Source: Burkholderiales bacterium
Lineage (GTDB): Bacteria; Pseudomonadota; Gammaproteobacteria; Burkholderiales; Burkholderiaceae_C
Length of the DNA stretch: 54,206 bases
Direction: 5' to 3'
Assembly: GCA_031376995.1 (NCBI GenBank)
Contig: JANMEO010000183.1
Span: 1 to 54,206 of the forward strand
Of this stretch, positions 1 through 54,206 are shown piece by piece. The stretch's first letter is position 1. Every line of letters begins with the position of its first letter. The position numbers and the translations under genes are program-made. A model generated the notes under the pieces. It made no database searches. It saw only the letters and a program-made list of their open reading frames with translations, and was not told the DNA's origin.

Positions 1-7841: not shown

Positions 7842-8915
7842 ATGCCATCCAGAGTATTTCCCATGAATGCGATTCTTATAAAAGCAACGTTGTTGACATT
7901 CACGCTGTGTCTCTCTCTCACAGCTCAAGGCCAAACCAATGCTCACAAAATTGTGACGGGTCCAGAAACCGGAACCTACATCAAGATCGGTGAAGATCTT
8001 TCCAAGTACGTGGCTCAGCCTGCGGGCATTTCTCTTCTAGTCATCCCATCCAAGGGGTCGGTTGAAAACATCCAACGACTGCGCCATGAGCCTAGGGTTC
8101 GCCTGGCCTTGGCGCAATCCGACGTGTACCGTGCTTATACCAACCTCATGGTTGGCGGCAACGTGGCCGCAGGCAAACTGATCCAACCGCTGCGCGTCGT
8201 GCTTCCCCTTTACAACGAAGAAATTCACGTCGTTGTCCGGGCAGACTCCCCACTGGTTAACTTGCGCGACATTCAAGGCAAGCGAATCAACATCGGGCCA
8301 CTGGGTAGCGGCACCGCCATGACCGCTACCACTCTCTACCAAACCTTGTTTGGCGAGGAAATTCCTGAAAACCTGATCAGCACCGACACCAATGAAGTCG
8401 CCCTTGGCAAGCTGGCCAATGACAACGGCGCCGAAGTGGTTTTTGTCGTTTCAGGGCAGCCTGTGGGTTTATTCACGAACATGAACCCCGGAGTTGAGCA
8501 GCATTTTAAACTTTTGCGATTCGATCGCTCTCACCCTACCGAGCAAGCTGCTGAATCTGTTTACGAATCCACTTTGATTGAGCGTCAAAGCTACCCCAGC
8601 TGGCTTGCCGAAGATCTGCCCAGCTTGGCCACCAAGACCCTGTTGGTCACATACGACTACATCAATCCAGCGACGCGCAAGATGCTGGTGAAGTTCACGC
8701 AAAATCTTTGCAGCCAGTTTCAAACCTTGCAAACCCAAGGGCATGCCAAGTGGCAACAAGTTCGCATTGAGCAGCCCCCGCTAGGCAGAGGATGGCAGTA
8801 TTATGGGGCAACCAAAGCGGTCTTAGACAAATGCATCAACGAAGGTCACTCATCCAGACAACTCGTCTGCTCAGCCGATGATGCGGCCCTAGGTCTTTGT
8901 GGTCCGGCCCGCTGA
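7842..8915 (+). CDS. Periplasmic solute-binding protein, TAXI-family-like (TRAP-type receptor fold), paralog 1
   Basis: Signal peptide (..LCLSLTAQGQ). TAXI-like N-terminal motif IVTGPETGTYIKIGEDLSKY...SKGSVENIQRL...LALAQSDVY and GKRINIGPLGSGT. Alternative start at 7863. Confidence 0.7.
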   Translation: MPSRVFPMNAILIKATLLTFTLCLSLTAQGQTNAHKIVTGPETGTYIKIGEDLSKYVAQPAGISLLVIPSKGSVENIQRLRHEPRVRLALAQSDVYRAYTNLMVGGNVAAGKLIQPLRVVLPLYNEEIHVVVRADSPLVNLRDIQGKRINIGPLGSGTAMTATTLYQTLFGEEIPENLISTDTNEVALGKLANDNGAEVVFVVSGQPVGLFTNMNPGVEQHFKLLRFDRSHPTEQAAESVYESTLIERQSYPSWLAEDLPSLATKTLLVTYDYINPATRKMLVKFTQNLCSQFQTLQTQGHAKWQQVRIEQPPLGRGWQYYGATKAVLDKCINEGHSSRQLVCSADDAALGLCGPAR

Positions 8916-9097
8916 GGGCAATTTTTGATCATCACCCAATGCTAATGAAGGGGCGCTGAGACCCACGGGTAATCCCATCTCGCCCCGCGCAGACCCCTGA
9001 CTTGATTGTTCAGCGCCAGATGAAAACGTCAAACATCATCGACCCGCCCCAAGCGACATTAACTTTTTGAGGCTCAAAGACACAGAATTTCTCCGGA

Positions 9098-10156
9098 GTG
9101 TTGTCCATGAATGCCGTTCCTATCAAAATATGTCTTTCAGCATGGGTGCTTTGCACCTCCTTGACAGCCCTAGGTCAAACCGAGTCGCACAAAATTGTGA
9201 CTGGCCCAGAAACAGGAACCTACATCAAGATTGGTGAAGAGCTTTCCAAGTACGTGGCCCAACCTGCAGGCATTTCTCTTCAAGTCCTTCCATCCAAGGG
9301 GTCTGTTGAAAACATCCAACGACTGCGCTATGAACCCAGGGTACGCCTGGCCTTGGCGCAATCCGACGTGTACCGTGCCTATACGAACCTCATGGTTGGC
9401 GGCAACGTGGCAGCAGGCAAACTGATTCAACCCCTGCGCGTTGTCCTCCCACTTTACAACGAAGAAATTCATGTGGTTGTTCGGGCAGACTCTCCAATGG
9501 TTAACTTGCGCGACATTCAAGGCAAGCGAATCAACATCGGGCCGCTGGGTAGCGGCACCGCCATGACCGCAACCACCCTCTACCAAACCTTGTTTGGCGA
9601 ACAAATCCCTGAAAACCTGATCAGCACCGACACCAATGAAGCCGCGCTTGAGAAGCTGGCTAATAACAATGGCTCTGAAGTGGTCTTTGTCGTTTCTGGT
9701 CAGCCTGTGAGTTTATTCACGAACATGAGCCCCGGGGTTGAAGAACATTTCAAACTTTTGCGATTCGACCGCTCTCACCCTACCGAGCAGGCCGCCGAAT
9801 CTGTTTACCAATCCACCTTGATTGAGCGCAAAAGCTACCCGAGCTGGATCACTGAAGATCTGCCCAGCTTGGCTACCAAAACACTGCTGGTCACCTACGA
9901 CTTCAACACCCCAGAGACGCGCCAGATGCTTGTGCAATTCACGCACAGCCTATGCAGCCAGTTCCACACCTTGCAAACCCAGGGGCATGCCAAGTGGAAA
10001 CAGGTGCGCATTGAGCAACCGCCCCTAGGCCGTGGCTGGCAGTACTTCGGACCAACCAAAAATATCCTGAATCAGTGCGCCAACGAGCAAGCGCTGCCTA
10101 ACAACTCCACTTGCTCACGCCAAGATCTCATCTTGGGCTTTTGCAACAGTCGCTGA
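9098..10156 (+). CDS. Periplasmic solute-binding protein, TAXI-family-like, paralog 2 (likely start ATG 9107)
   Basis: Roughly 85-90 percent identical by eye to the 7842-8915 product over the mature domain. The signal peptide and the Cys-containing C-terminal tail diverge. Confidence 0.7.
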   Translation: MLSMNAVPIKICLSAWVLCTSLTALGQTESHKIVTGPETGTYIKIGEELSKYVAQPAGISLQVLPSKGSVENIQRLRYEPRVRLALAQSDVYRAYTNLMVGGNVAAGKLIQPLRVVLPLYNEEIHVVVRADSPMVNLRDIQGKRINIGPLGSGTAMTATTLYQTLFGEQIPENLISTDTNEAALEKLANNNGSEVVFVVSGQPVSLFTNMSPGVEEHFKLLRFDRSHPTEQAAESVYQSTLIERKSYPSWITEDLPSLATKTLLVTYDFNTPETRQMLVQFTHSLCSQFHTLQTQGHAKWKQVRIEQPPLGRGWQYFGPTKNILNQCANEQALPNNSTCSRQDLILGFCNSR

Positions 10157-10172
10157 TTGTCACCCTAAGCGC

Positions 10173-10201
10173 GGAACTGAACCGGCTCCCTCGACCACTC
10201 A
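10173..10201 (+). promoter_or_regulatory. hrp box (HrpL/ECF-sigma type promoter): GGAACT-N16-CCACTCA
   Basis: GGAACT at 10173-10178, a 16-nt spacer at 10179-10194, and CCACTCA at 10195-10201. Intergenic, correctly oriented, about 165 nt upstream of ATG 10367, and near a T3SS cluster. Confidence 0.55.
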
Positions 10202-10366
10202 GCAGTAACAGTTTGTTTTTGTGCCGTTACCAGCCCTCTTATTTTTTCAACATCCAGTCCCTTTTTGTTTGTTTTGCTTTTGCAGACAAACATGAGGGCA
10301 TCTTAGATCTGCCTGAAGTTTACGTTGTGACTTAGTCTACCCAATTTGCCAATCAGAGGCTCGTTC

Positions 10367-11500
10367 ATGTTCAAGTCCCATCTCCCCATTAACGTCCAGT
10401 TATCTTTAAGCCGAAACCTGACAGCCACAGCCTGCTTGGTGCTTGGCTTGACGATGCTGCCGGCCCATGCTCAAGTCACAGGCGAAACAAATGCACGCAG
10501 TTTATTGAAAGAAAACCGAGTTGAAGAAGCTTTGGCAGCGATTGAGACTGAACTCAAAGAGCACCCCCGTGATGGTCCTCTTTGGCTGCTCAAAGGTACA
10601 GCAATGTCAATGAGCGACCGAAAAGACGATGCAGTTCGTCTTTTCAGAAAAATGATCCAAGACAGGATGGAAGTGGCTTCAGCCTATAACAATCTTGCTG
10701 TGATTTATACCGAGCGTGGCGACTTTGAGTCAGCGAAAATTGCTCTGGAGTCAGCGATACGCACCAAGCCTGAGTATGCCGTTGCGCTGCGCAATTTGGG
10801 TAACGTCTACGCCAATTTGGCTGGCATGTCTTACAAGCGCGCCCTTCAGTTGGATGAGTCGGACCACAATCTCTCAGCCAGACTGACGCATCTCGGAGAC
10901 ATGCTTGGGAAAAAATTTGATCAGCGCCTTGGCCCCCCTCAGTTTGCCAATCCAGCGGAGTCTCAAGCGGAATCCGGCAGAGCTCCAACGCGCAGATTTG
11001 ACCCATCAGCCCCACAAGTTGCCAGCGCAGCAGTGGCCGCACCGACCGAACCCGTCATTATTCCCAGCAGGTCTCAGGTTACATCCAAATCTGTTAATAC
11101 CGCCTATGCTCAATATGCGAGTGCTTCTGTGGCCGTTGAGCCGGTTATTATTCCCGCCAAAGCGCCAACCATCATCTCTGGCCAGAATGTGACTCAAAAG
11201 CAGGCCATGGCTTATCCTACCGCCGCCAGATATGCTCAAAACACCAACGTTCATTACGGAAGTGCAGAGCCTTCTCAAGCTGCACGCCAGCCCAACCAGC
11301 CCAGTCTGCCAGTGACATTGCAGTGGAAACAAACCCCTACAAACTCGCTCCCCGCAGTGAGAACGGCGTATTACGTGTCTTCACCAATGGCCACCCCCAA
11401 AGCCCCAGCACCAGTCACCTTGGTCTCCGCTGTCACTGCAGCGACTGTCGGGGTCTATTGTGATGGTGTACGGGTCACAGGTGACAAATGCCCTCCTTGA
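10367..11500 (+). CDS. Secreted/periplasmic TPR-repeat protein with a Pro/Ala/Ser-rich C-terminal half
   Basis: ATG 10367 follows AGAGG. Signal peptide ..CLVLGLTMLPAHA/QV. TPR-like helices (AYNNLAVIYTERGDFESAKIALESAIRTKPEYAVALRNLGNVY). Low-complexity tail with a duplicated EPVIIP motif. The ORF track starts at TTG 10346. Confidence 0.75.
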   Translation: MFKSHLPINVQLSLSRNLTATACLVLGLTMLPAHAQVTGETNARSLLKENRVEEALAAIETELKEHPRDGPLWLLKGTAMSMSDRKDDAVRLFRKMIQDRMEVASAYNNLAVIYTERGDFESAKIALESAIRTKPEYAVALRNLGNVYANLAGMSYKRALQLDESDHNLSARLTHLGDMLGKKFDQRLGPPQFANPAESQAESGRAPTRRFDPSAPQVASAAVAAPTEPVIIPSRSQVTSKSVNTAYAQYASASVAVEPVIIPAKAPTIISGQNVTQKQAMAYPTAARYAQNTNVHYGSAEPSQAARQPNQPSLPVTLQWKQTPTNSLPAVRTAYYVSSPMATPKAPAPVTLVSAVTAATVGVYCDGVRVTGDKCPP

Positions 11501-11521
11501 AAAAAGAGCAGACTTTAGGTA

Positions 11522-11547
11522 GCCCCCATTGATAAAACCTTGGGGGC
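11522..11547. terminator. Hairpin between convergent genes (GCCCCCA-N12-TGGGGGC)
   Basis: 7-bp GC-rich stem between the TPR gene stop (11500) and the EEP gene stop (11555). No clear U-tract. Confidence 0.3.
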
Positions 11548-11554
11548 CATTCCA

Positions 11555-12349
11555 TCAGTCCAAACTTTCTAGCTCAACAATCAAGGGCAAATGGTCTGAC
11601 ATGCGTGCCCAGGCGGGCCCCTTAGGGACATGGCCAGAGACGCAACGGTAACCGCGCATATAAATCCTATCGAGTGAAAACAAGGGGATTTTTGATGGGA
11701 ATGTGCGCATTGCCGGCTGTCCTGGACACACGGCTCGACTCAATCCAATGGCTCGCATCGGAGCGTCGAGTTTCTCACCCCAGTCATTGAAGTCACCGGC
11801 CACCAAAAGCCGATCAGTAGGTGGCACATGAAGTCGAATATAACGAGCCAGACGCTCAACCTGACGCACTCGACTTGCGTGCATCAACCCCAGGTGGGCC
11901 ACGATGGCGTGCACCAAGAGCCCCCTCCAGATCACAGGCACATGCAACAGTCCACGCTGCTCAAACCTGTGGTCTGAAACATCGTGATGGCTGATAGCCC
12001 CCAGGGGCCAGCGCGATAGCAGTGCATTACCGTGCTCACCTTCGCTTGTGACAGCATTGGTCCGGTACGCGACGACGTAGCCCTCTGGAGCCAAAAAATG
12101 TGCCTGCCCAACCTCTGGCCAGCCCATGGATGCACGCCTAAAGTGACGTGCATGCCCATGATGAAAGCCATGGACCTCCTGAAGAAAGACCAAGTCAGCA
12201 TCAAGGCTCTCAACAGCCAAGCCCAGATTGTGAATTTCCAGGCGCTTGGCGGGACCAATCCCGCGCACCCCCTTGTGAATGTTGTAGGTTGCCAGGCGCA
12301 TCAAGCTCTTCTCGGGCATAGATGCAGAGGATGCCTGCGCAGAGGTCAT
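11555..12349 (-). CDS. Endonuclease/exonuclease/phosphatase (EEP) family protein
   Basis: Motifs LATYNIHKG, FLQEV, GDFNDW and SDHLPL. Confidence 0.85.
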   Translation of the reverse strand: MTSAQASSASMPEKSLMRLATYNIHKGVRGIGPAKRLEIHNLGLAVESLDADLVFLQEVHGFHHGHARHFRRASMGWPEVGQAHFLAPEGYVVAYRTNAVTSEGEHGNALLSRWPLGAISHHDVSDHRFEQRGLLHVPVIWRGLLVHAIVAHLGLMHASRVRQVERLARYIRLHVPPTDRLLVAGDFNDWGEKLDAPMRAIGLSRAVCPGQPAMRTFPSKIPLFSLDRIYMRGYRCVSGHVPKGPAWARMSDHLPLIVELESLD

Positions 12350-12361
12350 GGGTGAATGCAG

Positions 12362-12823
12362 CTAGCGATGCGGAAGTTGCAATATGGCTTGAGAGTTAGA
12401 GGGGGAGAAGCACTCACGAGCTGCATCATTCCACCTCATCCAACGGTACTGCAAATGCTCCCGTGGGGCCAGTGAAATTTTCACATCTCGAGGCACTAGC
12501 AAACCAAACACATGCTCCGTATTTTGAGTCACACCCGGGGCGTATCGATGACGCCAAATCGGAAAAATATCGTAGACATGACTCATCCCCCAGTTTTGCA
12601 AAGACTCAGGTGGCACGGCCTGGGAGCCCACTTCAATACCGGTTTCCTCGGCAACTTCTCGCCTCGCCACCGTGGCAAGCGGCTCACTAAGGCTGTCTTT
12701 AGATCCAGTGACGCTTTGCCAAAAACCCGGTTGATCCGCCCGCTCGAGCAGCAATACATCCAGGCCACTGGTGTAGACCACCACCAGAACCGACTCAGGA
12801 ATTTTCAGTGGTCTGCCAGTCAC
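12362..12823 (-). CDS. nudB: Dihydroneopterin triphosphate diphosphatase (NUDIX hydrolase NudB)
   Basis: Nudix box GSKDSLSEPLATVARREVAEETGI and NudB-like FWQSVTGS. Lies immediately downstream of aspS. Confidence 0.8.
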   Translation of the reverse strand: MTGRPLKIPESVLVVVYTSGLDVLLLERADQPGFWQSVTGSKDSLSEPLATVARREVAEETGIEVGSQAVPPESLQNWGMSHVYDIFPIWRHRYAPGVTQNTEHVFGLLVPRDVKISLAPREHLQYRWMRWNDAARECFSPSNSQAILQLPHR

Positions 12824-12838
12824 TGCCCCAACTCCCGC

Positions 12839-14638
12839 TTAGGCTGATGCAGCCTTGCGCAGCCGAATGTGCAGCTCTTTGAGCTGCTTCTCGTCGACAA
12901 GACTTGGCGCATGAGTTAACAAACACTGAGCGCGCTGAGTTTTGGGAAAAGCGATGACATCCCTAATGCTCTCGGCACGCGTCATGAGGGTGACCAAACG
13001 ATCCAAGCCAAATGCCAAGCCCCCATGCGGGGGTGCACCGTACTGAAGCGCATCGAGCAAAAAACCAAACTTCAGCTGGGCATCTTCAGGGCTGATTTTC
13101 AAAGCATCAAACACCTTGCTTTGAACATCGGCTCGGTGGATTCGAATCGAACCACCACCGAGCTCCCAGCCATTGAGCACCATATCGTAGGCCTTAGAAA
13201 TACAACGTCCTGGGTCGGTATCCATCCAATCCTCATGGCCGTCTTTGGGGGCTGTAAATGGATGATGTACCGCGTTCCAGCGATCACCCTCTTCATCGTA
13301 CTCAAACATCGGGAAGTCGACCACCCACAGGGGGGCCCAACAATCATCGAACAAGCCTTGATTTTTTCCAAAATCGCTGTGGCCAATTTTGACGCGCAAA
13401 GCACCCATGGCATCGTTAACCACTTTTTCTTTGTCTGCACCAAAAAAAATCAGATCGCCATTTTGTGCGCCAGTTCGCTTAAGCACCTCAGCAACCGCTG
13501 CATCATGCAGATTTTTGACAATGGGACTTTGTAGGCCTTCACGACCCTTTGCTACATCATTGACCTTGAGCCATGCCAAACCTTTGGCACGGTAGACTTT
13601 GACAAATTCGGTGTACGCGTCAATATCGCCCCTGCTGAGCCCTGTGCTTGCATCGCCCCCGCCAGGCACACGCAAAGCCACCACCCGCCCGCCGGGGGTG
13701 GTGGCTGGACCGCTGAACACTTTGAAGTCCACGCTCTGCATCACATCAGTGAGTTCAGTGAACTCAAGCTTAACGCGCAAGTCGGGCTTGTCCGAGCCAA
13801 ACCGGTGCATGGCATCGGCATAGGTCATCACTGGATAATGTGGCAGTTCGACACCGATGGCCGACTTGAAAACACCGCGAATCATGGTTTCAAACATGCT
13901 GCGGATCTCTTCTTCGCCCAAGAAACTGGTCTCTATATCAATTTGGGTAAACTCTGGCTGTCTGTCAGCGCGCAGATCTTCGTCACGAAAGCACTTGGTG
14001 ATTTGATAGTACCGATCAAAACCGGCGACCATCAGCAACTGTTTAAACAGCTGAGGACTTTGTGGCAATGCAAAGAATTCACCCTCATTGACACGACTTG
14101 GCACCAGGTAGTCTCGCGCCCCTTCAGGGGTGCTTTTCGTCAACATGGGGGTTTCAATGTCAATGAACCCCTTGGCGTCCAAAAACCTTCTTACCTCCAT
14201 GGCCGCACGGTAGCGCAAGATGAGGTTTTTTTGCATGCTCGGACGACGCAGGTCGAGCACGCGGTGGGTTAGGCGTGTCGTCTCAGAAAGATTGTCATCA
14301 TCGAGCTGGAAGGGGGGCGTCACACTGGGATTGAGCACCTCCAGTGACTGACATAAAAGCTCCACCTTGCCGCTTAAAAGGTTGGCGTTCTCTGTGCCTT
14401 CAGGGCGCGCCCGAACGGTCCCGGTGACTTTTAAGCAAAACTCGTTTCTGACACACTCGGCAACTTTGAACATCTCACTCAAATCGGGCTCACACACCAC
14501 CTGCACCATGCCTTCGCGATCTCTCAAGTCAATGAAAATGATGCCGCCAAAGTCTCGCCGCCGATGAGCCCAGCCCATTAAAGTCACATGCTGACCCAGC
14601 AGGGTGTCACTGACCAAACCGCAATACGTTGTTCTCAT
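12839..14638 (-). CDS. aspS: Aspartate--tRNA ligase
   Basis: 599 aa with MRTTYCGLV..., FIDLRDREG, the class II motifs [18 protein letters not shown] and [10 protein letters not shown]. Confidence 0.97.
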
Positions 14639-14716
14639 GCGTACACTCCAATTTTAAAAATGAGCTGTGCGACTGTGTCAGGGACTGACATCAAAAAGTT
14701 ACCCCTTTGAGGCCCT

Positions 14717-15385
14717 TTAGCCCAATCGACTGGTTATAGCTGGCGCAGCACTTTTGGGGGGCACCAACTCTGGCGCAACCACACCCATTGAAATCACGTA
14801 TTTGAGAGCAGCATCCACGCTCATGCTCAACTCAATGACCTCAGTTCGCGGCACCATCAGAAAAAAACCCGATGTGGGATTGGGAGTGGTAGGGACATAG
14901 AGGCTGATGAAGTTATCTTGTTGCTGTTGCAAAAAGCGACCGGCCTCGCCGCTAGGCTGCCCCGTGACAAAGGCGATTGTCCAACAGCCTCGTCGAGGAT
15001 ACTCAACCAGCACAGCTTGCCGAAAAGCGTTGCCGTTGCTTGAGAAAAGCGTGTCTGAAACCTGCTTCACTGAGCTGTAAATAGACTTGACGATAGGAAT
15101 CTTCTGCAAGACGCGACTACCTTGACTGAGCCACCATTGACCAAACATGTTGGTCGCAAAAACCCCCGTTACAAACAGACCGAATATCATGACGATCACG
15201 CCCAACCCGGGAATTCTTTTCAGCGCTTCAAGGCTGGAAAAAACAGACACTGGCAAAACCGACTGTCCGGCTGTTAATAACCAAACAAATACACCATCAA
15301 GCAACCCCAGGACCGCTTGCAAAACCCACACCGTGATGGCCAAAGGCAACCATACCAGCAAGCCCGCTAAAAGGTATTTTTTCAC
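14717..15385 (-). CDS. DUF502 family membrane protein
   Basis: N-terminal TM helices and the conserved YVPTTPNPTSGFFLMVP motif. Confidence 0.85.
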   Translation of the reverse strand: MKKYLLAGLLVWLPLAITVWVLQAVLGLLDGVFVWLLTAGQSVLPVSVFSSLEALKRIPGLGVIVMIFGLFVTGVFATNMFGQWWLSQGSRVLQKIPIVKSIYSSVKQVSDTLFSSNGNAFRQAVLVEYPRRGCWTIAFVTGQPSGEAGRFLQQQQDNFISLYVPTTPNPTSGFFLMVPRTEVIELSMSVDAALKYVISMGVVAPELVPPKSAAPAITSRLG

Positions 15386-15768
15386 TCGATTCCTGCAGGT
15401 TTGGCCGTTGATTTTGGGACGGTCGATGGGGACGCTGTCGACGGCACAATCGCAGAGGGTTGCGTTGGGACGGCCGGGGAAGCATCAACTGAAGGTGTTG
15501 AAGGTGTTGAAGGTGTAGAAGCAGCGGGCACCGCATCGCCCTTGGGGGCCGCAGACTCGACTGGATCTGCCGCAGGGGCAGAATTTCCACCTCGAAAGTC
15601 AGTCACGTACCAGCCAGTGCCTTTGAGTTGGAAGCCTGCCGCTGTCACCTGTTTTTTTAAACTCATGGCCCCGCACGATGAGCACTGAATCAGCACAGGA
15701 TCAGACATTTTTTGCAGCGAGTCTTGCGCGTGGCCGCAAGACTCGCAGCGGTAAGCGTAGATCGGCAT
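15382..15768 (-). CDS. FmdB-family putative regulatory zinc-ribbon protein with a Pro/Ser/Thr/Ala tail
   Basis: Start MPIYAYRCESCGH...CSSCG (CxxC...CxxC) at ATG 15768. The ORF-track extension to 15921 has no support. Confidence 0.8.
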   Translation of the reverse strand: MPIYAYRCESCGHAQDSLQKMSDPVLIQCSSCGAMSLKKQVTAAGFQLKGTGWYVTDFRGGNSAPAADPVESAAPKGDAVPAASTPSTPSTPSVDASPAVPTQPSAIVPSTASPSTVPKSTAKPAGIE

Positions 15769-15986
15769 ACGAAGACCTTTAGAGAGTTGAAATTTGAAAC
15801 GATCTAACAAAGTCCAAGATTGTAGATCGGCCAACCAGTCACCCAGGTGATTGGGTTGGTCGATCAAATCAAGGTGATGCTGGGCGCAGCGGCCGATCTT
15901 ACCCATCGACAACGAAATCACCGCATGATCTCACTACCCCCTGCCTGCCATCCTCACCGCCCAAGCGACCCATGAATACAGCATCT

Positions 15987-17522
15987 TCAGGTTGTATGGG
16001 TATACAAAACCAACAGGCCAAACAGCCCCAAGCACAAGGTCAAAGCACTCACCCAGCGCCTCAAGCGTCGATGCTGCAAGATCAGACGCTCAATGAGCCG
16101 CTCATCTGCCGCCGGTTTGGGCCGCAGAGCCTGATGCAATAAACGTGGCAACTCAGGGAACAGCTGCACATAGCGAGGGGCTTCTTTGCGCATACGGGAT
16201 AACAGACCTCGCCACCCCACTTGCTCGTTCATCCAGCGCTCAAGGAACGGCTTGGCGGTCAGCCATAAATCGAGCTCTGGATCCAGTTCACGCCCAAGGC
16301 CCTCGACATTGAGCAGTGTCTTTTGCAGCAGCACCAACTGCGGCTGAATCGCCACATTGAAACGCCGAGAGGCCTGAAACAAACGCAATAGCACCTGACC
16401 CAACGAAATGTCCTTCAGTGGACGATCAAAATGGGGCTCACACACGGCCCGCACCGCCCCTTCAAGCTCATCCACCCTGGTTTCTGGCGGCACCCACCCA
16501 GACTCTAAGTGCAGCTCAGCCACACGCTTGTAATCACGCTGGAAAAAAGCAATGAAGTTTTGCGCCAAATACTCTTTGTCAAATTCAGTCAAGGTTCCCA
16601 CAATGCCAAAATCAAGCGCGATGTAACGACCGAAGGTTTGCGGGGCCAAGCTGACCTGAATGTTGCCAGGATGCATGTCCGCATGAAAAAAGCCATCGCG
16701 AAACACTTGCGTAAAAAAAAGAGTAACCCCGTCACGAGCGAGCTTGGGCACATCGACACCCGCTTCTTTCAACTGGCGAATTTGACTGATCGGCACACCC
16801 TCCATGCGCTGCATGACCATGACGTTGGGGGTGCACCATTGCCAATAGATCTCAGGTATCAAAACCAAGTCCAAACCATTCATGTTACGGCGCAGCTGAG
16901 CCGCATTGGCCGCCTCCCGTACCAAGTCAAGCTCATCATGGAGGTGGTTGCTGAACTCAGCAACCACCTCCCGGGGGCGTAGTCGACGACCGTCGTGAAA
17001 CAACCACTCAGCCCAGCGTGCGATGGTGCGCAACAAAGCCAAATCGTCATCGATCACCGCCAGCATCCCTGGCCGAAGCACTTTAACGGCCACTTTTCGG
17101 CCATCGAGCAAAACTGCAAAATGAACTTGTGCAATCGAAGCACTCGCGACAGCATCGATCTCGAAATCAGAAAAAACATCTTGAATTGAACGCGCAAAAG
17201 CATCCTCGACCAAGGTGCGTGCAGTCAGCCCAGAAAATGGTGGTACACGGTCTTGTAACAGCGCGAGCTCATCGGCCAAATCTGTGGGTAACAAGTCTCG
17301 CCGGGTGGACAGCACTTGACCAAACTTGACAAATACGGGCCCCAGGTGCTCCAACGCCAAGCGCAAACGGACAGCCCTGGTGTGGCGCAAACGGCGCCCC
17401 CATGTGAACAGACGAACCAGGCCACGCAACCACGCCTGATTAAAGTGATCCAAAACAAATTCGTCAAGACCAAACCGACGCACTGTATAGGCAATGACTG
17501 CCAATCGACTCAAATGACGCAT
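15987..17522 (-). CDS. ubiB: Ubiquinone biosynthesis regulatory protein kinase UbiB
   Basis: 511 aa from [22 protein letters not shown], an ABC1/UbiB kinase-like domain ([16 protein letters not shown]) and C-terminal TM helices. The start abuts the ubiJ stop. Confidence 0.93.
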
Positions 17523-17524
17523 GC

Positions 17525-18058
17525 TCAACTTGGCGAGCCAAGGCCCGCCTCGGAGCGAGAAGAGAACGCTGAAAGATGCGTTGCAGCTTCGCGCGCACGC
17601 CGCATGAAAAAGCCACCGACACGAACCAACTCTCCCGCCTTCACAGGCCCCAGCCAAAGCGCCAAGTCGTCTTCGAGGTCCCAACGCAAGTGATCAAACA
17701 ACCAACTGATATCAGAGGCCAGTGCCGCATCGCCAGAGACATCAATTGGGGGGCGGATGCCTTGGGCGGCACCCATGAATAAACTCAGAGGCTGTGAGGC
17801 GTCAAGTACGACACGCAGGTCAGCAACGCCCCCCGGACTGACTGCCTCGATCAGACCCGCGGGCGTAATCACGCCAATCAATGAAGGTAGCTCAGGCCAA
17901 CCCGCCGGGCCAACGCAATCAAACTGAAGGCAGCGCCCCGCATGCGCATGTAAGCGAGCCGTGGGCACAGGCGCTGTGGGCACCATGTTATTGTGCAATA
18001 AGATCAACCGGGACCCGAGTGCTTCAGTAAACCAAGTAGGTATAAGCATGAACGTCAT
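17525..18058 (-). CDS. ubiJ: SCP2-domain ubiquinone biosynthesis accessory protein (UbiJ-like)
   Basis: Lies immediately upstream of ubiB. SCP2-like segment [16 protein letters not shown]...[10 protein letters not shown].. and a C-terminal amphipathic region. Start chosen at ATG 18058 to avoid the divergent gene. Confidence 0.6.
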
Positions 18059-18239
18059 TGTAGTGAGATGACACCCAGTCGCCAAAATGCAATCGGGTTT
18101 CACCCAACTCAGGCATGGCCCTTGCTGAGAATGGGGGGGTTTTAAGTAACAATCAGCACCTTCAGGTTGGATGGGTAAAGAGGGCCAGATTTCAAATAAG
18201 CCCCCCCCACCTTGAGCAGACGCTTGCAACAACACGCCC

Positions 18240-19637
18240 ATGTTTGACGAACGTAGCCACAACACACGAACTTTTTACAGCGCCCCACAGTCAGTGACCT
18301 CGTTGGTTGCGGCCGTGCTTGAGCCGGTTCTCACGGTGCTGGTTTTTTTAGCAGTTAACGTGCTAGCGGGTGAGCGGATAGATCGGCCCGAGCAAATTTT
18401 GTGCTTTTTGGTGGTGGCATTGACTTTCCCTGGGCACAATCGCTTCCGCGAAAACTTGTTGGTCGCCGGCACTGAGCTTTTAATCTCCTGGTTCACAGTG
18501 GTGGTCATTTTGTACATGTGTGGAAGCGCCACGCGCAGCATGCATCTTTTTGACAAAGATGCCTTGATGGCCTGGGCAATCATCACCCCCATGTCTCAAT
18601 GGATCAGCATTTGGGCCGGACAAAAAATACTCAAACATCGCGCGACCCTCCAAGAATCCAGGCACTCCGCCGTGGTGGTAGGCGCCGGCCCTCTGGGTGT
18701 GAAGGTGGCTCGTTCGCTGGTGACTAACATTCACCAAGGAGTCGATTTTTTAGGTTATTTTGATGACCGAACCGACGAACGTATTCAAAGCGATGCAGCC
18801 GCTCAATTGCTCGGTGGCCTGAAAGACTTGGCTCACTACATCACGGCGCATGGCGTCAGAGAGGTCTACATCACCTTGCCACTAGGGCTGCAGCCACGCA
18901 TCGTCGATTTGCTTGAGCGCATTCAAGGAACCACCGCAAGTCTGTTTTTTGTACCTGATGTATTTGGCATCAGCATCATTCAAGGCCGCCTGCAAGACAT
19001 GAACGGCATCCCAGTCGTAGGGATTTGTGAGACACCGTTTACAGGCACCAATGCACTGGCCAAAAGGGTGAGTGACATCGTCCTTAGCCTTATCATTTTG
19101 GTGATAATTTCGCCGCTTCTGTTATCGCTCATCATTGCGGTCAAGCTGAGTTCACCTGGCCCGGCAATTTTCAGACAAAAGCGCAATGGACTTGATGGAG
19201 ATGAAATCACGGTCTATAAATTTCGCTCGATGACAACGCAAGACAATGGGCCCTCAGTGAAGCAAGCGACCAAAGGCGACGCCCGAATTACCAAACTTGG
19301 AGCTTTCATCCGCCGAACCTCACTGGATGAACTGCCGCAGTTTATTAACGTGTTGCAAGGCCGCATGAGTATCGTGGGGCCTCGCCCACATGCTGTCGCT
19401 CACAATGCCCAATACCGCGAGTTGATCAAGGCCTACATGGTTCGGCATAAAGTCAAACCTGGCATCACTGGATGGGCCCAGATCAACGGGCACCGGGGCG
19501 AAACTGACACCATCGACAAAATGAAGGCGCGAGTCGAATACGATTTAGAGTACCTACGCAATTGGTCTTTAGGACTGGATTTGCAAATCATTGTTCGGAC
19601 CATCGGGTTGGTCTTCTTTGACCGCAATGCCTACTAA
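18240..19637 (+). CDS. Undecaprenyl-phosphate hexose-1-phosphate transferase (WcaJ/EpsB-like priming glycosyltransferase)
   Basis: 465 aa with N-terminal TM helices and a bacterial sugar transferase domain (IFRQKRNGLDG..., DELPQFINVLQGRMSIVGPRP). Confidence 0.9.
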   Translation: MFDERSHNTRTFYSAPQSVTSLVAAVLEPVLTVLVFLAVNVLAGERIDRPEQILCFLVVALTFPGHNRFRENLLVAGTELLISWFTVVVILYMCGSATRSMHLFDKDALMAWAIITPMSQWISIWAGQKILKHRATLQESRHSAVVVGAGPLGVKVARSLVTNIHQGVDFLGYFDDRTDERIQSDAAAQLLGGLKDLAHYITAHGVREVYITLPLGLQPRIVDLLERIQGTTASLFFVPDVFGISIIQGRLQDMNGIPVVGICETPFTGTNALAKRVSDIVLSLIILVIISPLLLSLIIAVKLSSPGPAIFRQKRNGLDGDEITVYKFRSMTTQDNGPSVKQATKGDARITKLGAFIRRTSLDELPQFINVLQGRMSIVGPRPHAVAHNAQYRELIKAYMVRHKVKPGITGWAQINGHRGETDTIDKMKARVEYDLEYLRNWSLGLDLQIIVRTIGLVFFDRNAY

Positions 19638-19826
19638 GGCTCGCCACCATAATAGGCGCCCGATCAAAAAATAACCATCGCATTAAGCCCTTGGGCGAAT
19701 GGCCACAGAACACATCGATCAAATCATGGTTTTTGTCTTCACCCTCAACTTGATAGCAAGCACCACCGCAGCCTTGGGCGCTTGCTTCTTGAACTCAAAC
19801 TTCAGCGTTCCAAAACGGAGATTTTT

Positions 19827-21104
19827 ATGCCTCAGCCCACCCACTCTCAACCCTTGATAACCCCATCACGCCGGACATGGGGCTTGGCAGTTGGGCTGCT
19901 GAGTGTTGGTGCCGGTTGGGCTCAAAGCACCACCCCACCCACCAGGGAGACCACCAGCCCCTACTTCATTGGTGCCGGGTTGGGGCTGACCTACGACTCC
20001 AACGTCACACGTGTGAGCAGCAACCCTCAAAGCGACACCTCGACGACGTCAACACTGCTTGCTGGCATCAACCAGACATTGAGCCGACAACGCATCTATT
20101 TGGATGCCAACATCGCCAACAATCGCTATCAAGAGTTCAAATCTCTGAACAACACCAGCTATGGCCTCAATACGGGTATCAACTGGGAAACCATCGGCAG
20201 CCTGTCTGGCAATGTGCGTTATGGCTTGTCGCAAAATCTAGCCAATCCAGCCCTGGCCGGAGCACCATCAAGCTTGCGCAACAGCCAGAAAACCCAACTT
20301 GTGGGCACCAGCGCCAGATATGGCATGAACAGCAGGGTTGCCCTGGAGGCAGGGATTCAACATCGCCAGGTGGACTACTCGCTGCCCTCCTTCTCTTCAC
20401 TAGAAAACACACAAAATGTGGCCAATGTGGGTGTTGTCTTTGGGCTCAGGGGCCTACTCACTGTGGGATTGGGTGCTCGCTCTACCGAGACAGATAGGCC
20501 TCGCTACAACGCCTTGGGTTCAGACGAAGCACAGCGCAAAGACATCGACTTGACCCTTGGCTGGAGCCCCAGCGGCCGAAGCACCATCAACGGCCGCATC
20601 AGTGCCAGCAAAGAAGATCACTCGCGCGCAACAGCCTCTGACTTCTCAGGAGTCACTGGCAACTTAAGTTGGGATTTTCAACCCTTTGGACGATTGAGAT
20701 TCAATACAACGTTCAATCGTGACACCGGTAGCGAGTCACGTTTTCTTGACTTCGCCAGCACCCCTGACAAGGCCAGCGGCAAAGAGGTCAGCACCCCAAC
20801 GGACACTGAAATCTACCGCTTAACCCACACCTTGCAAGGCAGCGCCACTTATCTCGTCACCAGCAAAATCACCTCAACCGCCTTTCTCAGCCGCTCACGT
20901 GGCTCTCTGGTGGGCAACGGCGTTAATACGTCCTTTGGACGCGACAACGTGACCACTTATGGCGTGGCCGCGACCTACCTCGCAACTCGCAGCTTGTCAC
21001 TGACATGCAGAGTGAATCATGAAGCACGCAGCACCAACTCCAACCTCTCAAGCAGCTACACAGCGAACACGCTGGCCTGCTTGGGTAACGTGTACTTGAG
21101 GTAA
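19827..21104 (+). CDS. Putative outer-membrane beta-barrel protein of the polysaccharide locus
   Basis: ATG 19827 follows GGAG. Signal peptide ..SVGAGWAQ. Ser/Thr/Asn/Gly-rich sequence with alternating hydrophobic residues (YFIGAGLGLTYDSNV...). Family not recognised. Confidence 0.5.
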   Translation: MPQPTHSQPLITPSRRTWGLAVGLLSVGAGWAQSTTPPTRETTSPYFIGAGLGLTYDSNVTRVSSNPQSDTSTTSTLLAGINQTLSRQRIYLDANIANNRYQEFKSLNNTSYGLNTGINWETIGSLSGNVRYGLSQNLANPALAGAPSSLRNSQKTQLVGTSARYGMNSRVALEAGIQHRQVDYSLPSFSSLENTQNVANVGVVFGLRGLLTVGLGARSTETDRPRYNALGSDEAQRKDIDLTLGWSPSGRSTINGRISASKEDHSRATASDFSGVTGNLSWDFQPFGRLRFNTTFNRDTGSESRFLDFASTPDKASGKEVSTPTDTEIYRLTHTLQGSATYLVTSKITSTAFLSRSRGSLVGNGVNTSFGRDNVTTYGVAATYLATRSLSLTCRVNHEARSTNSNLSSSYTANTLACLGNVYLR

Positions 21105-21108
21105 CACC

Positions 21109-22161
21109 TTGCTAGCGAATACAGCATCCTCGCACTCAGGGGCTGGCACCATTTTATTAACGGGTGCTGCAGGTTACATCGGCTCTCACACTTGGTTGAC
21201 CCTGCTTGAGCATGGCTACCGAGTCGTGGGGGTCGACAATTTCTCCAACAGCTCCCCCGACGTTTTGTCCCGGCTTCATCGTTTGAGTGGGCAAGCACTT
21301 TGTTTTGAACAGCTCGACGTGCGTGATCGTCAATCACTTGACGCAGTCTTTGAAACGCATGACATTCAAGCTGTGGTCCATTTTGCTGCGTTCAAAGCGG
21401 TGGGCGAGAGTACCCAAAAGCCTTTGGACTACTACACCAACAACATCGGTGGCTTACTTAATTTGACGCAAGTGATGGTGCGTCACAACTGCAAAAAACT
21501 GGTGTTCAGCTCTAGTGCTACGGTCTACGGCGTACCCAAATCGCTGCCCATTCGAGAGGACGCCTCACTGAGCACGCAAAGCCCTTACGGAGCGACCAAA
21601 CTCATGGGTGAGACGATGTTGCAAGACATCGCAGCCGCTGATCCGGGATGGTCCATCGCTTTGTTACGCTACTTCAACCCTGTGGGCGCCCATGAAAGTG
21701 GATTGATTGGAGAAGATCCCCAAGGCATTCCGAACAACCTGATGCCCTATGTGACGCAAGTGGCCGTTGGCAAACGACCGCGGTTGCAAGTTTTTGGCAA
21801 CGATTACAACACCCCCGACGGCACAGGCGTGCGTGACTACATTCACGTGCAAGATTTAGCTCATGGCCACAGTTTGGCATTGCGTTACTTGCTGGGAGAC
21901 AAAGGCAGCCTGACTGTCAACCTGGGCACCGGCAGGGGTTACAGCGTGCTTGACCTGATCAAGGCCTTTGAGCGCGCCAGTGGGCAAACCATACCTTACG
22001 ACATCGTCAGTCGTCGACCCGGTGACGTTGACGCCTGCTATGCTGACCCGAGCCAAGCCCAAGCATTGCTGGGCTGGCGTGCAACAAGAGATTTAGACGC
22101 CATGTGCATTGACAGTTGGCGTTGGCAACATGCCAACCCTCAAGGCTATCGATCCGCATGA
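21109..22161 (+). CDS. galE: UDP-glucose 4-epimerase
   Basis: TGAAGYIGSH Rossmann motif, catalytic SPYGATK (YxxxK), and a GalE-typical C-terminus. TTG start. Confidence 0.9.
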   Translation: MLANTASSHSGAGTILLTGAAGYIGSHTWLTLLEHGYRVVGVDNFSNSSPDVLSRLHRLSGQALCFEQLDVRDRQSLDAVFETHDIQAVVHFAAFKAVGESTQKPLDYYTNNIGGLLNLTQVMVRHNCKKLVFSSSATVYGVPKSLPIREDASLSTQSPYGATKLMGETMLQDIAAADPGWSIALLRYFNPVGAHESGLIGEDPQGIPNNLMPYVTQVAVGKRPRLQVFGNDYNTPDGTGVRDYIHVQDLAHGHSLALRYLLGDKGSLTVNLGTGRGYSVLDLIKAFERASGQTIPYDIVSRRPGDVDACYADPSQAQALLGWRATRDLDAMCIDSWRWQHANPQGYRSA

Positions 22162-22205
22162 ACGATGCGATGGACAGCCCCATTAACCCCATAGCGTGAT
22201 ATCAG

Positions 22206-23669
22206 ATGGACTCATCCTTCCAGCCCCCTATTAACGTTCAACCCGTCATCATGGCCGGTGGCAGCGGCACCCGCTTGTGGCCCCTTTCTCGCGCACAGCA
22301 CCCCAAGCAGTTTTTGATCTTGCAGGGCAACCAGAGTTTGTTTCAGCAAGCCGCCCAGCGCTTGGCCGCACTGTCAAGTGCCGACATTGTTGTGACCGAG
22401 CCCTGCGTGGTCGGCAATGAGGAGCATCGGTTTGTGGTCCTTGACCAACTTCGCGAGATCGAGCTTGATCGGGCTGCCGTGCTTCTAGAGCCATCTGGGC
22501 GCAATACAGCCCCCGCGATGACCCTGGCGGCGTTACAGGCCACGGCATCAGGCAGCGACCCCGTTCTGGTCGTCTCGCCAGCAGACCAAACGGTGACTGA
22601 TCCTCAAGCCTTCGCCGCCGCCCTTCAGCAGGCGATCAGGGTGGCCCATGCAGGTGCATTTGTGATTTTAGGCATCTCGCCAGACCGGCCAGAAACAGGC
22701 TTTGGCTACATTCTGACTGAAAGCCATTTAGGCCAGGCCTCACGCGTCATGGCGTTCATCGAGAAGCCCGATCTTCAAACAGCCGAGCGCTATCTGAGCG
22801 ATGGAGGCTACTTCTGGAACAGTGGCATTTTTGTGGTTCGCGCATCAATGTGGCTGAATGCGTTGAAATCTTTTCGCCCAGATATCGAGCAGGCCTCACG
22901 CGCAGCGTGGGATGCCAGGTCAACGGATGCTGGCTTTGTGCGCCCAGGCAAGACCGAGTTTGCGTTGATCCCTAGCGAGTCGGTCGATTACGCCGTACTG
23001 GAGAAGTGTCCAGCTGCCAAAGGGTTTGATATTCGAATGGTGGCACTGAACGCAGGCTGGTCAGATCTGGGTGCCTGGGATGCCGTCTGGCAGGTGAGCC
23101 CGAAAGATGCGGCTGGCAATGCATCGGTCGGAGATACGCTGTTACTGGACAGCCACAACACCTTGGTCCATGCCACCAACCGTTTGGTGAGCGTCGTGGG
23201 CTTATCCAACATCGTGGTAGTTGAAACACCCGATGCAGTTTTAGTGGCAGAGCGACATCGCAGTCAGGATGTCAAGCACATTGTGGCCCAACTTAAAAGT
23301 TCGGGCCGTACAGAACAAAACCTGCATCGGCAAGTCCACCGGCCCTGGGGTTGGTATGACAGCATCGACAGTGGCCCCAGGTTTCAAGTCAAGCGGATCA
23401 TGGTCAAGCCTGGCGCCTCTCTGAGCTTACAAAAACATCATCATCGCGCAGAGCATTGGATTGTGGTAACAGGTACAGCAGAAGTGACCAATGGAGACCA
23501 GGTGATTTTATTGACCGAAAACCAGAGCACCTATATCCCGCTGGGTCAAGTGCACCGATTGGCTAACCCAGGCAAAGTACCGCTTGAAATCATCGAAGTT
23601 CAATCAGGGAGCTACCTGGGTGAAGACGATATTGTTCGGTTCGAAGACACCTACGGGCGAGTGAAATAA
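22206..23669 (+). CDS. manC: Bifunctional mannose-1-phosphate guanylyltransferase / mannose-6-phosphate isomerase (type II PMI-GMP)
   Basis: 487 aa with IMAGGSGTRLWPLSR at the N-terminus and a C-terminal cupin (HHHRAEHWIVVTGTAEV). Confidence 0.9.
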   Translation: MDSSFQPPINVQPVIMAGGSGTRLWPLSRAQHPKQFLILQGNQSLFQQAAQRLAALSSADIVVTEPCVVGNEEHRFVVLDQLREIELDRAAVLLEPSGRNTAPAMTLAALQATASGSDPVLVVSPADQTVTDPQAFAAALQQAIRVAHAGAFVILGISPDRPETGFGYILTESHLGQASRVMAFIEKPDLQTAERYLSDGGYFWNSGIFVVRASMWLNALKSFRPDIEQASRAAWDARSTDAGFVRPGKTEFALIPSESVDYAVLEKCPAAKGFDIRMVALNAGWSDLGAWDAVWQVSPKDAAGNASVGDTLLLDSHNTLVHATNRLVSVVGLSNIVVVETPDAVLVAERHRSQDVKHIVAQLKSSGRTEQNLHRQVHRPWGWYDSIDSGPRFQVKRIMVKPGASLSLQKHHHRAEHWIVVTGTAEVTNGDQVILLTENQSTYIPLGQVHRLANPGKVPLEIIEVQSGSYLGEDDIVRFEDTYGRVK

Positions 23670-23712
23670 CCTCCACCCTGACCAGGATCGACAAACCTGG
23701 GTAATCAAAAAT

Positions 23713-23751
23713 GGCTTGAGATTGAGCGCTTAGCAAGCTCAATCTCAAGCC
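23713..23751. terminator. Strong hairpin between convergent manC and gltA (likely bidirectional terminator)
   Basis: Perfect 15-bp arms GGCTTGAGATTGAGC / GCTCAATCTCAAGCC with a 9-nt loop. A T-run follows on the minus strand (ATTTTTG). Confidence 0.6.
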
Positions 23752-23785
23752 AAATCAGTTTGCGAGTTTAGCCGTAACTGCAGCT

Positions 23786-25096
23786 CTAACGCTGGCCGAT
23801 AGGCTTCACAGCCCGAGGTGTAGCGCCCGTGAACAACTGACGAGGGCGACCAATTTTGTACTCGGGGTCACCGATCATTTCGTTGAGTTGGGCTATCCAA
23901 CCCACCGTGCGTGCCAGCGCAAAAACGGCCGTGAACAGGCTCACTGGGATGCCCAGTGCACGCTGGACAATCCCAGAGTAAAAATCAACATTGGGGTAAA
24001 GCTTGCGAGAAACGAAGTACTCATCTTCAAGGGCAATTTTTTCAAGCGCCATGGCCAGCTTGAAAATGGGATCATCATGCAAACCCAGGACATTCAGGAC
24101 TTCGTGGCAGGTCTCACGCATGAGCTTGGCGCGGGGGTCATAGTTTTTATACACACGGTGACCAAAACCCATCAGACGCACACTGGAATCTTTGTCCTTG
24201 ACCTGTTTGATGAATTCGCCAATGCGCTCTACACCGCCCATGCGCTGCACGTCCTCAAGCATGTTCAAGGCCGCCTCATTCGCCCCCCCATGTGCAGGCC
24301 CCCACAAGCAGGCGACGCCAGCCGCTATGGCCGCAAAGGGGTTGGTGCCCGATGAGCCGCACAAACGCACGGTTGAAGTCGAGGCATTTTGCTCATGGTC
24401 TGCGTGCAAAATGAAAATACGGTCGATGGCGCGCACCAAGACATCGTTGGCTTGATAGTCTTCACAAGGGGTCGCAAACATCATGCGCATGAAGTTGCTG
24501 GAGTAAGACAACTCATTCTTTGGGTAGATGAAAGGCTGCCCAATGGAGTATTTGTAGGCCATGGCCACCAAGGTGGGCAGCTTTGCAATCAGGCGGATGG
24601 CGGAGATCTCCCGATGAGCGGGGTTATGCACGTCAGTGCTGTCGTGATAAAACGCTGACAAAGCCCCCACCAGACCCGTCAAAATGGCCATAGGATGGGC
24701 ATCTCGGCGAAACCCGCGCAAAAAGAACTGCATCTGCTCATTCACCATGGTGTGGTTGGTAACCAACTTGGTAAATGAAACGCGCTCAGAGGTGTTTGGC
24801 AACTCGCCCTTGAGTAGCAAATAGCAAACCTCAAGAAAGTCGCAATTCAAGGCCAACTGCTCAATCGGGTAGCCGCGATAGAGCAGTTCACCTTTATCGC
24901 CGTCAATGTAAGTGATCTGTGAGCTGCAAGATGCGGTCGACAAAAAGCCAGGATCGTAGGTGAACTTGCCGGTTTGTGCGTAGAGCTTGCGAATATCAAT
25001 CACGTCAGGGCCCACACTGCCCTTATAAAGAGGCAGCTCCATGCTTGGGCTGCCATCAGAAAACGACAGGGTGGCTTTCACGTCAGATGGCGTCAT
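23786..25096 (-). CDS. gltA: Citrate synthase (type II)
   Basis: 436 aa with [13 protein letters not shown] and other citrate synthase signatures. Confidence 0.97.
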
Positions 25097-25159
25097 GAAT
25101 ATTCCTTGTGGTTGGTCATTTTGATCAATAGCGCATCCAGTACATCAAGGATTCGCCAG

Positions 25160-25456
25160 CTACTGCAACGCAGGTTGGCGCAGCCATTGCAAAACATCGA
25201 GAACTTCTTTGGTACACCAATCGCCATTGGGCTCTTTTCGAGCTAAAAGCAGATCCAACAAATCATTGTCAGCCAACTCCATGAGGGCATACAAGCCACA
25301 GGCCTTGGCCTGGGTGAGTTGCCCATTGAAGCGATGGAAAAACCGCTCAATAAACAAGTCATTTTCTAGTAAGCCCCGGCGGCAACGCCAGCGAAGCTTG
25401 CTGAGTTCGGCGGTACTCAGCAACAAATCAACATTGGGCACGCTGGGCTCCATCAA
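25160..25456 (-). CDS. sdhE: Succinate dehydrogenase assembly factor 2 / FAD assembly factor SdhE (DUF339)
   Basis: RWRCRRGLLENDLFIERFF motif. Lies between sdhB and gltA and overlaps the sdhB stop. Confidence 0.8.
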   Translation of the reverse strand: MMEPSVPNVDLLLSTAELSKLRWRCRRGLLENDLFIERFFHRFNGQLTQAKACGLYALMELADNDLLDLLLARKEPNGDWCTKEVLDVLQWLRQPALQ

Positions 25457-26157
25457 ACGGCGCGCCGAACCATCAGCTCTTTGATCTTGCCAATGGCTCT
25501 GGTTGGGTTCAACCCTTTAGGACACACATCGACGCAGTTCATGATGGTGTGACAACGGAATAAACGATAAGGATCTTCAAGATTGTCGAGACGACCTGCT
25601 GTATCTTGATCGCGGCTGTCAGCAATGAAACGATAGGCCTGCAACAAACCCGCTGGGCCTACGAACTTGTCTGGATTCCACCAAAAGCTGGGGCAGCTTG
25701 TCGAGCAACTCGCACACAAAATACACTCGTAAAGCCCATTCAGCTCGTCGCGCTCTTCGGGAGACTGTAAGCGCTCTTTCTCTGGCGGCATGGTCTCGTT
25801 GACGAGATAAGGTTTGATGGAGTTGTACTGCTTAAAGAACTGGGTCATGTCGACCAGCAAATCGCGAATCACAGGCAAGCCTGGCAGCGGCTTCAGAACA
25901 ATCGGATCTTTCAAGGTCAGCATGTTGGTCAGGCAAGCCAGGCCATTTTTGCCATTAATGTTCATGGCGTCAGAACCGCAAACCCCCTCGCGGCAAGAGC
26001 GCCGGAAGCTCAGGCTTGGATCGGTTGCCTTGAGCTTCATCAAAGCATCAAGAAGCATTCGATCCCCACTGCCAAGCTCAACCTGCAGGGTCTGCATGCG
26101 GGGCTTCGTGTCGGTATCGGGATCGTAACGGTAGATTTGAAAGACGCGTTGGGTCAT
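25453..26157 (-). CDS. sdhB: Succinate dehydrogenase iron-sulfur subunit
   Basis: Cys clusters CREGVCGSDAMNING, CILCASCSTSCP and CHTIMNCVDVCPK. Confidence 0.97.
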   Translation of the reverse strand: MTQRVFQIYRYDPDTDTKPRMQTLQVELGSGDRMLLDALMKLKATDPSLSFRRSCREGVCGSDAMNINGKNGLACLTNMLTLKDPIVLKPLPGLPVIRDLLVDMTQFFKQYNSIKPYLVNETMPPEKERLQSPEERDELNGLYECILCASCSTSCPSFWWNPDKFVGPAGLLQAYRFIADSRDQDTAGRLDNLEDPYRLFRCHTIMNCVDVCPKGLNPTRAIGKIKELMVRRAV

Positions 26158-26182
26158 GACTTCTCCTGATTCAGGCCTGGGG

Positions 26183-27967
26183 TTAGAAGGTGCGAACCTT
26201 GGGCGGAATCGAGTCGGTGCTCGTAGGCTGCAGATTCACAGGCTTGTAATCGACTCGACTACCTTCGCTGTACCATAAAGTGTGTTTCATCCACTCTTCG
26301 TCATTGCGGCCATTGGGAAACTCAAGACAATCGCCATAGTCATTGACCGAGTGGGCGCCACGGCTTTCATGGCGCGCCGCTGCAGACACCATGGTTGCCA
26401 TGGCCGCTTCGATGAGGTTATCGACCTCTAAAGCTTCGATGCGGGCTGTGTTGAAGACCTTGGATTTATCAGCCAAGTGAATCTGGCTAACACGCTGAGC
26501 CAGGGCCTTGATCTCATTAACCCCCTTGTCCATTGTGGCTTGCGTACGGAACACACCCGCGTGTTGCTGCATGCTGGTGCGAATGGCATCAGCAACATCT
26601 TGAGCATACTCACCCGATTGAGATCCATTAAGGCGGTTCAGTCGAGACAAAGTGTAGTCAGGCGCATCGGTTGGCAACGGTTTGTGGGCCTTGGTCTTGA
26701 GCGCCGCATCGACAATGTGGTTGCCAGCTGCTCGCCCAAAAACCAGCAAATCAAGCAAAGAGTTGGTGCCGAGTCGGTTGGCGCCATGAACGCTGACACA
26801 GGCACACTCACCCACCGCGTAGAGCCCCCCCAAAACATCGTTGTGCTTGCCATTGCGGGGAATCACAACCTGACCGTACACATTGGTAGGGATGCCCCCC
26901 ATCTGATAATGAATGGTCGGTACGACGGGGATCGGGGCCACCGTGATGTCCACATTGGCAAAGTTGTGCCCGATTTCAAGGACTGAAGGCAACCGCTTGC
27001 TGATGGTCTCGGCACCCAGGTGGGTCATGTCAAGAACCACGTGGTCTTTGTTAGGGCCGCACCCTCGGCCCTCTTTGATTTCTTGATCCATGCAGCGTGA
27101 AATGAAGTCACGGGGTGCCAAGTCTTTGAGGGTGGGAGCATAGCGCTCCATGAAGCGCTCGCCATTGCTGTTGCGCAAAATGGCGCCTTCGCCTCGACAG
27201 CCTTCTGTCAACAACACGCCGGCGCCAGCCACCCCTGTCGGGTGAAACTGCCAAAACTCCATGTCTTGCAATGGAATGCCTGCGCGCGCCGCCATCCCAA
27301 GACCGTCGCCCGTATTGATAAAGGCATTGGTGGAGGCTGCAAAGATACGACCCGCCCCCCCCGTTGCCAACAAAACGATCTTGGCTTCTAAAATGAAAAA
27401 CTCACCAGTTTCCATTTCGAGGGCTGTGACGCCTACCACGTCACCCTCGGCATCACGAATCAAATCAAGAGCCAGCCATTCAACAAAAAAGTTGGTGTGC
27501 TCTTTGATATTTTGCTGATAAAGCGTGTGCAGCATGGCGTGGCCCGTACGGTCAGCTGCGGCACAAGCCCGTTGAACTGGCTTTTCACCATAGTTGGCGG
27601 TATGCCCACCGAACGGCCGCTGATAAATGGTGCCATCGGGGTTGCGATCAAACGGCATGCCCATGTGCTCAAGCTCATAAACCACCTTGGACGCTTCGCG
27701 GCACATGAACTCAATAGCGTCTTGATCGCCCAGCCAGTCTGAGCCTTTGACCGTGTCATAAAAATGGAAATGCCAATTGTCTTCGCTCATGTTGCCCAAC
27801 GAGGCGCCGATGCCCCCCTGGGCAGCCACCGTATGTGAGCGCGTTGGGAACACTTTGGACAGCACGGCCACATTCAGGCCAGCGCGCGACAGCTGCAATG
27901 AAGCCCGCATGCCCGACCCACCCGCGCCCACGATGACCACATCAAATTTTCTTTTGTTCACTGCCAT
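26183..27967 (-). CDS. sdhA: Succinate dehydrogenase flavoprotein subunit
   Basis: 594 aa from MAVNKRKFDVVIVGAGGSGMRA, with the HPTG and RSHTVAAQGG motifs. ATG 27967 overlaps the sdhD stop (ATGA). The ORF-track extension to 28273 is a shadow over sdhD. Confidence 0.97.
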   Translation of the reverse strand: MAVNKRKFDVVIVGAGGSGMRASLQLSRAGLNVAVLSKVFPTRSHTVAAQGGIGASLGNMSEDNWHFHFYDTVKGSDWLGDQDAIEFMCREASKVVYELEHMGMPFDRNPDGTIYQRPFGGHTANYGEKPVQRACAAADRTGHAMLHTLYQQNIKEHTNFFVEWLALDLIRDAEGDVVGVTALEMETGEFFILEAKIVLLATGGAGRIFAASTNAFINTGDGLGMAARAGIPLQDMEFWQFHPTGVAGAGVLLTEGCRGEGAILRNSNGERFMERYAPTLKDLAPRDFISRCMDQEIKEGRGCGPNKDHVVLDMTHLGAETISKRLPSVLEIGHNFANVDITVAPIPVVPTIHYQMGGIPTNVYGQVVIPRNGKHNDVLGGLYAVGECACVSVHGANRLGTNSLLDLLVFGRAAGNHIVDAALKTKAHKPLPTDAPDYTLSRLNRLNGSQSGEYAQDVADAIRTSMQQHAGVFRTQATMDKGVNEIKALAQRVSQIHLADKSKVFNTARIEALEVDNLIEAAMATMVSAAARHESRGAHSVNDYGDCLEFPNGRNDEEWMKHTLWYSEGSRVDYKPVNLQPTSTDSIPPKVRTF

Positions 27968-28335
27968 CAAAGTCTCCAGAGTGCTTGAATCGCCCAGCCA
28001 GCACAGCCAACAAGCCACACAATTGCAGCCACCTGCAGCAGCAATCGCAACAGCATCGGCTTGACATAGTCCATCAAGATGTCTCGCATCCCAACCCAGG
28101 CATGCATCGAAAGCGAAATCACGGCAACCAAGGTCAACAGCTTCATCCACTGTGCAGAAAAAATCCCAGCCCAGAAGTCGTAGCCTGTGGATGCGCTGGG
28201 CAAGAGCACTTGAACAACCAAAGCCACAGTGAAGACGGCCATGATCAACGCAGTCACCCGCTGACTGAGCCAATCACGCAGGCCGTAATGCGCCCCCACC
28301 ACCACGCGCTTAGAACCAAAATTAGGAGCTGTCAT
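27967..28335 (-). CDS. sdhD: Succinate dehydrogenase hydrophobic membrane anchor subunit
   Basis: 122 aa with 3 TM helices, positioned between sdhC and sdhA. Confidence 0.9.
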   Translation of the reverse strand: MTAPNFGSKRVVVGAHYGLRDWLSQRVTALIMAVFTVALVVQVLLPSASTGYDFWAGIFSAQWMKLLTLVAVISLSMHAWVGMRDILMDYVKPMLLRLLLQVAAIVWLVGCAGWAIQALWRL

Positions 28336-28345
28336 TGTCTAAACC

Positions 28346-28768
28346 TCAGAAAAATACACGCATGCCAAGCACAAATGTCAAAAATATACTCAGCGCCAGT
28401 GTGACCACGGCCGATTGCCGACCGAATGATTGACTGACCGAGTGCGTCGCATCCATCCACAGATGACGCAGGCCCGCGATGAAGTGATGCAGATAAGCCC
28501 ATAAGAGCACCAAAACGCTGAGCTTGAAAAACCACCCGGGGAAAATACCGGCACCTTCCCTGAAAACGAAGGTTAACTTTGAATAAGACGCCTCAGAGCT
28601 GATGCTGGCGTCGAACATCCAGATGAAGAAGGGCAGCAATAAAAACATGATGGCGCCGCTGACCCTGTGCAGGATGGACACAAGGCCTGCAAGTGGCAAC
28701 CGATATTGCAAGGCATCAACGAGACGCATCGTGCCGGGTCTGTGCTTGATGTTTTTTGACATGGCCAA
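28346..28768 (-). CDS. sdhC: Succinate dehydrogenase cytochrome b556 subunit
   Basis: 140 aa with LSILHRVSG and HH..G.RHL motifs. First gene of sdhCDAB. Confidence 0.9.
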   Translation of the reverse strand: MAMSKNIKHRPGTMRLVDALQYRLPLAGLVSILHRVSGAIMFLLLPFFIWMFDASISSEASYSKLTFVFREGAGIFPGWFFKLSVLVLLWAYLHHFIAGLRHLWMDATHSVSQSFGRQSAVVTLALSIFLTFVLGMRVFF

Positions 28769-29005
28769 TAACCTTCTGTTGATGGGTAAAAACCCTTGTA
28801 GTTTATGCCAATGTCCTTCACTTTGCAGGATTAGCTCTCGCGAGAATACCTTGCCCCACTTGACCTCTGCTCAAATGAGTAAAAAGGTACAGTCAACGTT
28901 GGGCCCTGGGCATTGTGTGGATAGGTAGGTAGGTCCACCACCTCAGTAGCCTGCCCTACACTGGCCAATTTTTTATTTTATTCAACTTTTTTCTGGAGAC
29001 CTTTC

Positions 29006-29992
29006 ATGAGCAAAATTCCTGTCCGGGTAGCGGTTACTGGGGCTGCTGGCCAAATTGGCTATGCCTTGCTATTTCGTATCGCTTCTGGAGAAATGTTAGG
29101 CAAAGACCAACCCGTGATTTTGCAATTGCTTGAGATTCCAGACGAAAAAGCACAAAAGGCCCTCAAGGGCGTCATGATGGAGCTCGAAGATTGCGCTTTT
29201 CCGCTTTTGGCTGGCATGCAGTCACATGGCGATGCCAACACCGCGTTCAAAGACACCGACTATGCCTTGCTTGTGGGTGCTCGGCCTCGCGGCCCCGGCA
29301 TGGAGCGTAAGGATTTGCTGGCTGCCAATGCGCAAATATTTACGGCTCAAGGCAAAGCATTGAATACGGCGGCAAGTCGCAATGTGCGAGTATTGGTGGT
29401 GGGTAACCCGGCCAATACCAATGCCTACATCGCCATGAAAAGCGCCCCAGATCTGCCCCGCAAAAACTTCACCGCCATGCTCCGCCTGGACCACAATCGG
29501 GCCGCTTCTCAAATTGCAGCCAAGACGAACAAAGCCGTGTCCGCCATCGAAAAGCTGGCGGTTTGGGGCAATCATTCGCCCACGATGTACGCTGACTATC
29601 GATTTGCCACCATCAGCGGCGAAGCCGTCAAACCCTTGATCAATGACGACGCATGGAATAAAGATATATTTTTACCCACCGTGGGTAAGCGTGGCGCTGC
29701 CATCATCGAAGCGCGTGGATTGAGCTCTGCCGCCTCGGCAGCCAATGCCGCCATCGATCACATGCGGGACTGGGCTTTGGGCTCGCACGGACAGTGGGTC
29801 ACGATGGGCGTGCCGTCCAATGGCGAGTACGGTATTCCGAAAGATGTGGTGTTTGGCTTTCCAGTCACCACAACCGCGGGCGAATACCAGATCATTCAAG
29901 GCCTTGAGATTGATGCCTTCAGCCAAGAGCGCATCAACCTCACGTTGCGAGAGTTACTAGAAGAACAAGAGGGTGTCAAACACCTACTCTGA
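29006..29992 (+). CDS. mdh: Malate dehydrogenase (NAD)
   Basis: 328 aa with [21 protein letters not shown] and typical LDH-like MDH motifs. Confidence 0.97.
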
Positions 29993-29999
29993 AACTGAA

Positions 30000-30028
30000 C
30001 ATGGCCATCGCTAGCTGCGATGGCCATG
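30000..30028 (+). terminator. Perfect hairpin just after the mdh stop (CATGGCCATCGC-TAGCT-GCGATGGCCATG)
   Basis: 12-bp perfect stem with a 5-nt loop, 8 nt after the TGA. No U-tract, so intrinsic terminator function is uncertain. Confidence 0.4.
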
Positions 30029-30057
30029 AGATACGTCATGGCGCTCTTATCTCATAG

Positions 30058-30544
30058 GACTTACGCAAAACTCATGATCAGGATATACCCCTCGGAACTG
30101 AAGATGCTGGGTCGATGGGTCGTTTTGAGAATGGAGATGCAAGAGTTAGGCGTTGGTCAGCTGATCAAGATCAAAGATTTTCCCAAAGGACATCGGGTCA
30201 AACTGTTCCGGCTTGTGGTGTCTACTCGCCGCACGGATTTTGTCCTGACAAACGACCTCACTCAAAACTCTTCGTCGGATGCAGACACCGTGTGTGCCTG
30301 GCGTTGGAAGATTGAGCAGTTTCACCGAGAAGCCAAACAACTCACCGGGATCGAACGCTGCCAATGCAGAAAAGCTCGGATCCAGCGCAACCACATTGCC
30401 TGTGCTTTTTTGGTTTCGACGCGTTTAGCGCAAGTAGCCAAGAAAACCGGCAAAACCTTGTACCGCATCAAGCACGGATTACTCGATGACTACCTCCGCT
30501 CGCAACTCAAAGCGCCTGAGATCTCGATGACTTTTGCGTAAGTC
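30058..30544 (+). mobile_element. 487-bp IS deletion derivative bounded by 18-bp terminal inverted repeats
   Basis: Left TIR GACTTACGCAAAACTCAT (30058-30075) matches the reverse complement of 30527-30544 (GACTTACGCAAAAGTCAT) at 17/18 positions. The interior encodes only a transposase C-terminus. No target-site duplication is evident. Confidence 0.65.
30077..30541 (+). pseudogene. Truncated DDE transposase (C-terminal part only, IS4/IS701-like)
   Basis: Contains ...VKLFRLVVSTRRTDFVLTNDL... and the R-x3-E-x6-K signature region WRWKIEQFHREAKQLTG. The N-terminal catalytic part is missing. The stop TAA lies inside the right TIR. Confidence 0.6.
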
Positions 30545-30728
30545 TTATTCAACATGCTGCGGTGACAAGGTGTGGCTCCATTTTGCGAAGTTATTTTGTG
30601 CGCGTTGCATTCCTGTGCGCATGAGCCCACCGCGTCGTCGCGCTTTGCAGGCACCGGCAGCGCAGCCCACTCGGCCGCGTTGAACTGTCGTTTCTAGATT
30701 AAAGCGCTTCAATGCGCAAGGCACCCTA

Positions 30729-31193
30729 ATGAACAAAGATTTTCTGCAAACCAACAAGCCTCAAGCTCAAAGTTCAGCCACTTCGAAGCTGATCATGCCG
30801 GGTACGCCATCTCAGGCCGTCAACCCCAAAGCAAAAGCGATGATGGGCAGTGCAGCCCTATCACGCAGCATGGCCGTTGGAAGTTTATTAAGCTTGATCG
30901 TGCTGGGTCTCGGATGGGAGATTTTTTGGGCGCCTACAGGCATCGGGCCCATCGGCCTGTCTATCAAAATCTTGCCACTCACGCTGCCTCTGGCTGGGTT
31001 GCTCAAAAACCGCATGTACACCTATCGGTGGGTGAGTTTGCTGGTGTGGCTTTATTTTGCAGAAGGCGTCATCAGGGCCATTGAGGGCCATAGCCTGAAC
31101 GCAACCCTGGCAGCATCGCAGGCCATTTTATGCTTGTTGCTGTTTGTGGCCTGCGCGTGGCATATCCGCTCACGTTTAAGCCAGGCGCGATAA
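30729..31193 (+). CDS. DUF2069 family membrane protein (true start probably internal, near MMGSAAL)
   Basis: Conserved core LKILPLTLPLAGLLKNRMYTYRWVSLLVWLYFAEGVIRA and 4 TM helices. Confidence 0.7.
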   Translation: MNKDFLQTNKPQAQSSATSKLIMPGTPSQAVNPKAKAMMGSAALSRSMAVGSLLSLIVLGLGWEIFWAPTGIGPIGLSIKILPLTLPLAGLLKNRMYTYRWVSLLVWLYFAEGVIRAIEGHSLNATLAASQAILCLLLFVACAWHIRSRLSQAR

Positions 31194-31241
31194 CTGCCGT
31201 CGTGCCCCAACTTGAAACCAGCAAATTCTCAGACATCTGTT

Positions 31242-31360
31242 GGTTCTGTCGCAATAAGAATTTACGCTCACTGCGGCACACGATTGGTGGTGGGTAGGCC
31301 TCGGTCAGACGCTACCAGTAGCGTCCCGGGTTTGTCGAAAATTCTTATTGCAACAGAACC
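31242..31360. repeat. 119-bp palindromic MITE-like unit
   Basis: The 22-bp arm GGTTCTGTCGCAATAAGAATTT (31242-31263) matches the reverse complement of 31339-31360 at 21/22. A nested 8-bp hairpin GACGCTAC-CA-GTAGCGTC lies at 31308-31325. Confidence 0.55.
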
Positions 31361-31376
31361 CTGCAAACTCGCTGAA

Positions 31377-31541
31377 CACACTCATGCTCTTGAGTTCAAT
31401 GGCACCAACCACATTGAATCGAGTTCGTGATGCTGTTTGCTCTATGGGCTTATCAACACCTTTTTTGATCCAGCCACAACTCACTTTGGTAGCCATCGTC
31501 GGGTGCACTGCACCCATGAAAAGAATCGGCTCTTCACTGGT
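31377..31541 (-). pseudogene. IS630-family transposase fragment (about 55 aa of the DDE domain)
   Basis: Translation TSEEPILFMGAVHPTMATKVSCGWIKKGVDKPIEQTASRTRFNVVGAIELKSMSV resembles the IS630 DDE_3 core. Gly appears to replace the first catalytic Asp (FMGA where I recall family members having FxDA). Truncated on both sides. Confidence 0.5.
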
Positions 31542-31566
31542 ACGTATCCCCCCAGGCGGTATTGGG

Positions 31567-32040
31567 TCACTGCAACCGCCCTTTCAGAGCCTGCGGAACC
31601 ACCAAAGGAATGACCTCAATCCCCTCGTCCAATAACTCTCGACTTTCCTCCAGTGTGGCTTGGCCCCGAATGCCACGCGTCGCAGTTTCCCCATAATGAA
31701 TCCGTCGAGCCTCATCCGCAAACCGATCACCCACATCATCAGTGTTTGCCATCATGTGCTGGACCGCCACGACCCAAGCTGTTTGCAGACCCACTGCCGC
31801 TTCAGAATCAGGGCTGCTAGAGGGTACCGTTTGAGCAGCCCTCAACGCAGCTTCAGGCTCTGAGGGTACTTGGCGGCGGATCTGCACATGCGGGGCGCTT
31901 GGCAGTACCGTCACCTCAAGGCTGCCACAAAGCGGACAACTCAACAGGCCCTGACTTAGCTGACGTTGCCGATCAGCATCTGAGCCAAACCAGCCCTCAA
32001 ACCGATGATCTAGATGACAGCGGAGATTAAAAACCTTCAC
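31567..32040 (-). CDS. DUF1178 family zinc-ribbon protein
   Basis: N-terminus MKVFNLRCHLDHRFEGWFGS...CPLCGS. Confidence 0.85.
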   Translation of the reverse strand: MKVFNLRCHLDHRFEGWFGSDADRQRQLSQGLLSCPLCGSLEVTVLPSAPHVQIRRQVPSEPEAALRAAQTVPSSSPDSEAAVGLQTAWVVAVQHMMANTDDVGDRFADEARRIHYGETATRGIRGQATLEESRELLDEGIEVIPLVVPQALKGRLQ

Positions 32041-32621
32041 TGGTCAACGGCCTGCCAATTGAGTGGCCAACGACCTTCTCGCCACTGCCTAAGCCAGAGC
32101 AAGCCGATGAGTGTTTTGGCATCGGTCAACTCCCCCTGCATCGCACAAGTTTCTAGCTCTTGTTGAGTGGCGACATCAAGCTCCAAAAATTCGCCCTCAT
32201 CAAGTTGTTGAGCGCCTGCAACCAAGTCACGCGCAAACCAGACCTCAATGAACTCATTGGAGTACGCGATAGCGTTATGAAGTATTCCGGCACGAGCCCA
32301 CTGCCGGGCCAAATAACCGGTTTCCTCGGACAACTCGCGCTGTGCGCAGGAGAAGGTGGACTCTGATGGGTCGAGCTTGCCTGCGGGAAACTCTAGCATC
32401 ACCCGCTTGAGTGGAAAACGATACTGCCGCTCGACAAGCAGGCGTCCATCATCGAGCAAAGGCACGATCATGACGGCCCCAGGATGGACCACATATTCGC
32501 GAGAGGCCAGAGCGCCACCAGGCAAGACAACCTGGTCCCGCCTCACATCCAAAAAATGCCCTCGATAAACTTGCTCACTGCTGACAGACTCTTCGCGCAA
32601 GCGTGCATCGGATGATGTCAT
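32037..32621 (-). CDS. NUDIX hydrolase (ADP-ribose pyrophosphatase-like)
   Basis: Nudix box GKLDPSESTFSCAQRELSEETG. Lies downstream of nuoN. Confidence 0.85.
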   Translation of the reverse strand: MTSSDARLREESVSSEQVYRGHFLDVRRDQVVLPGGALASREYVVHPGAVMIVPLLDDGRLLVERQYRFPLKRVMLEFPAGKLDPSESTFSCAQRELSEETGYLARQWARAGILHNAIAYSNEFIEVWFARDLVAGAQQLDEGEFLELDVATQQELETCAMQGELTDAKTLIGLLWLRQWREGRWPLNWQAVDQ

Positions 32622-32634
32622 GACAGCCGGCCCA

Positions 32635-34137
32635 TCAACTGCTCAAGGCTTTGCGCACTGCCTCAGCGCACAAAGCCATCAGACCACCCGGCAAGACACC
32701 TAAAATTAAAACCGCCAAGCCATTGCAGGACAAAACAGCACGGACATCGCCAGTGGCAACCAGCGCAGACGAATCGGTAGGCTCTTCAAAGTACATCAAC
32801 CTAACGACTCGAATGTAGTAAAACGCGCCAATCAATGAAAACATCACTGCAACCACCGCCAAGCCCACATAAAACGGATTGTGGGTCGTAATCAAAGCTT
32901 GCAAAATAGCCAGCTTGCCTGCGAAACCAACTGTGGGCGGAATCCCCGCCAATGAAAACATAAAAATGGCCATCACCGCTGCGTACCAAGGACTGCGACG
33001 GGCTAACCCCTTCAAATCAGACAGTTCTTCAGCCTCAAAGCCCTGACGCGACAAGAGCATCACGACGCCAAAAGTTCCGAGTGTGGTCAATATATAGCTG
33101 ACCAAATAGAACATCGCAGAGCTGTAGCCATTGGCCGCAAAGTCGGTACTTGCATGGACAACCGTGTGTGTGAAACCAAGCAACATGAAACCAATTTGCG
33201 CAATGGTTGAATAGGCCAACATGCGCTTAAAGTTGGTTTGAGCGATGGCGGCCAAATTGCCTAAAGCCATAGAGGCTACAGCCAACACCATGAGCATTTG
33301 CTGCCAGTCTCCAGCCAGGCCAGACATCCCTTCCACCAATAAGCGAAAGGTCAAGGCAAACGCTGCCAATTTCGGTGCGCTGGCCACCAGCAAAGTGACC
33401 CCGGTGGGTGAGCCCTGATAAACGTCTGGCACCCACATATGAAAGGGCACGGCACCCAATTTGAAAGCCAAACCAGCCACCACAAAAACCAACCCAAATA
33501 CCAGCACAGCCTGGTTGATGCGGCCCGTTGAAATGGCGGCAAAAACCTCTGGAATCAAAAGTGAGCCTGTTGCGCCGTAAACCATGGACAGGCCATAGAG
33601 CAAGAAGCCACTGGCCATGGCCCCCAACACAAAGTACTTCATAGCGGCCTCTGTAGCGTTAACTTGATCTCGCCGCAGAGCCACCAGTGCATAAAGAGAC
33701 AAGCTCATCAGCTCCAAACCCAGGTAGGCCACTAAAAAACTGTTGGCCGACAACATGATAAAAATCCCCAATAGGGAAAAAAGCGAGAGAGAAAAAAGCT
33801 CGCCTTTCAAGAGGTCATGGGTGGCCGCATACCCGCGCGCATAAACCAATGCGATCATCACTGCCAGGGAGGCAAAGAAACCCAGCAAGTGCCCCAGCGG
33901 ATCCGAAACCACCATGTCTTGCATGAGGTAGCCCGCAAGGCCATCGTCAAACAAAGACCAGTGCAACCAGGCCACCAAAGCTAATGACGCCTGAGTCAAC
34001 CAGTATGTTGGAGCTCGCCCAGGGTGGGTGACCCACAGGTCAGCCAAGGTCACCACCAAGGCACAGCTTAAAAGCACAACTTCAGGAAGAAAACCTGAGT
34101 ATTGGGACAAAATAGAAGACAACCAAGGCATGTTCAT
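32635..34137 (-). CDS. nuoN: NADH-quinone oxidoreductase subunit N
   Basis: Polytopic antiporter-like subunit and last gene of the nuo operon. Start chosen at ATG 34137 (MNMPWLSS...). Confidence 0.95.
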   Translation of the reverse strand: MNMPWLSSILSQYSGFLPEVVLLSCALVVTLADLWVTHPGRAPTYWLTQASLALVAWLHWSLFDDGLAGYLMQDMVVSDPLGHLLGFFASLAVMIALVYARGYAATHDLLKGELFSLSLFSLLGIFIMLSANSFLVAYLGLELMSLSLYALVALRRDQVNATEAAMKYFVLGAMASGFLLYGLSMVYGATGSLLIPEVFAAISTGRINQAVLVFGLVFVVAGLAFKLGAVPFHMWVPDVYQGSPTGVTLLVASAPKLAAFALTFRLLVEGMSGLAGDWQQMLMVLAVASMALGNLAAIAQTNFKRMLAYSTIAQIGFMLLGFTHTVVHASTDFAANGYSSAMFYLVSYILTTLGTFGVVMLLSRQGFEAEELSDLKGLARRSPWYAAVMAIFMFSLAGIPPTVGFAGKLAILQALITTHNPFYVGLAVVAVMFSLIGAFYYIRVVRLMYFEEPTDSSALVATGDVRAVLSCNGLAVLILGVLPGGLMALCAEAVRKALSS

Positions 34138-34242
34138 CGCATTCAACCCAAGTTCAAGAGCACGCACAGGTAAGAAGTAAGAAATCAGCGCAGCCCAGCA
34201 AGACGGTGCCAATTAAAAGACAGGGTGTTGAAGCACAGACCC

Positions 34243-35727
34243 TCAATGCCCTGCCGAGGGCAGCTTAGACACCTGAACGTGTTTGAGCAATTCGGCCACT
34301 GAAACATGCATGGTATCTGTGAAGGGCTTGGGATACACCCCCATGGCCAACACGGCAACGGCCAAAACAGTCAACATCAGCTTTTCACGAACATTGACAT
34401 CAATGAGCTGGTTCACCGCCTCATTGGTGACGGGGCCGAAGTACACCCGCTTCACCATCCACAATGTGTAGGCAGCACCCAAAATCAAGGTGCTGGCGGC
34501 CAAGATGCCAATCATGAAGTTGTACCCTACAGCGCCGAGGATGATCATCCACTCTCCAACGAAGCCGGCCGTGCCAGGCAAGCCACAGTTTGCCATGGCA
34601 AAGAACACCGCAAAGGCCACAAAGACTGGCATCCTCTTGGCCACACCGCCGTAGGTTGCGATCTCCCTCGAGTGCATGCGGTCATAAAGAACGCCGATGC
34701 ATAAAAACATCGCGCCTGATACGAAACCATGAGAGATCATTTGGACCAGAGCGCCCGACAAGCTCAACTCGCTGAACATGAAGATGCCCAGCGTGACGAA
34801 ACCCATGTGGGCAATGCTGGAATAAGCCACCAGCTTTTTCATGTCTTCTTGAACCAAAGCCACCAAACTGATGTAGACAACGGCCGTCAAAGACAATGCA
34901 ATAATCAACCAGCTCCAATGGCTTGCCGCATCAGGCGTAATCGGCAGCGAAAAACGCAAGAAACCATAAGCGCCCAACTTCAGCATGATCGCAGCCAGCA
35001 CCACAGAGCCTCCAGTGGGGGCCTCAACGTGAGCGTCTGGAAGCCAGGTGTGCACCGGCCACATCGGCACTTTGACTGAGAACGCCGCGAAGAACGCAAA
35101 AAAGAGCCACTCCTGAGCCAACATGGGCAAAGGGAGTTTGTGCCAATCCAAAATACTGAAGCTGCCCGACTCGCTGTAGAGATAAATGAGACCAACGAGC
35201 ATCAACAACGAGCCAGCGAGGGTGTACAAGAAAAACTTAAACGCGGCATAAACGCGTCGAGGCCCGCCCCAGACACCAATAATGATGTACATGGGGATTA
35301 ACGTGGCCTCGAAAAAAATATAAAAAAGCAAACCATCTAGCGCACAAAAAACCCCAATCATGAGCCCGGAGAGAATCAAAAAAGCGCCCATGTACTGATT
35401 GACCCGCTCTGTGATGACCTCCCAAGCGGAGACAACCACAATCACTGTAATGAACGCCGTGAGTGCGACAAACCATACAGAGATGCCATCGACGCCCAGG
35501 TGATAGTGCACATCAAGGCTGTAAATCCAGGGCAAATTTTCCTGGAACTGCATGGCAATGGCCGTATTGTCAAAATCCTGTATGAGCACCAGGGTGACGA
35601 CGAAGCTCAATAGCGCGCCAAGCAAAGCCAACCAACGCACCCAGCGGACATGGTCAGACCGCCCCAGAGACAGCAGCGTCAGACCAAAAGCAATCGGCAA
35701 CCATATTGCCAAACTCAACAAAGGCAT
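34243..35727 (-). CDS. nuoM: NADH-quinone oxidoreductase subunit M
   Basis: Antiporter-like subunit starting MPLLSLAIWLPIAFG at ATG 35727. Confidence 0.95.
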   Translation of the reverse strand: MPLLSLAIWLPIAFGLTLLSLGRSDHVRWVRWLALLGALLSFVVTLVLIQDFDNTAIAMQFQENLPWIYSLDVHYHLGVDGISVWFVALTAFITVIVVVSAWEVITERVNQYMGAFLILSGLMIGVFCALDGLLFYIFFEATLIPMYIIIGVWGGPRRVYAAFKFFLYTLAGSLLMLVGLIYLYSESGSFSILDWHKLPLPMLAQEWLFFAFFAAFSVKVPMWPVHTWLPDAHVEAPTGGSVVLAAIMLKLGAYGFLRFSLPITPDAASHWSWLIIALSLTAVVYISLVALVQEDMKKLVAYSSIAHMGFVTLGIFMFSELSLSGALVQMISHGFVSGAMFLCIGVLYDRMHSREIATYGGVAKRMPVFVAFAVFFAMANCGLPGTAGFVGEWMIILGAVGYNFMIGILAASTLILGAAYTLWMVKRVYFGPVTNEAVNQLIDVNVREKLMLTVLAVAVLAMGVYPKPFTDTMHVSVAELLKHVQVSKLPSAGH

Positions 35728-35750
35728 ATTATTTTTCTCCGCAGCGTGAG

Positions 35751-37787
35751 TCAGAAGTACTGACTCATGAGACTGCTCAGGTGGGGCCAAAGCTGCCAGG
35801 TCATCAAAGCAATGACCCCCAAAATCATGACCAAGGCATACCAGTAAAGGTGCCCGGTTTGAACCCAACGAACGGTCGACGACACCCATCCTACGGCACG
35901 CGCTGAACCGTTAACCAGCAAGCCATCGATCAAACCGATGTCACCGACCTTCCACAAACCTTGGCCCAACCAACGAGCGCCTCTGGCAATCACGGCTTCA
36001 TTCAAGGCATCCAGGTAGTACTTGTTTTCCAGGACACGCTGCAATAAAGGCATGGGAAATACGGCTCCCAAAGCCGCCGGAATCTCAGGCTTGCGAATGT
36101 AGAACAAATAAGCCACAAACACCCCTGAAGCCGCCAGCCAGAATGGGGCCTGGCTCAGGCCATGAACGGCCATGGCCCAAGGGCCATGGAACTCTTCACG
36201 CAATGTCTGCATCGCAGTATGCACGCCAGAGTCCACATAAATAGCCCCATCGAAAAAGTCGCCATAAAGCATGTATTCAATACTGACAAAACCAATGCCT
36301 ACAGAAGCAATGGCAAGAAGAATCAGCGGCAAAGTCACAACCCACTCAGACTCATGGGGCTCATGCGAATGATGGGCATGAGGATCAGCATGGCTGCCCT
36401 GCGCAAGACCTGGCTCGTGCCGAAACCGTTCGTTGCCGTGGAAGACCAAAAAGTACAACCTGAATGAATAAAAAGCAGTAACAAAAACCCCCGCCAGCAA
36501 GGCAAAACTGGCAAAACCAGAACCCCATAAATGACTGGCCCATACGGCTTCAATGATGCTGTCTTTGGAGTAAAAACCAGAAAATAAAGGAGTGCCAATC
36601 AAAGCCAAAGACCCAAGAAGAAAAGCAAACCACGTGATGGGCATGTACTTGCGCAAGCCACCCATATTTCGAATATCTTGTGCATGATGCATGCCCATGA
36701 TGACCGAACCGGCTGCCAAAAACAGTAGGGCTTTGAAAAACGCATGAGTCATGAGGTGAAAAACAGCCACCGAATAAGCCGAGGCGCCCAACGCCATGGT
36801 CATATAACCCAGTTGCGATAGGGTTGAATAAGCCACAATACGTTTAATATCATTTTGAATGATACCCATAAAACCCATAAAAAGAGCCGTGATCGAGCCA
36901 ATCACCATCACAAAGCTCAGAGCCGTATCTGAGAGCTCAAACAAGGGTGACATGCGAGCCACCATGAAGATGCCTGCAGTGACCATGGTTGCAGCATGTA
37001 TCAATGCCGAAATAGGTGTGGGCCCCTCCATCGAGTCAGGCAGCCACACATGCAATGGAAACTGCGCACTCTTGCCCATAGCACCAATGAACAAGCAAAT
37101 ACAAATCACCGTGATCAACATCCAATCGGTGCCCGGCAAAAGCGTTTGGGCTAACAGGTCAGCACCGTCAAATATCTCGGTGTAATTCAGCGAGTGAGCA
37201 AAAGCCACAATCAGGCCAATACCCAGGATAAAGCCAAAATCGCCGACACGGTTGACCAAAAAAGCCTTCATGTTGGCAAAAATGGCAGTGGGTTTCTGAT
37301 GCCAAAAACCAATCAACAAATAAGACACTAAACCCACGGCCTCCCACCCAAAAAACAACTGCAGCAAGTTGTTGCTCATGACCAGCATCAACATGGCGAA
37401 GGTGAATAGAGAGATATAACTAAAGAATCTCTGATAGCCTGGATCTTCTGACATATAGCCGATGGTATAGATATGCACCATCAAGGAAACAAAGGTCACC
37501 ACACACATCATCATGGCCGACAGGCCATCGACCATGAACCCCACCTCCATCTTCAGACCATCCAAGACCATCCACTCATAGACGGTGCTGTTGAAGTAGG
37601 CCCCATCAAAAACCACGCCCTTAAGCACCAAAGCCGAGATGATGAATGAGATCAGCAACCCCAAAATGGTGACACAGTGAGCACCGCGCCGCCCAATGAC
37701 CTGACCCAGAAAGCCAGCCACCACAGAACCCACCAAGGGGGCCAGCGGCACCAGCAGCAGCATGTTTTGCGAAAGTTGTGTAGGCAT
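35751..37787 (-). CDS. nuoL: NADH-quinone oxidoreductase subunit L
   Basis: 678 aa antiporter-like subunit with a C-terminal lateral helix region. Confidence 0.95.
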   Translation of the reverse strand: MPTQLSQNMLLLVPLAPLVGSVVAGFLGQVIGRRGAHCVTILGLLISFIISALVLKGVVFDGAYFNSTVYEWMVLDGLKMEVGFMVDGLSAMMMCVVTFVSLMVHIYTIGYMSEDPGYQRFFSYISLFTFAMLMLVMSNNLLQLFFGWEAVGLVSYLLIGFWHQKPTAIFANMKAFLVNRVGDFGFILGIGLIVAFAHSLNYTEIFDGADLLAQTLLPGTDWMLITVICICLFIGAMGKSAQFPLHVWLPDSMEGPTPISALIHAATMVTAGIFMVARMSPLFELSDTALSFVMVIGSITALFMGFMGIIQNDIKRIVAYSTLSQLGYMTMALGASAYSVAVFHLMTHAFFKALLFLAAGSVIMGMHHAQDIRNMGGLRKYMPITWFAFLLGSLALIGTPLFSGFYSKDSIIEAVWASHLWGSGFASFALLAGVFVTAFYSFRLYFLVFHGNERFRHEPGLAQGSHADPHAHHSHEPHESEWVVTLPLILLAIASVGIGFVSIEYMLYGDFFDGAIYVDSGVHTAMQTLREEFHGPWAMAVHGLSQAPFWLAASGVFVAYLFYIRKPEIPAALGAVFPMPLLQRVLENKYYLDALNEAVIARGARWLGQGLWKVGDIGLIDGLLVNGSARAVGWVSSTVRWVQTGHLYWYALVMILGVIALMTWQLWPHLSSLMSQYF

Positions 37788-37867
37788 ATTCTTAGAGTGA
37801 TGAAGAGGCTATACCCGTTGAAACTTAAACCTGGCGATATGAAACATTCAGTCTCAATAGGAAAAAA

Positions 37868-38197
37868 TCAGCCTTGAAGATTATCCAAGTCCTCGACACT
37901 GACAGATGAGCGATTGCGAAACAAAATCACTAGAATTGCCAGGCCAATTGCAGATTCAGCCGCAGCCACAGTCAAGATGAAGAAAACAAATACCTGCCCA
38001 GCCATGCGATCAGCAACAAGCGGCAGGTAATGAGAAAAAGCCACAAAATTGATATTAACGGCCAGCAGCATCAGCTCAACAGCCATCAGCAGCACAATCA
38101 AATTTTTGCGATTAAGAAAAATACCAATGACGGAAAAAGAAAATAAAATTGCACCCAGAGTTAGATAGTGCCCAAGTGCCAATTGGGGGAGGCTCAT
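37868..38197 (-). CDS. nuoK: NADH-quinone oxidoreductase subunit K
   Basis: 109 aa with 3 TM helices and [19 protein letters not shown]. Confidence 0.95.
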
Positions 38198-38832
38198 TGT
38201 TTATCTCCAGGGGGCATGCCCAAAGGCGCATCAGCCAAAGGCACGGTAGGCTTCATTTTGATCAAGCGAACACGATCACCCCGTTTAACATGAACTTGAT
38301 CAGCGGGGTTCATACTCTTTGAGTCTTTGCGCCGTCGAAGTGTCAATGCAATCGCTGCCACAATCGCCACGAGCAAAACAACCGCTGCGATCTGTAAAGG
38401 ATAAACATAGTGTGTGTAAAGCTCGATGCCAAGCAGCTTGGTGTTGCCCATTTCGGCCACCCGTGGATCAACGGGGGCCGTGCGCACATCAAACCCAGGG
38501 ATCAGTACCAAAGCCATTTCAAGAACAATCACCACACCGACGAAAGCTGCGACCGGAAAATGCGCCCAAAAACCCGCGCGAAAAGACTCGCTGCCAATGT
38601 CCAGCATCATGACAACAAACAAAAACAAAACCATCACGGCACCCACATAAACCAAAATCAGCGTGATTGCCAAAAACTCCGCCTCGAGTAAGACCCAAAT
38701 GCAAGATGCAGAGAAAAAAGACAGCACCAAAAACAAAGCTGCGTGAACCCCGCTGCGTGCGGTGATCACGCGAAATGCAGCAAACAACAACACGGCAGAA
38801 AACAGGTAGAAAAATATTGGGGTGGTGTTCAT
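38194..38832 (-). CDS. nuoJ: NADH-quinone oxidoreductase subunit J
   Basis: 212 aa membrane subunit in operon position. Overlaps the nuoK start. Confidence 0.93.
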
Positions 38833-38850
38833 GAGGAAGTCAGTCGCGTC

Positions 38851-39345
38851 TCAGCGGTAGGCGGAATCGGCTTTGCGGTTGGCAGCCACGTCACTTTCGT
38901 AGCGGTCACCCACAGCCAATAGCATCTCTTTCGTGAAATACAAGTCACCACGCTTTTCACCGTGGTACTCGAAAATTTGGGTCTCAACAATCGAGTCTAC
39001 TGGGCAACTCTCTTCACAAAACCCGCAAAAAATACACTTGGTTAAGTCGATGTCATAACGGGTGGTGCGGCGTGAACCATCGTCTCGAACCTCAGACTCA
39101 ATCGTGATGGCCATGGCCGGGCACACAGCTTCGCACAGCTTGCACGCAATGCATCGCTCCTCGCCATTGTCATACCGACGCAAAGCATGCAGACCCCGAA
39201 AACGTGGCGATGAAGGGGTACGCTCTTCGGGAAACTGAATCGTGACTGTGCGCGCAAAGAAATGCCGCCCTGTCAAAGCCATGCCTTTAAAAAGCTCAAG
39301 AAGCATAAAACTAGAAAATAAAAGCTTGATATGAGCGAGCGCCAT
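38851..39345 (-). CDS. nuoI: NADH-quinone oxidoreductase subunit I
   Basis: Two 4Fe-4S ferredoxin motifs, [12 protein letters not shown] and [12 protein letters not shown]. Start at ATG 39345. Confidence 0.96.
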
Positions 39346-39366
39346 GAAAAACCTTCCTTCGTGCAA

Positions 39367-40473
39367 CTAGTTCCAGATATTCCAAGGTGACTGAATCCAC
39401 AGCCCCACCACGACCAACCACGCCAAAGAGACAGGAATGAAAATTTTCCAGCCCAGGCGCATGATTTGGTCGTAACGAAAACGAGGGAATGTCGCTCGAA
39501 CCCACAAGAAAAGCGTGCAAACCAAGAATGTTTTCCCAAACAACCAAAACCAGTTCCAAAACCACATCGACTCTTGAATCCAAACTGGCGTCGTGATGCC
39601 TAGTGCAGAGAACGAGATGGGCGCCAACCAACCGCCCAAAAACAAAAGCGCGGCAATGACAGACACAAGAATGATGTTGGCGTACTCAGCCAAAAAGAAC
39701 ATCGCAAATGACATCCCCGAGTACTCCACCATGTGCCCAGCCACAATCTCAGACTCGCCCTCCACCACGTCAAAGGGGTGGCGATTGGTCTCTGCAATGC
39801 CCGATATCACATAAACCACAAAAATCGGTAGCAGTGGAAGCCAGTTCCAACTCAGGATTGCAAGGCCAGCATCCGCAAACAGACCTTTGTCCTGCCCCAG
39901 CACGATTTGGCTGAGGTTAAGGGTGCCCGAGACCATCAATACAACCACCAAACAAAAACCCATGGCAATCTCATAGCTGACCATTTGGGCTGAAGCACGC
40001 AAAGCCCCCAGAAAAGCATATTTAGAATTCGAGGCCCAGCCTGCAACGATCACGCCATAAACCTCCATTGAAGTAATGGCCATCAAAAATAACAATCCTG
40101 CATTGATATTGGCCAGGGCGGCATCAGGGCCAAAGGGCACCACCGCCCAAGCAGCCAGGGCCGGCATGATCGTCATCACTGGAGCGAGCAAAAAAAGGCC
40201 CTTGCTCGCGGCTGAAGGAACAATGATTTCCTTGAATACCAACTTGATGGCATCGGCAATGGGTTGCAATAAGCCCCAAGGCCCGACTCGGTTGGGGCCT
40301 TGACGGATTTGCGTCCAGGCAATGGCTTTTCGCTCCCAAAGGGTTAAATAAGCCACACAAATCATGAGTGGCAACACCAGCGCCACAATCTTGAGCAAGG
40401 TCCACAGGACGGTCCAAGCCGAACCAAAGGTGCTGCCGCCCCAGACTTGGAAGCTATGCATGAGTTCAATCAT
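39367..40473 (-). CDS. nuoH: NADH-quinone oxidoreductase subunit H
   Basis: Polytopic subunit with [25 protein letters not shown]. Start at ATG 40473. Confidence 0.96.
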
Positions 40474-40480
40474 TGACGTC

Positions 40481-42814
40481 TCAGGCCTTCTCAACAGAAA
40501 CAGGGCCAAACAATGGGCCCAACATGCAAGTCGCTGGGAGACCTGCGGGCACGCGCACGGCTTGAGGCGCTAAAGTTGAATCGCATTGAACAGGCAAAAT
40601 CACTTCAGACTTGTTTTGCTTGATGCGCACTGAGCCGCCCTCCATAAGACCCAAGCTTGCCCAAACAGCCTTTGAAACGCTCACCACACTTGAGCGTGCG
40701 TCAGCGCAGAGTTGCAGCGAAGTTGCGCGCCTTACCAGGCTGTCGGTAGCATAAATAGGCACATCGGATAAACGCTCTAACCGATCTGCCGCAAAAAGCT
40801 CAGCTGGCACAGGTTGTGACCCCACAGAAGGCCGGTTGCTCAAGCGCAAAGAAAAACTGTCCCGGTCTCCCAGCGCTGCCTCACAAACCTGCTCGGAAGT
40901 GTCGAAAGCAAAATCTGACGTGCAAAGCATGCCACCCAGCACACGCAAAACCTTCCAGGCTGGACGGGTCTCGCCAAGAGGCTTGACCACGCCTTGAAAG
41001 CTTTGGACCCTCCCCTCTGCATTAATGAAGGTGCCCGAGGTCTCGGTGAATGGAGAGATCGGCAAGATCACATCAGCGTAGTCGACAACCCCCCCCTTGA
41101 AGGGACTCAAGGCCACAACCATCTCGGCAGCTTGCAAACCCTGTATCGCCGCCATACCATCCGCAAAATCCAAAGCAGGCTCAACATTGAGCAACACAAC
41201 CGCCTTGAGCACGCCACTCAGCATTTGCTGCACATGCAAACCACCATTGCGCGGCAATGCATCGACCCACTGGGCCCCCACTGCGTTAGCAGCCTCTGTG
41301 AGATAGCCCACGCTCGCTTGCGTGTGCTCACCGATCCAATGGGCCAAACGTAATAAGCAAGCTGCTTGAGGATGATGAGCCGCTGCGTTGCCCAATAGCA
41401 CAGCCTTGTTCTCGCCACTGAGAAGCGATAAAGCAATGGCTTGCGCAGCAGCTGAAGGCGCAACGAGCGACGGCGATGGCAAGCCCTTGATCTGCGCAAT
41501 AGCACTGACCACTTCGGCCAGAGCCCGTGGCCAGTCGCTCGGTGTGGCGGTGAGGGACTCACCGATCGGCATCAGCCAGTTGTCTGCAACGGCTTGAAGT
41601 CGGTGAACTTGGGCGCCTTTGCGGGCAGCCTGGCGAATACGCTGTGCGAACAAAGGATGGTCTTTGCGCAAAAAAGAACCGATCACAAACACCCGCTGCA
41701 GCCCAGATAAGGATGCAATGGACGTCCCCAACCAGCGCGCGGTTGATGCATCGCCCACGTTGCCAAAGTCAGCGTGGCGCAGGCGGTAATCGATGTTATC
41801 GCTGCCCAAGCCGCGAATCAACTCAGCCAGCAGATGCAACTCTTCAACGGTGCTGTGCGGGGCTGCGAGGGCGCCAATGCTCTGTGGCCCGTGATGGAGC
41901 TTGATTTGCTTCAAGCCATTGGCAACAAACTCTAGGGCTGTACCCCAATCGACCGTTTTCCACTCCCCTGCCTGCTTGATTTGGGGTGAGGTCAAGCGAT
42001 CGTCGGCATGCAAACCCTCATAAGAAAATCGGTCTCGGTCAGCAATCCAGCACTCATTGACCAACTCATTTTCAAAGGGCACAACGCGCATCACCTGGTT
42101 GGCCTTGACCTGCACCACCAAATTGCTTCCGGTGCTGTCATGGGGGCTGATGCTCTTGCGTCGAGAAAGCTCCCAAGTTCTGGCGCTATAGCGAAATGGC
42201 TTGCTGGTTAGCGCACCGACAGGGCAAATGTCAATCATGTTGCCCGATAGCTCTGAATCAATGGTAGTCCCTGCAACGGTAGTGATCTCAGAATGCTCAC
42301 CGCGGTGAATCATGCCAAGCTCCATCACGCCAGCAACTTCTTGGCCAAAGCGCACGCAGCGGGTGCAGTGGATGCAGCGGCTCATCTCCTGCATAGAAAT
42401 TAAGGGCCCCACTTGTTTTTGAAAGACAACGCGCTTTTCTTCAGAATAGCGTGAAGTTGAGCCGCCATATCCGACCGCCAAATCTTGCAACTGGCACTCG
42501 CCGCCTTGATCACAAATGGGGCAGTCAAGCGGATGATTAATGAGCAAAAACTCCATCACACTTTGCTGAGCTTTAATCACTCGATCGCTCTTGGTGCGGA
42601 CGATCATCCCCTGCGTCACGGGCGTAGCACAAGCCGGTAAAGGCTTGGGTGCCTTCTCAACGTCAACAAGGCACATTCGACAATTGGCGGCAATCGAAAG
42701 TTTTTTGTGATAGCAGAAATGCGGAATGTAGACACCCGCTGCCTCGGCAGCATGCATGACCATGCTGCCTTCAAGCACCTCGACCTTTTTACCATCCAGT
42801 TCAATTTCAATCAT
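40481..42814 (-). CDS. nuoG: NADH-quinone oxidoreductase subunit G
   Basis: 777 aa with an N-terminal 2Fe-2S domain plus 4Fe-4S Cys clusters and a molybdopterin-like domain. Confidence 0.96.
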
Positions 42815-44154
42815 GCAGGCTCCACGACCAGGGGTGTCTTGTGGTGAATCAGATGCTCAAACTCACCCCTGAAGTGTTTGATCATGGCGCGTACCGGCAT
42901 GGCGGCAGCATCACCCAATGCGCAAATGGTGCGTCCCTGGATATTGTCGGCCACCGAGTTCAGCAGATCGATATCCTCTGGGCGACCTTGGCCATGGGCA
43001 ATGCGCTCGACCAAGCGAAAGAGCCAGCCCGTGCCCTCACGACAAGGCGTGCACTGCCCGCAGCTCTCATGCATATAAAAATAGGACAAGCGCATCAGGC
43101 TTTTGACCATACAGCGTGATTCATCCATCACGATGACAGCCCCCGAGCCCAACATGGAACCGGCTTTTGCAATGCTGTCATAGTCCATGGTGACCTCCAT
43201 CATGACGGAGGCAGGTAAAACGGGCGAAGATGATCCACCTGGAATCACAGCCTTGAGCTTGTGCCCTTGCCGCACACCACCGGCCAGCTCAAGCAGCATT
43301 GGAAACGGTGTCCCCATCGGGACTTCGTAATTTCCCGGACGCACAACATCACCCGACACAGAGTAAATTTTCGTACCGCCATTGTTGGGCTTACCCACGT
43401 CAAGGTAGGCTTGACCGCCATGTCGAATAATCCAGGGTACCGCAGCAAATGTCTCCGTGTTGTTGATGGTGGTCGGTTTGCCGTAAAGGCCATAACTGGC
43501 GGGAAAAGGCGGCTTGAAACGAGGCTGTCCTTTTTTGCCCTCAAGAGACTCCAACAGGGCCGTCTCTTCGCCACAAATGTAAGCGCCGAAGCCATGGGTT
43601 GCATGAAGCTGAAAACTGAATGCAGAGCCTTGGATATTGGCACCTAAAAACCCCGCAGCACGCGCCTCATCGAGTGCAGATTCAAACCGCTCGTAAGCGT
43701 CAAAGATCTCGCCGTGGATATAGTTGTAGCCTGTCGAAATGCCCATGGCATACGCAGCAATCGCCATGCCCTCGATGACCGCATGCGGGTTGTACACCAA
43801 GATATCTCGATCCTTGCAGGTACCTGGCTCACCTTCATCTGAATTGCAAACCAAGTACTTGGGGCCAGGAAATTGACGTGGCATGAAACTCCACTTCAAA
43901 CCTGTTGGGAAACCAGCCCCACCTCGCCCCCGCAATCCGGAAGTTTTCACTTCGATAATCACTTGGTCGGGTGTTAAACCGGGACCGCCATCGAGGCCTA
44001 AAATTTTACGCAGGGCTTGATAGCCGCCCCTTGAAACGTAATCACTGAGGGTCCAATTGAGGCCATCAAGCCCTTTGAGAATTTGGGGTTCCAAGTGGCG
44101 ACCATGAAAACACGTCTGCTGCCCCGTGGCTTTGAACATTGAAAGATCGAGCAT
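42811..44154 (-). CDS. nuoF: NADH-quinone oxidoreductase subunit F
   Basis: FMN/NADH-binding motifs [13 protein letters not shown] and [12 protein letters not shown]. Start at ATG 44154. Confidence 0.96.
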
Positions 44155-44177
44155 GAAAAGACCTTGTGACTGAATGC

Positions 44178-44681
44178 TTAAAGGGTATTGGCCGGCGCCT
44201 TGAGCAAAATCATCAACTCGTCCAGCCGATCTCGATTCATGAAGCTGCACATCTGCCGGTCGTTGACCAAAAGCACAGGTGCGTCTGCACACGCCCCTAG
44301 ACATTCACTTTTTTGCACGGTAATGCGGCCGTCACTGGTGGTGCCGCCCTCGTCCACCCCCAACTGGCTGCAAAGATGCATCAGTGCTTTTTGCCCATGG
44401 CGCAGTTGACAGGGTAAATTGGTGCAGACATTGATCTTGTACTGGCCCAACTTTCGTTGGTTGTACATGTTGTAAAAAGTCGTGACCTCATGCACAGCAA
44501 TCGGTGGCATGCCGAGATAGTCAGCAACGAACTTTTCGCTTTCGGGGGAGACGAAACCAAGCTCTTGCTGCACGATGGACAAGCAAGCCATAACCGCTGA
44601 TTGCTTGTGCTGTGCGGGATACTTGGCCACTTCGCGAGCAAATCGCGCCTGCATTGCTTCAGAAATAATGGGCAAACTCAC
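44178..44681 (-). CDS. nuoE: NADH-quinone oxidoreductase subunit E
   Basis: 167 aa thioredoxin-like 2Fe-2S subunit (CTNLPC ... CLGACADAP). Confidence 0.96.
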
Positions 44682-45931
44682 CGGTCGATCTCCCCAAACA
44701 CGATATCCATGGTGCCAATCACGGCCACCGCATCAGCAATCATGTGTCCGCGAGACATTTCATCCAGTGCAGCGAGGTGGGCAAAACCTGGAGCGCGAAT
44801 TTTGAGGCGATAGGGCTTGTTAGCCCCATCGCTCACCAAATAAATACCAAACTCTCCCTTAGGGTGCTCGACAGCAGCATAAGCCTCACCTTCAGGCACG
44901 TGAAAGCCTTCAGTAAACAGCTTAAAGTGGTGAATCAACTCTTCCATGCTCGTCTTCATTTCAAGACGTGAGGGCGGTGCGACCGTGTGATTGCTGGTAA
45001 TGACCGGACCTGGATGGGCACGCAGCCAAGCAATGCATTGTTGGATGAGGTGGTTAGATTGACGCATCTCTTCAATGCGAACCAGATAACGGTCATAGGT
45101 ATCGCCGTTCACACCCACCGGTACATCAAAATCCAAATGCGCATAGACATCGTAGGGTTGCGTCTTGCGCAAATCCCAGGCAATGCCTGATCCTCTGAGC
45201 ATCGGGCCTGTGAATCCCAGGTTGAGGGCGCGCTCGGGTGCCACCACGCCAACGCCCACTGTGCGCTGCTTCCAAATGCGATTGTCTGTCAGCAAAGTCT
45301 CGTAGTCATCCACACAGGCTGGAAAGCGCTTGGTAAAATCATCGATGAAATCAAGCAAAGACCCTTGCCGATTTTCATTCATGCGCGCAGCGCTTTGGGC
45401 CTTGCGAACTTTTGAGGTCTTGTATTGCGGCATCGTGTCTGGCAAGTCGCGGTACACCCCACCGGGACGAAAATACGCTGCGTGCATGCGAGCCCCTGAT
45501 ACGGCCTCATACATGTCGAAGAGGTCTTCGCGCTCACGGAAGCAATAAATAAAAATATTCATCGCGCCGCAATCTAGGCCGTGACAACCCAACCAAAGCA
45601 AGTGATTGAGAAGCCGGGTGATTTCGCTGAACATCACGCGAATGTACTGCGCACGCACAGGCACATCAACACCCAGAAGCTTCTCAATGGCCAAGCAATA
45701 GGCATGCTCATTGCACATCATGGATACATAATCGAGACGATCCATGTAGGGCAGAGACTGAATGAACGTCTTACTTTCTGCCAACTTTTCAGTCGCTCGG
45801 TGCAGCAGCCCGATATGCGGGTCTGCGCGCTGGATCACCTCACCGTCGAGCTCTAGCACCAAACGCAAAACGCCATGCGCTGCAGGGTGCTGGGGGCCAA
45901 AATTGAGCGTGTAGTTCTTGATTTCAGCCAT
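44678..45931 (-). CDS. nuoD: NADH-quinone oxidoreductase subunit D
   Basis: 417 aa with [15 protein letters not shown]. Confidence 0.97.
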
Positions 45932-45971
45932 GGTTATTTAACCTGAATCTTGTGCAGAGGAATCAAGGACA

Positions 45972-46568
45972 TCAGTGCAAGCCACCATAGTCATCTTCGC
46001 GGATGATGCGCGGGGTGATCTCACGGGGCTCAATAGAGACCGGCTGATAGATCACACGCTTTTGCTCGGGGTCATAGCGCATTTCAACGTGACCCGAGGT
46101 CGGAAAGTCTTTACGAAATGGGTGACCGATGAAGCCGTAGTCGGTCAAAATGCGACGTAGATCGAGGTGACCCTCAAAAATGATACCGAACAAGTCAAAA
46201 GCCTCTCGTTCGAACCAGTTGACGCTGCTCCATACCTCAGTCAACGAAGCCACTGTTGGCAAATCGTCGTCAGGGCAAAATACTTTCAGGCGCACACGCC
46301 AGTTGTGCGTCACAGACAACAGATGAGATACCACGCAAAACCGCGGGCCAGCCCAGGGCCTGTCTTTGTAGTGAGCGTAGTCAACCCCACATAAATCGAT
46401 ATTTTGCTCAAACCTGAGCTGGTCGTGGTCGCGAAGGGTGCGAGCCACTGCAAGGTAGTGGGTGGCGCTGACGCACAAGGTGATTTCGCCACGCTGCAAC
46501 TGCAAACTGCTGACCTGAGAGCCAAGAATAGTTTCAAGCTGGGCTTGAAGCGTTGAGAGTCGGGTCAT
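45972..46568 (-). CDS. nuoC: NADH-quinone oxidoreductase subunit C
   Basis: 198 aa with [17 protein letters not shown]. Confidence 0.96.
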
Positions 46569-46580
46569 GGCGTGATACTT

Positions 46581-47057
46581 TCAGCGGGCAATGGTATTTT
46601 CTCTGCGAATCTTCGCCTGCAACTGCAGCACCCCATAGAGCAAGGCTTCAGCCGTTGGCGGGCAGCCCGGCACATAGATATCGACGGGCACAATACGGTC
46701 ACAACCTCGCACCACCGAGTAACTGTAGTGATAGTAGCCCCCGCCATTGGCACATGAGCCCATGCTGATCACCCAGCGAGGCTCAGCCATTTGGTCGTAG
46801 ACCTTGCGAAGTGCGGGCGCCATCTTGTTGCAAAGGGTGCCGGCCACGATCATCAAATCGCTTTGGCGGGGACTGGGCCGAAACAACATGCCAAAGCGGT
46901 CCATGTCGTAGCGCGCCGCCCCAGCATGCATCATCTCGACGGCACAGCACGCCAAACCAAACGTCATTGGCCACAAAGAACCTGTCTTTGACCAGTTGAT
47001 GAGGGTGTCGACGCTGGTGGTGACAAACCCCTCTTTCAATACGCCTTCAATGCCCAT
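46581..47057 (-). CDS. nuoB: NADH-quinone oxidoreductase subunit B
   Basis: 158 aa with [17 protein letters not shown] and GCPP. Confidence 0.97.
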
Positions 47058-47066
47058 GTTGTGACC

Positions 47067-47426
47067 TCACTCCCAATCTAGGGCGCCTTTTTTCCACTCA
47101 TACACAAACCCCACAACCAAGATACCCAAGAAAACCATCATGGCCCAAAAGCCAACTGGGCCAATCTGCTTGAGCGAGATGGCCCAGGGAAACAGAAAAG
47201 CGATTTCCAGATCAAACAAAATGAAGAGAATGGCGACCAAGTAGTACCGCACGTCAAACTTCATTCGAGCATCTTCAAAGGCCTCGAAACCGCACTCATA
47301 GGGAGAATTTTTGGCGGCATCAGGGCGATGAGGGCCCATGATGAATCCGATCACTTGAGGAGCCACCCCAACGCCAACCCCCACCAAAATGAAAAGAAGG
47401 ATGGGCAGATACTCGTTGAGATTCAT
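47067..47426 (-). CDS. nuoA: NADH-quinone oxidoreductase subunit A
   Basis: 119 aa from [16 protein letters not shown], with SPYECGF. Start at ATG 47426. Confidence 0.95.
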
Positions 47427-47502
47427 AAAGTTGCGCCGCCTTATGATGATCGCTGCAGACAAGCCCTGCAACTTTAGAGAGGGGTCTCTTTGAAAAAATT
47501 TT

Positions 47503-47587
47503 TGGTGCCGACGGCGAGACTCGAACTCGCACAGCTTTCGCCACTACCCCCTCAAGATAGCGTGTCTACCAATTTCACCACGTCGGC
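47503..47587 (-). tRNA. tRNA-Leu (anticodon GAG)
   Basis: Manual fold of the reverse complement: acceptor GCCGACG/CGTCGGC, anticodon arm CTATC-TTGAGGG-GGTAG, long variable arm, T arm GCGAG-TTCGAGT-CTCGC, discriminator A, encoded CCA. Confidence 0.92.
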
Positions 47588-47787
47588 ACAGAAAGGATGT
47601 TGACCATTGGCTCGAAAAACAACGGCTGAACCCTCAAAGAAAGCCTTAAGTTGTCAATCACTGAAAGGCCCCGAAACTGGGCATCAAACAGCCTCCTATT
47701 CTAACCCTAAACTCAGAGCAATTCACTCAACGCCCCCACCAAAACCACACTGCACGCTCGAAAACACATGCCTTGTCACGCGCAAGA

Positions 47788-48249
47788 TTACTTTGAGGCA
47801 GCGGGTGCAGGAGCAATGGGGGCAACATCCAAGGTCAATGTAGGAGCAGATGCTGATGCTGATGCAGGAACAGCGACAGGGACCGGGACAGCGCTTGGCA
47901 AAACTGGCGCCTGCACCGCGGCCGCAGAGGCCCCGGAGGCTGATGTTAGGCTGGCAGGAGACGCAACTGGCATCGCGCTGTCAAGAATGCTTTCTGTCTC
48001 GCCAGGCTTGACACTGTGAGCAAAAAAGGCCAACGCCAGGGTGCAAGCAAAAAAGACAGCAGCGCACACCGCCGTTGAACGTGATAGGAAGTTGGCGCTG
48101 CCTGTGGCCCCAAACAAACTCCCCGAAGAACCACCGCCAAACGAGGCGCCCATGTCTGCGCCCTTGCCCTGCTGTAACAACACCAAACCCACAATGGCGA
48201 TCCCCGCCAAAATCTGAATCACCACCATCAAATTTGTTAACCAGCTCAT
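47788..48249 (-). CDS. secG: Preprotein translocase subunit SecG with an extended Ala/Pro/Ser-rich C-terminal tail
   Basis: N-terminal SecG core LLQQGKGADMGASFGGGSSGSLFGATGSANFLSR and a second TM helix, followed by a low-complexity tail of about 70 aa. Confidence 0.9.
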   Translation of the reverse strand: MSWLTNLMVVIQILAGIAIVGLVLLQQGKGADMGASFGGGSSGSLFGATGSANFLSRSTAVCAAVFFACTLALAFFAHSVKPGETESILDSAMPVASPASLTSASGASAAAVQAPVLPSAVPVPVAVPASASASAPTLTLDVAPIAPAPAASK

Positions 48250-48275
48250 GTCTCATTCACTCCAGGGTCTAGGGG

Positions 48276-49016
48276 TTAAGCAGCAGCGCGCGCAATCGCC
48301 AAAAAGTCATTGGCCCTCAGCGAGGCACCTCCGATCAGGCCACCATCAATGTCGGCTTGCGCAAAAATTGACTTCGCATTATCAGGGCTCAAACTGCCGC
48401 CATAAATAAGGCGCATGTGGTTGGCATGTGGGGTGGCCGCAGCCAGCTGCGCCCTCAAGACTGCGTGCACCTCTTGGGCCTGTTCAGGCAAGGCCGTGCG
48501 ACCCGTGCCAATGGCCCACACCGGCTCATAAGCAATCACAATTTGCGATACGCACTGACCCAGCGTGTGAATCACCGCAGACAACTGGCGCTTGACCACT
48601 TCTGTGGTTTGCCCACCCTCACGCTGCGCAAGGGTTTCACCCACGCAGACAATAGGAACGAGACCCTGTGCCAAAGCCATTTTGGCCTTGTCTGCCACAA
48701 GCTGGTCTGATTCAGCATGCCGAGCACGACGCTCTGAATGACCCAGAATGACCCAATCGCAACCCAGCTCGCGCAACATCACGGCAGCCACTTCACCGGT
48801 AAATGCGCCGGGCTCATGGGCTGAGCAATCTTGCCCACCCCAAGTGACTTTGCTACCTTTCAGGGCTGAAGCCACATCAGCCAGATAAACCGCTGGCGGG
48901 CAAACAGCCAGGTCACAATCCAAGCCCGAACCCTCTCGAACTGCCGCTAACAAAGCGCTGTTGGCGGCGCGGCTGCCATTCATTTTCCAATTCCCCACCA
49001 CCAAGGGTCGACGCAT
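48276..49016 (-). CDS. tpiA: Triose-phosphate isomerase
   Basis: Starts MRRPLVVGNWKMNGS, with active-site motifs ILGHSERR and AYEPVWAIGTG. Start at ATG 49016. Confidence 0.96.
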   Translation of the reverse strand: MRRPLVVGNWKMNGSRAANSALLAAVREGSGLDCDLAVCPPAVYLADVASALKGSKVTWGGQDCSAHEPGAFTGEVAAVMLRELGCDWVILGHSERRARHAESDQLVADKAKMALAQGLVPIVCVGETLAQREGGQTTEVVKRQLSAVIHTLGQCVSQIVIAYEPVWAIGTGRTALPEQAQEVHAVLRAQLAAATPHANHMRLIYGGSLSPDNAKSIFAQADIDGGLIGGASLRANDFLAIARAAA

Positions 49017-49101
49017 TGACAAGCCTCCTTTTAAACCTCTGTCACCTAACAAACCGTTCATGTCTTTTGCACCTGAACCAACAGCCCGCCTGAGCAGCGA
49101 G

Positions 49102-50094
49102 CTACCAAATAAGAACCAATTTACCGATATGCCGATTGGACTCCATCAAAGCATGCGCATCCGCGGCTTTGTCTGCTGCAAAACTTTGAAACAACACGGG
49201 TTTCAATTTTTGCGCCGCCACCCAAGGCCAAACATTCGTCTTGACGGCTTGCGCCAATTGCGACTTGAAAGCAAGAGAGCGTGCACGCAAAGTGGAGCCC
49301 GTGACGACCAGGCGACGACGCAACACAGCGCCAATATCGAGCTGGGCCTTCGTGCCGCCTTGTGCGGCAATCAACACCAAGCGGCCATCTTCAGCCAGGC
49401 AAGCCAGCTCCCGAGACACGTAGTCACCCGCGACCATGTCAAGGATCACGTCGACGCCATGCCCGTTTGTGAATTGCAAGGCTTGCATCGAAAAATCTTG
49501 CTCTCGGTAAAGGATCGCATGGTCGGCCCCCAAAGCCAAGCAGGCCTGTGCCTTCTCGGTAGACCCGACTGTCACAAGCACTCGAGCTCCCCACGCCTTG
49601 GCCATCTGAATGGCCGTGACACCAATGCCGCTACTGCCACCCTGAATCAGAAGGGTTTCACCAGGTTGCAATGCACCCCGTTGAAAGACGTTGGACCAGA
49701 CTGTGAAGCAGGCTTCAGGTAAGCAAGCAGCCTGGGCATGACTCAAACCAGCAGGAATCGGCAAGCACTGGCCCACGGGCGCCACGCAATATTGGGCATA
49801 ACCGCCACCCGAGACCAGGGCGCAAACAGGGTCACCCACTCGCCACCCCCATGCATCCAAATCACGCTGATGGCCCGCAATCACGGTGCCAGCGACCTCC
49901 AGACCCGGGATATCAGAAGCCCCCGGGGGAGGTGCATAGTACCCCTTGCGCTGCAAAACATCAGGGCGATTGATGCCACTGGCCGCCACCGAAATAAGCA
50001 ACTCGCCATCGCCGGGCACAGGCTTTAAACGCTGCGCCAAACGCAAGACATTGGGCACCCCAAAGGCCTGGATCTCAATGACATTCATGGGCAT
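49102..50094 (-). CDS. qor: NAD(P)H:quinone oxidoreductase (zeta-crystallin/PIG3-like MDR family)
   Basis: 330 aa with GINRPDVLQRKGYYAPPPGASDIPGLEVAG and LIQGGSSGIG. Confidence 0.85.
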   Translation of the reverse strand: MPMNVIEIQAFGVPNVLRLAQRLKPVPGDGELLISVAASGINRPDVLQRKGYYAPPPGASDIPGLEVAGTVIAGHQRDLDAWGWRVGDPVCALVSGGGYAQYCVAPVGQCLPIPAGLSHAQAACLPEACFTVWSNVFQRGALQPGETLLIQGGSSGIGVTAIQMAKAWGARVLVTVGSTEKAQACLALGADHAILYREQDFSMQALQFTNGHGVDVILDMVAGDYVSRELACLAEDGRLVLIAAQGGTKAQLDIGAVLRRRLVVTGSTLRARSLAFKSQLAQAVKTNVWPWVAAQKLKPVLFQSFAADKAADAHALMESNRHIGKLVLIW

Positions 50095-50154
50095 GGGCAG
50101 ACACTGGGCAGCATGGGTGAACCCATCGACGCAACAGCCAGACTCAAACGTTGC

Positions 50155-54206: not shown

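Follow-up and report, generated by a model that had tools for sequence, protein, structure and literature searches.

The pairing of HrpL with the hrp box is the textbook scheme of gammaproteobacterial plant pathogens. The HrpL promoters of Pseudomonas syringae, Erwinia, Pantoea, Dickeya, and Pectobacterium have the consensus GGAACY-N15/16-CCACNNA, identical to the motif we describe below. In the gammaproteobacterial Hrp1 regulons this motif likewise stands before T3SS operons, effector candidates, and non-effector genes, and the Hrp1 clusters have the order hrpQ/sctD-hrcN-hrpO-hrpP-hrcQ-R-S-T-U, which is also the order found here. In P. syringae, HrpL boxes are also reported before genes whose products are neither apparatus components nor effectors (PMC3879358, PMC4544800); compared at the level of concept, such genes are like the one studied here, although the gene families differ. 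In a betaproteobacterium, hrpL and predicted hrp boxes are known from Herbaspirillum (H. seropedicae / H. rubrisubalbicans) (PMC3487950). By the published description, Herbaspirillum resembles the present system in its Hrp1-like organization and in having GGAACC-N15-CCACTCA-like boxes before several operons, but it differs in that its genes form one 21-kb cluster that ends in hrpL, hrpG being close by (PMC3487950). The closest named organism with the T3SS type described here is Aquabacterium sp. A7-Y (GCA_026153205.1, locus L015), whose SctU and SctD are 45% and 33% identical to ours, respectively. Its cluster comprises two sigma-54 (hrpS-like) activators, hrpL, an hrpJ-like gene, sctV, and sctD through sctU. 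Like our lineage, it has the order sctD-N-O-P-Q-R-S-T-U and hrp boxes before sctD and other genes, and its ECF sigma factor is 35% identical to Pantoea HrpL (E 5e-35).

The window analysed here, meaning the whole stretch of 54,206 nucleotides, comes from an uncultured bacterium and is about 52% G+C. Its AspS shares 81% identity with the AspS of Roseateles/Mitsuaria sp. 7, and the closest genome found, the one relative returned by an SctU search of genome contigs, is labelled a Burkholderiales MAG. Positions 1-3689 are the end of a T3SS operon, from a partial sctQ to sctU. A Logan contig with the same SctR (L001) reaches 6012 nt upstream of the window. Beyond the genes given here, the rest of the window is housekeeping in character: aspS, ubiB, sdh, citrate synthase, mdh, and a 14-subunit nuo operon.

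1-712, + strand: sctQ (hrcQ), 5' end outside the window; FliMN_C, with HrcQa_N in the full gene in L001
709-1380, + strand: sctR; Pfam FliP
1392-1655, + strand: sctS; Bac_export_3; called at 7404-7667 in L001
1758-2549, + strand: sctT; Bac_export_1
2598-3689, + strand: sctU; Bac_export_2; 45% identical to Aquabacterium SctU
4091-7675, + strand: candidate XopZ-family type III effector, 1194 aa; matches NCBIfam NF041378 at E 3.7e-43 without reaching the curated cut-off
7842-8915, + strand: TAXI-family solute-binding protein gene 1; NMT1_3, TIGR02122 TRAP_TAXI; likely start ATG 7863
9098-10156, + strand: TAXI-family solute-binding protein gene 2; likely start ATG 9107; in tandem with gene 1 and 81% identical to it
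10367-11500, + strand: gene for a predicted exported TPR protein, 377 aa; Pfam TPR, orthologue alignment, AlphaFold2

The operon opens with sctD in L001, and L001 and the window together give the order sctD-N-O-P-Q-R-S-T-U; upstream of sctD are two small opposite-strand genes and then ppa. This sctD-U order equals that of the Hrp1 clusters of Pantoea pPATH and of a Pseudomonas antarctica plasmid. When SctU was compared by tblastn with 72,556 plasmids, the top matches were Pantoea Hrp1 systems at 36-39% identity (best 39%), and the Ralstonia Hrp2 and Bradyrhizobium plasmid matches stood at about 32%. Judged from its sequence, the T3SS resembles Hrp1 systems both in the arrangement of its genes and in its best matches, the latter being a similarity ranking. 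The nearest of the clusters compared are the Hrp1 clusters of Aquabacterium and Pantoea, and each of these two encodes HrpL. Hrp2-type regulation was also considered and rejected, as the PIP or hrpII box (TTCG-N15/16-TTCG) occurs once in the window where 2.6 matches would be expected, and this match is not near the T3SS.

The cluster departs from the gammaproteobacterial Hrp1 clusters in its Burkholderiales host and in consisting of sctD-U alone, without adjacent hrpL, hrpJ, or hrcV; the Aquabacterium cluster, in contrast, is unsplit (hrpL / hrpJ-like ... sctV-sctD...). Neither hrpL nor sigma-54 activators were found beside sctD in L001, in a related MAG (L004), or in a further relative (L013). 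What lies upstream of sctD is small genes and ppa in L001, ORFs without assignment in L004, and giant ORFs in L013, and sctV, sctJ, sctC, sctL, and regulators were not found in the lineage sequence examined. The cluster is thus split in this lineage, and its regulators must lie elsewhere; the split does not show that they are absent.

A 210-nt intergenic gap (10157-10366) separates TAXI gene 2 from the TPR gene. Within it, in the same orientation as the TPR gene, lies GGAACTGAACCGGCTCCCTCGACCACTCA (10173-10201, + strand), which has the form GGAACT-N16-CCACTCA. The features of this gap are as follows.

10173-10201, + strand: hrp box (HrpL-type ECF promoter); unique exact match, with equivalents in the related loci L006, L007, L010, and L096
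10173-10178, + strand: -35 element GGAACT; invariant columns in a four-lineage upstream alignment
10195-10201, + strand: -10 element CCACTCA; CCAC and the final A invariant in the four-lineage upstream alignment
10202-10366, + strand: predicted 5' leader; sequence not conserved, length varying from 86 to 166 nt between lineages
10356-10359, + strand: ribosome-binding site GAGG, 7 nt before ATG 10367; GAGG..GTTCATG block present in four lineages

A first-pass annotation of this DNA had reported a match to the HrpL consensus at 10173-10201, and a pattern search with GGAACY-N15/16-CCACNNA on both strands of the whole window confirmed it as the single exact match. The annotation had put the number of matches expected by chance at about 0.05, close to the mean of 0.06 that we obtained from dinucleotide-preserving shuffles, in which 6 of 100 shuffled windows contained at least one exact box. 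Its description of the surroundings was also borne out: the box is intergenic and starts 17 nt past the upstream stop (TAXI gene 2 ends at 10156), its end was measured at 166 nt before ATG 10367 (about 165 nt had been given), and it is about 6.5 kb from the T3SS cluster, where sctU ends at 3689. When the window and 6 kb upstream of it were scanned with a PWM built from 84 independent hrp-box sites, 10173-10201 was the sole site above 14 bits. A lone box in a 54-kb window is marginal by itself (p about 0.06) and is only suggestive. The significance of the box derives from comparative data, that is, from the orthologue loci and the lineage-wide counts, and not from the count in the window.

The TPR protein is rare. 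Its orthologues are 71% (P0002, P0003), 52% (P0004, P0005), and 48% (P0006, P0007) identical to it, and beyond these the database search found only distant Variovorax paralogues. In five lineages (the window, L006, L007, L010, and L096), the TPR gene is preceded on its own strand by an exact hrp box, at a distance of 86-166 nt; the TPR proteins of these lineages share 48-100% identity with that of the window. The boxes of the four relatives lie 86-155 nt before the ATG.

L006, position 9808, gene strand: TPR-gene box GGAACTGAACCAGCCCAATCGACCACTCA
L007, position 9836, gene strand: TPR-gene box GGAACTGAATGCGCTTGACCGGCCACCTA
L010, position 9836, gene strand: TPR-gene box GGAACTGATTGCCCCTGGCCAACCACCTA
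L096, position 563, gene strand: TPR-gene box GGAACTGAACCTGGCAGATGCACCACTCA

All five TPR-gene boxes have the extended -35 form GGAACTGA. Two of the relatives, L006 and L010, are syntenic with the window, encoding sctT/U, the XopZ-like gene, two TAXI genes, and the TPR gene; large ORFs homologous to the XopZ-like gene follow sctU in both, as well as in L004. The contig L007 belongs to the MAG that also contains L004. Here the TPR gene is situated between bacA and the urease (ure) genes, and the 21 kb examined include no T3SS gene. The box has moved along with the relocated gene. The sample that yielded the short contig L096 also yielded L014, which belongs with L013 to one relative. An alignment of the upstream regions of the window, L006, L007, and L010 contained two conserved blocks only, one being the box (GGAACTGA ... 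CCAC..A) and the other the ribosome-binding site and start (GAGG..GTTCATG.TCAAG); the spacer, the leader sequence, and the leader length were all variable across these four lineages. No box within one mismatch was found in the 263 nt available upstream of the most distant orthologue (L097, 48% by BLASTP), and the same search found none upstream of a Variovorax paralogue. This paralogue has a Cds6_C-type C-terminal domain and adjoins a YkuD transpeptidase gene and tad pilus/secretin genes, and no T3SS genes were found at its locus. Because the motif is kept before the gene in five related lineages, the TPR gene very probably belongs to the secretion-system regulon.

The motif is also found before other genes of the lineage. 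Across 156 kb of lineage loci there are nine exact boxes, all on the strand of the T3SS/TPR genes, as compared with a chance level of 0.37 and a maximum of 2 in 200 runs of first-order Markov simulations. These nine precede sctD, TAXI binding-protein genes, and the TPR gene. When one mismatch was allowed, the window and its L001 extension yielded five sites, all on the + strand. Applied as a positive control to Pantoea pPATH and a Pseudomonas plasmid, the scan recovered boxes upstream of their known Hrp operons. Boxes before sctD are found at the following positions.

L001, position 2026, + strand: sctD box TGAACT-N15-CCACTCA, one mismatch; 28 nt before the sctD start codon
L004, position 3348: sctD box, exact; orthologous position in the related MAG
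L013, position 9945: sctD box, exact
L015 (Aquabacterium), position 9926: sctD box, one mismatch

In an alignment of the regions upstream of sctD, the box and the ribosome-binding site were at a fixed distance from the start codon in four lineages, Aquabacterium included. The orthologues of TAXI gene 1 in L010 and L004 also have exact hrp boxes. In L004, whose SctU is 72% identical, this is the second exact box; in L010, both TAXI genes are preceded by exact boxes, that of the gene 2 orthologue being at 7116. In the L013/L014 relative (SctD 53% identical), one-mismatch boxes precede an XopP-like gene and a small divergent gene. These lineages differ from the gammaproteobacterial HrpL systems in that the most conserved members outside the T3SS operon are a predicted exported TPR protein and TAXI binding proteins, and we found TPR and TAXI regulon members in no other HrpL-type locus examined. 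No TPR, TAXI, or XopZ-like genes were found in the 21 kb of the Aquabacterium locus examined, and no TRAP membrane partner for the TAXI genes was found in the window.

Other candidate sites within the window were set aside.

3650-3678, + strand: weak candidate box TGAACT-N16-CCACCCA, one mismatch, inside the 3' end of sctU
7720-7777, + strand: copy of a dispersed repeat (family D2), which has GGAACT without a CCAC -10; other copies at 30084 and 54142

The site at 3650-3678 was considered as a promoter for the XopZ-like gene and was downgraded, since it lies in sctU coding sequence and its -10 is shared by the window and L004 but absent from L006, L010, and L013; the match is probably a by-product of the coding sequence. 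A decayed box before TAXI gene 1 (GGAACT at 7730) was rejected because it has no CCAC -10 and is part of the dispersed repeat D2, in which CGGAACTGAA, the first 10 nt of the box region, is also found. A one-mismatch match at 47359 was taken as chance, being on the strand opposite to the nuo genes.

We searched for an HrpL-type sigma factor by tblastn with Pantoea, Pseudomonas, and Mitsuaria queries and found nothing in the window, L001, L004, or L006-L010. A sigma profile search of a 5.8-billion-protein set gave 2220 matches; none of the best 120 could be tied to the lineage, and all but two of these 120 were at least 50% identical to a query sequence. A scan with an HrpL alignment gave 80 metagenome loci with HrpL-like sigma factors, most of them 45-56% identical to the Aquabacterium protein. 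None of the 80 is from the lineage, the best SctD match being 44% over 124 aa. These loci, 758 kb in all, contain 95 exact hrp boxes where about 1 is expected, an enrichment of about 95-fold. In about 28 of the 80, sctD, mostly together with sctN, adjoins the sigma gene, and the SctN proteins at these loci are 54-69% identical to that of the window lineage. Because its relatives (Aquabacterium, the metagenome loci, and Herbaspirillum) pair hrpL with hrp boxes, we infer that an HrpL-type sigma factor is very probably present in this genome. The first-pass annotation had proposed that the organism has an HrpL-like ECF sigma regulon and that the TPR gene is part of it. As far as sequence can speak to them, both proposals are largely supported, chiefly by comparison with related loci.

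If the sigma factor acting here were of another ECF group, for instance one responding to envelope stress, the box would be its promoter and not a site for a T3SS regulator. The -35 half, GGAAC, would agree with this, being widespread among promoters of many ECF sigma groups, as would a product predicted to be an exported envelope protein and a search of the lineage loci that turned up no HrpL gene. It is the full motif, however, including the HrpL-specific CCACNNA, that precedes the sctD-U operon in four lineages, that precedes an XopP-like effector gene with one mismatch, and that is enriched about 95-fold around HrpL-like sigma genes; moreover, the Variovorax paralogue, which stands beside tad pilus genes without T3SS genes, also stands without a box. 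We therefore regard recognition by another ECF sigma factor as improbable.

We place the start of the TPR gene at ATG 10367 rather than at the mechanically called TTG 10346, because a GAGG-N7-ATG(T/A)TCAAG block is conserved in four lineages. In the mechanism that we propose, an HrpL-type ECF sigma factor, when made, would direct RNA polymerase to GGAACT (-35) and CCACTCA (-10), and transcription would start a few nucleotides past the -10, at about 10207-10210. The resulting mRNA would carry the gene at 10367-11500 behind a leader of about 160 nt; it is proposed to be monocistronic because the next gene downstream is convergent. The TPR protein would then presumably be exported via the Sec pathway, and its gene would be expressed together with the sctD-U operon, as well as with the TAXI binding-protein genes in sister lineages. 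A structured leader or riboswitch was rejected: the RNA fold z-score of the leader is -0.35, which is not unusual, and the leader has no match in Rfam. Taken as a whole, the evidence makes it likely that 10173-10201 is a functional HrpL-type promoter of an exported, non-effector TPR gene of the regulon.

Alternatively, most transcription of the TPR gene could come from the XopZ-like and TAXI genes by read-through, or could start within the leader at a promoter that escaped recognition, leaving the box dispensable or modulatory. The genes between sctQ and the TPR gene, these two included, are all on one strand with no intrinsic terminator found between them, the search having covered 7600-11700; the leader, at 166 nt, is long. 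Were upstream transcription the main source, however, one would not expect L007 and L096, in which no co-oriented T3SS or TAXI genes lie upstream of the TPR gene, to keep an exact box, nor the box to be conserved where the leader sequence is not, and no sigma-70-like promoter was found on the + strand of 7600-11700. We give read-through or a leader promoter little credence as the main source of expression, although read-through may add to TPR gene expression in the window. That the box is a chance match, or a fragment of the dispersed repeat with CGGAACTGAA, without promoter function is very improbable: 6% of shuffled windows do hold at least one exact match, and the repeat copies at 7720, 30084, and 54142 do have 10 nt in common with the box region, but these copies lack the CCAC -10 and share nothing past the first 10 nt, the exact bipartite motif is present in five lineages despite diverged flanks, the differing spacers show that the orthologous boxes are neither assembly artefacts nor one recently transferred identical segment, and the nine boxes against 0.37 expected are all gene-oriented, such that the comparative data effectively refute this reading.

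At the N-terminus of the TPR protein, a basic n-region is followed by a hydrophobic h-region and a ..LPAHA|Q site, all conserved in the orthologues. Residues ~36-190 are strongly conserved in the orthologue alignment, and the TPR domain (residues ~39-180, with 3-4 repeats) is modelled by AlphaFold2 as confident TPR helices, residue blocks 41-150 averaging a pLDDT above 90. The tail at residues 188-364 is of low complexity (Pro/Ala/Ser/Thr/Gln-rich), poorly conserved, and predicted to be disordered (pLDDT below 50). Foldseek and PDB sequence searches gave only generic or designed TPRs and OGT/SPINDLY, and the OGT/SPINDLY resemblance is that of generic consensus TPRs. Assigning a function from the structure was thus uninformative, the model being good for the TPR domain only and its matches generic. 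Among NCBIfam models, similarities to PilW (E 3e-8) and SctY (E 1e-6) are both far below the cut-offs, and one distant homologue is labelled TadD. Together with the tad neighbourhood of the Variovorax paralogue, the PilW and TadD labels are weak hints that the family may be linked to secretin or pilus assembly.

Class II T3SS chaperones (SycD/PcrH/IpgC) are small cytoplasmic TPR proteins of ~150-170 aa encoded beside translocator genes. Like these chaperones, and like PilF/PilW and TadD, the protein described here has a small three- to four-repeat TPR module. It differs from all of them in having no lipobox cysteine at the cleavage site (..AHA|Q), in its length of 377 aa with a ~180-residue predicted disordered tail, and in that its gene is not beside translocator or secretin genes. 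A class II chaperone was ruled out on the basis of the length, the Sec-type signal, and the lack of translocator neighbours. The hydrophobic, Sec-signal-like N-terminus argues against a translocated effector as well, and by this predicted signal the protein is probably not a typical one. The best reading of its sequence is that of an exported protein-binding module that would act in the envelope, export being predicted. It is speculative that it helps assemble or anchor a part of the envelope-spanning apparatus, or that it works with the TAXI proteins. A tentative possibility, which we would not yet favour, is that the TPR protein, perhaps with the orphan TAXI proteins, forms an unrecognised periplasmic accessory module of Burkholderiales Hrp1-type T3SSs. 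If this is true, the module could be an assembly or anchoring factor for the envelope rings, or a host-metabolite-sensing arm of the regulon, and selection would be holding the gene under direct HrpL control even after it leaves the T3SS locus.

Altogether, what these loci appear to encode is a known system, HrpL and the hrp box. The host group is new, as is one conserved non-effector member, and the cluster is split. They extend known T3SS regulation and overturn nothing, and the regulatory logic would be unsurprising to a T3SS specialist, for whom the points that merit attention are the conservation of a TPR gene with a predicted exported product and the hrp boxes before TAXI genes. The TPR protein and the TAXI-type binding proteins are candidates for envelope-side functions in type III secretion. 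The HrpL/hrp-box scheme would seem to operate, or at least to be under selection, in uncultured low-G+C Burkholderiales, and the secretion-system genes of this lineage, unlike those of the textbook setting, are scattered. Scans of such genomes for GGAACY-N15/16-CCACNNA should list effectors and accessory genes.

HrpL-like sigma genes are common in metagenomes: we found them at 80 JGI metagenome loci (L016-L095), and their products are mostly 45-56% identical to the Aquabacterium protein. The contigs that carry them are mostly of 59-71% G+C. Across the 80 loci there are 95 exact copies of the hrp box, the HrpL-type promoter motif GGAACY-N15/16-CCACNNA, against about one expected. The usual layout has one box 200-700 nt 5' of the sigma gene and on the opposite strand, where a divergent hrpJ-type operon would sit.

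Immediately 3' of sctU, the window encodes a 1194-aa ORF (4091-7675) with a XopZ-family match in NCBIfam (E 3.7e-43) that falls below the cut-off; judged by its sequence, this ORF is a candidate XopZ-family type III effector. ORFs of 1119-1221 aa, matched to it by position and size alone, occupy the same slot in a related MAG (L004) and in two sister lineages (L006 and L010). In one further relative (L013/L014), a XopP-like gene replaces it. Beyond this ORF is a tandem pair of TAXI-family solute-binding protein genes (7842-8915 and 9098-10156; 81% identical), and no TRAP membrane partner was found near them. Exact hrp boxes lie 5' of both L010 TAXI orthologues (5780 and 7116) and of the single orthologue seen in L004 (14949), and there is no exact box upstream of the TAXI genes of the window and L006.

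The TPR gene that follows has a more distant orthologue in L097 (JGI 3300083085), whose product, P0007, is 48% identical by BLASTP; the 263 nt of upstream sequence available (1-263) contain no hrp box within one mismatch. The closest paralogue family is represented in Variovorax sp. W2I14 (L098, 5001-6140), where the protein has a Cds6_C/NTF2-like C-terminal domain in the place of the disordered tail of the TPR protein. The Variovorax gene, which lacks an hrp box, has as neighbours a gene for a YkuD L,D-transpeptidase and a tad/flp pilus cluster in which the secretin is encoded. In the sister lineages, an additional ORF of about 280 aa stands beside the TPR gene, 3' of it in L006 (11406-12254) and 5' of it in L010 (8955-9782). 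This ORF matches no significant Pfam family, with weak EF-hand matches in L006 only, and has no counterpart in the window.

The window also contains a dispersed repeat (unit 31-58 nt, TATACCCCTCGGAACTGAAGATGCYGGGTCG...), of which L006 has a weaker copy at 7412. The repeat includes GGAACT, but without a CCAC -10 element, and is probably an IS end or a MITE-like element.

Copies of the dispersed repeat in the window
7720-7777, forward strand, weaker copy 5' of TAXI gene 1
15963-16004, inverted copy
30084-30141, forward strand, copy within a truncated DDE-transposase ORF (30020-30541)
54142-54199, forward strand, copy at the extreme end of the contig

Within the window, the sole Rfam match at the gathering threshold is a tRNA gene.

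47506-47587, reverse strand, tRNA gene between secG and the nuo operon

A different T3SS arrangement is found on the Mitsuaria sp. 7 plasmid (NZ_CP011515.1; L011, 16039-33415), where the gene order differs and the locus itself encodes a 240-aa ECF sigma factor that shares 33% identity with Pantoea HrpL. The locus yielded no exact hrp box. This T3SS is inserted between an FmdB-family zinc-ribbon gene and ubiB, and shares with the T3SS/TPR region of the window the housekeeping neighbourhood aspS-DUF502-FmdB ... ubiB-sugar transferase-galE-manC.

In three lineages, sctQ contains, at a matching position, an hrp-box-like sequence with one mismatch, CGAACC-N16-CCAC[CA]CA; it could reflect coding conservation, or could serve as an internal promoter from which a short C-terminal product of SctQ is made.

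Box-like sequences inside sctQ, each with one mismatch
L004, 7526-7554
L013, 13992-14020, and L014, 14185-14213 (same lineage)
L015 (Aquabacterium sp. A7-Y), 13972-14000

The sctD-U operon is isolated and has its own hrp box, as seen in the contig that extends the window beyond its position 1 on the 5' side (L001, 1-6012), in L004 and in L013/L014. No sctV, sctJ, sctC, sctL, hrpJ or regulator genes were found in any locus seen of the window lineage. This lineage has a split T3SS. In Aquabacterium (L015), a single cluster unites the same genes with hrpL and hrpS-like genes.
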